DNA of 40,176 nucleotides from a virus. Location of the stretch: IMG/VR virus record IMGVR_UViG_3300028189_000548, positions 1-40,176 of that record, one strand, 5' to 3'. The position numbers were made by a program, and so were the translations under genes. The notes below the pieces were generated by a model, which was not told where the DNA came from, made no database searches, and worked only from the letters and a program-made list of their open reading frames with translations. Of the stretch, positions 1 through 40,176 are shown piece by piece. Numbering within the stretch: position 1 is the stretch's first letter; each line of letters begins with the position of its first letter.

Positions 1-250
1 CTTTCCACCAAGTAACTGCACTATCTAAAAAATTAGTTTCAGGTGGAGTTTGAATATTCGTGTTAAGTTCTAATAACTTTAATGATCCACTTGAAGGGAC
101 CCAATCATATCCGGCAATTACTCCATAATTATCACCCTTTCCCGACCAATATTCAGGATTACTTCCTGTTAAAAAGGGAGCGGCAGCTTGCAAAGACTGA
201 GTTACAATAGAACTACTATAATTATTAAAACTAAAATAATTTAATTTCAT
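1..250 (-). CDS. Partial CDS running off the left edge; possible ATP-grasp-like protein
   Basis: Hand translation from ATG at 250 (ATGA overlap with the GNAT stop) gives MKLNYFSFNNYSSS...GVIAGYDWVPSSGSLKLLELNTN..., open to base 1. The G-x-D...LLE-x-N pattern resembles the ATP-grasp metal-binding motif. Not in the supplied ORF track. Confidence 0.5.
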   Translation of the reverse strand, partial: MKLNYFSFNNYSSSIVTQSLQAAAPFLTGSNPEYWSGKGDNYGVIAGYDWVPSSGSLKLLELNTNIQTPPETNFLDSAVTWWK

Positions 251-675
251 TTAATTTCTTCCCAATTACATTTTTTAAATACATTTATGCTTTTTATATT
301 CCACCCATCTACCATACTATAAATATCAATTTTCTTCTTATTTACCAAATTTGTAATTGAATATATTAATTGCTCTCCATATCCCGTATTTCTATAATCT
401 TTATGTACATATAAATTACAAAGTTCATTTTCTATGATATTAAACCAAACCCACCCCACGATTTTATTATTTATTTCTAAAATATTAAAATACCATCCAT
501 CTTTTAATCGTTGTTTTGCATCTTCCATCGACCACATATCTTCCCAATTCAATTCTACTTGAAATTCATCTATAGCCCATTTTAATTTTTCTTCATCTAA
601 GTCAAAAACTTGATTTATTTCTGGTATAATTTCAACTTCTTTATAATTTATTAAATCTGGTTTAAATTTAATCAT
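247..675 (-). CDS. GNAT-family N-acetyltransferase
   Basis: LCNLYVHKDYRNTGYGEQL is GNAT motif A (V-x-x-x-x-R-x-x-G-x-G); N-x-x-S-x-x-x-F-x-K-x-x-W motif B at the C-terminus. Confidence 0.8.
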   Translation of the reverse strand: MIKFKPDLINYKEVEIIPEINQVFDLDEEKLKWAIDEFQVELNWEDMWSMEDAKQRLKDGWYFNILEINNKIVGWVWFNIIENELCNLYVHKDYRNTGYGEQLIYSITNLVNKKKIDIYSMVDGWNIKSINVFKKCNWEEIK

Positions 676-1077
676 TTATTCATCAATATCCAATCCATTA
701 GGATACCACTGTAAAAGTTCTTCGTCCTTTTTTATATCTTTAGTGGATTGCAAAACAAAAATTTTATAATTAATATGTTTTTTAAATTTCCAATAAACAC
801 TTCTATCCTCTAATTTAATTGCACTATTATACAATGCTGCATATCCAAATACCACACAATGTTGCTCTTTCGGTTGACCACTTGGTAATTCTCCATCAAA
901 AAGAGAATAGATATATCTGTGAAAATTATCATCATCAAAATATTCTTCCAATTCACAATAATGACATTCTTCCAATAATTCTCCTTTTTTTATATCCTCT
1001 TTTGCAAAAACACCATATCCCTGTAGGGGAGATTTTCTAACTTCTAATTTCGGATTATGATAAAGTTTATCTTTCAT
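676..1077 (-). CDS. SET-domain protein (putative lysine methyltransferase)
   Basis: N-terminal S-P-L-Q-G-Y-G-V-F-A-K-E-D-I-K-K-G-E and C-terminal D-I-K-K-D-E-E-L-x-x-x-Y are SET signatures; YNSA replaces the usual NHS. Confidence 0.8.
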   Translation of the reverse strand: MKDKLYHNPKLEVRKSPLQGYGVFAKEDIKKGELLEECHYCELEEYFDDDNFHRYIYSLFDGELPSGQPKEQHCVVFGYAALYNSAIKLEDRSVYWKFKKHINYKIFVLQSTKDIKKDEELLQWYPNGLDIDE

Positions 1078-1096
1078 TTATCAAACTTCTTTGTCA

Positions 1097-1390
1097 TTAT
1101 CCCATCAAATCTGGTCGTGAAAGTGCATCTTTCTTTGGTTTATTTACTTCTTCTAAACCAAGTCCAGCTCCCTCTATAAACATCTTTGGAACTTTACCAC
1201 AATTACCACAACTATAAACTTGAACTGGTACAAGTGCTTCTTGTCCTGTGGGTGATAGGATTGCAGATATTCTCTTTATTATGTGTGAAGTAATAAATAG
1301 ATAATTTCCACAATCATCACATTTTATTGTGTCTGCCTTTGTTAAATCAACCTTTTGTTGAATCTGTTGTGGTGGTTTTCGTTTAGCCAT
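1097..1390 (-). CDS. Small zinc-ribbon hypothetical protein
   Basis: Two CxxCG pairs (CDDCG, CGNCG). Confidence 0.65.
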   Translation of the reverse strand: MAKRKPPQQIQQKVDLTKADTIKCDDCGNYLFITSHIIKRISAILSPTGQEALVPVQVYSCGNCGKVPKMFIEGAGLGLEEVNKPKKDALSRPDLMG

Positions 1391-2171
1391 TTTGTAACTC
1401 CTCTAATGTAACCATTTCAACTCCGTGTTTCTGAACTACACGAGTTGTACATTTCTGTGCAAATTGTATTGCACTTTCTATGTTATTTGTTTCTAAATAT
1501 TCCTTAACAAGTCCAGCTATAAATGTATCACCTGCCCCACTAACATCTTTAACTGGAACTTCTTCTACTGAAAATACTTTATCTTTATATCTACATCCAT
1601 TACCTCCAAGTGTAACTATAAGTTTATCATCAAATCCTTCTTCAGATAGTAGTTCGTGATTTTTCTGATATTCTAACTCGTTTATTTTTATGAAATCTGC
1701 ACACTGTATCCACTTACCAAGTTTTTTCTTTGTATCTACAAATACATTATTATTATTTTCACAAATGAATTGTATATCTTCTTCTTCTAAAAATCCCTTA
1801 CAGTAATCTGAAATAATGATTGCGTCAAGCTTGGTTTTGTGTCCAAATATTGGAGTAAATGAATTATCTACTATGCCACTTAGTATTTTCTTATCTATTC
1901 TATCACAATAATCATGTTCATCAACTCGTAATACCATTTGATTTGACCGACTATCCACGTAACGCTTCTTCACAATACTAGTTTCATTTGTAAGTGAATA
2001 TACAGTCATTTCTAATGATTCAACATTATTCACCACATTTTTAGACATTCCTTCATTTGATTCTGTATGTGTTGGAACAAATATTGGAACTGGGGCCTCT
2101 GGACTTATTCTATGTATATCACCGTATATAAACACATCTAAGCATTTATCTCCAATGACTAAAACATTCAT
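1383..2171 (-). CDS. rfaE: PfkB-family sugar kinase, RfaE/HldE domain I-like (heptose-7-phosphate kinase)
   Basis: VIGD...LD...YG...RISPEAPVP, SDYxKG and DVSGAGDTF (PfkB anion-hole motif). Confidence 0.85.
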   Translation of the reverse strand: MNVLVIGDKCLDVFIYGDIHRISPEAPVPIFVPTHTESNEGMSKNVVNNVESLEMTVYSLTNETSIVKKRYVDSRSNQMVLRVDEHDYCDRIDKKILSGIVDNSFTPIFGHKTKLDAIIISDYCKGFLEEEDIQFICENNNNVFVDTKKKLGKWIQCADFIKINELEYQKNHELLSEEGFDDKLIVTLGGNGCRYKDKVFSVEEVPVKDVSGAGDTFIAGLVKEYLETNNIESAIQFAQKCTTRVVQKHGVEMVTLEELQNG

Positions 2172-2172
2172 A

Positions 2173-2382
2173 TTATTCTATCACATCCATTATTCTGGAT
2201 TCTTTTGCTGATTTTACTTCAAATGAAAATGGTGAATCTTTTAACCACTCATGTGCTTTGGTTTCTGCGATACTTACTGAATCACATTCTACCAAATAAT
2301 TCCTACGGACTTTCTTTTCTTTTGATCCGTTTTTTGTTTGTATTTCTTCTATAAAAACTACCTGTACTTCGTAATAACTCAT
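2173..2382 (-). CDS. Small hypothetical protein (DUF4494-like appearance)
   Basis: 69-aa ORF with SD; K-K-V-x-x-x-Y-L-V-x-x-x-S-x-x-x-A-E pattern recalled from DUF4494 proteins. Confidence 0.5.
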   Translation of the reverse strand: MSYYEVQVVFIEEIQTKNGSKEKKVRRNYLVECDSVSIAETKAHEWLKDSPFSFEVKSAKESRIMDVIE

Positions 2383-2397
2383 TTTTGTAACTCCTGT

Positions 2398-3126
2398 TTA
2401 TTTTATTATATTTAATATATTAATCATTGTTGCCATAAAATTTATTTCTCTATCCACGATGTTTTTTTCTCTAAACTGACCTTCAGCCAGTTCTAATATA
2501 CATTCCGCGACATGACCACTCGCCCATGAATCCAGTTCATCAAATAGTAATCTGAACATATCAGCAAATTCTGTAACTTGGGTGTCTGCTAATAATTGTC
2601 GTATATTCTTAAATGCGCTCTTCTTATCTTGTGACTTTAGTATTTCTAATAATTTTAATTTGTAATCATTTTCAACCATACTACGTTTATCAACAGTCAA
2701 TTTACCATTTATAGATTGCTGTTGGACTGAATTGATTATTCGTCTAATGTCTGGATACCCACTATTAACGTTCAATACTATGTCCTCTACGTTGTATTCT
2801 ATTTCTTCCTTATCCAATATACCCTTTATATGTACTGCAATTTCTTTTTTGGATGGTGGAATTATCTGAAATGTTTGACATCTACTTTGGATTGGATCAA
2901 TTATTCGTTCTACATAATTACAGGTTAGAATAAACCGAGAATGTTTACTGAACGTTTCCATTAGATTTCGTAGTGCTGCTTGACCTTGTGGGGTGACGAA
3001 ATCACAATTATGTGTAAGTGTTTCTGTTTTACCTATTACGAAATTATGATTACCGTCAACTGACAAGTCATACACGTGCTGGGTGTCTTTTAATTTTTTT
3101 ATAGATTTAATCTTTATCTTGTTCAC
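2398..3126 (-). CDS. Clamp loader (RFC small subunit/gp44-like) C-fragment with 40-aa split-intein IntC (3007-3126)
   Basis: Starts MNKIKIKSIKKL...VYDLSVDGNHNF...THN (blocks F/G), then Cys+1 in CDFVTPQGQAALR; contains FILTCNY and the SRC motif of RFC-type clamp loaders. Confidence 0.92.
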   Translation of the reverse strand: MNKIKIKSIKKLKDTQHVYDLSVDGNHNFVIGKTETLTHNCDFVTPQGQAALRNLMETFSKHSRFILTCNYVERIIDPIQSRCQTFQIIPPSKKEIAVHIKGILDKEEIEYNVEDIVLNVNSGYPDIRRIINSVQQQSINGKLTVDKRSMVENDYKLKLLEILKSQDKKSAFKNIRQLLADTQVTEFADMFRLLFDELDSWASGHVAECILELAEGQFREKNIVDREINFMATMINILNIIK

Positions 3127-4000
3127 TATAACCTATTCCCACATACATTTTATTTAATTGTATTTTGTTATTATCAATAAATATTTCTGAATTTATATAA
3201 TCCATAATATTATTTTCATTTATCCACTTGAATTTATATCCACTCACATCACAATGTTTTATTAAGCTGTCTATTTTTTTTGTTTGTTTTAAGAAAAAAC
3301 TTCTTGGTTTTATTTCATACAATATCTTTGTATCTTTATCGTAAAAATCACCCATATAAACTCTACCATTATCCGTTTTTTTAGTTCTACATTCCTTACT
3401 TTCATATTCTAAATGTTGATTACTATACCAAAAACAAGCTTCCCACGAACTCCTAAACTTTTTAACTTTACCATTAACTTCTATTATAGCATCCCAATGT
3501 GTAAATGTATTTGTTATTGGTGGTGTAAATTCACCATTGGAAATCTTTTCTCTCATCAACTTTGAGTTTAATTTTGCATTTCTTTTTATATTAGCCTTAC
3601 CCTTTTCAGTCTGGTTAAACTCTTTCATCTTTTTAGAATTGTGTTTTCCAAGTTGTGTATAAAATTGTTTAGCTTCATCCGATTGTAACCATTTTTTCTT
3701 TGTATGTTGTATCTTTTTAGCAATTTTTATATTATCTCGTTTTCGCATCCATACTCTATTACCGACACACTGATTACAATATTTTCCATTATTTTTTGTA
3801 TGAAATCTAGAATCACAATGTTCACATTCTTTCAACCTACCTATTTTTTTACATTCATAACATAACAATTGATTCGACGCTTTAGCTACATAATCTTTAC
3901 CACAACTGTCACAAATCTTATCATAATAATGAACTCCACCAAGGCCATTTCTATTTGCGGCATCTCTTAACTTTTGCCTTGTAGATTTTTTTATACTCAT
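3107..4000 (-). CDS. Free-standing putative homing endonuclease (CxxC zinc fingers plus PD-(D/E)xK/TnsA-like nuclease domain)
   Basis: Lies between the two clamp-loader halves; four CxxC motifs; C-terminal RSSWE...DFY...YEIKP; own SD (GGAG). Confidence 0.75.
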   Translation of the reverse strand: MSIKKSTRQKLRDAANRNGLGGVHYYDKICDSCGKDYVAKASNQLLCYECKKIGRLKECEHCDSRFHTKNNGKYCNQCVGNRVWMRKRDNIKIAKKIQHTKKKWLQSDEAKQFYTQLGKHNSKKMKEFNQTEKGKANIKRNAKLNSKLMREKISNGEFTPPITNTFTHWDAIIEVNGKVKKFRSSWEACFWYSNQHLEYESKECRTKKTDNGRVYMGDFYDKDTKILYEIKPRSFFLKQTKKIDSLIKHCDVSGYKFKWINENNIMDYINSEIFIDNNKIQLNKMYVGIGYSEQDKD

Positions 4001-4021
4001 TTAACATCTCCATTGTTCATA

Positions 4022-4029
4022 TATAAATA
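4022..4029 (-). promoter_or_regulatory. TATTTATA box (candidate phage promoter) upstream of the clamp-loader endonuclease
   Basis: Same coding-strand motif at 8254-8261 and 15831-15838 and a variant at 21472-21479, each shortly upstream of a start codon. Confidence 0.4.
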
Positions 4030-4064
4030 TAACCAACTTGTGTTTTTCGAGTAAAAAAATCTAA

Positions 4065-4697
4065 CTATGGTGATAAAATATGATTATAGTTATCCAACTG
4101 ATTTGTTTTAACTACAATTGGATTACCATTTTTATCTTCGACGTACCATTTATGATCTTCAGTGCAAACAACTACTTCACCATTTTCAAGTTCAATCTCA
4201 TACACCTCTTGTTCACCCTTATCCCACAAGTGGAATGGTCTCCACTGCCATTCTTCTTTTTCAACATTCCAAGATTTAACTAAATCATTGTTTTCATCAA
4301 CATCTTTTATCGGAACTTGAATCTGTTCCCCATTCGATAATACAGTAACTAATGTATTTTCATCCAAACACTCATCAAGTACGACCACCTTTAAATCTTT
4401 AAATCCAATAGTTGATACGAATCCTTTTATTTTATTTCTAACAGAATCTACACTATTTTCATCACTCGCATTTATGTAAATATAGTCACATTCAATACTA
4501 TTTGAGAGTATTTTTGCGAGAGTTGTCTTACCGGTTCCAGCTGGACCAAATAATAGTAAGTGTGGGATGTCTCCACTTTCCAAATAAACCCTTACCTTTT
4601 CCTTTAGGTGGTCGTTTCCTATGTAAGTGTCTAATGATGTTGGCCTGTATTTCTCAACAAAAAGAGTATGTTCAGAATTTTGTTTGTTTTGTAACAT
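4065..4697 (-). CDS. Clamp loader N-fragment with 101-aa split-intein IntN (4065-4370)
   Basis: LFVEKYRP, Walker A GPAGTGKTT, INASDE, Walker B VVVLDE followed by CLDENTLV (block A) and CTEDHKW (block B TxxH). Confidence 0.92.
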   Translation of the reverse strand: MLQNKQNSEHTLFVEKYRPTSLDTYIGNDHLKEKVRVYLESGDIPHLLLFGPAGTGKTTLAKILSNSIECDYIYINASDENSVDSVRNKIKGFVSTIGFKDLKVVVLDECLDENTLVTVLSNGEQIQVPIKDVDENNDLVKSWNVEKEEWQWRPFHLWDKGEQEVYEIELENGEVVVCTEDHKWYVEDKNGNPIVVKTNQLDNYNHILSP

Positions 4698-4745
4698 TTA
4701 ATTTCTTCCAAGTTTTATAATTTTTATTTTCACATCTATTTCCAT
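4698..4745 (-). other. 15-codon leader ORF abutting the clamp-loader start (TAA-ATG)
   Basis: ATG at 4745 with AGAGAG upstream; MEIDVKIKIIKLGRN-TAA is immediately followed by the ATG at 4697. Confidence 0.3.
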
Positions 4746-4792
4746 GTTATCTCTCTATAATAAGTATTATTCATAACATTTTTACAAATAAA

Positions 4793-6022
4793 TTAAATTA
4801 ATTTACGAAATACCCACGTTGGCTCTCCAAAACTTTTATCATCTTTGTTTTCAAGGGATTTTTCTGTCCATTTACTATCTTCGTAGCCTTTTGCCGTTCC
4901 AGCTCCACCAGAATTTGGTCTTTTTGCTAACTGGTAACCTATACACCCCATATATTCACTACCTTCTATTTCAGATAAATAATCGTTCATCGGGTTGCAG
5001 ATTTCTAACCAACCCTTTTTTGTGACCCCCTTTGTACCTGAATACACATCTGATATATTCACTAATAGATGACCTCCTGGTTTAATACTTGGCCAAATTT
5101 TACCGAGGGTGGCCTGTAGGAAATCTCTATTCCAACCTTCTATGTCTTTGTATCTGACCCAACTTTGAGTGTCATCGTAACTGTATCTCTCTACTGAAAA
5201 ATACGGTGGTGAAGTGAATACCACATCGAAATAGTCATTGAACTGAGTGAAGTCAAAATCTTCTGCTGGTGAGCAATGGAATTCTGACTTTCTCTCGTGT
5301 TCAAAATATCCTAAATGTTTTTCGTAGAACTCTGCCTGTTCTTTGTATATAGGATGGTTCTCTTTTCGTGGGTCTAAACCTACATAATGTTTTCCATAGT
5401 CACTGGCGTAAAATCCTGCCAATCTATCACCCCAACCAGCACTGAAATCAAGGATGGTTTCTGCCTTAAACATATCGTAGATTGCTTTTGCCACATTTGG
5501 TTTAAACTGGGAACAGATATATTTTCGTAGAGCTAACATTACTCGTAACGTTGACTTGTCCATCTTTGGAACTTTGAGTGAGTATGCACTTCCCATTAAT
5601 GAAGTCATAAACTTTTTACTTTCCCAAGTTCGTTTTGGACCTGGTGATACTGAACCATCTACTGACCATCTGTTTTCAATCTGGAAATAATTACTACAAC
5701 TATTTCCTACATTTAGTCGTCTAAACATTAACTGCTTTCCATCGTAGTTTAGATTATAACTATACTTGGTGCCCTCTCTTGCATACCACTCACCCTCTAC
5801 CATTATTTCATTCCACTTCATACCTTTTAGTTTTTGGAAATCTCTATATGCTCTCTTTTCGGTTAAATCAGGATATGGAAGTGGATATGTCATTGCTACC
5901 GTGGCAAGACTTTCTTTTACATCTTGTTTTTCAAATGTTTCTTTTATGTATTCCCAATCTTTCTCGTCTATTTTGAGATAGGGCTCCATATTGTAAAATT
6001 TGTCAAAGTAATCTATATACAT
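4793..6022 (-). CDS. SAM-dependent DNA amino-methyltransferase
   Basis: ILDFSAGWGDRL (motif I variant) and VFTSPPYF (motif IV, SPPY). Confidence 0.8.
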   Translation of the reverse strand: MYIDYFDKFYNMEPYLKIDEKDWEYIKETFEKQDVKESLATVAMTYPLPYPDLTEKRAYRDFQKLKGMKWNEIMVEGEWYAREGTKYSYNLNYDGKQLMFRRLNVGNSCSNYFQIENRWSVDGSVSPGPKRTWESKKFMTSLMGSAYSLKVPKMDKSTLRVMLALRKYICSQFKPNVAKAIYDMFKAETILDFSAGWGDRLAGFYASDYGKHYVGLDPRKENHPIYKEQAEFYEKHLGYFEHERKSEFHCSPAEDFDFTQFNDYFDVVFTSPPYFSVERYSYDDTQSWVRYKDIEGWNRDFLQATLGKIWPSIKPGGHLLVNISDVYSGTKGVTKKGWLEICNPMNDYLSEIEGSEYMGCIGYQLAKRPNSGGAGTAKGYEDSKWTEKSLENKDDKSFGEPTWVFRKLI

Positions 6023-6576
6023 TAAAAGAACTCGTGTTTAATTGTTTGTTTCATTTCATTTTTTATTCTATTGTAATATTCTTGACCATATCGTTGAATG
6101 ATGGAATCTTTAGATTGTAACCAAATCTGATGAACCACGTTGTCTATTTCGTCATCGAGTATTAATTCTTCTCGTTTGTTGTGTTTTCTCACTTTTGGTT
6201 TTAGTTTATAATGATACTTTCCTTCCACTATCTTATCCAATTCATAATGTTGTGATTTAGGACAATGTAAGTATCCCCAATTATTCATCACTAATCTATT
6301 AGACTTGTTTTCTACTAATGGATACAACTTACAAAATACTGGTCTGTCATCTCCTAAACTACAACCTGTATTGTCATCTTCCAATAACTTACAACAACCG
6401 TCTTGCTTCCATTCCAATTCAAGGTCTAATCCATATTTTTTTTGATAGAATTCTTGTTCATCTTCCGAAATTTCAACATGAAACGTTGGATGATTACAGC
6501 AGCCGAAGTTGCATAGCCCGCACATTATTTTCTTTTCTAGCCAGGATTTAGAAAAAGTTGTGCTTAACTTGCTCAT
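6022..6576 (-). CDS. YkgJ-like cysteine-cluster (Fe-S/zinc) protein
   Basis: C-x2-C-x3-CC...CC-x-L...C...RP-x-x-C-x-L-Y-P pattern. Confidence 0.75.
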   Translation of the reverse strand: MSKLSTTFSKSWLEKKIMCGLCNFGCCNHPTFHVEISEDEQEFYQKKYGLDLELEWKQDGCCKLLEDDNTGCSLGDDRPVFCKLYPLVENKSNRLVMNNWGYLHCPKSQHYELDKIVEGKYHYKLKPKVRKHNKREELILDDEIDNVVHQIWLQSKDSIIQRYGQEYYNRIKNEMKQTIKHEFF

Positions 6577-7522
6577 GTTTCCTTCTTAATTCTCTATCTA
6601 TAATCATTTCGTATTCTGATTTATGCCATTTGATTGGTTCGATATAACTCAAATCATATTCCTTAATCCCAACATCCCAAAATAACACATTTTCAGATGG
6701 TTCTATGTTCTTAACCATCCAATCCCATGCCTTTGCTTCGTATGTTTGATCAAGTGGTAATGACTCATCAAGTTTTAGTTTATGTTGGTATGGATAATCT
6801 GACTGAACAACTTTAAAATCTCCGTCAAATTTGTGACGATCATTGAGACGATCATACCACATTTTCTTGTTTTTATACACATAACCACTTAATGCTACAG
6901 GATATATCGTTTTAATATTCTTATTATACAACTTACAACCCATAGCTACACCCAACATAGACAAACCACTCCCAGCGATCCCCACCACAGTCTCTACGTG
7001 ATCCGGAACATTTTTGACTTGTTGGGCAATAGTTTTCATTACTTGTCGTCCATTCATACCAAATTTTATCTGAAAATAACCCGTTTCACCTACTAATTTC
7101 TTGGCATCAAGTTCTGGACCCGATATATTCGGATTACCTACTCCATATACCTTGGCACCAAACTTCTGTGCCAATGACACATTCACTCTGTAACTATCTT
7201 TAATGTGGTCGGGATAATGTAGTAATGTAACCAAACATTTTAGACCAAAATACTTAGCAACTGCGGATGTGATACAACTCTGAGGCGACGGTATACCGGC
7301 AGCCGTTAATATCCCACCATTACACTCATTGAGTATATGGTCTAAATTATCGTAGACAAGTTTAGAACATTGGCGGACTTTTCCACCTGAAACGCCTGCA
7401 AGGTTGAATTTATCGTCACGCTTGACCAAATAACCTTTATGTTCTTCAATCGGTGTTAATTCATTTGTCCAAGATTGAAAATGTTCTTCACTAAAAGTTG
7501 GGAAATTATCAAAGTCTATCAT
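6548..7522 (-). CDS. PLP-dependent fold-type II enzyme (ACC deaminase/D-cysteine desulfhydrase-like)
   Basis: VKRDD...SGGKVRQ (PLP lysine), GIAGSGLS phosphate-binding loop, LDQTYEAK (LDxxYxxK). Confidence 0.8.
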   Translation of the reverse strand: MIDFDNFPTFSEEHFQSWTNELTPIEEHKGYLVKRDDKFNLAGVSGGKVRQCSKLVYDNLDHILNECNGGILTAAGIPSPQSCITSAVAKYFGLKCLVTLLHYPDHIKDSYRVNVSLAQKFGAKVYGVGNPNISGPELDAKKLVGETGYFQIKFGMNGRQVMKTIAQQVKNVPDHVETVVGIAGSGLSMLGVAMGCKLYNKNIKTIYPVALSGYVYKNKKMWYDRLNDRHKFDGDFKVVQSDYPYQHKLKLDESLPLDQTYEAKAWDWMVKNIEPSENVLFWDVGIKEYDLSYIEPIKWHKSEYEMIIDRELRRKHEQVKHNFF

Positions 7523-8129
7523 TCATCACCCTGTAACCTTCTTTTTGTAAATAACTTATTGCCCAATCTGTTAGGTCATTTTTTCTTACGCCGTGGGGAT
7601 GAGAACCAGTCCAAAGTTCCAAGTTCTCAATTCTATTATCATCTCGTATTCCGTTTTTATGATGAACTGTTTCCTTGGATGTGAGAGTCCTACCAATATG
7701 TGCTTCCATAACCAAACGATGCTCCAAGACTCGTCTATCTTTTGATTTAGGATGGTCAGGTGCAAATTTCAAAACATATCCTTCTCTTGTGTAAGTTCTA
7801 TGACCACCAAAAAGTGGATGATTTTCAGTTCCAGCTGTTTCAGGGATTGACTTTCCCATTAGACAGCCACAACTTTTAGATTGATATTTACCAATTAATT
7901 GCCAGTTAGGCCTCAAGGCATACATACCACAATCACATTTACAAACCCACCACCATCGTTGAGATTTTTCTACTCTCGTAGAATATAAAACTTTAAGATG
8001 GTGAATTCTTTTACCTGTAAAGTCTTTGGTTCTTGGATCTAAACCATCTAACGGAATATGTTCCCAAATTGGTTTTTCATTTCTCCTACTATGATTAAGC
8101 CCTCGTTGTAGTGTCTTTTTTACCTTCAT
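7509..8129 (-). CDS. HNH homing endonuclease
   Basis: EHRLVME...VHHKNGIRDDNRIENLELW HNH motif; N-terminal W-x-C-x-C-D-C-G...SCGC module typical of phage HNH HEGs. Confidence 0.88.
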   Translation of the reverse strand: MKVKKTLQRGLNHSRRNEKPIWEHIPLDGLDPRTKDFTGKRIHHLKVLYSTRVEKSQRWWWVCKCDCGMYALRPNWQLIGKYQSKSCGCLMGKSIPETAGTENHPLFGGHRTYTREGYVLKFAPDHPKSKDRRVLEHRLVMEAHIGRTLTSKETVHHKNGIRDDNRIENLELWTGSHPHGVRKNDLTDWAISYLQKEGYRVMNDRL

Positions 8130-8250
8130 AATATTTCTCCATCTTCTTGGATATTATTTCTTCACGATGTTTAGCATAGTAACGCCTTTGACGAATACGA
8201 TTTTGTTCTCGTATTTCATCGGGCGTTCTATTTAATTTCTTTCTTCCCAT
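8095..8250 (-). CDS. Small basic protein (51 aa), paralog of 21520-21702
   Basis: Hand translation gives MGRKKLNRTPDEIREQNRIRQRRYYAKHREEIISKKMEKYYEGKKDTTTRA; below the ORF-track cutoff. Confidence 0.65.
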   Translation of the reverse strand: MGRKKLNRTPDEIREQNRIRQRRYYAKHREEIISKKMEKYYEGKKDTTTRA

Positions 8251-8263
8251 ATCTATAAATAGT

Positions 8264-8290
8264 TCGTTAGGAAAAAAATCGTTAGGAAAA
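8264..8290. repeat. 12-bp direct repeat x2 (TCGTTAGGAAAA)
   Basis: Copies at 8264-8275 and 8279-8290, just upstream of the TATTTATA box preceding the small basic ORF/HNH. Confidence 0.6.
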
Positions 8291-8310
8291 TTGGAAATAA
8301 TTAAAAAATA

Positions 8311-9030
8311 TCAAGAAGCGTCTGTGACAGCCACCAAATAATACGTCACATCGTAATCATCTACCTTAAAGTTAATTCTGGACAACCCATCTGAACTTAC
8401 TTCAAGTGTTGCACTTTCACATTCCTTGTTTGCCGTCAATACATCCTTAAATAGGTTAGCATTAAAAGATACTTTATCAATATCTTCATAGACTTCAGTT
8501 TCTACTGGAAGTGTAACTCTGTTCGTATTAATTGACGAGTAACCAATAACCAATTTAGCTTCATCATTTTCAGTAATTACAGTAAATGTATCTGTATCTG
8601 GTAATGCTGCTTTTGCACTGATGAACCTAACGATGAAGTTGGTATCAACTTTAATCTTCAACTGAAACTCTGGAAGTTTCTTTAGTGGTGGTGGTTGATT
8701 GATAACCGATTTATCCGATAACATGAAATTAACTTTAGAGTGTTTATCTGACACCTCTAATGCAATTGCCTTGTCACCAGCTTGAGTTAGATTGAGTGTT
8801 ACATCATCATCTAAAACTCCTAACAATTTACTAAACTGTTCTGTATCATATACACCTAACTCGGCATCTTGGAAGGACCAATTAGTCATTGATAATTCAC
8901 CGAGAAGTGCTTTATCTCCTGTGATAAAACGGGTACTCAATGTATCATCTTTACTGTTTATAACTACCGCATTTACATTGCCACCTAAATGGTATTTGGC
9001 AATAAAGCGGGTTAATTTATGTTTGTTCAT
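8311..9030 (-). CDS. Sliding clamp (gp45/PCNA-like processivity factor)
   Basis: 239 aa, two-domain size, E-L-G-V-Y-D...F-x-x-L-L pattern and terminal YYLVA strand; lies directly downstream of PolB and near the clamp loader. Confidence 0.78.
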   Translation of the reverse strand: MNKHKLTRFIAKYHLGGNVNAVVINSKDDTLSTRFITGDKALLGELSMTNWSFQDAELGVYDTEQFSKLLGVLDDDVTLNLTQAGDKAIALEVSDKHSKVNFMLSDKSVINQPPPLKKLPEFQLKIKVDTNFIVRFISAKAALPDTDTFTVITENDEAKLVIGYSSINTNRVTLPVETEVYEDIDKVSFNANLFKDVLTANKECESATLEVSSDGLSRINFKVDDYDVTYYLVAVTDAS

Positions 9031-9092
9031 TTGTTACTCTCCTGTTATTTGTTCTGACGTATATACATATATATCAGATTGATTATTCAAAA

Positions 9093-10009
9093 TTAAAAAA
9101 ATCTTTCTATACTTTGTGCTTCATCTACTGGTTTACCCCAATCTAAACATTCATAAAATAGATTGAGTTTTTTAGTGAGTGCTCTATCATAGATTTTATC
9201 ATAATCCATATTATCTTCTATGAATTTCATAATCTCGGGTGGATCTTCATAACCTTTATATGCTACTACTGATAATCCTAATGAGTTATTCTTTAAATAT
9301 ACCCACCGGATTTTATCCCCATTACTTATAAATCCATATTTTTTATCTCGTTTGTAATATCGCAATAAATCATTATAACTTACTGCTGCCCTTACATGGA
9401 CTGGAATACCGTTCTTCAATACTGTAAATACTGAAGTATTTTCTTTGTCCTTTTTAATATATTTCTTAATTCCCTTTACACCGGTTGGAGAAGAAATATC
9501 ATCTAAATCTTTTAATCTCATGTTCTTCTTAAATCTGGTTATTCTATGGTCTATCTTATCCCGTGGAACACTTGCTAAAATGTCCTCTAATACATCGTTT
9601 AATAGTTTTCTAAATGCCGGTGCGAAATTACTACGTACAGTATCTAATCCCTTTACCATTGTCTTATTTACTTGAACTCCATTATCACTAATGAGTTTCA
9701 TACCATATCGTTTCTTTGTAATGAATAAACCAGACTTTGCTATAATTTCCTGTTTGATTTCAAATCGGTGTGTGTCTAAGTTACAGAATTTCTTAGCGAA
9801 ATAGTCGTATGAACCATTTAAGTATTCTTGAACTTCAGTTGCAATTTCATTTATTCGTTGAGTCATCATTACATCACTCAGGCTTTGACCTTTGAAACGG
9901 TGGTTAATGAGGTCTACAACTGATAAAAATATAGAATCAGTCAAGTGTCGACGTAGATAATTCTATCAACATCGAGATCTGGCTGCCTCCTTATTTGTTT
10001 TATTTTCAT
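9093..10009 (-). CDS. Family B DNA polymerase C-fragment, interrupted by a 5-nt insertion (9939-9943) in motif C
   Basis: ATG at 10009 gives MKIKQIRRQPDLDVDRIIYVDT-TGA; the -1 frame continues TDSIFLS...KKRY...KGLDTVRS. Removing 5 nt gives a 303-aa ORF with an intact YVDTDS. Confidence 0.85.
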
Positions 10010-10479
10010 ATTATAATTTTCCTTATATGTTCTAAAACGGTTTCTTTACTCAAATTCCAATCATTTTCCCAAATTATTATTGGGATATATCCATTATCTT
10101 CATAAAAATTTATTTTAATTTCATCATACTCCCAAATTTCATTGGCAACTTTACCCCCTCTAATAGTATGAGTCTCATTATATAACTGCGGATTCATGTG
10201 CCAATAATCACCAAAAAATTCTATAATATAATTTTCATATTTACCATCTGCCACATAACACCCAATTCGAACTTCTGGTTGGATCTCAATATTAAGTTCA
10301 CGTTCTATTTCCTTCATTACAGAAATAGATAATTTTGATTTTGAATTAAATTTAACACGTTTACTTTCAGCCTCTATTTCTGTATATCCATTATGTAACC
10401 AATACTCAATTTTAGTTGTATTATAAAGTAAATTCCAAATTTTTCTTCTATTATCATCTGTATAATCTAACTCAAAAAA
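10006..10479 (-). CDS. Vsr/DUF559-like endonuclease between the PolB halves
   Basis: IIEFFGDYWH and IIIWENDW are Vsr-like motifs. The frame is open from 10479 but the first ATG is at 10317; stop overlaps the PolB-C ATG (ATGA). Confidence 0.8.
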   Translation of the reverse strand, partial: FFELDYTDDNRRKIWNLLYNTTKIEYWLHNGYTEIEAESKRVKFNSKSKLSISVMKEIERELNIEIQPEVRIGCYVADGKYENYIIEFFGDYWHMNPQLYNETHTIRGGKVANEIWEYDEIKINFYEDNGYIPIIIWENDWNLSKETVLEHIRKIII

Positions 10480-12227
10480 TCATCGGTTTCCAGTAAATCT
10501 TTTACTTTTATTTCCATTTTTTTACCATTTCGTATTACATCAACTCTATTGTTTTCATATAACTTTCTAACTTCACCGTTTTCTAATTCAACTTCAACTG
10601 GAGTACCAATCTCACTATTATAAAAATGATTTGTTATTTTTGCAGTAAACTTAATTAATTCTTGCCCTGCCGTTGTAACTGAGGTTGCATTTTCTAAATC
10701 GTAAAATCTCCAACCCTGAAGTCCAAGAACACCGTACATACTATTAAGTAAAATTTTCTGAATATATTGTCGTCTGTTAAAGTATTCATATTTTTCGTCA
10801 TTTCCGTCGTCTGCAAATTTCTTAGCTAATTTCCTAAACTCTGATCTTGTATCAAACCACTTGGATAAAATAGTTGGTATTAAACCTGCTTTGTCTGTTT
10901 TATATAATATACCAGCACTTGAAATAGATATTTGATTATCATTAAAAAAGTCCTCTAATTCTGTATTTGTTAGTTGGCCCTTCTTCTTTCCATTTAATAT
11001 GATAGAATGTGTCTTTTTTTTCTTTGATATAAATTCTTTAGCATTCCAACCAACTACCCTTCCAAACTTAGTTTCTGGGCTGATATTCAAACTCATTATT
11101 AAATTTGGGTACATACTTGTCAGATCCAAATCTATAACCCAGTCATGTTTACCACGTTGTGGACTTTTTACGTATGCTCCTACGAACTTATTATCTGTAT
11201 ATTCACCCTTTTCTGGTTTGTTTGGTGCTACGATGTTTAATTTTTTCAAATGAGTGAGGATTGCCCCTTCTAAATATCTACTACTGAAATATATGTCCTC
11301 ATATGGAACATGACCGATATGACAAATACCACGGGCAATATCAATGAAATCTAATTTATCATCCAACTGTTTTACTATTCTAACATCATGAATGTTATAT
11401 TCCACAAACTTTCTCAAGTCGTTTTCAAATAAATCGTTTAGTGTTCCATCGTAACTTATTTTTGGTGATCCAACTTCAAATTGACCAATGGCATCTAATC
11501 TATATGATGGTCTTGACCCAAATGTAAAATCCTTATAGAGTAGTAAGTAATCTAATACACTTACACCTGCTATTTTATATCGTTTCGTGTATTTACTATA
11601 CATCACCTTTGATATTGGTGATAGATTGTCAGCAACACTTTGACCGAGAACTTTAATTGTTCTGTTGTATAAATATGGAATATCAAACCCATCTACGTTC
11701 CAACCTGTAATAATAGTTGGTCGTAGCTCTAAATACTTTTGGTAAAATCTTTGTAATAATTCATACTCTGTTTGGTGACTCTCAACTACGACATTCTTTC
11801 CAAATCCTGTTGTGTCTAGTGTCTTATGTTCGTCTAATGCTAAGCACGTATAAACATTACTGATGTTATCCCACATTGCAATAGATGTGATTTTATTTGG
11901 ACCAATCATTGGGTCTGGAAAGCCCTCTGTTACTTCACACTCAATGTCAAATATGAATATTTTATGTCCAGTAGATGGTTCTTCACTTTGACCGTACATA
12001 TCTATTAATGTCCGCATTTCAGGATTTACATCACTTTCAAATAATCCTTCTGCAGTCTTATCCCATCTGTATATCTTCTTTAATTTATCACCGTATAAGG
12101 ATGCAAAAGTTCCATAGTTGTCTCTAACATAAGCATACTTTTTGTATTGTGTTGAAACATATCCGGCTTTGTCGTCCCAAATGTGGACCTTTCCCTTGAA
12201 TGGTTCTACGAATATATTTTGGTAAAT
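10467..12227 (-). CDS. Family B DNA polymerase N-fragment (exonuclease, motif A, motif B) with intein-like tail; probable ATT start
   Basis: ExoI FDIEC, ExoII WNVDGFDIPY, ExoIII YNIHD, motif A DLTSMYP, motif B KILLNSMYG. The frame is open for 70 codons upstream of the listed ATG (12017), to ATT at 12227 with GAGG 7 nt upstream. Confidence 0.9.
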   Translation of the reverse strand: MYQNIFVEPFKGKVHIWDDKAGYVSTQYKKYAYVRDNYGTFASLYGDKLKKIYRWDKTAEGLFESDVNPEMRTLIDMYGQSEEPSTGHKIFIFDIECEVTEGFPDPMIGPNKITSIAMWDNISNVYTCLALDEHKTLDTTGFGKNVVVESHQTEYELLQRFYQKYLELRPTIITGWNVDGFDIPYLYNRTIKVLGQSVADNLSPISKVMYSKYTKRYKIAGVSVLDYLLLYKDFTFGSRPSYRLDAIGQFEVGSPKISYDGTLNDLFENDLRKFVEYNIHDVRIVKQLDDKLDFIDIARGICHIGHVPYEDIYFSSRYLEGAILTHLKKLNIVAPNKPEKGEYTDNKFVGAYVKSPQRGKHDWVIDLDLTSMYPNLIMSLNISPETKFGRVVGWNAKEFISKKKKTHSIILNGKKKGQLTNTELEDFFNDNQISISSAGILYKTDKAGLIPTILSKWFDTRSEFRKLAKKFADDGNDEKYEYFNRRQYIQKILLNSMYGVLGLQGWRFYDLENATSVTTAGQELIKFTAKITNHFYNSEIGTPVEVELENGEVRKLYENNRVDVIRNGKKMEIKVKDLLETDDFLS

Positions 12228-12303
12228 CTTATAACCTCTTTTGTTTAATTGGTATTATACTGTAATAATCTTGATGTGAATATACGACGGAAAATCGTAA
12301 AAG

Positions 12304-13680
12304 TCAAGAATATTCTTGGTCGTCATTATCACCCGTACCGTAAATTATTTCACATCCAGATGAATCACAGAATTTTTCCACGTCAGCTTCTTCACCCTCG
12401 ATACCAACAAAACTCAACTTGCCTAGTTTTTTCACCATTTTATTATATGTCTTTTCGTCAATGGCTTCGTATGGCATTTGTCGGTATGCACCGAGTTCGT
12501 GGCGTGGTAATAACGATATTCCCTTTAATCTGTATTGGAAATAATTTAAAACTTGTGGTAATTCGGCAGACTCGGTTTCTGGATTAAATGTCGCCGTACA
12601 ACTCACTTGGTTGTCTGCCCAATGTCGTTGTAGGAATGCGGCTAAATTGAATTGTTCCCATATAGATAAATCACCTACAGTTCTAATTCCCTCACCTACA
12701 TCAACTGGAACCTCTACTACCATTGTACTATCTTCTGACCCGAATGCTGGTTCTAAATGATAGTTTGCCTTTTTTAATGGTTCGATCAATTCCGATTGTT
12801 TGGATAATCTCATCCGTCTTATATAAAACCTACTTTCTGGATAATGCATTCCGGGTGTTGCTCCTACTAACAAAGACACCGTCCCACTCGGTTTTATTGA
12901 GCTCAACTTTATACTTCTCGGTACTGCTAACCAATCTGAATACATTTTATCCCATTTTGTAAGTTCGTCGTATCCCTCTTCACACCACAGTTTTAATGTG
13001 TTTAATCCATTATTAGTAATAAATTGAGCTATACCACTCATAGATGTACCAATTCGTCTGTTGCGTAACATTACTCTATTAGTTTCTGGCCAATGAGTTT
13101 TTCCTAAAGTAACTGTTTTTGCATATAAGTATGCATACTTTAATGTCTTTTTATAATCTTCTAAGTCATCGTGGTGGTGTGGAAATGTCTCTACGAGACA
13201 ACATAGCTCGTAGCTTTCGAGTGATTGTTCCAGACAGGGATTTCCGCCTGCAACTCTGTGGTCTTTGTTATCGCCACCATTTTTCATACGAGAATATTCT
13301 CTCATATTTTCTAACCATGCAATTCCGGGTTCACCATTATCTACTATTCGTTTACATATATCAGTATAATCCATTCCGATTTCTGCAAATACTGAATTAT
13401 TAGATGTCCAACCAAATTGTTCCCGTTCTGGGTTCTTTTTGTAATTCTTTAAGTCTAAGTATTCTTCATCTGTAGCATCACCGAATACAATTTCTGCTGT
13501 ATTATGTGATACTATTGTCTCATCTACTCCATTTTCAGGATTTTTAACAAAGAAATGATGTTTATCTTCAACTTCTATGTCCCAAGTTTTTTCAACTTTA
13601 CCTTCATCAACTATATCCATAATAGTAACGAGTTCAAAATCTTCTAAATTAAAATCTTCTATTCCGTATTTTTCTATCAT
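12304..13680 (-). CDS. nrdJ: Class II (B12-dependent, monomeric RTPR-type) ribonucleotide reductase C-fragment with 60-aa IntC (13501-13680)
   Basis: TWDIEVEDKHHFF...SHN then Thr+1 (TAEI); GGNPCLEQ catalytic finger loop, CCLVE, IKPSGTVS. Confidence 0.92.
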   Translation of the reverse strand: MIEKYGIEDFNLEDFELVTIMDIVDEGKVEKTWDIEVEDKHHFFVKNPENGVDETIVSHNTAEIVFGDATDEEYLDLKNYKKNPEREQFGWTSNNSVFAEIGMDYTDICKRIVDNGEPGIAWLENMREYSRMKNGGDNKDHRVAGGNPCLEQSLESYELCCLVETFPHHHDDLEDYKKTLKYAYLYAKTVTLGKTHWPETNRVMLRNRRIGTSMSGIAQFITNNGLNTLKLWCEEGYDELTKWDKMYSDWLAVPRSIKLSSIKPSGTVSLLVGATPGMHYPESRFYIRRMRLSKQSELIEPLKKANYHLEPAFGSEDSTMVVEVPVDVGEGIRTVGDLSIWEQFNLAAFLQRHWADNQVSCTATFNPETESAELPQVLNYFQYRLKGISLLPRHELGAYRQMPYEAIDEKTYNKMVKKLGKLSFVGIEGEEADVEKFCDSSGCEIIYGTGDNDDQEYS

Positions 13681-13688
13681 GTTATCTC

Positions 13689-14639
13689 CTAATAAACGTC
13701 CAGCTTAAAATCAAATCCAAGTGATTTTGTTGCTTCAAATTTTAAATTATTTTTTTCCTTATCGAACTCAAGTGTATATGTGCCTTTCGTTTCAATAATT
13801 AAATTATCACCGGGTATATAAAAATCTGGATAGTATCGTCTTTTTTTACCTTCATAGTTATACCAAATCTCTGGCATATCACTCTTTTTGTATAAAATAT
13901 CATTTTCACTATATCCAGACTGAAATAAATTATCTAACGTTTTATTTTCGTATCCTTGAATTCTAATTCGTTTTCCGGATGGCATAGTATAAAATTTATT
14001 TGTATTATAATACCCACTATATCCGTCTAATGCCTTTTCTGCAAATTCTGGGTGATGCATTGGATTTTCTACACCATATAATTCTACCATCCTATCTCTA
14101 AATTCTTTAGTTCCAAATTTAAAATAATCTTCTCTACCATACTTTTCAATTATTGTTTGTTTAGCTTTCCTTTTAAACTCATCTGTCTGTGTGTAATAAT
14201 CAACACCGTATTCACTATTTATAAAATCCATTCTAATTTTTTTATATTCATTAGAATTTACATACGCAGTTGCTCCATATTTTTTTAAATTAGTTTTCAT
14301 TGTTCTATCTTTAACTTCGGGGATTTGTTGTGCATTGTCTACACCATATCTTCTTTGGAAAGTTTTTATTTTTTTATCAGTTATTTCCGTTTCATTACGC
14401 TTTTCTTGTATTTTTTTGATGGAAGTTGGAAATTGCCATGCGTTTTCATACCCATATTTTTCTTTCATTATTTTAGCTTGATGATTGTATCTCATTTTCT
14501 TTGCTTTATCACTCCAAGTGCATTTTTTATCACAGTAGAATAATCCACTTTCAATCCGTATCCTATAATCTCTATTCTTTTTTGTTTCATATTCTGTTCC
14601 ACAAATAATACAATTAACTTTTACAATTTCAAGTGCCAT
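13689..14639 (-). CDS. Free-standing putative homing endonuclease (EKYG repeats plus PD-(D/E)xK domain)
   Basis: Lies between the nrdJ halves; about 6 (E/K/R)-x-YG-x-x-N/Y repeats; QGYE...YYPDFYIP...IIETKG nuclease motif; own SD. Confidence 0.78.
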   Translation of the reverse strand: MALEIVKVNCIICGTEYETKKNRDYRIRIESGLFYCDKKCTWSDKAKKMRYNHQAKIMKEKYGYENAWQFPTSIKKIQEKRNETEITDKKIKTFQRRYGVDNAQQIPEVKDRTMKTNLKKYGATAYVNSNEYKKIRMDFINSEYGVDYYTQTDEFKRKAKQTIIEKYGREDYFKFGTKEFRDRMVELYGVENPMHHPEFAEKALDGYSGYYNTNKFYTMPSGKRIRIQGYENKTLDNLFQSGYSENDILYKKSDMPEIWYNYEGKKRRYYPDFYIPGDNLIIETKGTYTLEFDKEKNNLKFEATKSLGFDFKLDVY

Positions 14640-14701
14640 TTTTTATCTCCTATATTCAATAATAACTATAAGAAAAGATAAAAAACATACATTTCCCGAC
14701 A

Positions 14702-15796
14702 CTATTTTTTCTGTTTTACGAGAAAATCTTTATCTTTATCTATATCTTTAACCATCTTCCATTCAAACCCATTATCTTGATTATAAACTAATAAAGTATG
14801 TTTTTCCGTCGCCTCATATTCAGTCCCATTTAAAGTTTTAATTTTTAGGACTTTTTGTTCGCCACTATCAAATGTATTTAAGACTTGTTTATAGCCATCA
14901 GCAGTTAAAACTTTATCATTTCTCGTTATTTCTTCCATCTTCTTAAATCCATCTTCAGTAAGAACTTCATACCATTTAGGTAAGCACCTGCGAACATTGC
15001 CGGCCACTACACACTTTCCAATCAAATTCATAATATCTACGATTGTGGTAACGGTTATTGGTTCACCTGTATTCTTTTCTAATACTTCACTTACGGTGTC
15101 ATGGACTTCTTCTAATGGTGTATATCCACTCGCCACACCACCAAAACCTTTTATTGGTTCACCTAGACCTCTAATGAGTGAATAATCAAATTTCATCGGG
15201 GCTGTTCCGTGAAAATATGATTCCAATAATAATTCTAAACTCTCTACCCAACCTTCTCGTGTATCTGGTATTTGAAATGTTTCTTCGTTTCTATCTCTAT
15301 TTATTCCCTTTATTATAATTTCACCAGCACCCTTTACATCAAACCCCACGCCGACACCCAACATTGAGGCATCCATTAAAAATGTGAATGGTTTGGAGTA
15401 ATCTTGTTTTAGTGTGGAAGTGGAGACGAATGCACAGTTGTTTAGGGCGGCATATAACTTCTTTTCTTCTGTGATAGCAGTTCCCATTGCCCATAAACCT
15501 CTGCCTGGTGGTAGAAATTTCATACTCCACATTCTCTCATACATTTCTTGAGCGGAGTTTTGAGCTTGCCATGGATTCCAACCTAATTGATGTTGTTCAA
15601 TCCATTCCTTTTGCATATTATATGTACCCTCTACAACCCGTTGAATGGTTTCCCACCACCTTTCATTTTTTCCATTTTCCTTGATACGGGAATAGGTTCG
15701 CATATACACTAACAGTCCCAATCCATTAAAGCCAAATGGTGGCTTTTTTCTCTTGTATCCGTTTATAAAATTTTCCGTTAAAACGAATTTATCCAT
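14702..15796 (-). CDS. nrdJ: Class II ribonucleotide reductase N-fragment with 94-aa IntN (14702-14986)
   Basis: RTYSR, FLPPGRGLW, ALNNC, GVGVGFD, VVAGNVRR followed by CLPKWYEV (block A) and ATEKH (block B). Confidence 0.92.
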   Translation of the reverse strand: MDKFVLTENFINGYKRKKPPFGFNGLGLLVYMRTYSRIKENGKNERWWETIQRVVEGTYNMQKEWIEQHQLGWNPWQAQNSAQEMYERMWSMKFLPPGRGLWAMGTAITEEKKLYAALNNCAFVSTSTLKQDYSKPFTFLMDASMLGVGVGFDVKGAGEIIIKGINRDRNEETFQIPDTREGWVESLELLLESYFHGTAPMKFDYSLIRGLGEPIKGFGGVASGYTPLEEVHDTVSEVLEKNTGEPITVTTIVDIMNLIGKCVVAGNVRRCLPKWYEVLTEDGFKKMEEITRNDKVLTADGYKQVLNTFDSGEQKVLKIKTLNGTEYEATEKHTLLVYNQDNGFEWKMVKDIDKDKDFLVKQKK

Positions 15797-15830
15797 AACA
15801 TTCCTCCATAATTTCTCTATCCATAACTAT

Positions 15831-15838
15831 TATAAATA
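15831..15838 (-). promoter_or_regulatory. TATTTATA box upstream of nrdJ
   Basis: Intergenic, about 35 nt before the ATG at 15796. Confidence 0.4.
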
Positions 15839-15845
15839 GTAATAT

Positions 15846-16319
15846 TTATTCAAATCCACCCATGTCTTTGTCAGAATTATACTTATTTGCTAATTGTTTA
15901 CGTAGATATTCTTCACTATTATCCATTTTCTTTTGAGTTGTTTGACCATCTTGTGTATTTGCTTCAAAAATTTTAATACTACCATTATTTGTATTTATAC
16001 TAGCTGGAAATGTAATTCCATCAACACCGAATCTGTTTTTAATAACATGGAAACGGCCTGTATTGGCTATCTTATCTTCTACTTTTCTACTCATGGATAT
16101 AACAAAATCGGCAATCATAACTTTTGCATATGATTCGGCTACTTTACTTGCATCGATGACATCTTCTTCTAATGATGAATTATGTGAATATATACCATTA
16201 GCAAAAAACATATGTGTATCTTCAACTGTAATATCAACAGTATCTTCTTCCCCTACCAATTCAATAGAAACAATTTCATCCATTACAAAATCTTCTGGAT
16301 TTATGTTATGCATTTTCAT
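15846..16319 (-). CDS. DnaB/gp41-like helicase C-fragment with 47-aa IntC (16179-16319)
   Basis: DEIVSIELVGEEDTVDITV...FFANGIYSHN then Ser+1 (SSLEED); AESYAK, KNRFG arginine finger. Confidence 0.92.
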   Translation of the reverse strand: MKMHNINPEDFVMDEIVSIELVGEEDTVDITVEDTHMFFANGIYSHNSSLEEDVIDASKVAESYAKVMIADFVISMSRKVEDKIANTGRFHVIKNRFGVDGITFPASINTNNGSIKIFEANTQDGQTTQKKMDNSEEYLRKQLANKYNSDKDMGGFE

Positions 16320-16569
16320 TTACAAATTCCTTACATTTTTTAACTATATATTTTTCATCCATCTTATAGAAAACATCATCTACTCGTAAAATTTTATACC
16401 CCTTACTTTCTAAAATAATATCTCGTTGAATATCAAGATTTCCATCGTGCCAATATTCACAATCAAATTCAATTATTGAATTTCCACACTTGAAATCTGG
16501 CATTATAATTTTATTTGGATAATCATTTTCGTGATTTACAAAAAGTTTCTTTATTTCTTTGTAAATAAT
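16306..16569 (-). CDS. Short Vsr/DUF559-like endonuclease between the helicase halves
   Basis: PDF...IIEFDCEYWH...D-x-x-R-D-x-x-L-x-x-x-G-Y-K-I-L-R; frame open from ATT at 16569, first ATG at 16503. Confidence 0.72.
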   Translation of the reverse strand: MIYKEIKKLFVNHENDYPNKIIMPDFKCGNSIIEFDCEYWHDGNLDIQRDIILESKGYKILRVDDVFYKMDEKYIVKKCKEFVNENA

Positions 16570-18425
16570 TTATCACCCACTTTTAATCCAGTTGCAACTG
16601 ATTTTAATTTACCATACATAACAGGTAAATCGTGATTAGCTGAAATAGTTATCTCTTTACCTGATTTCAATTTAACTTTATATACTGGTTGTTTTTCAAC
16701 TGGAAAAACTTTATTAACTTTTTTATATCCAAGATGAGTTAGAATTTCATCACCTTCTTTTATTTTTCCAATTTCTATTTCGCCATTTTCAGTTTCTACT
16801 TTATCAGTTAAAATATGACACCTATTCGCTTGACTTGCGGTCCAGATGGGGAAGTCGTATTCTCCTGCAAGACCTCTTAAATCTTCATAAATACTTTCTA
16901 ATACGTGTCGTTTTTCTGTTCCAACACCACGGAGAATATCTGCGTAATCTACTAATACCAAATCTATATTTGTTCCCTGTAATTCTATTTGTTTCAAATG
17001 GGATGAAAGTGTCTGGACTGTTGCACCCTTTGTTGGGAAGTATTTAATTAGTAGAGTTCCCTTTAATTCTGCAATTTTCTTCTTGACATCATCTTTATAG
17101 TATTTTATATTAGCCGTAGTCACTCCACTAAATACTGTATCAAATCGTAACCCCACGTAATTTTGATTTAATTCTAACGTATAATATACTACATTTAATC
17201 CATTCTTTACTGCTGATGCTCCTATTGCTTGTAAAGTCCAACTGTTATGTGATAAAATACCATTACCATAAAAACAATGAATGTCCTCTACTGATATATC
17301 ATATAAAATGGTTTCTGGCATTTCGTTAAACTTTAATACAGACATATATCCGGTGGTAGACACAATTTTATCACCAACCTTTAAATCTCGAACCTTTACC
17401 CAGTCACCGTCATATAATTTAAGTCTGTGATCCCAACTACAACGTAAAGATCTATTGTGAGATTTAAAATAAACTCTAACATTTTTTAGGAACTCAGTTC
17501 GTTGTAATGTTATAATATTTTTATATGCGTCCGGTGTTTTAATTAATATTTCAAATGGCAATTCATATTCTACATTTTGAACTTCTGGTATTCCTATTTT
17601 AGAAAATAAAGTTTTTAAGTTTATGGTTTCTAATACTTGTTTTTTAATAAATCCATCATTATCAAAAAATTTCCAAGCTGATGTCAATTTCTCTAAACCA
17701 TATGAATCAATTAATTTTATCTTATCCCATGGATCATACCATTCAGTATCACCATTTTCAATTAACTTTCCAAGTTTAAAAAATGCAATGTCAATTTTAG
17801 TACACCCACCAACACATTTTCCAATTCCGGCTGGGGCTACTACTACTCCTAATTCACCCGATCCTAAACCACCATCCATTATTTCATCTATGGTTTCCCA
17901 ACCAGTTTTTACGGTGTCTCTAGCAGAGTTAGCAAGTCGCTCTTCTATACCATCAATGTATTCATGTCCTAATTCTCTGTCACCACCAGCCTTCATTGCG
18001 TCATCTATGAGTTGCTTTATCTCATCATATTTACCGATTTCTAATAAATCAACACTATCCATTATTGCTGCTTTAATAACTTGATTTTTACAGAACTCTA
18101 ATGTCTGTTCTTGTATAAATGGTAAATCAGTTGATTCTATATATCTCCAACTTTCTTTTAGATTTTCTACCACGGACATCTTTAGAATGTCGTTTTCTAT
18201 ATCGTCTATTTTTACCTTTAATACTTCTAATGTAGGACCAGTTTTATACTCAAAGAAATAATCTCGTATTGTTTTTGCTAAAAACTTATTCGCATCAGAG
18301 TCGAAGTATGATGGTTCTAATATATCTGATATTGTTTGGAGGAACTTTTTATCACCAAGTAGTGATGATATTATTTTACATTGAAATGTTTTACCAAACT
18401 GTTGTAAAGTTGAGTGTTCACTCAT
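16551..18425 (-). CDS. DnaB/gp41-like helicase N-fragment with a cis mini-intein and an 89-aa split IntN (16551-16820)
   Basis: Walker A APAGIGK|S, YYTLEL, VLVDYADI (Walker B), WTASQANR followed by CHILTD (block A) and SANH (block B). Confidence 0.92.
   Translation of the reverse strand: MSEHSTLQQFGKTFQCKIISSLLGDKKFLQTISDILEPSYFDSDANKFLAKTIRDYFFEYKTGPTLEVLKVKIDDIENDILKMSVVENLKESWRYIESTDLPFIQEQTLEFCKNQVIKAAIMDSVDLLEIGKYDEIKQLIDDAMKAGGDRELGHEYIDGIEERLANSARDTVKTGWETIDEIMDGGLGSGELGVVVAPAGIGKCVGGCTKIDIAFFKLGKLIENGDTEWYDPWDKIKLIDSYGLEKLTSAWKFFDNDGFIKKQVLETINLKTLFSKIGIPEVQNVEYELPFEILIKTPDAYKNIITLQRTEFLKNVRVYFKSHNRSLRCSWDHRLKLYDGDWVKVRDLKVGDKIVSTTGYMSVLKFNEMPETILYDISVEDIHCFYGNGILSHNSWTLQAIGASAVKNGLNVVYYTLELNQNYVGLRFDTVFSGVTTANIKYYKDDVKKKIAELKGTLLIKYFPTKGATVQTLSSHLKQIELQGTNIDLVLVDYADILRGVGTEKRHVLESIYEDLRGLAGEYDFPIWTASQANRCHILTDKVETENGEIEIGKIKEGDEILTHLGYKKVNKVFPVEKQPVYKVKLKSGKEITISANHDLPVMYGKLKSVATGLKVGDKLFTKK
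17244..17816 (-). mobile_element. 191-aa cis mini-intein in the helicase P-loop (GK|S)
   Basis: Starts CVGGCTKI, block B CSWDH, ends YDISVEDIHCFYGNGILSHN, Ser+1; no LAGLIDADG motif seen. Confidence 0.88.
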
Positions 18426-18459
18426 TTATTTTTTTCTCTATAATGTATGTTTGTTTTAT

Positions 18460-18469
18460 AATATATATC
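18460..18469 (-). promoter_or_regulatory. GATATATAT box upstream of the helicase
   Basis: The same core recurs in intergenic DNA at 9067-9075, 24961-24969, 25256-25263 and 30327-30335. Confidence 0.35.
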
Positions 18470-18498
18470 CATGGAAATAATCAAAACCAATGATTTTA

Positions 18499-19257
18499 TT
18501 ACCAGAAATTCTGATGTTGATTTCTATTTTTATCAATGACACCAAACTTGAATAATTTTTCTGTCGTAGCATGGGTATTTGTTGTATTCATTGAATTCGT
18601 GATATTCTTTTCCCAAATGCAACCAAAATCATCTGGGGCATTATATTCAGAAATAAATACATCATGTCCAATGTTAGTCATTTCTCTACACCATTGCCAA
18701 AAATTATCATGATCAAAGTTTTTAGAAGTCAAATACTGTTTTGTATTTTTATATGGTGGATCACAATATATTATACTATTATCTGGAATATTCATAACAT
18801 TGTAATTACCATCTACAAATTTAATATCTCGTATTTTATCAATTTGGGATTCTACATTCCGTATTTGTTCATTAATATAATTACGTCCAGTCTTTCCAGC
18901 CGAATGTCCACTGTATCCACCATCAAAAAATCTACCATTATAAGAAGCCATCCAACCAATCCAACCAATCATAAAATCATCAAATTCTATATTAGTGTTG
19001 TTATTAAATTCAACCCGTGCCTTTGAATATAATTCTTTACTAATAGTATTTGGTCGTTTTTTATTATCACAAAGACCTTTCCACATGGAAATTAAATATT
19101 TATTTTTATCGGAAGCCAATCTTTTACCACCGGCTTTATCTATAGTATTCAATCCACCACAAAAAGGTTCAACATACCATTGATTATCGGTTCTGTTTTT
19201 TAAAATGATAGGAAGTATATACTTTGCTATCCTATTTTTACTGCCCATATATTTCAT
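18499..19257 (-). CDS. DNA adenine methyltransferase (D12/Dam-like)
   Basis: MKYMGSK, YVEPFCGG, YCDPPY, FISEY. Confidence 0.9.
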   Translation of the reverse strand: MKYMGSKNRIAKYILPIILKNRTDNQWYVEPFCGGLNTIDKAGGKRLASDKNKYLISMWKGLCDNKKRPNTISKELYSKARVEFNNNTNIEFDDFMIGWIGWMASYNGRFFDGGYSGHSAGKTGRNYINEQIRNVESQIDKIRDIKFVDGNYNVMNIPDNSIIYCDPPYKNTKQYLTSKNFDHDNFWQWCREMTNIGHDVFISEYNAPDDFGCIWEKNITNSMNTTNTHATTEKLFKFGVIDKNRNQHQNFW

Positions 19258-20820
19258 TAAAAATATTCGTGTTCTACTAAATTATGAGGATTTTTTGCAT
19301 TCTCGATTCTAGCTTCCATTATTTTAAAATACTCTTTTTCTCTTTCGATAAGTATGTAGTTCCTTTCTGAAAACACACAAGCAATTCCTGTTGTTCCACT
19401 TCCTGAAAATGGATCTAATACCACATCACCTTTACGACTACCCAATGTAACTAAATAACTCATTAAGGTTACGGGTTTTACTGTTGGATGAATATTATTT
19501 TCCAATCCACTATTCTTTTCAGATTTACTCGCCTTTGGAACAATTAAAAATGGAAATGTCCGTTGTATTTCTTCTGGTAATTTCTTAACCCTATCTTCCC
19601 ACCAAGCATCTAAACTATAATATCTACTAAAATCTTTTTCTAATATATCATCACTTATTAATAGGTTTGCTGCAAATCTACCGAGTGGTGATGCTTCTGC
19701 TGTATCATTATTCTCTGACTTAAATCCACTTGTCTTAAATACATTATCGTCTGCTCGTGGTTGTCGTTTAGTGGTTTTTGGTTTTTGATAAGTTTCACTC
19801 GGGTTTAATTGTTTCATATCACCACTAAGAAATGTCTTTCCACCTTCATTTACTTTACCGATTGTTTTTGCACCACCGAATGACTGTTGTTTTTCTACAT
19901 ATTTATCGTAATCACTTTTAGATTTTCGTGATGGTTGATTTCCCCTTGATAATCCTTCTGCGTCAGTATCAAAGTTTTTCTGACTACCTACATTATCCTT
20001 ATTGTATTGTTCTAAATCTTTACTAACAGGTTTCTTAAATCCATAATTATATGTTCCACCATATTCTTTAGCATATACCGAACCTTCTTCTATGGAACTT
20101 CTTTCTGTAAATCCTTTTCTATCACTTTCATATTGTTCTGTATCACTCATTCCTGCAAATGGTATTCTACAATTATCCAACCAAGTGATCCCTTTTTGAT
20201 TATCAAGTGCTTGGTCTAAATAACCTTTCTTCTCTAATGGTTTCATTGCCACAATCACGACTTCTACTGCTGGTTTTGGTTGATATCCTGCATAACTTCC
20301 ATCAAGTTTCTTGGCTTCGTCTGACTTTGGTTCTGTTATATAACTTTCAACTCTTGGTCTATTACTTACAGTTTCACCACTCCAACCATCTTGACCTGTG
20401 TTTTCATCTCGGCGGATATCCGCATAAGTTCCTTTCTTTTTACCAATTACTTTCCGTTCCTTACCTAATCTTTTATCAACTGCCTTACCAATATTCATAG
20501 CCTTTGGAAAACCTGTAGCGTATGTCCAATAGATAGGTGAGAAACCAATTTGAAATCCAACTTCCTCTAACATTTGAACCATTCTGTATTGAACGTCACT
20601 TCTTGGAGCACTCATTACGAATGCAAATCCACCTGGTTTCAATACTCTCAATGACTCTTCAAATATCTCTTTAGGTGGCAACGTCTTATCCCAATCTTTA
20701 CCCATAAATCCATAGCTTAATTCAACCATACGGTGGATCTGTACATAACAAATCTACCGTATGATCGGCAATCTCCTTTAATTTTTCTATACTATCTCCA
20801 AGTAATAATTTACTTTCCAT
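19257..20820 (-). CDS. N4/N6 (beta-class) DNA methyltransferase interrupted by a 10-nt insertion (20715-20724) after DPPYG
   Basis: ATG at 20820 gives MESKLLLGDSIEKL...CTDPPYG-TGA; the +1 frame continues YGFMGKDWD...RVLKPGG...HPTVKP...VLDPFSGSGTT. Removing 10 nt gives a 517-aa ORF. Confidence 0.85.
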
Positions 20821-21435
20821 AATATTCATGTCCCCCTGGAACTTTGACTTTTTCCAATTATCATTTTCCATCATTTTTTTGATGGATTTTTTACTCATTA
20901 TTCTCCAACCATCCATATTGAAAGTTTTTATCACTTCTCCCAATAATTTCATCTGGTCTATACTAAATGCATGACCACGAGTTCTATTACATAACTCACA
21001 ACACACAACACAATTTTCTTTAATATGCCCTACATTATTATCTATTCTATCAAGTCCAAGAGTTTCTCTTTCACCACTTCCACAATAATAACACATTAAA
21101 TCATTTTCCATAATCTCACACATTTCATCAAATGTAAAATCTACTTCATCTCTTTGCCTATAACTGTTATATTTCCGTTTCCATATGTGTTTATATTTTG
21201 ACCAACCAGTACCTTCTCTCATCGGTGCAGTTAATCCTAATGATTGACCTTTATTTCTACATTCAACACTACAGAACTTTTTCCCATCGGCATGAGATGG
21301 ATATACTTTACTTACTTTACCACATAATTTGCACTCTACTTCTACTCTACTATCTTTCCCTTTATTCCACCCAGATCCCTTTTTTAGATTTTCCCAACTT
21401 GAGTTATATGTCTTTCTTTTATCTTCATTTCCCAT
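20722..21435 (-). CDS. His-Me/HNH-type endonuclease fused in frame to the methyltransferase N-terminal 32 aa
   Basis: CYYCG...GLDRIDN..GH...NCVVCCELCN motif; N-terminal CxxC...CSxxC zinc finger. Confidence 0.8.
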   Translation of the reverse strand: MGNEDKRKTYNSSWENLKKGSGWNKGKDSRVEVECKLCGKVSKVYPSHADGKKFCSVECRNKGQSLGLTAPMREGTGWSKYKHIWKRKYNSYRQRDEVDFTFDEMCEIMENDLMCYYCGSGERETLGLDRIDNNVGHIKENCVVCCELCNRTRGHAFSIDQMKLLGEVIKTFNMDGWRIMSKKSIKKMMENDNWKKSKFQGDMNIMESKLLLGDSIEKLKEIADHTVDLLCTDPPYG

Positions 21436-21519
21436 TATTTATCTCCTATATTATTTATTTATTCTTTCATCAATAAATATAGGGAAATCTAAAAAATAAT
21501 CAACTTTTTTCGTATTATT

Positions 21520-21702
21520 TTACTGGTCTCCATATAACCGTCTCCGTTTATCTTCTCTTTGTTTTTGTCGTTTTTTCTTTAAGTAACGATCCTTTGCCTG
21601 TTGTAATATCTTATCTTTGTTGCGTTGGTAGTGTTCCATCTGCCACTTTTTTTGAGCATCTTTTAACTCGTCTTTTGTTTTGTATATTTTCTTTCTACCC
21701 AT
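21520..21702 (-). CDS. Small basic protein (60 aa), paralog of 8095-8250
   Basis: MGRKKIYKTKDELKDAQKKWQMEHYQRNKDKIL...; shares MGRKK-x-x-x-T-x-D-E...Y...I with the 8095 ORF. Confidence 0.65.
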   Translation of the reverse strand: MGRKKIYKTKDELKDAQKKWQMEHYQRNKDKILQQAKDRYLKKKRQKQREDKRRRLYGDQ

Positions 21703-22753
21703 TACTCAATTTTGCAAATCTGTTTAACTTAGACCAGCATTGTGTGAACCAACTTTCAAGGTTCGGGATAGTATGCTGCATCTGATCCTGAATATACATT
21801 TTCTGGAAATTCATTTTTGCGGTCTCTGTTATTTTACCATTCACTATATTATTTATTTTCAATTTTACTTGACCACTAATATCTACTTCATCTAACTGCA
21901 TCAATTTATAGTTTAATCTTAATTTATCTTCACTATTTGTAACATTGTCGTATATCTTTATACCTTTATTGTCCGATGCAGTTTTCAGTAAATCACCTAT
22001 AGATACATCTACATTTTCATCTAATAGTTGTGGAAATCTCTTTATTGCAGTTTTTAATCCTACTCCCATTACACCAGGTATATTATCCGATTTATCACCT
22101 TCTAATAATCTATATGTAAGAAAATTATTTGCACTAATCTCATATTCTTCTTTAAGATTGTCTGGTTTATAGAGTTTCTTTTTAGTTGGACTCCAAACTG
22201 ATATTTTATCATTCACGAGTTGTAAAAAGTCTTTGTCGGTGGACATAATAACATGATTACTTTCAGGAAGTAATTGTTTTGCAATATATGCCATAGCATC
22301 ATCTGCTTCTATATTATCTACTGAAATGATTGTTACTGGTAGTGTTTCTAAATACTCAGCCGTTCTACTTAATTGCATCATCATTGACTGCCTTTCATCA
22401 TCCAAGTTTTCAAAACTATCAGATCTATTTAATCTAATTTTAGTTTTTCGTTGTGCCTTGTAGTCTGGAAATAACTTTCTTCTTCTTGTTGATCCACCTT
22501 TTCCATCAAATACTATAATGGTTCTGGTCGGACTCAATAGTTTTATTGCATATCCAAGTGATTTTAGAAACCCTGAAATTCCCCCGACATGAACGCCGTT
22601 GGTATTTGTAGTCGGAATAACTGAAAAACATCTAATAAATAAATTAAGACCGTCGACTAATAATATATTCTCGTTTGGATTTTCAGTATTTCCTTCTTCA
22701 CCACCATGTTTTTTTATCTCGTCTAATATAGACAAATATCTTTTATTACTCAA
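21695..22753 (-). CDS. 5'-3' exonuclease (T4 RNase H / Pol I N-terminal family)
   Basis: LLVDGLN, VFDG, YKAQR, EADD, STDKDFLQ, GDKSDNIPGVxGVGxKTA (HhH2). Confidence 0.92.
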   Translation of the reverse strand: MSNKRYLSILDEIKKHGGEEGNTENPNENILLVDGLNLFIRCFSVIPTTNTNGVHVGGISGFLKSLGYAIKLLSPTRTIIVFDGKGGSTRRRKLFPDYKAQRKTKIRLNRSDSFENLDDERQSMMMQLSRTAEYLETLPVTIISVDNIEADDAMAYIAKQLLPESNHVIMSTDKDFLQLVNDKISVWSPTKKKLYKPDNLKEEYEISANNFLTYRLLEGDKSDNIPGVMGVGLKTAIKRFPQLLDENVDVSIGDLLKTASDNKGIKIYDNVTNSEDKLRLNYKLMQLDEVDISGQVKLKINNIVNGKITETAKMNFQKMYIQDQMQHTIPNLESWFTQCWSKLNRFAKLSNG

Positions 22754-22774
22754 TTTATATTCTCTTTATTTAAA

Positions 22775-22866
22775 ACAGGAAAAGTGGGTATATATCTATT
22801 TATACTCTAACATATACATCGTTATCATCCTATAACCAAAATAGTTACACACCCATTTTTTCACTG
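22775..22866 (-). ncRNA. Candidate structured intergenic RNA / regulatory element
   Basis: UGGGUGUGUA pairs with UAUAUACCCA (10 bp with G-U), enclosing small hairpins; contains TATAAATA at 22797-22804. Confidence 0.3.
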
Positions 22867-22916
22867 CTACCCCAAGTAGATTTTATGACTTATAGTCTCT
22901 ACTTGAACAGGTTAAA

Positions 22917-24023
22917 TTAATCTACACCATCTAACTCATTTGTGTATTCTACATCATCAATACCAAGTTCTGCTGTTTGATATTTTAAAATAGACACACC
23001 ACAAATCAGTTCGTATAAATGTTCTTCAAGTCCATCAATTTCTTCTAACTTTTGTTTAAAGTCTTTTGATAGAAATTTGATTTCATCGCCTTTGTATTCA
23101 ATAGTATACCAGGCTCCTCCAGATTTAACAAGTTTGTGATCTTTAAGAACTTGTAACCAACTGCCCTTATCATCAATTCCACTATCGAAAAATAAATTGA
23201 AGTCGGCATGTCGAAGTGGTGGACCTAATCTGTTTTTGATTATCTGTGCCCTACATTTCATACCTAATACGTTCTTATCTTTGTCTTTGATTTGACCCAT
23301 ATTCTTGAGACGAATACGAGTAGATGCGTGAAATGGTAATGCTTTACCACCACTTGTAGTCCAAGGATCACCAAACATTGCTCCGAGCTTTACTCTCAAC
23401 TGATTAGTGAACACGAGAGCAATTCTCTCTCTACCAATCATTTGTGTAATTTTTCTCATTGCCTTTGAAATGATGATAGCCTTACTTGTAGCCCAACCAT
23501 CTTTTTCAAAATCAGCTTCCATTTCTACTTTTGTGGATGCTCCAGCTAAACTATCTACGAGAATAGTAACCAATCTATCACGGTCTGATTCCCGTATTTT
23601 TACTATAATACTCTCAATACATTCAAATATATCTTCTACTGTTTCCACATGAAGATATAACAAGTCTTGAACGTTTACACCAATGGTTTCTAACCACTCT
23701 CTACTTACTGAAGTTTCTGTATCTATGTATACTGCCAATCCACCCTTTTGTTGAGTTTCGGCTAATAGATGAGATCCGATAAGTGATTTGCCTGATCCTT
23801 CTAATCCGTTAATTTCTGTAATTCTACCGACAGCAATTCCACCATGTGGTCGGTTTGAAATTGCTAAATCTAATGTAGATGATCCAGTTGAAACGAACTC
23901 TTTAATGTCCGTTGGTGTTGCGTTTGACCCATCGAGAAAGTAAGCAACTTTTTGTCCCTTGAATTTCTTGTTTAGAGTATCAGCGAGAGCGTGAGCTAAC
24001 TCGTCTTTTACTGCTACAGACAT
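22917..24023 (-). CDS. recA: RecA/UvsX recombinase
   Basis: STGSSTLDLA, Walker A GLEGSGKS, YIDTE, VDSLA, FTNQLR, TTSGGKALPFHASTRIRL. Confidence 0.95.
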   Translation of the reverse strand: MSVAVKDELAHALADTLNKKFKGQKVAYFLDGSNATPTDIKEFVSTGSSTLDLAISNRPHGGIAVGRITEINGLEGSGKSLIGSHLLAETQQKGGLAVYIDTETSVSREWLETIGVNVQDLLYLHVETVEDIFECIESIIVKIRESDRDRLVTILVDSLAGASTKVEMEADFEKDGWATSKAIIISKAMRKITQMIGRERIALVFTNQLRVKLGAMFGDPWTTSGGKALPFHASTRIRLKNMGQIKDKDKNVLGMKCRAQIIKNRLGPPLRHADFNLFFDSGIDDKGSWLQVLKDHKLVKSGGAWYTIEYKGDEIKFLSKDFKQKLEEIDGLEEHLYELICGVSILKYQTAELGIDDVEYTNELDGVD

Positions 24024-24031
24024 ATTAGTCT

Positions 24032-24117
24032 CCTAAATTTAGGCAGTGGTTGTATCCGGCTTTTAAACAATGTGTCGCACGTAGTCGGTTTTATTAGCTA
24101 CTGGCTTCAACAACCAC
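24032..24117 (-). ncRNA. Candidate cis-regulatory RNA structure in the recA leader
   Basis: 8-bp inverted repeat GTGGTTGT/ACAACCAC (24046-24053, 24110-24117) enclosing two short hairpins; the 12-bp palindrome CCTAAATTTAGG overlaps the recA SD. Confidence 0.35.
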
Positions 24118-24128
24118 CACAAGTTTAC

Positions 24129-24896
24129 TTACTTATTGAATAAATCGTCGAAATCATCACTTACATTAGAAGTATTACTTACTGCACTTTGAATTGTAGA
24201 AGATGCTGGTTGTGAAGCTTCTGTTGAAGTTTCTTCAGTCTCCCCATCTTTTGGGCTTAACCAATCTTGAAGTGCCTCTGTAAGTTCATCATAACTTAAT
24301 TCGTTATATACTTCACGAATGTCTTTTTGATCTTCAAGTAAAGTAGTTAAAACTTTCTTATCTTCTGTGATAGGTGTTTGATTTGGCTTTACTCGAATAG
24401 ATGTTTTTGGAAACGAAGCTCCAGTTTCTTCAGCTGTCTTGAATTCCACTACTACATCGCGACCATTTACGGTATCACTAATGTCACCATAATCTGGGTC
24501 TGCAATGATTGAGAGTAATTCTTGATAAACTGTTTTACCAAAACCCCAAAACTTTGAACCTTGTCCTTCTTCACCACGAACTACTACTGGAGCGAAAGTT
24601 CTTAACTTTGCTTCCAATTTTTTACCAAGTTTCCAATCTTCACGATTTCCACTTGATTTTAGTTTATCTGCGAATTCTTCAATCGGATCTGGGCGACCAA
24701 ATGAGATTGGGGACAAAAATGATTTGCCACCTAAGTCATAATGAAAGAATAGTTCGATGAATGGTGTTTCTGAATTTAGTTTATATGGAAGAATTCTGAT
24801 TTGAGTTTTTCCAGGTTGAGGTTTCCACAAGTTTGTAGTTCTTGTATTTGAGGTTTGTAGCTGGTTTAATCGTTTGCGTATTGCATCAATATCCAT
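24129..24896 (-). CDS. gp32-like single-stranded DNA-binding protein
   Basis: WKP...RILPY...PF.E..FHY, W-G-F-G-K-T-V-Y, DYGDI.D...G.D; acidic tail ending DDFDDLFNK. Confidence 0.88.
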   Translation of the reverse strand: MDIDAIRKRLNQLQTSNTRTTNLWKPQPGKTQIRILPYKLNSETPFIELFFHYDLGGKSFLSPISFGRPDPIEEFADKLKSSGNREDWKLGKKLEAKLRTFAPVVVRGEEGQGSKFWGFGKTVYQELLSIIADPDYGDISDTVNGRDVVVEFKTAEETGASFPKTSIRVKPNQTPITEDKKVLTTLLEDQKDIREVYNELSYDELTEALQDWLSPKDGETEETSTEASQPASSTIQSAVSNTSNVSDDFDDLFNK

Positions 24897-25005
24897 TTGT
24901 TTTTCTCCTATTGTTTTATTTATTATTTGTTATTTGCCAGTGGTATAACCCTTGACAATAATATATATCATGCTCTTTAATAAAAACATGATATATTTCT
25001 ATTAT

Positions 25006-25215
25006 TTATTCTGCCGTAACATTTTTTGCTACTTCACCTTTTTGTCCTTCACCGATTTCAAACTTGACTTTCTGACCCTCTTCTAAGGTTCTAAACCCAT
25101 CAGTTTTAATTTCGGAAAAATGGACAAAATAATCTTTGGTGTCGCTTGATGTTGTGTCGGATATGAAACCATATCCTTTTTTAGCATCAAACCATTTTAC
25201 TGTACCGTCATTCAT
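25006..25215 (-). CDS. cspA: Cold-shock domain protein
   Basis: [15 protein letters not shown] (RNP1), FVHFSEI (RNP2). Confidence 0.95.
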
Positions 25216-25285
25216 TTTGTATTTCCTGTTTGTTATTAAAAATTTACTTACAACTATATATATACCCTAAATTTACCAAAAACAA

Positions 25286-26149
25286 TTATTTTTTATTATG
25301 AATTAAATCTAATGCCAATGAATGTGAAAATCTACCAGCTTTTGGACCACCGTTTACCTTTCCATCACTTTCACCTGGAACCTTTACCCATAAAAATGCA
25401 TCAACTAATTCATCTCCGGTGTTAGTAGTTGGAAAATTTCCTATTGAACGTCCGTATGGATTAAAGTGATCTCGTATTGCACCGTTTCCGTTTCGTGAAG
25501 TGTCTATAATGAAATGTTTACCCTTTAATCCCTTACTTATAGACTTTCCATATTTAAAACAGGTGGGAGTTGCATAATAATTACTTACATTTATACTAAA
25601 TCCAGTTATTTTATGAATATCACACATTCTTAAATATGATATTGATTTTGAGACTGAAAGCCAACCTGGATTTCCTATGTCTAAATATATTATTGCATTT
25701 GTTTTACTCAATAACTCCACTGACTTTTTAATTAATCGCAATCTTTGTAATCCATCATATAATCCCATATCTTCCATGTGTGGAATACAGTCTGGTTCGT
25801 ATATTACTATTGGTTCTCTATCTCCAAGTGCATCACAAAATTCACTTATGAACTTTAAGTATTCTTTATCACTATCTGCACCACCTTTTGAATGATGTCC
25901 TAAATCTCTGTTTGGTATTGAGTATATTACTAATACTGGTAGATATGGGTCTGCTCGTTTTAACAGTCTTTGTATCGAATTTTTCGTTTTTCGTATTGTT
26001 CGTTTTGGACCCACTCCGAACCAAAATGCTGTTGGTTCTCGTGTTATTTCTTTGATTTGTGGATATTTTATACAGACTTGTTTTCTGTTATTCCACTCTG
26101 GATAGTAAAACCTATAATTCACTTTTATTCGTTCCAGTCGTTCTCCCAC
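25286..26149 (-). CDS. Glycoside hydrolase family 6 (endoglucanase-like) catalytic domain
   Basis: IYSIPNRD, YEPD (catalytic acid), NVSNY, IDTSRNGNG, DAFLWVKVPGESDG. Confidence 0.88.
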   Translation of the reverse strand: MGERLERIKVNYRFYYPEWNNRKQVCIKYPQIKEITREPTAFWFGVGPKRTIRKTKNSIQRLLKRADPYLPVLVIYSIPNRDLGHHSKGGADSDKEYLKFISEFCDALGDREPIVIYEPDCIPHMEDMGLYDGLQRLRLIKKSVELLSKTNAIIYLDIGNPGWLSVSKSISYLRMCDIHKITGFSINVSNYYATPTCFKYGKSISKGLKGKHFIIDTSRNGNGAIRDHFNPYGRSIGNFPTTNTGDELVDAFLWVKVPGESDGKVNGGPKAGRFSHSLALDLIHNKK

Positions 26150-26547
26150 GTTTCTACATCTATGATTTTATGTATTTTAGTGTGAATGATGTTTAGTCCT
26201 TCATTATTTACTAACAATAACTGATTTTGATATTCCGACCAATCTACTGTAAATCTTTTGTCTAATACTCCGTTGTTTTTTGATCGTATAACTTCATTTA
26301 AACTATTGATTGTGTATAACGTATTAGTTTGTTTTTTTCTGTGTAATGATATTGTATCTGTTCCTTCTATAAAATTATCTTTATTTTCTTCTATATTGTA
26401 TGTGCAAATTAATGAAGTGTGATCACTTTCATTAGTGAATACATAAATTTTATTGAACACTATATCGTGACATTCTATGATTAGACTTACAGTGTTAGTA
26501 AGTTTGTCGTGTTTAGTGAATGTGCAGAGTAGTTGAGTCCGTTTCAT
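26125..26547 (-). CDS. Hypothetical protein
   Basis: 140-aa ORF overlapping its neighbours in operon fashion; no motif recognised. Confidence 0.7.
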   Translation of the reverse strand: MKRTQLLCTFTKHDKLTNTVSLIIECHDIVFNKIYVFTNESDHTSLICTYNIEENKDNFIEGTDTISLHRKKQTNTLYTINSLNEVIRSKNNGVLDKRFTVDWSEYQNQLLLVNNEGLNIIHTKIHKIIDVETWENDWNE

Positions 26548-26549
26548 TA

Positions 26550-28112
26550 TTAACCAACACGTTCTTTGTGATTAAAAATAAAGACCCCACTATTTCCATA
26601 GGATTGTTCAATCTTAGTTTCAATTTGTACTGATTTAGATTTATCTGAATTTCCAGCTGTAATACGTAATGACTTCTTACTTCCATCTATTATAATTGGT
26701 GCCGGTATATTTTCGTCACTGCAATAATGATTTTCATCTCGTAATTCCACATTGGATGTTTTCTTATTTCCTATGACATGAATTAATTCAATAGGATTAC
26801 CATTTTCATCAACTGAATTACACCCGTGAATTTCTTTCCAAAGGTCTTTTAATTCATCTTGGGTCATGTTTTTTAATTTATTAAATAACACATCATGAAC
26901 TTTTTGTTTATATTCTTCTTTTTGATCTGGATCTGAAAAATCCCATCCCTTTCCATCATTATCGTTTATTTCTTCAAATTCATTCTGAAGTTTTTCATCA
27001 TTAAATATTAGTTTCCCCACTGCGCCTATACCAGAATTTTTGATATTTATAGACGATGGGTTATTTCCAGCCTTCATTGAAATTCGTATTAAAGTTCCAT
27101 CTTCAAGTTCTACCACTAAATCTGTCGGGTCTTTTTTTGCATTGCCGGACGCTGATAAAGATGTTCCCACTACCCTTACACTTTTAACTTTTTTACCTTT
27201 AAATCTATCATCTAAATATTTTTTAATTTTAATAGCACTATTACGGTTTATCTGTTCCATTGTTGACATTTTCCCACCGGCATTCTGGAATTTTTTACTT
27301 ACATCGGAAAATTCGGTATCTTCTGGGTCTGATTCTAAATCATATATATTTCTAAGAGCAACAGCCGTCCCTGCTTCATGTACTCTTCCGGTGTAGGCTG
27401 CAACTCGTCTGGATGATGAATATGTATCAAGTTTTGGAAAAGTGTCATCTAACTCTGTATTATTATACATAAAATCCCACATATGTCTTGCATCAGTATA
27501 CTCTGCAAATTGTTTTCTAATCCCTGGAGTTAATTTATCAGCATTAAAATAAATTTTCCTACCTTTTTGATCAGGATTGTCTGTGTTTGTTGTTATATAA
27601 TCAGAATCAATTAATGCTTTACAAATTTTTACTTTTTCTTCATCTGTAGTTTTCTCATCAAAAAACTTTCTAACCATTAATACAGCATCTCTACTTCTTT
27701 CTTGTCTGTGCTTATTTTCTGGTAGATTATCAGTCTCTATTTCAATATTTGCATCATCTAATCTATCATTAATTGTTTTTCTTTTGGATTTTGATTTATT
27801 TTTATCTACTTGATCTTGAGTTGCGTAAGTTGGAAGTGTATCTGATTTCTTTGTCAAAGGACCAATTTTATCCCCGTCTGTGAACCAAAATCTTGGTGTA
27901 CCGGCTGCAGTTGGTGGGGCAGATATTGGACCCCCACTATCTCTTTTTTCTCTCAAATTACCAATAAACTCATTCGTGGCATTCTCATTCCAACCGAACA
28001 ATAATAGTGATTCCCGTAATAAAGCAAGGTGTCGGGGGTTCGTGAAGTTTGGTGAACCATCTCCACATTTATATGCAAAATCTTTTATTATTTTATCCCA
28101 ATTTTGATTCAT
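26550..28112 (-). CDS. Hypothetical protein with possible PD-(D/E)xK nuclease domain
   Basis: G-R-V-H-E...D-P-T-D-L-V-V...R-I-S-M-K pattern resembles the restriction-endonuclease-like fold. Confidence 0.5.
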   Translation of the reverse strand: MNQNWDKIIKDFAYKCGDGSPNFTNPRHLALLRESLLLFGWNENATNEFIGNLREKRDSGGPISAPPTAAGTPRFWFTDGDKIGPLTKKSDTLPTYATQDQVDKNKSKSKRKTINDRLDDANIEIETDNLPENKHRQERSRDAVLMVRKFFDEKTTDEEKVKICKALIDSDYITTNTDNPDQKGRKIYFNADKLTPGIRKQFAEYTDARHMWDFMYNNTELDDTFPKLDTYSSSRRVAAYTGRVHEAGTAVALRNIYDLESDPEDTEFSDVSKKFQNAGGKMSTMEQINRNSAIKIKKYLDDRFKGKKVKSVRVVGTSLSASGNAKKDPTDLVVELEDGTLIRISMKAGNNPSSINIKNSGIGAVGKLIFNDEKLQNEFEEINDNDGKGWDFSDPDQKEEYKQKVHDVLFNKLKNMTQDELKDLWKEIHGCNSVDENGNPIELIHVIGNKKTSNVELRDENHYCSDENIPAPIIIDGSKKSLRITAGNSDKSKSVQIETKIEQSYGNSGVFIFNHKERVG

Positions 28113-29377
28113 AACTTCTCCGTTATATCTTCCATTTCATTATAGTTTAATCCTTTACTTACTGATGTAGGGAATGTTCCATTACTCTCAATAATCTTTT
28201 TTACTTCTCTCAAAAATTCTACTCCATCATTTAAATTATAATCTATAAGAAATGAATCGTATGAATATAATATTAATTTACTTTTATACTCCCTGATGAA
28301 TGGAATCAACTTACTTAACATATCAACATTTGCCTCGGTTTCCAAATTCTGCAAAAAATAGTTAAACAATTTATTCCGATTCATATCAGATAAATTTTTT
28401 CTATATATCTTCTTACTATAAATATAAGATTTTATAAATTCTTTGTTTTTATACTCTTTCCACATTTCGTTTATAAAATCTGAAACTAATTTAAAAAATG
28501 GATTTGATTCTATAACCTCTATTGGGGTGTGTCCATATAAGCATTGAAAAGTTAAAATTTTACTCTCTTCTCTATCAACTCCATAATATTTTCCTAAATG
28601 TTCATATACATCTCCACTAAATTTATATCCAAGCATATCTGCAATAAGTGATGGATGGTAGGCTGAATAATCATATTCTACTAATATACCATTTTGGAAT
28701 CTACTGGTGAATGGTTCTCTTGAGCCATCTGACTTGTTTAGTGCTGCAAAGTTAATTCCGCCAAATCTATTGGATGGCCTACCAGTTGAAGTATATGGAT
28801 TATACTCACTATAAATGATTTCGTTATTTCGGTTGAGGCCGGAAGATTCAATATATGTCAGATTATCTATTAAGTCATCATTATAATTTTTGTTTATTAA
28901 ATTACCCTTATATGACTCCAACTTGCTTACTAACTCACGACAGTACTCCAAATGGTGGAGAATGGGGATGATCCTGTTGATGTTTTTATGTTTATAGTAT
29001 TTTCTATGGAAATAGTCGTGAGAAGGCGTAGTAATTTCAGTAATATCTAATGGGATATTATTACTCATATAATAGTTCATATTTAAGTCTATCACATTTT
29101 TTAAAGGTAAAATGTGGTTCAACTCTTTCTTATTATATGTGTATTTTACTGTGTCTGTATTTAATTGAGTGAGTAGGTATTTATCAAGGTTGATGGCCTC
29201 GCTATGATTGAATGGAAGAATGTAATCTTCATCTTCAATTTTAATGTATAGAAGGCAAAGAGAATTATCAAGTGGATGTTTATTTACATCATCTAATACT
29301 GGTATTATTATACAACTTGATTTCTCATATTTTTCTATAAACTTACTAAACTCATTTTGAGTTTCTACTATAACCAT
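28109..29377 (-). CDS. Compact family A DNA polymerase-like protein
   Basis: TGRPS, motif A EYDYSAY, motif B R-x3-K-x3-F-x2-LYG, motif C YDS (for HDE). Confidence 0.78.
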   Translation of the reverse strand: MVIVETQNEFSKFIEKYEKSSCIIIPVLDDVNKHPLDNSLCLLYIKIEDEDYILPFNHSEAINLDKYLLTQLNTDTVKYTYNKKELNHILPLKNVIDLNMNYYMSNNIPLDITEITTPSHDYFHRKYYKHKNINRIIPILHHLEYCRELVSKLESYKGNLINKNYNDDLIDNLTYIESSGLNRNNEIIYSEYNPYTSTGRPSNRFGGINFAALNKSDGSREPFTSRFQNGILVEYDYSAYHPSLIADMLGYKFSGDVYEHLGKYYGVDREESKILTFQCLYGHTPIEVIESNPFFKLVSDFINEMWKEYKNKEFIKSYIYSKKIYRKNLSDMNRNKLFNYFLQNLETEANVDMLSKLIPFIREYKSKLILYSYDSFLIDYNLNDGVEFLREVKKIIESNGTFPTSVSKGLNYNEMEDITEKL

Positions 29378-29570
29378 TTTTTCTTATTCTACGTCTAACT
29401 ATTCTATGTCTCCAATAACCAAGTGTCCATCCTATAAATAGTAATATTGCGATAGAAAATCCAATTAAATTAAATTGATCCGATTCTAATACTTTCCACA
29501 TGAATAAAGCTGCTGTGGCAAATTGAATATAAAATTGTGCCATATCCAATTGTCGTAATTTATGTTTCAT
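29352..29570 (-). CDS. Small membrane protein (two hydrophobic segments)
   Basis: Two hydrophobic stretches and a basic C-terminal tail. Confidence 0.6.
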   Translation of the reverse strand: MKHKLRQLDMAQFYIQFATAALFMWKVLESDQFNLIGFSIAILLFIGWTLGYWRHRIVRRRIRKNGYSRNSK

Positions 29571-29898
29571 TCTCTTCCCTTATTTTTGTTCCACTTATTT
29601 GTTTAATATCTTCTGGTGGTATGTGTTCTATAACATCATACCCTACACCACGACCATAATTTATACTCTCTATATCTGGAACAATCAATAGTTTGATTTT
29701 ACCATCTATAATTTCATCTTCAAATTCTGTAGTTAAATTGTATAATATTTCTTCTGCTGTAAGTGGGTTGTTCTCATCCAACTCACAATCTCGTATCATT
29801 ATCAATACATTTTTATCTTTATCTAATGCTTGATTCCATAACCATCTATGACCATCATGTATTGTTTGCCATCTTCCTATAAACATTGAGTATTTCAT
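29560..29898 (-). CDS. Small HxGH-type nucleotidyltransferase (cytidyltransferase/ATP-sulfurylase-like)
   Basis: FIGRWQTIHDGH, GRGVG, ISGTKIR. Confidence 0.75.
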   Translation of the reverse strand: MKYSMFIGRWQTIHDGHRWLWNQALDKDKNVLIMIRDCELDENNPLTAEEILYNLTTEFEDEIIDGKIKLLIVPDIESINYGRGVGYDVIEHIPPEDIKQISGTKIREENET

Positions 29899-30304
29899 TT
29901 ATACATTCCTCTACTGTTAATTTTCCTGTATCTAAATCTAAATAATTTTCATTTGGTTCAATATAATGATCAACGAAATAATTTTCCCTACCTCGTATTT
30001 CGTCTGTGTGTAAATACACTTCTAATACAGTAGTTTTAGATTTAAATTCTTCTCTCTGAACTTTGTATGGGGATACCAATGATACTACTGGAGTAAAACC
30101 TTTACTCTCCATAAATAGTGCCAAATTCTGTGCAAGTTTTATATTAGAAACTCTACCTAAATAACTATAATCTTTATTATCCATTAAATCACGTAAATCA
30201 TCTCCATCAATATGGATTAATTTTTGGTGATCTAATATTGAAATAAATTCTTTTGCTAACGTAGTCTTACCTGATCCGGGTTGACCCGTGAACCATATTA
30301 TCAT
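29855..30304 (-). CDS. cysC: Adenylylsulfate (APS) kinase
   Basis: IWFTGQPGSGKTTLA, IDGDDLR, VSLVSPY, EVYL. Confidence 0.85.
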   Translation of the reverse strand: MIIWFTGQPGSGKTTLAKEFISILDHQKLIHIDGDDLRDLMDNKDYSYLGRVSNIKLAQNLALFMESKGFTPVVSLVSPYKVQREEFKSKTTVLEVYLHTDEIRGRENYFVDHYIEPNENYLDLDTGKLTVEECINEILNVYRKMANNT

Positions 30305-30341
30305 ATTCTATAACCCTTATTTAACTATATATATCAAATAA

Positions 30342-30929
30342 TTATTTCAAATTACTTAATTTCTTTTGCAATTCTTCTTCTGGTGTTGATTTTTCACCTT
30401 CATAAAATTCTAATGGATCTATATAATTTATAATGCCACGTAGAGTTTTATCCGCTTCTTCTAATGCTTTATTATTCTTTAATAATATGTTTTCTTTTGA
30501 TCCTTGTAATTGCCATTGAACTGAAACTTTTTTGTAAAAATCGGCTTGTAGACCAAAACTTGCTTTGGATATTTCAAATATTTTATCATCGGGGTCTAAT
30601 TTGTATTGAGCGAAATATCTGGTTATTGATTGTTTCTTTTTCATTACTTTGGTTAGTGTTATTTGGTGTGGGTTTAGGTAGTATTCTCTGGTTAGTGATC
30701 CTTTTGCATTTTTGTATTTACTAAATAAAGTTGGATTTTTAATCCTAACAATTTGATTATTTCTGTAATCGAAATAGAATTCTTTTTTGTCCGAAGTATA
30801 CACAATTTTATATTTTGTATTTTCTCTAACCGGTATTATATCATTATCAGAAAAACTTTTACCATGATAAAATTCAAATTTTTTTGTTGCCCCATCTCCC
30901 CAAACTATTCGTTCATATTTACTTTTCAT
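30342..30929 (-). CDS. Hypothetical protein
   Basis: 195-aa ORF downstream of the baseplate genes; no motif recognised. Confidence 0.65.
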   Translation of the reverse strand: MKSKYERIVWGDGATKKFEFYHGKSFSDNDIIPVRENTKYKIVYTSDKKEFYFDYRNNQIVRIKNPTLFSKYKNAKGSLTREYYLNPHQITLTKVMKKKQSITRYFAQYKLDPDDKIFEISKASFGLQADFYKKVSVQWQLQGSKENILLKNNKALEEADKTLRGIINYIDPLEFYEGEKSTPEEELQKKLSNLK

Positions 30930-30941
30930 ACTATTTTCCTA

Positions 30942-33900
30942 TTATGGATATGACCAACCGACCTGTACGGTTGCCGGTTTGCCATCCCAATTTGGATATT
31001 TTGATTTCAACGCAGATATAATAGTTCCTTGAGGAATTCCAAGTCCTTTTGCCATAGATGAAATAGTATAATAATTTCCCTGTCCTGATCCAAATCCAGT
31101 AGATAATGATGTTCTTATTGTAGGAGTCAATACACTTAATTCTTCCATAGATTTTGCCTTGTAAGTTTTACCACCAAATTGGAAATATTGTCCAACGGCA
31201 TCTTCTCCGGCCTGTTCTATAAAAAATTTATTTGCGTCCAGTACAGTATCACCATTTTCTGGAGTAAATTGTTCCCCTGTATATTTACCCAAATCATCTA
31301 TACTACCATCTGCTATAATTTCTGCTGTCCATTCACTTTGAGACTCCTTAATAACTTCCTTCATTTCACCTACAGTCAATTCAGAAAATCCTGCACTATC
31401 TTTTATTACCATACCATTTGCTAGCAATTCAGATATTCTTTCTTGGGTAAATGGTTCACCAGTTTGTGGATCAATACCCTTTGGATCAAGAACCACATTC
31501 TTCGGAATTAACCTATCATCTAATATAGAATCCACAGCCTTTACTCTAATCTGACCTTTAATAGAAGTAGTCCAACCACTACTATCTATTTTATGTCCTA
31601 CACCAACCATCTGGAACACTGCTTCTTCTTTATATCTCTGTGCTAAATATGAACTGTGAAATGAATTTCCTGGAAACATACCACCTGTTCCATCTATTTC
31701 TAATTCAAATTCTATTGGAATAAGCGGTTGTATGTTTTTACCTATGCCATCCTCATCTCCACGCAATAATGATTGTAATATTGTTAAAACTTCTGGTTTC
31801 ATTATTATATATCGAGGGAACGGTCCTTCATTTTCAATGTTATATATCTCACCATAACTATCCAATACACCAGATGCTAAATAACTTAATGATTTTGAAC
31901 GCGTCCTTTTATATGCAACAACATCGTCAAATTTTTCAACCTCATCATTATCACTTTCATATAATTCTTGAAATTCTTTAATTGCTCTACCAGTCACAGT
32001 TTGACGAATTTTATCATGAACTCGAATTCCATCATCACTATTTATTGTAATCGGTTTGGTTATATCTCCATCTATTCTCCCAAATTTTCTATTTTTCTTT
32101 CCTGGCATTTCCGATTTGCCAGTTAATAAATCTGCAAACCTCTTTTGAATTTTTTCTGCCTCCGACATATTTTTTTCATCTGTAGTTATAGATTTCATCA
32201 TACGCCCCCACGCCTTTGCTGCAATTATATCATAGCTATCTATTTTATTATCTGTTTCATTCTCGTCTGGATTACTACCATACATTGCTGCAATTTTCAT
32301 TCTATCTGGAAGTTTTGCATTTATAGTTTGAGATTTTACTATTGAATCATCTTGCCATACCGGAAATTCGTAAGGTTTTAATTCATCTACTTCATCAACA
32401 TTACTAATAGTATATCCTTCCTCTTTAACAACTAATCTACTATTAGTATCATCATAATCCAATTTAAACTTATAAACTCCACCATATTCTGAAGAAAAGT
32501 CATCCCATATTGTTTGTATTACTTGTTGAATATCTGATTTATCCTTTAATTTTTCTGCTAACCACGCTACATTAAAATATATTTTTCTAATTTCTACTCC
32601 ACCGTCTCCAATATAAGTTTTATTCTCTTCAAATTTCATATCTTCTTTTGATTTTCGTTCTTCTTTAAACCCAAACTCTTTAATAATTTTGGAAAATACT
32701 GTATCATTTATTTTTGGTATAAGCCATTTTTTACTATTCACTGTCATTAAATAATTGCTATCTGTAAATTTTGAATAGACATACTCTATGTTACCTTCGT
32801 TATTATATGTTGATTCAATACTCCTGATTGCAGAAATAACTTTGTCATCAGAAGTTTCTCCAAAAAATCTACTCAATATATTATCTTCAAACCAGCCCCA
32901 TGTAACATAATATGTAGGATGTTTTCCAACAGTTTCCTTAGAAGCTTCTACATAGTCAATTACATATGGACCATTTTCATCATCGATAAAGTTGCCCAAC
33001 CAATCTTTTTTCTTGCGAGTATATATTTTTTTACTCGAACTCTTTTTTAATGAAAATTTATATGTAGAAATAATCTGATTCTTTAATTTATCATCTGAAA
33101 TTTTATTAGTATTATCGTCCAATTTGTAAATCTTCTTGGTTTGACCAGTTTTTTGCGATACGACTTCAGTTTTTACGATTTTCCTGATTTTTGGAATAAT
33201 CATCTCGTTTATTTGATTCCAAAAATTACTCATATAATCACTAAATGTGATATATTTATATAATTCCTTCAAATCTCCAGGTATAGTATAGTGACTATAA
33301 TCCCCCTTAACAACTAAAGTTGCGATTGCCGACTTTTGTATGGACTTAAAATCATCCTGTTTATTCTGTAACAATGTTACTCCTGGAGAAATTATAGTTG
33401 TATTGCAATCAAATCCCCCATTTTCATTTACAGACCAATCAAAATTTTGAACCAATCCTAACATTGCATCATAATGTCCGTTCTGTGATTGAATGTGAGT
33501 TAAAAGTTTTTCAGTTAATTTATCTAATTTATCGGCATCAAAATTTAATGTTCCATCATTAAGTAAAGGATAAACTTGAGTATCTTTTAAATCTCCAATT
33601 CCTGACCAACCCCATTCAAGCAAAACTGTTTTTCCATGATGTAAAAAATGTGGAGTTAATCTATCCAGTTGTTCCCAATCCCAACACGTCCAATTTATTT
33701 CTCCAGTTCTGGTTGCACCTAATTTCATACCACCACCTTTATATTCGATTGATATATCCTTTACTCCTGCAATTGGTCTGTATGGAATATTTCCTGATTT
33801 GCGATATAAATCTTTGAACCCACTTAAAGTTTTTCTCGTTGATATTTCAGTAGATATTTCAGTAGATATTCCATCCTTTTCATTATTTACTGTTCCCATT

Positions 33901-34202
33901 ATGTTTTGAATTTTTTCAGATAGGCCAACCTCTCCTCCCATTATAACTACAGCCGTATTATTAGTTCCTTGCATTGGAGTAAATGAAGTCATTCGTAGCC
34001 ATGGTGTTCTTGCAAACATATAATTTTGACTTATGGAAGGTTTACCTTCCGTTGAAAGTGGCATATTAAATGCATAATTACCATCTATCCAATCATCTGT
34101 CTTTTTATCATAAACCTGACCACCCGTTCCCTTCTTTAACATAGCTATTTTTTGTCTAAGAGTTCGTTGTATATTCTTACTAATTGGTGCTAATGTAATC
34201 AT
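30942..34202 (-). CDS. Large virion protein, probable baseplate hub/tail-associated, with LysM-like C-terminus
   Basis: 1086 aa after the LysM/gp53-like gene; LLEWGW, G-x-V-x-N-F-x-W, and late-control-D-like G-x-x-G-M-F-P-G...F-Q-x-V-G-V-x-H...W-T-T region. Confidence 0.6.
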   Translation of the reverse strand: MITLAPISKNIQRTLRQKIAMLKKGTGGQVYDKKTDDWIDGNYAFNMPLSTEGKPSISQNYMFARTPWLRMTSFTPMQGTNNTAVVIMGGEVGLSEKIQNIMGTVNNEKDGISTEISTEISTRKTLSGFKDLYRKSGNIPYRPIAGVKDISIEYKGGGMKLGATRTGEINWTCWDWEQLDRLTPHFLHHGKTVLLEWGWSGIGDLKDTQVYPLLNDGTLNFDADKLDKLTEKLLTHIQSQNGHYDAMLGLVQNFDWSVNENGGFDCNTTIISPGVTLLQNKQDDFKSIQKSAIATLVVKGDYSHYTIPGDLKELYKYITFSDYMSNFWNQINEMIIPKIRKIVKTEVVSQKTGQTKKIYKLDDNTNKISDDKLKNQIISTYKFSLKKSSSKKIYTRKKKDWLGNFIDDENGPYVIDYVEASKETVGKHPTYYVTWGWFEDNILSRFFGETSDDKVISAIRSIESTYNNEGNIEYVYSKFTDSNYLMTVNSKKWLIPKINDTVFSKIIKEFGFKEERKSKEDMKFEENKTYIGDGGVEIRKIYFNVAWLAEKLKDKSDIQQVIQTIWDDFSSEYGGVYKFKLDYDDTNSRLVVKEEGYTISNVDEVDELKPYEFPVWQDDSIVKSQTINAKLPDRMKIAAMYGSNPDENETDNKIDSYDIIAAKAWGRMMKSITTDEKNMSEAEKIQKRFADLLTGKSEMPGKKNRKFGRIDGDITKPITINSDDGIRVHDKIRQTVTGRAIKEFQELYESDNDEVEKFDDVVAYKRTRSKSLSYLASGVLDSYGEIYNIENEGPFPRYIIMKPEVLTILQSLLRGDEDGIGKNIQPLIPIEFELEIDGTGGMFPGNSFHSSYLAQRYKEEAVFQMVGVGHKIDSSGWTTSIKGQIRVKAVDSILDDRLIPKNVVLDPKGIDPQTGEPFTQERISELLANGMVIKDSAGFSELTVGEMKEVIKESQSEWTAEIIADGSIDDLGKYTGEQFTPENGDTVLDANKFFIEQAGEDAVGQYFQFGGKTYKAKSMEELSVLTPTIRTSLSTGFGSGQGNYYTISSMAKGLGIPQGTIISALKSKYPNWDGKPATVQVGWSYP
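33841..33870. repeat. 12-bp in-frame tandem repeat (ISTE x2.5)
   Basis: GATATTTCAGTA twice plus GATATT. Confidence 0.8.
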
Positions 34203-34205
34203 AAT

Positions 34206-34505
34206 CTAAAACGCCATATCTTTTAATTTATTTAAAATTGGATCAATATCTATTGGTATTCTAATTTGATTATCTACATCAAATCCTATTTCTGCCCTAT
34301 CTAACCCATTTGCTTTTGCAATAATCCACCATAACGATGTATCTTTATAATATTTATATGCAAGAGTATCTAATCTGTCTCCAAACTTTGGATAGATAAA
34401 TATATCACTATCTTTAATTGGAATAACTGGATAAATAGTAGGTTTAAATACTCTCTTACCATCTTTATTTATTTTTATTTTTGTATTATTATATCTACTT
34501 GGCAT
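34206..34505 (-). CDS. LysM-like / baseplate wedge gp53-like protein
   Basis: GDRLDTLAYKYYKDTSLWWIIAKAN...QIRIP. Confidence 0.8.
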   Translation of the reverse strand: MPSRYNNTKIKINKDGKRVFKPTIYPVIPIKDSDIFIYPKFGDRLDTLAYKYYKDTSLWWIIAKANGLDRAEIGFDVDNQIRIPIDIDPILNKLKDMAF

Positions 34506-34509
34506 CTGA

Positions 34510-37500
34510 TTATCCTAAACCACTAAATAATTTAGCCATGGGTTCGATTCTGTTAGGTTTATCTACAACATTTTCTTCAGAAGTAAATGTCCCCTTTGTT
34601 CCAGTACCATCTTTGTCTAATGACCAACCTTTGTCATCTAACCAACCTAATTCATAATGTTTACCAAGTGTAGATGGCATATACTTGCCAACATAAGTGA
34701 AACTACAATCACATTTAATATATTTTGGAAATTGTAATCCATCTTCTATTTCCCAAGTTGAGTTATCTTCTACACTAACACTTAAACTATCAAGAAAACC
34801 AGGAGTATCAACAAACATATCACCAATAGTTAATTCAATAAATGGTGCAATCATTCTATTGTCTGGAGTAAACGATGGATAACATAATCCTATAAGATAA
34901 TTTAATTTTTCAAGTAATACTGGAAATTCTTGTTTTGTTTTTGGGTATATATCAAAATTAAAACTAACTTTTCTTTCTGTTCCACTATAAACATATACTT
35001 GATCTGGTCTACCTATATATCTTGTACCTGTCCATTCTGGAGTTATACTATCTGATATACCACTTAGTAGTGCTCTGAATATAAGAAATTTAGTGTTTAC
35101 TATATCTTTGAATTTAAATTTTACAAAATCACTTACATCTTCTGGTAAATCTTTTCCATATGGATGTATATTAATTTTATCTGTAGCAATTGATTTATAT
35201 TTATATTTATCATCACCAGTATTAGTTTTAATAACTCCTAATCCTGCACCGGCAGCTGCATTAGGATCTAATATTCTTTTTAAACCCTGTTGTTTTCCTG
35301 GATGTCCAATATTCGTAGATACTTGTCCATAAGCCATCAGAGTTGCTTTGTACTTTTCAATAATCTCATTTTGCGCTTTTATATCTGACTTATCTTGTTC
35401 ATATACCTCTAACTTAGTTCCGTAATCCTTTACAGCCGCATCATATTTTAAACCTGCTTCTAGATCCAGATCTCCACCTTCTCTTCCAACATTAGGATTC
35501 GTTGGTGCTATTGGTTCATCACTTGCACTTGCACCCTCTCCAGGTATTGGAGAATCAGATGGTATATATTTTCCACCCAATTGGTCATAAGATTTAGTTT
35601 TATATCGTTTATGAATAAGATCCGGACTACCAGCTGATGTATCACTAGAACTTTTTACTACTCTATCAGAGTACCAATTTCCTTTAAATACATTTTGATA
35701 TTTATAATTTTTCGTTCCCAATTCTAATGGTTTTGGTGCACCATCTTCATCCCATACTCTAGTAGGTGCATATTCATTATAATGAGTACCCCAAAATTGT
35801 GCTGCTACAGGACCGATTTGTACAAATCCATATGGATCAATTCCGACTTGAAAATCTACCAATTTTGATAAGGCAAATAAACCATATTTATTTTTTTCAC
35901 CCCACCAACCAGATCCTGGTAAAGGAAGCCCATCAGAAAGAGTTTCTTTTCTGGATTCAGCAAACGGCCCTTTCTGACTAAATACATATTGTGTTGGTGT
36001 GGCTGGAGTTCCACCAAAACGAGACATACCACCTATATAATTTTTAAACTTATCCCACGGTTTAAGATCAGTATCAGGGGTTGGTATAATAAATTTATTT
36101 GTTAATCTTGTTAATCTACTATAATGATGTTCGGTGGAAGCCCCAAAATCACCATCGACATCCTCTATATCTTCCCCAATCTTACCAAAACCATCTTTAA
36201 CACGAGTTCCATATCCCCAAGTTTCAACAGTTGATGCATCTAAAAAGAACGCTTCGGGTTTTCCCAAAACTCCATAATTTTTCCAATAATTTCCATATGA
36301 ATCTTCACCTTCTCCCGTAAATGTTGTAGAATGTCTTTGTGTATGAACAAAGGGCAGTAATGATGCCTGAATTCCCAACATACTAAAATCTCGTGTTTCT
36401 GGTCTTGGATTTAGATCCTGTAAGAAAGTTTGATTCCTTATCCAATTTTTTCCTATTGGAGATGCTCCCCATTGATTAATTCTTTCAATATCTTCTGCTG
36501 CGGCTAAACTTGCCAATACTATATTATCCCTACCAACAATAGTTCTTTCACCAACATCTTTTATTACATATGGTTGATAAGTATCTGGTAACTGTTGTGG
36601 GAGTAACCTAAGATTATCACCTAATCCTACCCCCTTATATGGCCAATTGGGATTATCAGCTTGTGCTTGATAAAATATAGCCGATAACGCAGTTCCGGCA
36701 AATTCTCCCGAAAGTTCATCACTTAGAGTGAAATCTTCATACAAAGGCGGAAATAGATTTGTACTTTGAATTGGAAGGGAATCAGTTATATATCGTTCTG
36801 AATAAGAATATCCAAATTGATCTCCTATAGAATATGAAAAAATATTATTTGGATATGCACCTTGAACATTAAATGTTCTCTGAGGGTTTTCTGATATATC
36901 ATCAAAATCTGATGGTCTTGTGTATTTCATGTTCTCTGGATTCTGATAAATAGACGGAAACGGAGTTCCAAGTGGACTAAATGCATCTAAATTTGCAAAT
37001 TGTAAAGCTTGACCACCAATTGCTGCTGCTTCTGTAACATCACTTGGAATATGAATTGAACCATCTTTCCAAGGCGTAGTAGCTCCCGTTTCATCAAATA
37101 AATCAGTACCTACCGTTATCGGTGTAAAGGGTGAAGTTAAAAAATGATGTTGATATACTTCCGTTGTTTTATTGGCTTCAGGAAATGTCATATCTTCCCA
37201 AGTTGTCGCTGGTGATGTTTGATCACTTGGAATATGAATTGAACCTTGCTTCCATCCTTCGAATGTTATATAGCTCATATTACCAAACATATCTAATGTT
37301 ATTTGATTAAGAAAAGGATTCAAATTAAGATTCAAATGATTAAATGGAACAGAAAAAGGACTACCAAAATGGTCATATAATTTAGTTCCTTCAGGTGATA
37401 ATTCGTGGAAAATTTTGTCTGGCCATGGTTCTGCGTAATTGGGCCAGAATGCATCATCAGGTGAATATTGACTTGCATAATTCTCTAATGGAACTGTATT

Positions 37501-38613
37501 ACTTCCATGTGCATCTGCTGATATAGGTGTTAATTGTAAAGTACTCTGATAATCTTCATCCCCAAATGGACCAGATAGTGTTATTTGTGGAATATTATGT
37601 GTTATTTGATCCACAGTAAAATCTAAAATATTACTCGGATATTGTTCTGTTATTCCAGGTGGAACTGTAGTTGCTTCTATTGTCGGAACTCTATAATCAC
37701 CATTCTCATCCATATATATTGATGACCTACCTGCTAATGATTTCAAATCTCCATAATAATTAACACCACCACCAAGTACACCAGCAATATCGTCTGTTCC
37801 TATATGCACAGACCCAAGTTTCCAACCACTAGTTTGTCCTTGATTAAGAAATGGAGATGTATTAAGTGATAAATGCTTAAATGGAACACTAAATGGACTA
37901 TTAAAAGTATCATATAATTTAGTTCCCTCTATACCATCATATGTATGAAAAATATCTGTTGGATGTGTTTGTGCATAAGATGGAAAAAATGGATCAGTTG
38001 GTGAATGGGTGCTTGTATATGATGATATTGGTGGATTAACTAATGCACCATAAGCTCCTTCTGCTCTAGGAGATATATCAAGAGTCTCTTCTTCAACAAC
38101 TCCATATTCTAAAGATGAATTCATACCCGCGATAGTATGTGATAATGGAGTTAATGTATAATTAAGTGGATCACCTATAGCATATTCAGATACTCCCATA
38201 TCAACTGTAAATCCAAGTGGTGGTCCTCCTGGCGGAATAAATCCTTGTCCTTGTTGAGTTCCATCCATATAATCTGTTACACCATATGGACCTCTATCGG
38301 GTGGTTGAGTATTAAGTGGACCAAATTCACTTTCCATATTTACTAGAGCTGATTCGGCTGGTCTATAAAAAGATTTATTTCCTGTAACTATGTCTCCACG
38401 AACCGTATATGATTGTGGATTGTCATTTGGGTAAGTTCCAGATCCTATTCCATCATCATGTATAGAATGTTCCGTTTGATGTGGAAATAATTTATCCTTA
38501 GTAGAACCATGAACACCACCTTTATTTGGATCAATATCAGTATCATCACCGATTTTATTATATTCAGTCCATTTAAAGTTTTCTAAGTTTTCTGTTAGTT
38601 TTACTATACTCAT
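34510..38613 (-). CDS. 1367-aa virion protein with C-terminal tail-tube-initiator (gp48/gp54-like) domain
   Basis: C-terminal FRA...W...YIGRPDQVYVYSGTERKVSFNF...P.I.LTIGD...G..SL.V; long repetitive Pro/Gly-rich N-terminal region. Confidence 0.6.
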   Translation of the reverse strand: MSIVKLTENLENFKWTEYNKIGDDTDIDPNKGGVHGSTKDKLFPHQTEHSIHDDGIGSGTYPNDNPQSYTVRGDIVTGNKSFYRPAESALVNMESEFGPLNTQPPDRGPYGVTDYMDGTQQGQGFIPPGGPPLGFTVDMGVSEYAIGDPLNYTLTPLSHTIAGMNSSLEYGVVEEETLDISPRAEGAYGALVNPPISSYTSTHSPTDPFFPSYAQTHPTDIFHTYDGIEGTKLYDTFNSPFSVPFKHLSLNTSPFLNQGQTSGWKLGSVHIGTDDIAGVLGGGVNYYGDLKSLAGRSSIYMDENGDYRVPTIEATTVPPGITEQYPSNILDFTVDQITHNIPQITLSGPFGDEDYQSTLQLTPISADAHGSNTVPLENYASQYSPDDAFWPNYAEPWPDKIFHELSPEGTKLYDHFGSPFSVPFNHLNLNLNPFLNQITLDMFGNMSYITFEGWKQGSIHIPSDQTSPATTWEDMTFPEANKTTEVYQHHFLTSPFTPITVGTDLFDETGATTPWKDGSIHIPSDVTEAAAIGGQALQFANLDAFSPLGTPFPSIYQNPENMKYTRPSDFDDISENPQRTFNVQGAYPNNIFSYSIGDQFGYSYSERYITDSLPIQSTNLFPPLYEDFTLSDELSGEFAGTALSAIFYQAQADNPNWPYKGVGLGDNLRLLPQQLPDTYQPYVIKDVGERTIVGRDNIVLASLAAAEDIERINQWGASPIGKNWIRNQTFLQDLNPRPETRDFSMLGIQASLLPFVHTQRHSTTFTGEGEDSYGNYWKNYGVLGKPEAFFLDASTVETWGYGTRVKDGFGKIGEDIEDVDGDFGASTEHHYSRLTRLTNKFIIPTPDTDLKPWDKFKNYIGGMSRFGGTPATPTQYVFSQKGPFAESRKETLSDGLPLPGSGWWGEKNKYGLFALSKLVDFQVGIDPYGFVQIGPVAAQFWGTHYNEYAPTRVWDEDGAPKPLELGTKNYKYQNVFKGNWYSDRVVKSSSDTSAGSPDLIHKRYKTKSYDQLGGKYIPSDSPIPGEGASASDEPIAPTNPNVGREGGDLDLEAGLKYDAAVKDYGTKLEVYEQDKSDIKAQNEIIEKYKATLMAYGQVSTNIGHPGKQQGLKRILDPNAAAGAGLGVIKTNTGDDKYKYKSIATDKINIHPYGKDLPEDVSDFVKFKFKDIVNTKFLIFRALLSGISDSITPEWTGTRYIGRPDQVYVYSGTERKVSFNFDIYPKTKQEFPVLLEKLNYLIGLCYPSFTPDNRMIAPFIELTIGDMFVDTPGFLDSLSVSVEDNSTWEIEDGLQFPKYIKCDCSFTYVGKYMPSTLGKHYELGWLDDKGWSLDKDGTGTKGTFTSEENVVDKPNRIEPMAKLFSGLG

Positions 38614-38616
38614 TTA

Positions 38617-40176
38617 TTATCTCTGTTGAAATGCACTTTCTGTTGCCGATTTTTGTCGTCTTGCTTGATCTGTTACTAATTCTGATGTCGGTTGTTTTGC
38701 TAATAATGATATTACTGCATCTAATTTAGATTCCATTTTAGAATTGTCTATGTTTACTATTGATTGTTGTTGATTATTCATTGATCCCATAAGATTTGGT
38801 GCTGCCATTACATCATCATTTTTAGATAAATTATATAATCCACCTTCTTTTGTGGATATTTGAGTTTTACCTTTTGCTGGACTCATAACATCACCTGCTG
38901 CCATATTTTTTACACCCGCAGCGGCAGCAAATATACCGGCCCCTAACGCTCCACCTACTACAGCTCCTGTTGCCATTCCACCCAAAATACCTAAACCAAC
39001 ACCAGTAACGATTAATGCTCCTGCAATGGCTCCGAGAACACCAAGAATAATTGCACCCCACATTGCCCATTTACCAACACCAGCTCCTTGTGCTTTATTG
39101 GAGGCGCCTTGTGTCTTTACAAATTCTGCTAAATTTGCACCACTCAATCCAATGGCATCTCCTAATGACCTACGTTGAACTACACTCATTTTAGCAAATT
39201 CAGCTTCTCCACCTGCCTGTATTTTAACTTCTTTCATCATAGCAGCTAAATCACCACTATATGCTAATTGACGCGCTTTATCAAAATTTATTTGACGACC
39301 AAGTAATACTGATGCTTCCATTTCTGCGGCTATTGATGATTCCCAATCTAATAATTTATCTGCTACTGATGCTGTTGCATCTAAACTTAATCCCATACCT
39401 GCGGCCTGTTTAGCGGCCTCTTTCATATTTTCACCACCATCTTTTGCATAGTCTGCAAATAAATCTGCATGACTGGCGATATCTGCCATAACTTTGCCAG
39501 CTGCTAATCCGTCATTTATAAATTCTTTCATCCACTTGGCATTTTGTTCACTTGCCTGTTCTTTTGATAATCCAGTAATAGATTCTTGTAACATCATTAC
39601 TTTTGCTAAATCAGCGGCTTGTGCTCCACTCCAAAAAGCTTGCCATTTCATACTAAAAAGTAAGGAATTACTTACATCTCGTAAACTACCAAATTCATCA
39701 AGAACTGCCTTAGTTTCTTCTTTAAAAAGTAATGCTCCTGCATTAAGTTCACCAAAACCAACACCTAATTCTCGTGCAAAATTAAATGTCGATACTGCCC
39801 AACCAGCTATTGCCGTACCAACTGCTATGGCTCCGATGCCTAATTTTCCCATCCCTTTTTTTGCAGATGATATACCCTTTTTGTGCTCAGCATATTGTTC
39901 TGATACTTGAGTTTTACTTAAATCCTGTCCAGCTTTCTCTTTTTGAAATTCATTCCAGTTTAGTACATCACCAGTCGAACCTCTCATTGATGAAACTAAA
40001 TCATTTGCAAGATCCTTACCTTTCCCTTTTTTTGCAGATGATATACCCTTTTTGTGCTCAGCATATTGTTCTGATACTTGAGTTTTACTTAAATCCTGCC
40101 CAGCTTTCTTTTTTTGAAATCCCAATGGATGTTCTGATACTTGAGTTTTACTTAAATCCTGCCCAGCTTTCTTTTT
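38617..40176 (-). CDS. Partial tape-measure-like protein (open to the right edge)
   Basis: Ala/Gly-rich helical sequence with hydrophobic segments. The frame is open beyond the TTG at 40125 to base 40176, so the true start lies outside the window. Confidence 0.65.
   Translation of the reverse strand, partial: KKKAGQDLSKTQVSEHPLGFQKKKAGQDLSKTQVSEQYAEHKKGISSAKKGKGKDLANDLVSSMRGSTGDVLNWNEFQKEKAGQDLSKTQVSEQYAEHKKGISSAKKGMGKLGIGAIAVGTAIAGWAVSTFNFARELGVGFGELNAGALLFKEETKAVLDEFGSLRDVSNSLLFSMKWQAFWSGAQAADLAKVMMLQESITGLSKEQASEQNAKWMKEFINDGLAAGKVMADIASHADLFADYAKDGGENMKEAAKQAAGMGLSLDATASVADKLLDWESSIAAEMEASVLLGRQINFDKARQLAYSGDLAAMMKEVKIQAGGEAEFAKMSVVQRRSLGDAIGLSGANLAEFVKTQGASNKAQGAGVGKWAMWGAIILGVLGAIAGALIVTGVGLGILGGMATGAVVGGALGAGIFAAAAGVKNMAAGDVMSPAKGKTQISTKEGGLYNLSKNDDVMAAPNLMGSMNNQQQSIVNIDNSKMESKLDAVISLLAKQPTSELVTDQARRQKSATESAFQQR
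39853..40176. repeat. In-frame near-identical repeats (97 bp x2 plus 47-bp partial copy)
   Basis: 39853-39949 vs 40024-40120 (171-nt period); 40067-40113 vs 40130-40176 (63-nt period); encode KAGQDLSKTQVSE x3. Confidence 0.85.

What the first reader, a model, noticed from the sequence alone, without database searches (positions are those of the whole stretch)
9931..10009. 5-nt stop-containing insertion in the PolB catalytic DTDS motif with matched ACU take-off/landing codons: candidate micro ribosomal-bypass element
Seen: the minus strand reads TAC GTC GAC ACT TG ACT GAT TCT. The PolB-C frame from ATG 10009 hits TGA right after D-T, and an identical ACT codon lies 5 nt downstream in the frame that carries the rest of the polymerase. 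A P-site hop ACU to ACU restores YVDTDS exactly. The site sits in a predicted hairpin AUAGAAUUA/UCUAC/GUCGA/CAC/UUGAC/UGAUUCUAU whose inner stem exists only because of the insertion. Established: T4 gene 60 bypassing uses matched codons, an adjacent stop and a take-off hairpin over 50 nt. Inference: an essential polymerase is decoded by a 5-nt hop. Alternatives are re-initiation at the overlapping TTG (TTGA overlap, splitting the enzyme inside its catalytic turn), RNA-level excision, or inactivation/misassembly. The rest of the window, including 3-4 kb ORFs, shows no comparable lesions.
Basis: partly seen in the sequence, partly recalled or inferred. Interest (0 to 1): 0.95.

Follow-up and report, generated by a model that had tools for sequence, protein, structure and literature searches.

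The report
Short ribosome-hop gap in phage polymerase
The only DNA polymerase gene seen in this uncultured marine T4-like phage really has a stop codon plus two extra bases inside its catalytic motif, carried in by a selfish nuclease cassette. Comparison with 12 other wild versions suggests that ribosomes hop over the five bases, which would be a rare natural short form of the phage T4 gene 60 bypass. Restarting translation at the overlapping TTG is not excluded for this phage.

Summary
On the minus strand the sequence reads GAC ACT TGA CT GAT TCT. Relative to 154 unsplit relatives, which read Y-I-D-T-D-S without a break, there are five extra bases (9943-9939). Six other independent assemblies have the identical junction.

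The gap is the 3' edge of a mobile cassette that splits PolB. The cassette consists of an intein-derived tail on PolB-N, a small endonuclease-like ORF, and a 22-codon leader (MKIK..IIYVDT-stop).

I found 13 junction types in wild T4-like phages, with gaps of 5, 6 or 7 nt and stops TGA, TAA or TAG. In every one, removing the gap restores Y(I/V)DTDS, and PolB-C is intact (dN/dS 0.04-0.07 in the window's clade). Six types have no ATG, GTG or TTG from which PolB-C could start. One of these sits in a 90%-complete genome with a single PolB.

Every cassette has a co-varying hairpin that ends at the take-off Thr codon. Unsplit genes lack it.

Best reading (0.55): a Thr-to-Thr +5 hop. Main rival (0.28): termination-reinitiation at TTG, giving a three-piece enzyme. 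Earlier AI notes from this scan, which I did not check, describe similar gaps in other phage DNA.

The parts
10467..12227 (-). PolB-N (exonuclease domain, motifs A and B). It is homologous to unsplit PolB up to ...NHFYNSEIGT. It probably starts at ATT 12227-12225 behind the SD-like AGAGG at 12239-12235.
   Evidence: Pfam PF03104/PF00136 and phrog_262 positions 101-569. tblastn with a relative's PolB-N gives one continuous match 12227..10467. No ATG/GTG/TTG lies in frame before 12017.
10470..10601 (-). C-terminal tail of PolB-N of about 44 aa (PVEVELENGEV...DDFLS). It is absent from unsplit PolB and derives from an intein N-half, but has no Cys1 and no TxxH.
   Evidence: The phrog_262 match stops before it. 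BLASTP against the clamp-loader IntN of the same window gives E 2e-5 and 2e-4. The same tail is present in L164, L083, L287 and L290.
10006..10317 (-). Small endonuclease-like ORF of 103 aa (frame open up to 10479), a remnant or variant of the cassette's homing endonuclease.
   Evidence: phrog_22677 E 6.5e-13 and phrog_559 'HNH endonuclease' E 3.6e-4. Weak DUF559/Vsr-like hits, E 0.04-0.12. Relatives carry 277 aa (L083), 35 aa (L165) or only a few codons (L164, L287) at this place.
9941..10009 (-). 22-codon leader ORF. It has an IntC-like head (MKIKQIRRQPDL) followed by the PolB strand DVDRIIYVDT, then TGA. Its ATG overlaps the stop of the endonuclease-like ORF (ATGA).
   Evidence: The ORF is conserved in all 13 junction types. 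Head versus clamp-loader IntC gives shuffle p 0.0005-0.03.
9948..9975 (-). Upstream hairpin (UCGAUGU.GAUA-GAAU-UAUC.ACGUCGA). Its 3' arm consists of the PolB codons I-Y-V-D and ends 1 nt before the take-off codon.
   Evidence: RNAfold -10.9 to -11.6 kcal/mol. The homologous hairpin in 12 lineages has 93.6% of cells paired and 3 compensatory pairs. It is absent from unsplit relatives.
9944..9946 (-). Proposed take-off codon ACT (the Thr of DTDS).
   Evidence: It is always ACN and always directly followed by a stop in all 13 types.
9939..9943 (-). The 5-nt gap TGACT. The stop TGA (9943-9941) overlaps the landing codon ACT (9941-9939).
9942..9944 (-). TTG in the PolB-C frame, overlapping the stop (TTGA). 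This would be the restart codon under the rival reading.
   Evidence: It is not conserved: CTG in L002/L195 and GTA in L196/L287/L297.
9093..9938 (-). PolB-C from the resume codon GAT (DSIFLS...ERFF): the second half of motif C, the rest of the palm, and the thumb.
   Evidence: PF00136 and phrog_262 positions 579-850. It is intact in all 13 types. dN/dS is 0.038-0.074 within the window's clade.

Best explanation
The five bases are the 3' edge of a mobile homing-endonuclease cassette that has invaded the PolB gene of marine T4-like phages. The cassette splits the gene about 10 codons before motif C. It leaves a dead intein N-half as a tail on PolB-N and carries a free-standing endonuclease gene, which is decayed in this window. 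It then supplies a new start with a 22-codon leader whose last eight codons re-encode the PolB strand ..RIIYVDT. The leader ends in a stop that overlaps the host's own Thr codon. Inferred mechanism: a ribosome translating the leader pauses with peptidyl-tRNA-Thr on ACU (9946-9944) and UGA in the A site. The strong hairpin it has just unwound begins to re-form at the mRNA exit and pulls the mRNA forward. The tRNA un-pairs and re-pairs with the ACU 5 nt downstream (9941-9939), and decoding resumes at GAU. This gives one chain, leader-YVDTDS-PolB-C, with an exact motif C. That chain then associates non-covalently with PolB-N, possibly through the two intein remnants. The gap probably also breaks the endonuclease's target site, as the 50-nt gap of T4 gene 60 does for MobA. 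Shown: the anatomy, conservation, mobility, hairpin covariation, and the lack of start codons in relatives. Inferred: the hop itself, the pulling role of the hairpin, the immunity role of the gap, and the clasp role of the intein remnants.
For: (1) The gap is real and fixed. The junction is identical in 6 more assemblies, and the ORF is indexed in 142 sample blocks. (2) There are 13 junction types in diverged PolB lineages (38-95% aa identity). All have a stop directly after the ACN of D-T, then 2-4 more bases, then GAY TCN, and removing the gap always restores Y(I/V)DTDS. (3) PolB-C is complete in all 13 types. dN/dS is 0.038-0.074 at dS 0.65-0.89 among the three TGACT lineages. (4) Six of the 13 types have no ATG/GTG/TTG in the PolB-C frame between the last stop and GAY. 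Three of these (L196, L287, L297) have no near-cognate codon either. L196 lies in a 174,750-bp record that is 90% complete and holds only this one split PolB. (5) The landing position is a Thr codon in 9 of 13 types and differs by one base from the take-off codon in the other four. (6) A hairpin of -11 to -25 kcal/mol ends 0-1 nt from the take-off codon, or overlaps it by 1-2 nt, in the 12 lineages aligned (6 nt upstream in L297). 93.6% of cells are paired against 13-45% when the partner is slid. Three pairs show compensatory changes, and 8 double-change cells are seen against 2.3 +/- 1.4 in shuffles. Twelve unsplit relatives have nothing comparable. (7) No lineage has the cassette without the gap. 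(8) The cassette is mobile. Leader identity and PolB-C identity disagree (L002-L164: 94% vs 69%; WIN-L002: 74% vs 85%), and the gap label needs at least 4-5 changes on the PolB-C tree. (9) The same grammar (leader, hairpin abutting a codon, stop, short gap, repeated codon) occurs behind an unrelated HNH gene in this window's methyltransferase and covaries in relative L222. (10) Literature: the T4 gene 60 gap is part of the MobA cassette, and pairing of exiting mRNA is proposed to drive forward bypassing (10.1101/2022.08.31.505936; 10.1101/2024.12.09.627546). A refolding hairpin just upstream of a shift site favours forward shifts, including on 70S ribosomes (PMC6321510). Shorter matched-codon counterparts of gene 60 have long been expected (PMC5009743).
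Against: There is no direct evidence: no reads, RNA, peptide or reporter data. In this window a TTG in the PolB-C frame overlaps the stop (TTGA), and the hairpin here is the weakest of all (z -1.6), so restarting is plausible for this lineage. Two types have ATG exactly before GAT (TGATG, TAAATG), which looks like a stop-start design. In four types the landing codon is not Thr. No A-site stem-loop or conserved downstream structure was found. Known un-programmed stop-hops are inefficient. A PolB split elsewhere by termination-reinitiation is fully active (PMC3061061). All of the lineages are uncultured, so none has been shown to be viable.
Confidence: 0.55

Rival explanations
1. Termination-reinitiation (translational coupling). 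The ribosome ends the 22-aa leader at TGA and restarts at the overlapping TTG. The polymerase is then assembled from three chains: PolB-N, a free 22-aa peptide carrying the ..IIYVDT strand, and PolB-C starting M-T-D-S. The catalytic hairpin is cut at its turn.
For: There is a TTGA overlap in the window and L084, ATGA in L164, TGATG in L165 and TAA-ATG in L197. The leader is itself coupled to the upstream ORF by ATGA. Pfu PolB split by an AUGA termination-reinitiation junction is fully active, and natural gp43 and Mth PolB splits exist (PMC3061061). Split enzymes held together by cassette-derived tails are known (PMC3045599). The hairpin could serve to make PolB-C translation depend on leader translation.
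Against: Six of the 13 junction types have no ATG/GTG/TTG in the PolB-C frame, and three have no near-cognate codon either, yet PolB-C is intact and is the only PolB in a 90%-complete genome. With ACN-TGA and a 5-nt gap, an NTG codon falls in frame automatically, so the TTG here may be a by-product. No purine-rich Shine-Dalgarno motif lies before the restart codon, although the leader and PolB-N have one. In the 7-nt types the nearest start lies 4-8 codons upstream and would add up to 9 residues next to the catalytic Asp. No split inside DTDS is known.
Confidence: 0.28
2. A simple frameshift without an exact hop (-1 or +2 at the 5-nt gaps, +1 at the 7-nt gaps), giving one or two extra residues between DT and DS.
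For: The frames fit arithmetically, and the stop and the upstream hairpin are also known stimulators of frameshifting (PMC6321510).
Against: There is no slippery sequence, and ACU cannot re-pair at -1, +1 or +2. A single mechanism would have to work at gaps of 5, 6 and 7 nt. The product would carry an insertion in the catalytic turn, which is invariant in 154 relatives.
Confidence: 0.04
3. The bases are removed before translation, by RNA-level excision or editing, or by a DNA subpopulation that lacks the gap.
For: None positive. It would also restore the frame.
Against: No intron-like or known RNA family is present. The gaps are 5-7 nt with 3-nt repeats at most. All seven assemblies of this lineage carry the gap. 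No relative has the cassette without the gap.
Confidence: 0.03
4. The gene is dead, or the gap is an assembly artefact.
For: It is a frame break in an essential motif of an uncultured, 19%-complete contig.
Against: The junction is identical in independent assemblies. dN/dS is 0.04-0.07 downstream. There are 13 conserved junction types. There is only one PolB in a 90%-complete relative. An ordinary error looks different: the single-contig 1-nt loss in L289.
Confidence: 0.02

Closest known systems
Phage T4 gene 60 translational bypass within the MobA homing-endonuclease cassette (Huang 1988; Bonocora 2011; 10.1101/2022.08.31.505936; 10.1101/2024.12.09.627546)
   Same: The architecture matches: host gene split, a free-standing endonuclease gene, a short leader ORF (46 codons there, 21-27 here), a take-off codon directly followed by a stop, the same-amino-acid codon repeated at the landing site, an mRNA stem-loop just upstream of take-off, and a gap lying in the region the endonuclease would be expected to target.
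   Different: The gap is 5-7 nt, not 50 nt. The stop overlaps the landing codon. No A-site stem-loop or internal SD-like element is present. The host gene is different (PolB motif C) and so is the endonuclease family. There is no sequence homology. Bypass is experimentally proven for gene 60 and only inferred here.
Synthetic or adventitious short 'stop-hops' and tRNA hopping in E. coli (Weiss 1987; O'Connor 1989; reviewed in PMC5009743)
   Same: Peptidyl-tRNA leaves a codon next to a stop and re-pairs with a matching codon a few nucleotides downstream (+5 and +6 hops were described).
   Different: Those events are un-programmed and of low efficiency. Here the site sits in an essential gene, is conserved, and has a dedicated co-varying hairpin. 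According to PMC5009743, natural stop-hops were not known.
Fractured genes: split inteins plus a free-standing Vsr-like endonuclease (Dassa 2009, PMC2677866); Aeh1 nrdA split by mobE with cassette-derived tails (Crona 2011, PMC3045599)
   Same: An essential replication or nucleotide-metabolism gene of an environmental phage is cut into ORFs with an endonuclease gene between them. Extra tail and head sequences flank the break and are absent from intact homologues. The window itself holds true fractured genes (clamp loader, helicase, RNR).
   Different: The intein halves here are truncated and cannot splice (no Cys1, no TxxH, no His-Asn). None of the described cases has a second break, a stop plus a few bases, inside a catalytic motif.
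Split family-B polymerases: T4-like gp43 finger-tip splits (Petrov 2006, 2010), Mth PolB palm split (Kelman 1999), engineered Pfu split by AUGA termination-reinitiation (PMC3061061)
   Same: PolB tolerates being made as two chains. One engineered case uses an overlapping stop/start like the TTGA here.
   Different: [quoted passage not shown] None has a 22-aa middle piece.
Refolding upstream hairpins that bias ribosome movement (PMC3639245, PMC6321510)
   Same: A hairpin placed directly 5' of the shift site re-forms behind the ribosome and favours forward movement, including in a 70S system.
   Different: This was shown for +1/-1 frameshifting on engineered sites, not for a 5-7 nt hop.

Membership tests
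Programmed translational bypassing (gene 60 type) | Take-off codon immediately followed by a stop or slow codon | tested here: met
   ACT-TGA in the window. ACN followed by TGA, TAA or TAG in all 13 junction types.
Programmed translational bypassing (gene 60 type) | Landing codon matching the take-off codon, with decoding resuming at the next codon to give the conserved protein sequence | tested here: met
   The window has ACT then ACT 5 nt on, and resuming at GAT gives YVDTDS. In relatives the landing codon is Thr in 9 of 13 types and one base off in 4.
Programmed translational bypassing (gene 60 type) | One polypeptide made from two ORFs, lacking gap-encoded residues | not testable with these tools
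   This needs mass spectrometry or a reporter assay. The indirect argument is that 6 of 13 types have no start codon for PolB-C.
Programmed translational bypassing (gene 60 type) | Stimulatory mRNA structure at or near take-off | tested here: inconclusive
   A conserved, co-varying hairpin lies directly upstream and is analogous to the gene 60 5' stem-loop. No A-site or take-off stem-loop and no conserved downstream structure was found. Function was not tested.
Programmed translational bypassing (gene 60 type) | Nascent-peptide signal | tested here: inconclusive
   The leader head MKIKxI plus basic residues is nearly invariant, but it also resembles the first IntC strand. The methyltransferase site has an unrelated leader.
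Programmed translational bypassing (gene 60 type) | Homology to the gene 60 / mobA element | tested here: not met
   The host gene and the nuclease are different. No Rfam hit, and there are only short, distant PolB matches in the phage collection.
Homing-endonuclease cassette / fractured gene | Host gene cut into ORFs with a free-standing endonuclease gene between them; patchy, mobile distribution | tested here: met
   ORF order. The leader and PolB-C identities are incongruent. At least 4-5 label changes are needed on the tree. The nuclease family assignment is weak, and cleavage was not tested.
Homing-endonuclease cassette / fractured gene | Functional split intein (Cys/Ser1, TxxH, His-Asn, +1 nucleophile) able to trans-splice | tested here: not met
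   The tail matches IntN but has no Cys1 and reads YENN in place of TxxH. The leader has only the first IntC strand.
Termination-reinitiation coupling | Start codon of the downstream frame overlapping or next to the stop | tested here: inconclusive
   Met in the window (TTGA) and in 6 other types. Not met in 6 of 13 types.
Termination-reinitiation coupling | Shine-Dalgarno-like motif shortly upstream of the restart codon | tested here: not met
   The 15 nt before TTG read ATCTACGTCGACAC, with no purine run. The leader and PolB-N starts do have AAGGA and AGAGG.
+1/-1 programmed frameshift (prfB, dnaX type) | Slippery sequence that allows P-site re-pairing in the overlapping frame | tested here: not met
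   GAC ACU UGA offers no re-pairing at -1, +1 or +2.

The most novel reading that the evidence does not exclude
Marine T4-like phages carry a family of compact, mobile 'hairpin-stop-gap' modules. These ride with homing endonucleases into the most conserved motifs of essential genes (PolB DTDS and, in the same phage, a methyltransferase DPPY). They are decoded by efficient programmed hops of 5-16 nt, driven mainly by an mRNA hairpin that re-forms behind the ribosome. This would be a natural, minimal and recurrent form of translational bypassing that needs neither a long gap nor an A-site stem-loop.
Probability: 0.5. Interest if true: 0.92.

Novelty: new variant of a known kind. Interest (0 to 1): 0.85.

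Why it matters
Efficient programmed bypassing is firmly established for T4 gene 60 and its homologues, and for yeast mitochondrial byps. Short natural hops have been expected for decades but not documented (PMC5009743). This site offers a roughly 70-nt element that can be tested directly. It comes with 13 natural variants, which amount to a ready-made mutational series of gap length, stop codon, landing codon and hairpin, and with a second site in the same genome.

If the hop is confirmed, it would show that an upstream refolding hairpin plus a stop is enough to move a ribosome a set distance. It would tie bypassing mechanistically to endonuclease self-immunity in a second system, and it would provide a compact recoding module.

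If the polymerase is instead made in three pieces, it would be the first family-B polymerase cut between the catalytic residues of DTDS.

There is also a practical consequence. Gene callers currently start PolB-C at internal Met codons that lack the catalytic Asp, so these phage polymerases are mis-annotated.

Tried and rejected
Independent assemblies were used instead.
- Annotated phage collection: only short, distant PolB matches.
- tRNA genes in the window: none, so no special tRNA was found.
- Rfam: only chance-level hits. No terminator-like site in 9000-12400.
- A conserved structure downstream of the stop: not found (z from -2.7 to +2.2).
- Pfam/NCBIfam naming of the endonuclease: only weak DUF559/Vsr-like hits. 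The window's 103-aa ORF and the 277-aa ORF of L083 align only marginally.
- BLASTP of the 22-aa leader against IntC: no hit. Only a shuffle-tested local alignment supports the likeness.
- Other short PolB-C gene calls: the one lineage checked that started at an internal Met (L289) had an ordinary single-contig 1-nt frameshift, not a cassette. Several pattern hits were unrelated genes.
- Other genetic codes: reading TGA as a residue leads to further stops within a few codons (frame shown), and relatives use all three stops.
- Complex prediction and structure prediction were not run. The leader is shorter than the tool's 30-residue guidance, the hop product cannot be submitted unaltered, and a pass for halves of a known fold would not separate the two main readings.
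Full report
WHAT IS THERE. The window is a 40,176-bp IMG/VR viral contig, estimated 19% complete, from a T4-like phage. It carries PolB, a sliding clamp, a clamp loader and RNR. On the minus strand the polymerase is encoded in pieces:
- PolB-N runs from 12227 to 10467. The first in-frame ATG is at 12017, but homology starts at an ATT at 12227 behind an AGAGG.
- A 103-codon endonuclease-like ORF lies at 10317..10006.
- A 22-codon ORF lies at 10009..9941 and reads MKIKQIRRQPDLDVDRIIYVDT-stop.
- A 283-codon frame from TTG 9944 to 9093 starts (M)TDSIFLS.

PolB homology in PolB-N ends at ..NHFYNSEIGT (phrog_262 position 569) and resumes in PolB-C at position 579. The missing strand (..RIIYVDT) is in the 22-codon leader.

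IS IT REAL AND UNUSUAL. Of 171 related PolB-C loci fetched from viral and metagenome collections, 154 read Y-I-D-T-D-S without a break inside an unsplit gene. The window's junction is base-for-base identical in six further independent assemblies. The exact 283-aa ORF, which exists only if the frame break exists, is indexed in 142 sample blocks.

THE GAP IS PART OF A MOBILE CASSETTE. Pattern and protein searches recovered 13 junction types. All share the following:
- a tail on PolB-N;
- an endonuclease gene, or what remains of it. Sizes are 277 aa in L083, 103 aa here, 35 aa in L165, and a few codons in L164/L287;
- a leader starting MKIKxI and ending (I/L)Y(I/V)DT;
- a stop directly after the Thr codon;
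- 2-4 further bases;
- then GAY TCN.

The gaps are TGACT (window, L084, L002), TGACC, TGACA, TAACT (three lineages), TAACC, TGATG, TAAATG, TAGTTCG and TAGTGCG. No lineage has the cassette without a gap, and no unsplit gene has a gap.

The cassette moves independently of its host gene. L002 and L164 share 94% of the leader but 69% of PolB-C, while the window and L002 share 74% of the leader but 85% of PolB-C. On a PolB-C tree of 120 sequences the gap label needs at least 4-5 changes.

The tail of PolB-N matches the N-intein of the window's own fractured clamp-loader gene (E 2e-5 and 2e-4) but lacks Cys1 and TxxH. The leader head resembles the first strand of that intein's C-half (shuffle p 0.0005-0.03) but has no block F or G. 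The cassette therefore appears to derive from a 'fractured gene' split-intein element (PMC2677866) that can no longer splice.

THE DOWNSTREAM HALF IS IN USE. PolB-C is complete in all 13 types at 278-292 codons. Among the three lineages that share TGACT, dN/dS is 0.038-0.074 while dS is 0.65-0.89. The frame break has therefore persisted through long divergence under strong protein-level constraint. In a 174,750-bp, 90%-complete relative (L196) the split gene is the only PolB.

HOP OR RESTART. Removing the gap restores Y(I/V)DTDS in every type. The question is whether the chain is continuous.

For a restart: the window and L084 have TTG overlapping the stop, L164 has ATGA, and L165 and L197 have ATG just before GAT. 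An AUGA-coupled split of Pfu PolB is fully active (PMC3061061).

Against a restart as the general mechanism:
- Six of 13 types (L002, L195, L196, L287, L290, L297) have no ATG, GTG or TTG anywhere between the last in-frame stop and the catalytic Asp codon. Three of them lack even a near-cognate codon. Public gene calls for such lineages begin at internal Met codons downstream of the Asp.
- With ACN-TGA and a 5-nt gap, an NTG codon falls into the PolB-C frame automatically. The window's TTG therefore needs no selective explanation.
- There is no Shine-Dalgarno-like run before it, although the leader and PolB-N have one.
- The landing position keeps a Thr codon in 9 of 13 types. In the other four it is one base away from the take-off codon, and in three of those the difference would be a G-U pair with the anticodon (the pairing argument is inference).
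- Simple +1/-1 shifts find no slippery sequence and would insert residues into an invariant turn.

THE CONSERVED RNA ELEMENT. All 12 lineages aligned fold a hairpin inside the leader. Its 3' arm consists of the PolB codons (I)Y(I/V)D, and it ends 0-1 nt from the take-off codon or overlaps it by 1-2 nt. Stability ranges from -11 kcal/mol (window, z -1.6, the weakest) to -25 kcal/mol, with z of -4.4 to -8.1 in lineages other than the window and L084. L297 has a different hairpin that ends 6 nt upstream.

On alignment A1, 93.6% of cells pair, against 13-45% when the partner is slid. Three pairs show compensatory changes; for example, ATT/AAT versus ATC/GAT gives G-C in 7 lineages and A-U in 5. 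Eight double-change cells are seen, against 2.3 +/- 1.4 in shuffles (0 of 500 shuffles reach this). Twelve unsplit relatives have only -2 to -7 kcal/mol over the same codons.

No conserved structure follows the stop.

With the Thr codon in the P site, the 3' arm lies inside the ribosome and the loop sits at the mRNA exit (inference from the commonly cited span of roughly 12-15 nt between the P site and the exit). Each base of forward slide therefore lets one more pair form. This is the role proposed for exiting-mRNA pairing in gene 60 (10.1101/2024.12.09.627546) and shown for refolding upstream hairpins at shift sites, including on 70S ribosomes (PMC6321510).

A SECOND SITE IN THE SAME WINDOW. 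Behind an HNH-type ORF (21435..20722), a 32-codon leader ends ..TDPPYG-TGA. The rest of the methyltransferase follows out of frame, with TATGG repeated 16 nt on (20730-20726 and 20714-20710). A hairpin, CATACGGT/ACCGTATG, abuts the GGT codon. Of 80 relatives, 75 have DPPY in frame without a break. L221 repeats the window's gap. L222 has GGT-TGAATAAATT-GGC with a co-varying hairpin, GTACGGTGG/CCGCCGTAC. The grammar is therefore not specific to one gene or one nuclease family, which points to translation rather than a nuclease-specific DNA feature.

VERDICT. The site is the 3' edge of a mobile endonuclease cassette. Its layout copies that of the T4 mobA/gene 60 element: split gene, nuclease, short leader, stop, gap, repeated codon (10.1101/2022.08.31.505936).

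I put 0.55 on a Thr-to-Thr +5 hop giving a continuous leader-YVDTDS-PolB-C chain. I put 0.28 on termination-reinitiation at TTG, which would give a three-piece enzyme, and small odds on the rest. For this particular lineage both routes may operate. No paper in the held library describes such short gaps in phage polymerases. Earlier AI notes of this scan report similar gaps in other phage genomes; I did not test those.

Noticed in passing
window 20701-20830 (minus strand); relatives L221, L222: A second stop-plus-gap site. The methyltransferase leader ends ..DPPYG-TGA behind an HNH-type ORF. TATGG is repeated 16 nt downstream, so a GGT-to-GGA hop would give DPPYG-FMGKDWD. A hairpin (CATACGGT/ACCGTATG) abuts the GGT codon. 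L222 has a 10-nt gap flanked by GGT and GGC, with a co-varying hairpin. 75 of 80 relatives have no break. An ATG (20729-20727) also opens the downstream frame, so a restart is possible here too.
   Followed up: partly
window 12225-12239 (minus strand): PolB-N appears to start at ATT (12227-12225), 7 nt after AGAGG. It aligns with the TTG start of relative L164. No ATG/GTG/TTG lies in frame for the first 70 conserved codons. This is a non-canonical start on the polymerase gene.
   Followed up: partly
window 10470-10601 and 9977-10009; compare 4065-4697 and 2398-3126: The PolB-N tail and the leader head look like truncated halves of a split intein related to the clamp-loader split intein of the same window. 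They cannot splice but might act as a non-covalent clasp.
   Followed up: partly
window 10006-10479; L083 457-1290; L165 2836-2943; L164 about 2905-2935: A decay series of the cassette's endonuclease gene: 277 aa, then 103 aa (frame open for 157 codons but without a start), then 35 aa, then a few terminal codons. The leader, hairpin and gap stay intact throughout. The window's ORF and the L083 ORF are barely alignable, so more than one nuclease type may serve the same cassette.
   Followed up: partly
window 16551-18425, 2398-4697, 12304-15796: Other replication genes of the window are fractured or intein-bearing. The helicase-like ORF holds an internal intein and ends in an IntN-like tail. The clamp loader has IntN/IntC halves around an endonuclease ORF at 3107-4000.
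   Followed up: no
L193 about 12930-13034 (minus strand): An ORF starting MKIKEIREIEYDDDVWCLTVQNDNTF.. looks like a genuine IntC. It shares the first seven residues with the PolB leaders, and its DDVWCLTV resembles the PolB DDYCIYIDT. This hints at how an intein cassette could have recombined into motif C.
   Followed up: no
window 12279-12307 (minus strand): A promoter-like TTGACT-17-TATATT lies just upstream of PolB-N. It is a consensus match only, and the total number of such sites is no higher than in shuffles.
   Followed up: no
L289 about 1440-1460: A relative with an unbroken DTDS has a single-base loss in a T run further downstream, seen in one contig only. This is an ordinary error or mutation and is useful as a contrast to the conserved gaps.
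   Followed up: yes

Follow-up and report, generated by a model that had tools for sequence, protein, structure and literature searches.

Short stop-containing inserts in catalytic motifs of a phage DNA polymerase and a DNA methylase as candidate translational bypass elements

Two genes interrupted within their catalytic motifs

The 40,176-nucleotide stretch of DNA analyzed here (the window) comes from an uncultured marine T4-like phage. On its minus strand lie two genes, respectively coding for a family-B DNA polymerase (PolB) and a DNA methylase, each of which is broken inside a catalytic motif by a stop-containing insert, of 5 nt in the former and 10 nt in the latter. A search of cultured-phage DNA recovered no close relative, and the nearest polymerase from an isolate is that of Microcystis phage Mel-JY01 (47%). 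Split inteins are present in other genes on the same contig. The features at the two loci are as follows:

9093..9938, minus strand: body of the PolB C-fragment, DSIFLS... to the stop (Pfam PF00136)
9939..9946, minus strand: proposed PolB recoding site, with take-off codon ACT (9946-9944), stop TGA (9943-9941), 5-nt gap TGACT (9943-9939) and landing codon ACT (9941-9939)
9944..10009, minus strand: leader (N-terminal extension) of the PolB C-fragment, 22 codons from the ATG at 10009, MKIKQIRRQPDLDVDRIIYVDT, ending in YVDT
9948..9975, minus strand: PolB 5' hairpin predicted by RNAfold, whose 3' arm consists of the I-Y-V-D codons and whose end is 1 nt 5' of the take-off codon
10006..10479, minus strand: endonuclease ORF between the PolB halves, Vsr-like by motif (E-x6-YWH), matching phrog_22677 (E 2e-12)
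10467..12017, minus strand: PolB N-fragment, 516 aa, with the exonuclease domain and motifs A and B (Pfam PF03104, PF00136)
10601-10470, minus strand: added C-terminal tail of the PolB N-fragment, its last 44 codons, translated as PVEVELENGEVRKL...DDFLS
19257..20714, minus strand: methylase body, YGFMGKDWDK..., an N6/N4 methylase (Pfam PF01555; alignment with relatives)
20715..20727, minus strand: proposed methylase recoding site, with take-off codon GGT (20727-20725), stop TGA (20724-20722), 10-nt gap TGAATTAAGC (20724-20715) and near-cognate landing triplet AGC (20717-20715)
20725..20820, minus strand: methylase N-terminus, 32 codons from the ATG at 20820, ending in DPPYG
20830..21435, minus strand: HNH/endonuclease VII-type nuclease directly upstream of the methylase, matching PHROG HNH/endonuclease VII families (about 1e-9)

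The polymerase is split into two genes, unlike the methylase. The tail of its N-fragment is missing from unsplit polymerases and conserved across all split relatives, and the leader of its C-fragment holds an SD-like AAGGAGG (9992-9986) and a hairpin (9975-9948). The N-terminus of this leader (MKIK.IRR) is conserved, as might be expected of a nascent-peptide signal ahead of take-off, but could also reflect a protein tail or the SD-like RNA, and the methylase has no obvious counterpart of it. As read, motif C is YVDT-[TGACT]-DS; removal of TGACT gives YVDT|DSIF..., the family-B motif C, for which approximately 79 uninterrupted relatives have IYIDTDS, and decoding would resume at GAT (9938-9936, minus strand). 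In the methylase, the N-terminus contains an SD-like AAGGAG (20778-20773) and a 45-nt hairpin (20767-20723), and the sequence reads DPPYG-[ TGAATTAAGC ]-YGFMGK; removal of TGAATTAAGC yields DPPYG|YGFMGKDWDK, as in approximately 55 uninterrupted relatives, with decoding resuming at TAT (20714-20712, minus strand). An intact YxDTDS in PolB and DPPY(G) in the PF01555 methylase are thus obtained only if the gaps are skipped. Scanning the window for a third frame break with a hairpin and a stop yielded no convincing case. The first-pass annotation had described the micro-insertions as lying 22 and 32 codons after a start, downstream of an endonuclease ORF; the coordinates, translations and relatives confirm that they are real, and each begins with TGA.

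Conservation of the gaps and selection on their flanks

The PolB gap recurs at exactly the DT|DS junction in nine diverged lineages or variant types, with C-fragment identity down to approximately 52%, and is either 5 or 7 nt long. Its pairings of take-off codon and gap are ACT/TGACT, ACC/TGACT, ACG/TAACT, ACT/TAACT, ACA/TGACC, ACG/TGATG, ACG/TAGTTCG and ACG/TAGTGCG, such that TGA, TAA and TAG are all used and the stop is always directly 3' of the Thr codon. Six of the nine variant types have ACT or ACC as their landing triplet; the others match at two of the three bases, namely AUG in L173, UCG in L175 and GCG in L312. Gaps of 8, 9, 10 or 13 nt follow DPPYG in at least six methylase backgrounds; here again a stop (TGA, TAA or TAG) comes directly after the take-off codon in all variants, and the landing triplet mostly encodes Gly (GGA, GGC or GGT in L168, L102, L229, L266 and L302). 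The AGC of the window is not a Gly codon and is only near-cognate to GGT. An earlier suggestion that the TGA follows a U-ending codon describes the window correctly (ACU and GGU) but not the family, as ACC, ACA or ACG also precede the stop in PolB relatives. Likewise, the proposed family of 5-10 nt recoding elements is indeed a conserved family, albeit one of wider range, its PolB members measuring 5-7 nt and those of the methylase 8-13 nt. An IMG/VR scan with the leader pattern mostly returned unrelated AT-rich DNA, and the 120 metagenome matches to the methylase pattern were mostly due to chance, with only about eight being methylases.

It is scarcely credible that the gaps are sequencing or assembly artefacts or a recent inactivating mutation in one contig. 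Related metagenome contigs do contain ordinary frameshift and N-gap artefacts, and four candidate interrupted PolB calls were discarded on that account (L185, a deletion; L187 and L189, homopolymer frameshifts downstream of motif C; L313, an N-gap). However, those artefacts are in homopolymers or at other places, whereas the gaps under study span 5-13 nt outside homopolymers, and are found in many independent assemblies and diverged lineages, with an identical PolB C-fragment call (P0003) on 85 contigs and the same breaks recurring between assemblies. Further, dN/dS is 0.1-0.4 in the PolB leader and 0.03-0.2 in the C-fragment body, and the first 24 PolB codons after the gap, all of which precede any ATG, have an omega of approximately 0.1-0.3 with dS up to 0.7-2. 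By these substitution ratios, there is purifying selection on both flanks of the gap and, judging by sequence comparison, the gaps are neither errors nor marks of pseudogenes. As the gap lengths are not multiples of three, decoding of TGA as sense was dismissed, and an intein or a group I intron was rejected on size, stops and frames.

A hairpin and an SD-like motif precede the gaps

Immediately 5' of the stop, RNAfold predicts in both genes a two-tier hairpin, composed of an outer stem, a 1-nt interruption and an inner stem; the gaps follow a strong hairpin whose 3' arm is formed by the motif's own codons and which, in most alleles, is itself preceded by an SD-like motif. We compared interrupted and uninterrupted alleles by folding the 48 nt ending at the stop. 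The PolB hairpin ranges from -11.5 to -19.2 kcal/mol in interrupted alleles (n=8) versus -3.9 +/- 1.6 in uninterrupted ones (n=55), and that of the methylase from -19.6 to -29.7 kcal/mol (n=7; -25.4 in the window) versus -6.5 +/- 3.0 (n=55, minimum -13.9); in both genes the ranges separate, in statistics that draw on few independent lineages. The hairpin is clear only in such stop-anchored segments, with unanchored 76-nt segments of the relatives giving folding z-scores of about 0. An SD-like motif lies 5' of the hairpin in eight of eight interrupted methylases, as against 9% of uninterrupted ones, and in six of eight PolB leaders.

In the PolB hairpin alignment, 90% of the cells are paired and three pair changes are double-sided. 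The same architecture is reached through three unrelated methylase/PolB sequence solutions, and double-sided compensatory changes are present; covariation, a check that the first-pass annotation had named, is hence found, in the structure 5' of the stop. The hairpin drawn by eye at that stage, with a 5-nt bulge and the UGA inside it, could not be reproduced with RNAfold and gives way to the predicted one, which is better supported and to which the attendant caveat concerning weak G-U-rich stems does not apply.

An inverted repeat of this kind raises the prospect that the insert is dealt with at the level of the nucleic acid, be it through hairpin-guided micro-splicing or editing, or as a DNA nuclease or recombination signal in decaying genes. 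The repeat includes the probable nuclease target sequence, and the gap-free L310 retains the hairpin, which implies another function for it, instead of or besides hopping. Nevertheless, we hold such a process to be very improbable: no known process removes 5-13 nt from the mRNA of bacteria or phages; the G-U pairs in the stems point to an RNA-level rather than a DNA-level structure; decay is excluded by how strongly selection purifies these genes and how deeply they are conserved; and a stop at the first gap position along with matched codons are features that belong to translation.

A proposed short ribosomal hop

Given this anatomy, we consider it probable that the two inserts act as programmed elements for short translational bypass ('stop-hops'). 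We envisage that a ribosome on the PolB leader or the methylase N-terminus would arrive at ACU (Thr) or GGU (Gly) while its A site holds the stop. Rather than termination ensuing, the peptidyl-tRNA would unpair and the mRNA slide by 5 nt (PolB) or 10 nt (methylase), whereupon the tRNA would re-pair at a matching or near-matching triplet (ACU in the former; AGC here and GGN in relatives for the latter) and decoding would resume at the next codon, giving intact YVDTDS and DPPYGYGFMGK proteins. Purifying selection on either side of the gap and a contiguous homologue of the joined PolB product in L310 indirectly favor a single polypeptide. The driving force might come from the hairpin re-zipping behind the ribosome and pulling the mRNA forward; the SD-like AAGGAG(G) lies just 5' of the hairpin, and folding would bring it next to the anti-SD. 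Gaps of 5-13 nt are too short to hold a take-off stem-loop 3' of the take-off codon, and the conserved hairpin is placed 5' of the stop. For a 5' hairpin driving a hop of 5 nt, we know of no experimentally characterized precedent.

Two other translational readings were weighed against such a hop. Ordinary +1/-1 programmed frameshifting at the stop would leave two to three extra residues in the motif (YVDT-LT-DS in PolB and DPPYG-ELS-YGF in the methylase). Both gaps of the window can be read through in the target frame, and the +1 product of the methylase is sterically possible; moreover, an A-site stop and an upstream SD-like element are classic stimulators of +1 frameshifting, as in prfB (review, PMC5009743). 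However, there is no slippery sequence at the gaps, the 13-nt methylase gap of L102 closes the target frame with a TAA and the 9-nt gap of L163 is in frame; hence, a +/-1 shift cannot serve the whole family. L168, L229, L266 and L302 would need +2, and the inserted residues (LT, VT, MT, VM, SS) are not conserved and would sit between the two catalytic aspartates. We accordingly assign frameshifting a low probability.

The other reading, that of enzymes made in several pieces, we also regard as unlikely. It posits termination at the stop, coupled re-initiation at the PolB NTG overlapping the stop or at the methylase ATG of FMGK, and non-covalent assembly of the products. PolB is already in two pieces here, stop/start overlaps such as TTGA (PolB of the window), ATGA (L172) and TGATG (L173) resemble those of translational coupling, the FMGK ATG lies 13-26 nt downstream of every methylase gap, and an engineered split PolB can work (PMC3061061). 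Yet the start codon at the PolB gap is not conserved (TTG, CTG, ATG, GTA, TTA or none), which argues against re-initiation, with a usable start missing in L001 (CTG), L186 (GTA), L188 (TTA), L175 and L312; further, purifying selection acts on the 24 codons that separate the gap from the first ATG. Separate pieces would part the two catalytic Asp of DTD or strand DPPY on a 32-aa peptide. They would also leave unexplained why landing codons are matched, why the stop immediately follows the motif codon in each variant and why L310 has a contiguous protein, the predicted joined PolB product (leader-YGDT-DS...) being encoded there as a single uninterrupted ORF without a gap.

Nuclease genes and cassette mosaicism

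The ORF separating the PolB halves (10479-10006) is an open frame in which no ATG precedes 10317; it is probably truncated at the N-terminus. Its phrog_22677 match covers the C-terminal part of the profile, in a family without a functional label, and neither Pfam nor PDB sequences gave a match. By inspection, it displays ADG...IIEFFGDYWH, comparable to the Vsr core (Asp; Glu at the Phe62 position; F/Y-W-H). A -1 slippery heptamer at the end of the PolB N-fragment was considered as an expression route for this startless nuclease and set aside as probably coincidental, the same bases encoding the conserved DDFL in nuclease-free relatives. An intact nuclease of 253-277 aa is found at the PolB split in L001, L310 and L312, and other relatives have only a 27-nt remnant. 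Upstream of the methylase, the HNH ORF (21435-20722) continues in frame into the methylase N-terminus in the window, and the C-terminal 83 aa of the nuclease share 73% identity with the nuclease that precedes the interrupted methylase of L102. Its best value against Pfam is only E 1.4, and its motif, DRIDNN..H..N, has DR in place of the usual DH, which renders its activity uncertain. PDB sequence searches with both nuclease types returned nothing, and no homology of either to MobA or the gene 60 cassette was found, their matches being to phrog_22677 and the HNH/endonuclease VII PHROGs.

In these genes, the gap forms the right-hand boundary of a tract that is common to otherwise divergent sequences: identity between L001 and L172 is 87-98% over the stretch running from the tail up to the gap, as against 50-65% in the gene body. 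In PolB, the nuclease gene lies between the halves, the added tails are conserved, and the gap is retained after loss or swap of the nuclease, with the same gap being flanked by two divergent nuclease types. In the methylase, a patch of approximately 70 nt occurs together with the gap in three backgrounds devoid of the HNH gene, which looks like 'hit-and-run' gene conversion as judged from the alignments. We accordingly picture a PolB cassette comprising the C-terminal tail, nuclease gene, leader, hairpin and gap, and a methylase cassette comprising the HNH gene, the 70-nt patch and the gap, both of which would spread by endonuclease-driven gene conversion with the gap as their right-hand end. 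The first-pass annotation had linked the inserts to endonuclease cassettes; a MobA/gene 60-like build is indeed apparent (split PolB gene, tails, swapped or lost nuclease, retained gap), but nuclease genes are often lost or swapped and most gap carriers have none. L310 conversely has an intact nuclease gene, tails and hairpin, yet no gap. The T4 gene 60 bypass reportedly lies within a MobA homing-endonuclease element (Bonocora 2011) and, by analogy with that pair, it is plausible that the gap protects the carrier allele from re-cutting.

More tentatively, as a reading that is less likely than not, we suggest a portable three-part module, made up of an SD-like motif, a hairpin of the target motif's codons and a stop plus duplicated codon, that might direct a ribosome slide of 5-13 nt without a take-off stem-loop. 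Homing-endonuclease cassettes might have installed it in the most conserved phage motifs as a target-site immunity device, in which case short stop-hops could be a widespread, unannotated way of expressing phage genes rather than an oddity confined to T4 gene 60.

Implications and comparison with known systems

To our knowledge, natural cases of efficient translational bypassing come essentially from T4 gene 60 and one lineage of yeast mitochondria. Against this backdrop, two independent gene families, one of them a phage polymerase, form a rich natural mutational series: the gaps measure 5, 7, 8, 9, 10 and 13 nt, each of the three stops is used, several different landing codons occur, the hairpin is built in three ways, and there is one gap-free control. 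This series makes short-range ribosome sliding and mRNA refolding behind the ribosome directly testable. It also matters for phage genome annotation, where such genes are now recorded as fragments or pseudogenes, and extends the idea of selfish nucleases imposing recoding on their hosts. We found no published description of these short gaps.

Several known systems bear partial resemblance to the proposed elements. In the 'stop-hops' and short hops engineered in E. coli (Weiss et al. 1987, reviewed in PMC5009743), a peptidyl-tRNA likewise crosses a stop to a matched codon a few nt downstream; those are low-efficiency laboratory constructs, whereas the elements proposed here would be natural, conserved, required for a polymerase and equipped with dedicated cis signals. 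The 'byps' of Magnusiomyces capitatus mitochondria (Lang 2014, Nosek 2015, via PMC5009743) are many short mobile inserts in essential genes that are skipped in translation, with imperfect take-off/landing pairs (two of three bases). They differ in their length of 27-55 nt, mitochondrial translation, an unused codon instead of a stop in the A site, and the lack of a nuclease cassette and 5' hairpin. The terminase of Streptomyces phage Hau3, cited in PMC5009743 as a candidate short bypass, has a short coding gap in a phage gene and an SD-like sequence 5' of the gap; unlike the present cases, this candidate depends on the rare UUA codon and has no nuclease cassette or motif-hairpin.

As regards gene architecture, fractured genes with free-standing Vsr-like homing endonucleases are known from marine phages (Dassa et al. 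2009, PMC2677866), and split gp43 of T4-like phages (Petrov and Karam) is cited there. In common with the former, we see marine phage replication genes split by a Vsr-like nuclease gene, and the added PolB tails resemble intein remnants; in contrast, our PolB has no splicing-competent intein, and PMC2677866 describes no frame-breaking micro-insert or recoding, the word 'frameshift' being absent from its text.

The gene 60 MobA element has the same architecture, including nuclease swap and loss with the bypass kept (Manning & Atkins, bioRxiv 10.1101/2022.08.31.505936). It differs in that its gap is 50 nt, whereas the gaps of 5-13 nt here leave no room for a take-off stem-loop, and in that its 5' stem-loop is non-conserved, whereas a strong 5' hairpin of the motif's codons is the only conserved structure in our case. 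The host genes differ as well, being affected here at PolB motif C and the DPPY of an unsplit methylase, as do the nucleases, Vsr-like/phrog_22677 and HNH/endonuclease VII-like, which have no sequence homology to the gene 60 cassette. On the other side, in both systems a free-standing nuclease gene divides the gene for a DNA enzyme, whose parts carry extra C- and N-terminal tails; the gap falls within a strongly conserved motif, some tens of codons from the start of the downstream half (22 here and 46 in T4), and persists when the nuclease is lost or swapped; a stop immediately follows the take-off codon; take-off and landing codons match; and an SD-like element is involved. If true, the proposed hops would represent a natural small-scale equivalent of the rare bypass in T4 gene 60.

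Interrupted catalytic motifs in a replication module

The window is a single contig of 40,176 nt, with a G+C content of ~32% and every gene on the minus strand. It comes from an uncultured T4-like phage and bears a replication module with a gp43-type PolB, RNR pieces, DnaB, a 5'-3' exonuclease and two methylases. The nearest isolate to its PolB is Microcystis phage Mel-JY01 (47%). Selfish elements are unusually abundant on this contig, whose features include:

12017-10467, minus strand: PolB N-fragment, with a final 44-codon tail that is not in unsplit relatives
10479-10006, minus strand: nuclease frame between the PolB halves
from ATG at 10009, minus strand: PolB leader of 22 codons, ending in YVDT, then TGA (9943-9941)
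20722-21435, minus strand: HNH ORF upstream of the methylase
16551-18425, minus strand: DnaB-like helicase with intein/HINT signatures
12304-15796, minus strand: RNR pieces
2398-4697, minus strand: clamp-loader pieces

The first-pass annotation had placed micro-insertions in the catalytic motifs of PolB and a methylase, and comparison with relatives confirms both. Beyond the stop that closes the PolB leader, the sequence DSIF... picks up 5 nt later in a different frame. At the break position, ...DYCIYIDTDSVF... is the reading in ~79 unsplit PolB relatives, so the extra TGACT of the window gene, 5 nt long, separates the T of motif C from its second D (DT/DS). Likewise, in the window methylase (PF01555) DPPYG is followed by TGA; ~55 distinct relatives read DPPYG-YGFMGKDWDK, and the insert is therefore the 10-nt TGAATTAAGC.

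Nine PolB variant types were found in independent assemblies, with C-fragment identities to that of the window from 96% down to ~52%. In all of them the break falls exactly at DT/DS and the gap opens with a stop codon. Six types place a Thr codon (ACT or ACC) immediately ahead of the resume codon as the landing triplet; in the remaining ones this triplet (AUG, UCG or GCG) has two of three bases in common with the take-off codon, the last sense codon before the stop.

Gaps in PolB and the methylase (L numbers are related loci in other phage or metagenome contigs)
PolB, window and L171: take-off ACT, gap TGACT
PolB, L001 and L170: take-off ACC, gap TGACT
PolB, L186: take-off ACG, gap TAACT
PolB, L188: take-off ACT, gap TAACT
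PolB, L172: take-off ACA, gap TGACC
PolB, L173: take-off ACG, gap TGATG
PolB, L175: take-off ACG, gap TAGTTCG
PolB, L312: take-off ACG, gap TAGTGCG
Methylase, L168, L229, L266 and L302: 8 nt, GGT TGAAT GGA/GGC/GGT
Methylase, window, L101, L167, L223 and L267: 10 nt, landing AGC
Methylase, L102: 13 nt, landing GGC
Methylase, L163: 9 nt, in frame

A reading of the PolB gap as artefact or decay was rejected: gene calls on 85 contigs include the identical C-fragment, the nine types come from independent assemblies and the flanks are under purifying selection. Nei-Gojobori estimates gave omega ~0.1-0.4 for the leader, ~0.1-0.3 (where dS is measurable) for the 24 codons that follow the gap ahead of any ATG, and 0.03-0.2 for the rest of the C-fragment. 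True artefacts in related contigs differ, being homopolymer shifts and N-gaps at other positions. Two unrelated metagenome contigs (L187:300-330 and L189:2950-2965) both shift frame by 1 nt in an A-rich stretch that they share (VPLVKKRYP), beyond motif C; the probable cause is misassembly of a homopolymer, and the pair usefully illustrates the background noise.

Several further methylase loci were observed. The GC-richer genes of L229, L266 and L302 (JGI and NCBI metagenome contigs) read ICDPPYG-LEFMGKEW, with GGT TGAAT GGY. L163:1059-1100 (IMGVR_UViG_3300019768_000207) belongs to a separate methylase family (DPPYG..TTACKWD), and a classical HNH gene immediately precedes it. An in-frame 9-nt TGAATTAGC comes after its DPPYG, and the hairpin is weaker (-10.6 kcal/mol); the insert may reflect either a stop-hop within the frame or readthrough of the stop. 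At the start of a 1.1-kb contig (L193:1-60), the 13-nt TGAATAAATTGGC of L102 follows CCCCCGTATGGT, with different sequence downstream. The 77-kb contig of L155/L170 (IMGVR_UViG_3300009370_001552) has the PolB gap and an intact methylase motif, DPPYS; its methylase match, of 490 aa, extends over 2.1 kb, which suggests another insertion inside, an intein or a nuclease gene.

Bypassing as the likely fate of the gaps

In every variant, the canonical protein is regained if the ribosome hops to the triplet that precedes the resume codon. Skipping would join the flanks as ...IIYVDTDSIFLS... in PolB and ...DPPYGYGFMGK... in the methylase. We regard both inserts as probable recoding elements skipped in translation, a reading strongly supported by their comparative anatomy. 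That anatomy also upholds the proposed family of 5-10 nt recoding elements, but with sizes that reach further, namely 5-7 nt in PolB and 8-13 nt in the methylase. For frameshifting, the change of frame required is variously +1, +2 or 0, and the gap of the L102 methylase contains a TAA in the target frame. Thus, no single frameshift mechanism fits, and it is excluded for the family. If instead ribosomes re-initiated at the PolB gap, the enzyme would be made in pieces. This is unlikely since the start codon there is not conserved (TTG, CTG, ATG, GTA, TTA or none); further, against a split product, L310 encodes the joined one, leader-YGDT-DS..., as a single unbroken ORF of 302 aa.

A conserved hairpin behind the take-off codon

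Folding of RNA windows anchored at the stop codon revealed a strong hairpin in all interrupted alleles: -19.6 to -29.7 kcal/mol in methylases (n=7), as against -6.5 +/- 3.0 and no lower than -13.9 in uninterrupted ones (n=55), and -11.5 to -19.2 kcal/mol in PolB (n=8), as against -3.9 +/- 1.6 and no lower than -7.8 (n=55). Its 3' arm is formed by the motif's own codons, ending at the take-off or stop codon, and its 5' arm comes from the cassette: leader codons in PolB (e.g., N-V-N-M-D-H) and D-H/C-T-V or S-S-V-G-G in methylases. The architecture is the same in the AT-rich and GC-richer methylase groups, with different registers and sequences. In L229, L266 and L302, CCC CCC (Pro-Pro) pairs with GGG GGG (Gly-Gly); here the common architecture is reached independently with another sequence.

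The suggested covariance analysis supported the hairpins: 90-98% of their cells are paired, versus 14-52% with the partner slid; double-sided changes occur at three pairs in PolB, one in methylase group A and two in group B; and the PolB covariation score is 0.237 versus 0.155 in shuffles, with 0/500 shuffles reaching it. Three consecutive compensated pairs are contributed by L310. An SD-like motif, AAGGAG(G) or GGAGG, precedes the hairpin by 2-12 nt in 8/8 interrupted methylases, versus 9% of uninterrupted ones, and in 6/8 PolB leaders.

When the take-off codon occupies the P site, the 3' arm would sit in the mRNA exit channel; re-zipping of the hairpin would then draw the message onward, and the SD-like motif would come to lie beside the anti-SD once the hairpin is folded. 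For gene 60, a case has been made that base pairing of the mRNA behind the ribosome has a driving role (bioRxiv 10.1101/2024.12.09.627546).

L310:2247-3909 (JGI Ga0118721_1008455) is a natural gap-free control. Its PolB is split and has the added tails, its nuclease gene (254 aa) is intact and its hairpin reaches -20.6 kcal/mol, but the leader continues in frame into DS.... Because the hairpin is retained here without a gap, it is a feature of the cassette that may have another role.

Nuclease genes and mosaic cassettes

The ORF between the window PolB halves has no start codon, and its match to the phrog_22677 profile is confined to the C-terminal third; it shares the E-x6-YWH motif with the Vsr-like homing endonucleases found in marine 'fractured genes'. 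At window 10473-10479 (minus strand), a U_UUU_UUG heptamer ending the N-fragment leads exactly into this startless frame (-1). A programmed -1 shift is doubtful, since the same bases encode the tail's conserved DDFL in nuclease-free relatives. Across loci the PolB nuclease is intact and of one type (253-277 aa; L001/L170, L312, L310), truncated and partly of a different type (window), reduced to a 27-nt remnant (L171, L172) or absent (L186, L188, L173).

Between L001 and L172, nucleotide identity is 50-65% in the polymerase body and 87-98% from the tail start through the nuclease remnant and leader to the gap, dropping within ~10 nt past it; correspondingly, dS is 0.31 in the PolB leader versus 1.46 downstream. 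In the methylases, a ~70-nt patch plus gap is common to alleles whose flanks resemble three different uninterrupted backgrounds; for instance, L101 is like L085 on its upstream side but like L107 on the other, and L168 is like L081.

The ORF upstream of the window methylase matches HNH/endonuclease VII PHROGs. HNH genes are present at the window and L102 methylases (C-terminal halves 73% identical) and also precede that of L163; patch-only alleles have none. In the window, the HNH ORF leads without a change of frame into the N-terminus of the methylase, and a hop would therefore also yield an HNH-methylase fusion. In L102:1934-2908, a 1-nt difference shifts the HNH frame, which ends in TAA over the methylase start.

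The gap may plausibly guard the carrier allele by blocking cleavage by the cassette nuclease. The link with endonucleases drawn in the first-pass annotation holds insofar as the shared tracts stop at the gap, but the nuclease is often lost, and the coupling is not obligatory because L310 has a nuclease without a gap. Frame-disrupting gaps do recur at PolB motif C and DPPY motifs, but many carriers, such as the nuclease-free PolB loci and patch-only methylases, are missing the upstream nuclease.

Comparison with T4 gene 60

Full-text literature searches returned no description of PolB or methylase gaps of this kind; a 2016 review presumed short natural counterparts of bypassing, but found them lacking (PMC5009743). 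As in T4 gene 60, a stop follows the take-off codon, the codons are matched and a nuclease cassette is involved. The likeness extends to the gene 60 MobA element as described by Manning and Atkins (bioRxiv 10.1101/2022.08.31.505936), in which tails are present, nucleases are exchanged or lost with the bypass kept, and hit-and-run events occur. Unlike gene 60, however, the PolB and methylase gaps are ten times shorter, show no homology to it and have no take-off stem-loop, and their conserved structure lies on the 5' side, whereas the 5' structure of gene 60 is not conserved. On these grounds, they are not members of the gene 60 family.

Follow-up and report, generated by a model that had tools for sequence, protein, structure and literature searches.

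Fractured genes that combine a split intein with a free-standing endonuclease have been described by Dassa et al. (2009, PMC2677866). Aeromonas T4-like phages provide another case: the PolB1 of Aes123 contains a cysteine-less split intein (PMC11923092; JN377899). In phage Aeh1, insertion of mobE created tails on NrdA-a and NrdA-b that are essential for the split NrdA (Crona et al. 2011, PMC3045599). Finally, the mobA/gene 60 cassette of phage T4 is known for its 50-nt translational bypass (bioRxiv 10.1101/2022.08.31.505936; PMC2988022).

Here we describe a locus that resembles each of these systems in part. The window, a 40,176-nucleotide stretch of viral DNA (IMG/VR record IMGVR_UViG_3300028189_000548), encodes the DNA polymerase PolB of a marine phage in pieces that are spread across three reading frames of the minus strand. 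The exonuclease domain and motifs A, B, and C are all present. The body of PolB-N (10602..12227) comprises the exonuclease domain, motif A, and motif B (Pfam DNA_pol_B_exo1 and DNA_pol_B; PHROG 262, positions 101–569). Its true start is an ATT codon at 12227, which gives a protein of 586 aa, and not the ATG at 12017. The 70 residues encoded 5' of this ATG are in frame and 92% identical to the relative P0002, and an AGAGG Shine–Dalgarno sequence precedes the ATT. The polymerase part ends with ..EIGT and is followed by a tail of 44 residues (10470..10601) and a stop codon. Next comes a short Vsr-like homing-endonuclease ORF (10006..10317). The following frame of 22 codons (9941..10009) translates into an MKIK leader of 10 codons (9980..10009) and a polymerase strand up to YVDT, and then meets a TGA. 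The rest of the palm and the thumb are encoded by PolB-C (9093..9944; Pfam DNA_pol_B 261–443; PHROG 262, positions 579–850), which is opened by a TTG at 9944. The tail and the endonuclease interrupt PolB in a surface loop of the palm, 11 codons 5' of motif C.

The Vsr-like ORF is 103 aa long from its ATG, and the frame stays open back to 10479 without a start codon. It matches positions 257–344 of the 353 in PHROG 22677 (E 2e-12) and aligns only with the C-terminal ~130 aa of the 353-aa Aes123 VSR endonuclease (BLASTP E 5e-12). The catalytic core is present, and coverage is limited to the last ~130 of 353 positions of a type that measures about 350 aa with its N-terminal DNA-binding region. 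The ATG of the MKIK leader overlaps the endonuclease stop codon (ATGA). A close relative (L083/L084) lacks the Vsr-like ORF and keeps a remnant of a different endonuclease. We also considered a −1 slip at T_TTT_TTG, which would lead from the end of PolB-N into the endonuclease frame. This T-run consists of Asp-Phe-Leu codons and is absent in locus L111, and we regard it as a coincidence.

This order of PolB-N with tail, Vsr-like ORF, and leader with PolB is the layout of a fractured gene with vestigial intein parts. As in the fractured genes of Dassa et al., a replication enzyme gene is divided in two, an endonuclease gene lies between the IntN- and IntC-bearing pieces, and both the marine phage origin and the Vsr-like endonuclease class recur. 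Unlike in those genes, the intein halves of the window PolB amount to only ~44 + 10 residues, contain no catalytic block, and cannot bring about ligation. In the available passages of that paper, the eight enzyme types listed do not include PolB. In Aes123, too, a T4-like PolB is encoded by three genes with a VSR endonuclease between the intein halves. The insertion in Aes123 (YIDTD|S) lies a single residue away from the second break in the window PolB, which is described below. However, the Aes123 intein is complete and active (120 + 39 aa) and ligates the chains, whereas the cassette in the window sits 11 codons upstream and is dead. Live split inteins do occur elsewhere in the window, in the clamp loader, NrdJ, and gp41.

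The original prediction held that the PolB-N tail aligns with the second half of the clamp-loader IntN. BLASTP against this ORF (4697..4065) bears this out (16/43 identical, E 1e-4) and also aligns the tail to the pseudo-symmetric first half of the same IntN (E 2e-5). When a tail HMM was compared with every open frame of the window, the clamp-loader IntN ORF was the sole match besides PolB-N (E 6e-6). We then built a profile from six tails (A1) and ran hmmsearch over 1.84 billion (1.84e9) proteins. This search gave 38 matches, of which we discarded five as repeat proteins with scores that build up by accumulation. Live IntN fragments with Cys1 and TxxH are among the matches (P0129, P0130, P0145, and P0158; library-wide E 1.8e-6 to 7e-4). 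Profile–profile alignment with live IntN by hhalign placed tail residues 2–44 on IntN residues 57–100 (Prob 97.9, E 4e-13). The likeness of the tail to inteins is far beyond chance: it is homologous to the C-terminal half of the IntN of live split inteins, and its origin from such a piece is strongly supported. A Pfam scan of the window tail and all six profile tails returned no HINT family at E up to 10. In a PDB sequence profile search, the best match was the Aes123 PolB1 intein with an E of 0.17, which is not significant.

The tail corresponds to β3, β4, and the globular part of the second HINT unit. AlphaFold gave a confident fold of five strands for the tail (AF2, pLDDT 86.7). When this model was compared by VIA-align, 16 out of 16 matches with Z ≥ 2 were HINT domains (rmsd 1.9–2.4 over 43–44 residues), and the Aes123 PolB1 intein (9hth) is also a structural match of the tail. 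The Z-scores of 2.0–5.4 are under the decisive level of the tool; they are modest because the tail is short, being only part of one HINT unit. Foldseek likewise placed inteins or hedgehog domains at the top ranks, yet with E-values that all exceed 0.6. The structural matches map to residues ~76–119, directly before the endonuclease or split site.

The counterpart of the tail is the MKIK leader. Its predicted likeness to the first IntC strand is reproduced in L138 and L139, the loci of the closest live inteins, where IntC opens with the same MKIKKI motif. BLASTP aligns the leader with the start of live IntC at 7/11 identical residues, and the leader is kept in at least nine PolB lineages. Part of its DNA is under other constraints, since it overlaps the stop codon of the endonuclease and contains an AGGAGG. 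Descent of the leader from the first strand (β6) of IntC is strongly supported by the match to live IntC.

The chemistry of splicing has disappeared from both pieces. As had been noted before, the tail lacks Cys1 and block A: it starts directly after ..EIGT, and ~55 residues of the first HINT unit are missing. Its first residue is Pro in the window and Arg, Ser, Lys, Gly, or Tyr in relatives, and no nucleophile is available at this position. The reported replacement of TxxH by YENN is confirmed by the profile–profile alignment with live IntN, and the column of the TxxH His in the A1 alignment holds Asn, Thr, Gln, Ser, or Trp. On the other side, block F and the His-Asn pair are absent as claimed, and polymerase sequence resumes after a leader of 8–10 residues, before motif C. 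Blocks F and G, the terminal Asn, and a +1 Ser/Thr/Cys are all missing, whereas the live IntC fragments of L138 and L139 have them. Since block A, the TxxH His, blocks F and G, and the terminal Asn are all absent, we conclude that the element cannot splice and that the chains are never ligated.

The module is not confined to this gene. The original prediction had suggested a search of other fractured phage genes, and profile A1 detected 44-residue tails on N-fragments of PolB, PolA, and DnaE from many marine phage lineages. Nine PolB tails that were read from their loci are exactly 44 aa long, or 44 plus a C-terminal extension of 6 aa (L122), and about 10 further PolB N-fragments match the tail profile over 40–44 positions. 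Eight columns of the tail alignment are invariant. Lineages whose tails are 40% identical still share the fold-defining Gly and hydrophobic positions together with the acidic/basic pattern. With a dN/dS of 0.22–0.29, the tail is by this measure under purifying selection, although the value is five times that of the polymerase body. The tail is also kept where the endonuclease has been cut to a stub (L083, L114, L120, L122, and L127). The cassette itself has a dS of 0.09–0.27 compared to 0.7–1.0 in the flanks, and the L114 tail is 84% identical while the L114 PolB-C is only 57% identical. Judged by this divergence, the cassette spreads horizontally.

The original prediction described a two-chain polymerase. 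PolB is split, but this account was incomplete: the MKIK frame stops after 22 codons inside motif C (YxDTDS) at TGA 9943..9941. A 5-nt insert, TGACT (9939..9943), between Thr and Asp of the motif shifts the remainder of PolB-C (9944..9093) into a different frame, and removal of 5 nt restores a perfect motif C. Around this site, the Thr codon ACT (9946..9944) is followed by the TGA and by a second ACT (9941..9939), with the TTG (9944..9942) overlapping. As a consequence, the enzyme consists either of three chains or of two chains produced with a translational hop. The same arrangement was found in independent assemblies and in diverged lineages, and contigs from RNA libraries bridge the 5-nt insert without an indel. 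An exact 16-mer of the junction retrieved 23 loci from IMG/VR, all unrelated; relatives with a broken motif C were found with a degenerate pattern instead. The insert is kept with varied sequence in 11 lineages, and the gap is either 5 or 7 nt. The 80 nearest PolB relatives in IMG/VR are all unbroken and contain no cassette; they served as controls. A hairpin (9948..9975), with a 3' arm that consists of the IYVD codons and ends directly before the Thr codon, has an MFE of −10.9 in the window and −9 to −22 kcal/mol in other broken genes, compared to a mean of −4.1 in the 80 unbroken relatives. This hairpin shows compensatory changes between lineages.

These features recall T4 gene 60, where the endonuclease gene also precedes a short start-proximal frame and the insert also lies in the most conserved catalytic motif. 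A stop directly after the take-off codon, a matching landing codon, an upstream stem–loop, and a basic nascent peptide are common to both (ACT TGA CT GAT in the window). The landing codon equals the take-off codon at two or more positions in 11/11 lineages, and landing would be on a Thr codon in seven of the eight 5-nt lineages. In L120, L122, and L131, no start codon is available from which a separate chain that includes the catalytic Asp could be made; L114 and L115 have an ATG at the junction. The differences from gene 60 are a gap of 5 or 7 nt rather than 50, the candidate status of the bypass, and the start codon that some lineages possess at the junction. Because the stop, the matching Thr codon, and the upstream hairpin coincide, the insert is probably read by a short ribosomal hop.

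We consider it reasonably probable that these elements form a mobile cassette, derived from a split intein and a homing endonuclease and cut down to its docking pieces, which clasps the downstream chain onto PolB-N in a gene that is read with a hop in motif C. The intein has been reduced to a half-unit with the last 44 IntN residues on PolB-N and the first IntC strand on the downstream piece. By manual count, almost every pair combines a tail strand 1 of net charge −2 to −5 with a leader of +2 to +5. Opposite charges of this kind resemble the β3/β6 charge zipper described for gp41-1 and Npu DnaE (bioRxiv 10.1101/546465). By analogy to live split inteins, the acidic strand and the basic leader may pair as an antiparallel β zipper. 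With this zipper, a small half-HINT module would be complete and would keep the downstream chain attached to PolB-N, so that the motif C hairpin could insert into the palm. The downstream chain would probably be a single protein (leader, motif C, and thumb), which would need the short hop over the 5-nt insert at the YxDTDS Thr codon. Complex prediction with the L111 tail (48 aa) and the first 30 residues of its cognate downstream chain, P0088, gave ipSAE values of 0.20 and 0.16, obtained without controls, which speak neither for nor against the clasp. From the original claim of an intein-derived dimerization module with lost chemistry, the intein origin and the loss hold up by homology and missing blocks, and the clasp role is plausible and indirectly backed by the invariant tail length, the conserved fold-defining residues, the low dN/dS, the persistence of the tail after endonuclease loss, and the opposite charges. 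Aeh1 NrdA offers a precedent, as an essential enzyme split by a mobile endonuclease in which short element-derived C- and N-terminal tails are needed for the active, unspliced enzyme. Those tails have no recognized fold or ancestry and are known from one phage, whereas here a half-HINT module occurs on three polymerase families.

The tail and the leader could instead be remains that a split intein left behind as it decayed, harmless in their surface loop and without a part in assembly, with the polymerase pieces binding each other through the large palm interface. The loss of the catalytic blocks and the state of the endonuclease, truncated in the window and deleted in relatives, argue for an element in decay; the elevated dN/dS relative to the polymerase body fits this explanation. 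Moreover, split PolB enzymes without tails are known to assemble (cited in PMC2677866), so that a clasp may be dispensable. On the other hand, one nonsense mutation after ..ELG would suffice to drop the tail, yet 0/9 tails from loci are shorter than 44 aa. The dN/dS is still well under 1, and the Gly, hydrophobic, and charge patterns persist despite low identity. With these observations, we judge a neutral relic to be rather unlikely. It is improbable that the retained pieces serve translation, with the basic leader as nascent-peptide signal and AGGAGG as a pause for reading the motif C insert, and the tail for expression or solubility of PolB-N. The leader does precede the Thr codon by 14–21 residues, a spacing similar to that of the nascent signal in gene 60, and the stop, matching codon, and hairpin are in place. 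However, L111 has the same leader and tail with an intact motif C, L137 lacks both tail and leader yet shows the motif C break, live IntC fragments bear the same leader, and the conservation of the tail would be left unexplained. The leader could still act as a nascent-peptide signal for the hop in place of, or in addition to, its role in the clasp.

The several live split inteins in the window, and the occurrence of this kind of endonuclease in group I introns (PMC2677866), might suggest that unconventional splicing still occurs or that the insert is removed from RNA as a group I intron. The missing nucleophile at tail residue 1, first HINT unit, blocks F/G, Asn, and +1 residue speak against the former. 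As to the latter, Rfam finds no intron at the gathering threshold or at E up to 5, and RNA-library contigs carry unspliced sequence without joints. We regard either process as very improbable. Even less credence is due to the idea that insertion of the endonuclease duplicated the motif C region of the polymerase and that the tail is the degenerate copy. A BLAST alignment of PolB-N does continue across the tail into the part of phage JS98 gp43 that holds motif C, but with scattered identities only (~11% by eye against the motif C region of the window), whereas the tail matches inteins significantly in the library-wide search and is predicted to adopt a HINT fold.

More tentatively, and with less confidence than for the clasp in this PolB, we propose that marine phages carry domesticated half split inteins, consisting of a 44-residue IntN remnant, an IntC strand of 8–10 residues, and a homing endonuclease that move together as one mobile cassette. 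These would fracture PolB, PolA, and DnaE and allow noncovalent assembly by a β zipper, with the PolB version coupled to a miniature gene 60-like hop over an insert of 5–7 nt, which may in addition shield the motif C target from endonuclease cleavage. The finding links fractured genes with live split inteins to endonuclease-derived interaction tails, which have so far been treated apart. If the clasp is real, it would reveal a fate of split inteins after their chemistry dies, in which the half that served for docking is retained with a new use as an assembly tag. It would also represent a natural isolate of the minimal capture module in the capture-and-collapse model, and could give protein engineers a small orthogonal tag for noncovalent protein pairing. 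The small insert in motif C exists in many natural versions, a set of very short candidate bypasses that could be compared directly with the single well-studied case of T4 gene 60. Beside RNA splicing and protein splicing, such a cassette would then constitute a third way for a selfish element to neutralize its own insertion.

All parts of the broken PolB gene lie on the minus strand of the window. PolB-N apparently starts with ATT at 12227 and ends with a stop at 10467; the start was read from the sequence and from the relative P0002, which has ATG at the same position, and AGAGG stands 7 nt upstream of the apparent ATT. According to Pfam and PHROG the last residues with polymerase homology are ..EIGT, directly followed by a tail of 44 residues (10601..10470). 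A short ORF for a Vsr-like endonuclease (10317..10006) comes after the tail. It matches the VSR endonuclease of phage Aes123, aligning only with the C-terminal ~130 residues of this 353-aa protein; its frame stays open back to 10479 but contains no start codon over that stretch. At the end of PolB-N (10467-10482), a -1 slip on a T_TTT_TTG heptamer would enter the endonuclease frame, in which 54 codons pass without a start codon. This arrangement is probably a coincidence or the mark of a truncated endonuclease. A 22-codon frame overlapping the endonuclease stop (ATGA) encodes a ten-residue MKIK leader and continues with polymerase sequence as far as YVDT before it ends in TGA. The last 283 PolB residues occupy another frame, whose opening TTG shares bases with this stop, and removal of 5 nt (9943..9939) would restore a perfect YxDTDS.

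The original prediction described tail and leader as remnants of a split intein, and this description proved accurate. In pairwise BLASTP the tail matches the second half of the N-fragment (IntN) of the clamp-loader intein in this window with E 1e-4, and the pseudo-symmetric first half with E 2e-5; a tail HMM run over the frames of the window matched no further frame besides PolB-N and this IntN. With the tail alone as query we found P0002 (86% identity), while more distant split PolB genes were retrieved with PolB-C. A profile of six tails, 40-86% identical to that of the window, gave 38 matches at E<=1e-3 among 1.84 billion representatives. Five of these are repeat proteins and the remaining ones match at their extreme C-terminus; four matches (P0129, P0130, P0145, P0158; E 1.8e-6 to 7e-4) carry Cys1, block A and TxxH and are true IntN fragments. 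Profile-profile comparison aligned tail residues 2-44 with IntN 57-100 (Prob 97.9) and placed YENN on TxxH, the very substitution that had been proposed. Two of the live inteins reside in fractured PolA genes (L138, L139), and their C-fragments (IntC) open like the PolB leader, with an MKIKKI motif.

Structure prediction also points to a HINT-like fold. AF2 models the tail alone as five strands (pLDDT 86.7). VIA-align gave 16 matches with Z>=2, every one of them to an intein or hedgehog protein; each spans 43-44 residues of the model (rmsd 1.9-2.4) and falls just before the endonuclease or split site of the HINT structure. Foldseek likewise ranked inteins at the top, with E-values that do not reach significance for a query of this length, and the Pfam HINT models give the tail no score. 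We consider the resemblance real and the intein origin of the tail established. The PolA N-fragment with live IntN encoded at L139 381-1136 contains an in-frame, unsplit stretch (P0129 residues ~67-105) with a weak likeness to the tail (domain E 0.18, small search), which may represent the half module in cis.

It is equally established that this remnant cannot splice, since the nucleophile, block A, the TxxH histidine, block F/G, the terminal Asn and the +1 nucleophile are all missing, in agreement with the predicted loss of chemistry. An Rfam search revealed no intron, and RNA-library contigs from two studies contain the region unchanged.

What remains may still serve for binding. The first IntC strand (beta6) of gp41-1 and Npu DnaE pairs antiparallel with IntN beta3 in a charge zipper (bioRxiv 10.1101/546465); this source, which cites the capture-and-collapse model, suggests that fragment association begins with this pairing. 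By our mapping of the IntN 57-100 alignment onto the gp41-1 description the tail starts with the beta3 strand, and by our count this strand is acidic in nearly every lineage and the leader basic. The retained parts would thus be the docking pair and the globular part of the second HINT unit, and the acidic strand would dock on the basic leader as beta3 and beta6 do in live split inteins. Tail and leader could instead be a tolerated relic, but truncated tails were not found among the lineages read, and we regard this main alternative as rather unlikely. Because the docking pair is retained and no truncated tail was found, a putative non-covalent clasp is the best reading, and a plausible one that we moderately favor. 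In function, the mobE-derived tails that split NrdA carries come closest to it (PMC3045599). In the literature that could be searched, we came across no account of a naturally occurring dead half split intein.

Nine PolB lineages, inspected at their loci, carry the tail after ..ELG with a length of exactly 44 residues, extended by six in one of them. Roughly ten more PolB N-fragments align with the tail profile over 40-44 positions, and N-fragments of PolA-type polymerases and DnaE end in similar tails. Dead 44-aa tails occur on PolA (P0127, P0128, P0141, P0142, P0124, P0131, P0147, P0149) and DnaE (P0139, P0153, P0155), and on the PolB P0156 at another site, after motif C, so the module is not tied to one insertion point. 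Tail and leader are both missing from eighty nearer unbroken PolB genes.

Judged by sequence comparison, the tails are a family under selection; when the window is compared with L083, the tail has a dN/dS of 0.29 and the body one of 0.055. Synonymous divergence is low within the cassette of tail, endonuclease ORF and leader (tail 0.27, 22-codon frame 0.09) and far higher in the flanks (1.02 and 0.70), and the L114 tail is 84% identical to that of the window while PolB-C is only 57% identical. These values argue that the cassette spreads horizontally, as homing would predict. Tail and leader are kept where the endonuclease is reduced to a stub (L083/L084, L114, L120, L122, L127), and L111, with a 254-aa endonuclease and an intact motif C, represents a clean two-chain form. 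Spacers between tail and leader (L083 6759-6790, L114 3904-3937, L115 3836-3943, L120) still contain the final codons of another endonuclease, an EDxHD-like form of 254 aa that also occurs in L111 and L118. The Vsr-like ORF of the window has therefore replaced it at this position.

Two further features lie on the minus strand of the window. A second short Vsr-like ORF (16320-16550, about 80 aa, core only) separates the IntN from the IntC of a split intein in the gp41 helicase; this helicase has an additional contiguous intein upstream. By eye we also noticed a second micro-insert, in a methyltransferase gene (20700-20760), where an HNH endonuclease ORF (21435..20722) runs in frame into a methyltransferase N-terminus ending DPPYG, then TGA; after a 13-nt gap flanked by GGT and GGA codons, the DWD part resumes in the next frame from 20729.

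The original prediction described the PolB split correctly at tail and leader but left out a second break, where 5 nt are inserted between the Thr and the Asp of motif C (insert region and hairpin, 9936-9975, minus strand). Fourteen marine DNA runs of 2012-2018 show this insert without any difference, and it was found again in other assemblies and lineages (L083, L114, L115, L118, L120, L122, L125, L127, L130, L131, L137). Across 11 lineages it measures 5 or 7 nt with varied sequence, and a stop directly follows the Thr codon in every one. The codon ahead of the resuming Asp shares at least two positions with the Thr codon in all 11, and is a Thr codon in seven of the eight five-nt lineages. 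A 12-14-bp hairpin in the 44 nt ending at the Thr codon (-9 to -22 kcal/mol, versus -4.1 in 80 unbroken genes) shows compensatory changes between lineages. An ATG stands at the junction in L114 and L115; L120, L122 and L131 contain no start codon able to yield a separate chain with the catalytic Asp. From these features the insert looks like a short programmed ribosomal hop, a miniature of the T4 gene 60 bypass behind mobA. L137 carries the insert without the tail cassette, and L111 the cassette without the insert. Since the live Aes123 PolB1 intein inserts at YIDTD|S, one residue from this break, such elements appear to target motif C DNA, and the insert possibly protects it against cleavage.

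Follow-up and report, generated by a model that had tools for sequence, protein, structure and literature searches.

Directly behind the codons for the catalytic motif DPPYG, a DNA methylase gene on a phage contig is interrupted by 10 nt that open with a stop codon, which raises the question of how, or whether, ribosomes cross this stretch to make one enzyme. The contig is a fragment of an uncultured large phage (40 kb; the IMG/VR record is about 19% complete), and its whole stretch of 40,176 nucleotides is referred to here as the window. A preliminary description of the locus had proposed a bypass-type element that restores DPPYG-YGFMGK. Comparative evidence strongly favours this core inference, through 36 gap types, upstream RNA signals and an HNH gene, whereas the structural detail that accompanied it proved wrong. 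The reading we prefer, with a probability of roughly 0.57, is that the 10 nt represent the putative coding gap of a programmed translational bypass (a stop-hop), carried by a mobile HNH-endonuclease cassette.

Layout of the interrupted methylase gene

All features of the locus lie on the minus strand. ORF A (20722–21435) encodes 237 aa and ends ...LLCTDPPYG* at the TGA of the gap, while ORF B (19257–20729), in frame +1 relative to ORF A, starts MVELSYGFMGKDWDK and encodes 490 aa that match the N4/N6 DNA methyltransferases of the beta class (PF01555, E 1.2e-25). ORF A is an in-frame fusion of an HNH/endonuclease VII-like coding region (20830–21435) to the methylase N-terminal exon MNIMESKLLLGDSIEKLKEIADHTVDLLCTDPPYG (20725–20829), the 35 residues of which align with the N-termini of intact homologues; the ATG of this N-exon occupies 20829–20827, with a ribosome-binding-like run, AGGGGGA (20837–20831), 5' of it. 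At the junction the strand reads GAT (20739–20737), CCA, CCG, TAT and GGT (20727–20725), then TGA (20724–20722), ATT, AAG and a single C, and continues with TAT (20714–20712), GGA, TTT, ATG, GGT and AAA. The 10-nt stop-containing insertion immediately after DPPYG reported in the preliminary description is thus confirmed as TGAATTAAGC (20724–20715). It follows the candidate take-off codon GGT (20725–20727), read directly as the Gly of DPPYG, and its last three nucleotides, AGC (20717–20715), form the proposed landing codon.

The methylase main exon (19257–20714) would resume at TAT 20714–20712 (YGFMGKDWDK...) and runs to a stop codon at 19259–19257. The catalytic motifs are split between the two parts, with motif IV (DPPYG) in the N-exon and motif I (DPFSGSGTT, FxGxG) in the main exon. 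Deletion of the gap (20715–20724) gives DPPYGYGFMGKDWD, that is, DPPYG-YGFMGKDWD, and after its removal hundreds of full-length homologues are collinear with the methylase.

Reassignment of TGA to an amino acid was considered and rejected: frame 0 reaches a TAA eight codons past the TGA, and coding density across the window is high under table 11. The window contains no tRNA genes, and so encodes neither a phage suppressor nor an extra tRNA-Gly. An Rfam search of the region around the gap returned nothing relevant at E ≤ 1. Among cultured phages, blastn with the locus gave no match and tblastn only relatives below 60% identity, with no cultured system and no annotated precedent.

Recurrence and diversity of the gap

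In the homologue alignment, the distance from DPPY to FMG is exactly 21 nt in each of the 78 uninterrupted relatives taken from viral contigs, which read DPPYG-x-x-FMGK; removal of the gap therefore restores the usual family spacing, as had been claimed. The exact 10-nt gap is also present in L134, L105/L092/L093/L155, L100 and L177, independent contigs that represent, with the window, at least five diverged genes. Marine and freshwater datasets were the source of L092–L177. The best 120 protein homologues include many independent genes from metagenomes, with identities down to 53%, that were called as starting at MVELSYGFMGK or MGK, which indicates that those genes are cut at the same spot.

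Viral and metagenome contigs were scanned with patterns for DPPYG followed by a stop codon, some of them anchored on the Thr codon, and matches were filtered for a downstream methylase motif; metagenome matches to the TGAAT pattern outside methylase genes were due to chance and were removed by requiring downstream FMGK or TTACKWD. The scans yielded 66 distinct interrupted methylase contexts comprising 36 gap types, which span at least three methylase subfamilies: YGFMGK (that of the window), LEFMGK and TTACKWD. Intact DPPYG-TTACKWD genes are abundant. Gap lengths across the 36 types are 5, 6, 8, 9, 10, 11, 13, 14 and 15 nt, as in GGC[TGAGGC]ACT, GGT[TAGGA]ACT, GGC[TGAATGGC]CTT, GGT[TGAATAAATTGGC]TAT and GGT[TGAATGGA]TAC, and the stop codons are distributed as TGA (29 types), TAG (five) and TAA (two). 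The stop stands directly after a Gly codon in 36 of 36 types, a regularity that is partly built into the design of the TGAAT scans, yet TAA and TAG cases were found as well. The take-off codon is GGN in every type (GGT in 21, GGC in 13). The final gap codon is GGN in 29 types, AGN in six and GTT in one, against a chance expectation for GGN of 1 in 16, and GGA is the commonest landing codon (13 of 36).

Frame offsets of 0, +1 and +2 are all present among the gap types, so neither read-through nor any single frameshift rule fits the set; a hop from a Gly codon to a Gly or Gly-like codon would be the sole reading that explains every gap type. Insertion itself could account for the duplicated Gly codon, with a cassette ending in DPPYG-stop placed ahead of the recipient's own Gly codon, in which case it would not be a selected landing site. 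That diverged genes keep GG while the third base varies argues for selection of the landing codon, short of proof.

The landing codon of the window, AGC, matches the take-off codon GGU at two of three positions, an imperfection that the preliminary description had rightly flagged. Five unrelated gap types end in AGY, and some of them offer no other in-frame Gly codon. Given this recurrence, the imperfect GGU/AGC match would be a used solution and not a flaw.

RNA signals upstream of the gap

A 45-nt hairpin (20723–20767) lies 5' of the gap, with a 12-bp outer stem (20767–20756 paired with 20734–20723) and a 7-bp inner stem. Along its 3' strand lie the codons for Asp-Pro-Pro-Tyr, followed by the take-off GGU and the first two bases, UG, of the stop UGA. 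An internal Shine–Dalgarno (SD)-like motif, AAGGAG (20773–20778), is located 5 nt 5' of the hairpin and 46 nt upstream of the P site. A 96-nt RNA containing the hairpin has a minimum free energy (MFE) of -27.4 kcal/mol (z -3.56; 0 of 200 shuffles as stable), and RNAalifold returns the same hairpin as the single-sequence MFE fold. A different hairpin, with the insertion at its apex, had been predicted in the preliminary description; it appears in neither the MFE nor the alignment fold and shows no conservation. The GAUCC/GGAUU outer stem of that hairpin occurs in intact genes too and is missing from L085, and the conserved structure is instead the upstream 45-nt hairpin that ends at the take-off codon.

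In the YGFMGK subfamily all cells are paired across the 10 core pairs of the hairpin, versus 20–50% when the partners are slid. One pair is compensatory, being A-U in five sequences and G-C in three through an upstream His-to-Cys change together with a silent TAT-to-TAC change at the Tyr codon. In the LEFMGK subfamily the hairpin is 99% paired and likewise has one compensatory pair, where the usual ...SVD... becomes ...SVG.... The arms of the two subfamilies (AUCAUACGGU/ACCGUAUGGU in YGFMGK, CGUAGGGAG/CUCCCUACG in LEFMGK) have different letters and form the same kind of hairpin.

Interrupted and intact genes of the FMGK type differ clearly in these signals. The median MFE of the segment from -50 to +2 is -24.2 kcal/mol in 25 interrupted genes versus -7.2 kcal/mol in 56 intact ones (p 1.5e-10), a comparison in which G+C partly differs as well (0.53 versus 0.40). 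A stem score of at least 20 is reached by 84% of interrupted and 0% of intact genes, and an SD-like motif at the corresponding distance is present in 20 of 25 interrupted versus 6 of 57 intact genes. AAGGAG itself is invariant in the interrupted YGFMGK-type sequences (8 of 8); the tract of AAGGAG plus hairpin occurs in all interrupted YGFMGK-type genes and in L197, which belongs to another subfamily, and intact genes lack it. Any function of an SD-like motif placed 46 nt before the P site would be conjectural. Among TTACKWD genes, a search for the hairpin and the SD motif gave 0 of 38, so these signals are specific to FMGK-type genes and not universal. For the 9-nt in-frame gaps of TTACKWD genes, read-through could be another option.

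Constraint downstream of the gap

Over the ten codons that follow the gap in TTACKWD genes, 37 sequences show 2657 synonymous versus 857 nonsynonymous pairwise codon differences, with T-T-A-C-K-W-D kept, and in the examples inspected the first Met lies 13–17 codons past the gap. With these codons kept as protein and no start codon near, the downstream part would be translated from the landing point. In the window, re-initiation had been suggested at the ATG at 20729, which corresponds to ACG in L100, L177 and L085; this re-initiation site is therefore not conserved.

Pseudogene-like decay, which the preliminary description had named as a sign against a functional gene, is not seen. The window methylase has no other lesion in 1.46 kb, the main exons of interrupted genes are open over 395–485 aa (some ended only by the end of the contig), and dN/dS between these main exons is 0.22–0.49. 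If the cassettes are young and mobile, intact ORFs and low dN/dS largely reflect history before invasion.

HNH-like nuclease gene and probable mobile cassette

The first 200 residues of ORF A are covered by PHROG matches to endonuclease VII (1.3e-9) and HNH endonuclease (3.4e-9 and 1.1e-8), with no Pfam family assigned. The candidate catalytic motif is C..C...LDRIDN...N..VCC..CN, in which Arg takes a position that is His in many HNH proteins. A homologue is found at the same place in L085/L023 (73% over 83 aa) and a near-identical copy in L134. The HNH gene of L085 has its own stop codon and overlaps the methylase start out of frame, whereas that of the window runs in frame into the N-exon. 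The 78 intact loci of the FMGK type all lack an HNH gene of the window type within 3 kb. Among TTACKWD loci, a different HNH gene directly precedes the methylase in 20 of 30 interrupted versus 0 of 105 intact cases. In L082 and L243, what is left of an earlier, decayed methylase N-terminus persists 5' of the HNH gene. The HNH gene and the gap are not strictly linked, as shown by the gapped loci L092, L096, L100 and L177, where no HNH gene is present; presumably they have since lost the nuclease, or never carried one.

The tree of the main exons requires at least five changes of gap state (gains or losses), forced by well-supported branches: the window and L134 are sister to the intact L012, L105 has the intact L006 as its sister, and L096 is surrounded by intact genes. 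N-exons are more alike among gapped genes than main exons are. The window and L096 share 83% nucleotide identity in the N-exon and 62% in the main exon, and the window and intact L012 share 72% and 85%, respectively; the signature LKEI.D[HC]TVD, present in the N-exon of the window methylase, was found only in interrupted genes. Together, the HNH adjacency, the patchy tree and the N-exon similarity indicate that the HNH gene, replacement N-exon, signals and gap behave as a mobile cassette.

Proposed mechanism of bypassing

On the bypass reading, ribosomes would translate the N-exon from the ATG at 20829, or arrive from the in-frame HNH ORF, and proceed to ...DPPY-GGU. There the ribosome would pause, GGU occupying the P site and UGA the A site, and peptidyl-tRNA-Gly could unpair from GGU. 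The mRNA may then slide by about 10 nt as the 45-nt hairpin, half of which would by then have left the ribosome, refolds behind it and draws mRNA through by approximately the length of its 3' arm, while AAGGAG at the foot of the hairpin perhaps anchors the mRNA on the anti-SD. The tRNA would re-pair with AGC at two of three positions and decoding would resume at UAU, yielding one chain, ...DPPYG-YGFMGKDWD..., a predicted active N4/N6 DNA methylase of about 520 aa. As to its origin, a cassette comprising the HNH gene, replacement N-exon and gap would have invaded conserved DPPYG-coding DNA, and the gap, by analogy with T4 mobA/gene 60, probably breaks the nuclease's own target site and so confers self-immunity.

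Competing readings of the locus

The exact product of a hop is uncertain, as AGC is a non-Gly codon and a true Gly codon, GGA (20711–20709), lies 6 nt on and in the correct frame. A tRNA landing at this putative alternative site would skip 13 nt plus that codon and resume at UUU, and GGA offers the tRNA pairing at the first two codon positions, like the family's commonest landing codons. The resulting DPPYG-FMGK would, however, be two residues shorter than every homologue, all 78 intact relatives keeping two residues between G and F; AGY-ending TTACKWD genes such as L089, L154, L242 and L246 have no in-frame Gly codon after the gap, and L096 and L085, which share the cassette signals of the window, land so that YG or YS is kept. 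We consider landing on GGA to be quite improbable. We give marginally less credence still to a programmed +1 frameshift at GGU-UGA, similar to that of prfB, which would add three residues (DPPYG-ELS-YGFMGK). The window gap is of length 3n+1, its +1 frame is open with an ATG, and a stop codon in the A site is a classic +1 stimulator. Yet among relatives that share the upstream signals of the window, the +1 frame contains UAA in L085 (13-nt gap) and L197, and L096 has an 8-nt gap that needs +2. GGU-to-GUU re-pairing is poor, the SD motif lies 46 nt upstream rather than the approximately 3 nt of the prfB type, and the added residues would fall in a catalytic loop where no homologue has any.

It is also conceivable, though unlikely, that no single chain is made at all: the insertion would be a homing-endonuclease scar or self-immunity mark, and the methylase either dead or made as two pieces, a 35-aa N-peptide and a C-fragment starting from the ATG at 20729 or the Met of FMGK. 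That ATG opens a 490-aa ORF of the kind that gene callers annotate, selfish HNH cassettes need no functional host gene, and recent invasion would leave the ORF intact. The change of this ATG to ACG in three relatives and the amino-acid constraint in TTACKWD genes over codons that precede any start speak against two pieces, and a break in the catalytic loop after DPPYG, in motif IV, is unlikely to be compatible with activity. A dead gene, for its part, would gain nothing from a co-varying hairpin that costs amino acids (D to G in SVG, N/S to H/C-T), from an SD motif or from a gap end with conserved GG. The +1 shift and re-initiation at 20729, both offered in the preliminary description as alternatives to bypassing, are thus weakened by the relatives, whereas in the window itself they are formally compatible with the sequence. 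Finally, the source is a single metagenomic contig, which leaves room in principle for a sequencing or assembly error, or for random pseudogenisation; since the identical gap recurs across many independent assemblies of different samples as well as in diverged genes, and since the gene has no second lesion, we assign this explanation a negligible chance.

Relation to known bypass systems

In T4 gene 60 and MobA, bypassing takes off from a Gly codon with a stop codon directly 3' and resumes after a matching or near-matching codon, with a gap of 50 nt (bioRxiv 10.1101/2022.08.31.505936; PMC5009743). The methylase locus shares the Gly take-off, the adjacent stop and the proposed resumption after a matching or near-matching codon. 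It further resembles T4 mobA/gene 60 in having an HNH gene just upstream, in an element that brings a replacement N-terminal piece and then the gap, and in its apparent mobility and repeated insertion into a conserved enzyme gene. In contrast to gene 60, the methylase gap is 10 nt long (5–15 in the family), with no room inside it for a take-off stem-loop or an SD motif, and the SD-like motif lies 5' of the upstream hairpin. The take-off codon and the 5' portion of the gap form no take-off stem-loop, the MFE fold instead pairing the take-off codon with upstream sequence. The host gene (a DNA methylase) and the nuclease also differ, the landing on AGC is imperfect, and there is neither sequence similarity to gene 60 nor an Rfam match. 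No nascent-peptide signal of the KKYK type is apparent in the methylases; the nascent chain ends ...TDPPYG in every case, a conservation that is uninformative because TDPPYG holds the catalytic motif. A role for pairing of the exiting mRNA has been proposed for gene 60, and the mechanism suggested here for the methylases is similar in this respect (bioRxiv 10.1101/2024.12.09.627546).

A second point of comparison is the bypass between g6 and g7 in the large terminase of the Streptomyces phage phiHau3, with a Gly take-off (GWG|N), a short gap and a proposed 5' stem-loop with a flanking SD, the junction peptide of which was detected by mass spectrometry in E. coli (PMC10732093). The methylase has a comparably short gap (10 nt), a putative Gly take-off (GGU), a slow A-site codon and a hairpin with an SD motif (AAGGAG) 5 nt upstream. 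It differs from phiHau3 in that the A-site codon there is the rare sense codon UUA, for which a regulatory role was proposed, in that a homing endonuclease is unmentioned in PMC10732093, and in that a broad methylase family stands against a handful of terminase genes.

The laboratory stop-hops that Weiss et al. (1987) obtained in E. coli, described in PMC5009743, are synthetic and inefficient, and no natural in-frame occurrence of a stop-hop was known to the authors of PMC5009743. The byp elements of Magnusiomyces capitatus are mitochondrial, 27–55 nt long and seemingly context-independent, and they tolerate imperfect take-off/landing matches, as the methylases would. In stop-hops and byps, as in the mechanism proposed here, peptidyl-tRNA unpairs and re-pairs a few to tens of nucleotides downstream, over a stop or an unused codon.

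Natural bypassing is known from very few systems, namely T4 gene 60 and its homologues, the yeast mitochondrial byps and the Streptomyces phage terminase candidate, and full-text literature searches found bypassing described neither for DNA methylases nor for DPPY motifs. Our broader proposal is tentative, and we hold it at slightly below even odds: phage DNA methylases may host a large natural family of programmed stop-hops of 5–15 nt, in which a nuclease cassette delivers a portable recoding module (SD-like anchor, refolding hairpin, Gly take-off, stop and Gly-like landing) and the invaded gene stays functional. Bypassing would then be a recurrent mobile-element solution in conserved catalytic motifs and not an oddity of T4 gene 60. 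If so, this family of micro-gaps offers a ready-made mutational series, varying in length, stop codon, landing codon and presence of hairpin and SD, which could be used to test what controls take-off, sliding and landing and whether refolding of the exiting mRNA drives forward movement. On the bypass reading, homing endonucleases could settle in the most conserved portion of an enzyme gene and still leave that gene alive. Gene callers split or truncate the interrupted genes, with the result that phage methylases are mis-annotated.

Turning to another gene within the window, the PolB gene contains a 5-nt gap in its DTDS motif, ACT-[TGACT]-GAT, preceded by AAGGAGG and accompanied by a hairpin (z -3.2). 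This gap suggests that the phage may use the bypass trick more than once.

Cassette organization and neighboring genes

Two related contigs, L082 (about 4733–5640) and L243, preserve traces of how the cassette of HNH endonuclease gene, methylase N-terminal exon (N-exon) and gap may have arrived. Upstream of the HNH gene, each carries a decayed methylase N-terminal fragment (...LILTDPP...), and downstream a second, intact N-exon followed by the gap. Taken together, the decayed and intact copies argue that the cassette inserted into the 5′ region of the methylase gene in both contigs, supplying its own replacement N-exon.

Within the window, the HNH ORF (20722–21435) lacks a stop codon of its own and continues in frame through the methylase N-exon, ending at the TGA of the gap; ribosomes hopping out of this ORF would generate an HNH–methylase fusion. 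In the related contig L085, the homologous HNH ORF is closed by a stop codon of its own and overlaps the beginning of the methylase in a different frame. The window and L085 alone have the HNH gene placed between the methylase and a conserved, very basic 60-aa ORF (MGRKK...WQM.HY.RNK...; 21520–21702, minus strand, in the window). This small ORF is present in the window, L092, L093 and L096, where it is placed between a FEN/RNase H-like gene and the methylase. On the other side, a second, Dam-like methylase (PF02086, E 9.8e-15) is encoded at 18499–19257 on the minus strand. Its start at 19257 coincides with the final base of the stop codon of the interrupted methylase (19259–19257), an overlap that makes co-translation of both enzymes probable.

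Gap diversity among related methylases

Methylases of L085 and L197 belong to different subfamilies (YSFMGK and LEFMGK, respectively) and yet contain an identical 13-nt gap, TGAATAAATTGGC. The Shine–Dalgarno (SD) motif and outer-stem nucleotides are also common to both, but nothing of this likeness extends to the inside of the hairpin or to any of the coding sequence on either side. Judged from these sequences, the likeness could reflect either transfer of a very short segment or selection acting on the signal elements alone. Elsewhere, a single metagenome contig (L180) encodes two interrupted methylases, one with a 5-nt gap (TAGGT) and the other with an 8-nt gap (TGAATGGC), and L106 has an interrupted copy with an uninterrupted paralogue immediately upstream.

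Genes of the TTACKWD subfamily (L082–L094, L104–L159) contain 9-nt, in-frame gaps of the form UGA-AUH-GGN, and these interrupted genes lack both the hairpin and SD signals. The gaps vary solely at two third positions, with AUA, AUC and AUU seen and AUG never. Read-through of the UGA would also fit these genes, such variation being compatible with translation as X-Ile-Gly.

A gap in the window's PolB gene

A gap also occurs at the DTDS motif of PolB (9936–9992, minus strand), which reads TAC GTC GAC ACT (9946–9944), TGACT (9943–9939), GAT TCT. The gap is 5 nt long, and its ACT/ACT pair matches perfectly. Upstream, at 9992–9986, is AAGGAGG, and the region is predicted to form a hairpin with a folding energy of -20 kcal/mol (z -3.17). 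The window's methylase site has the same layout.
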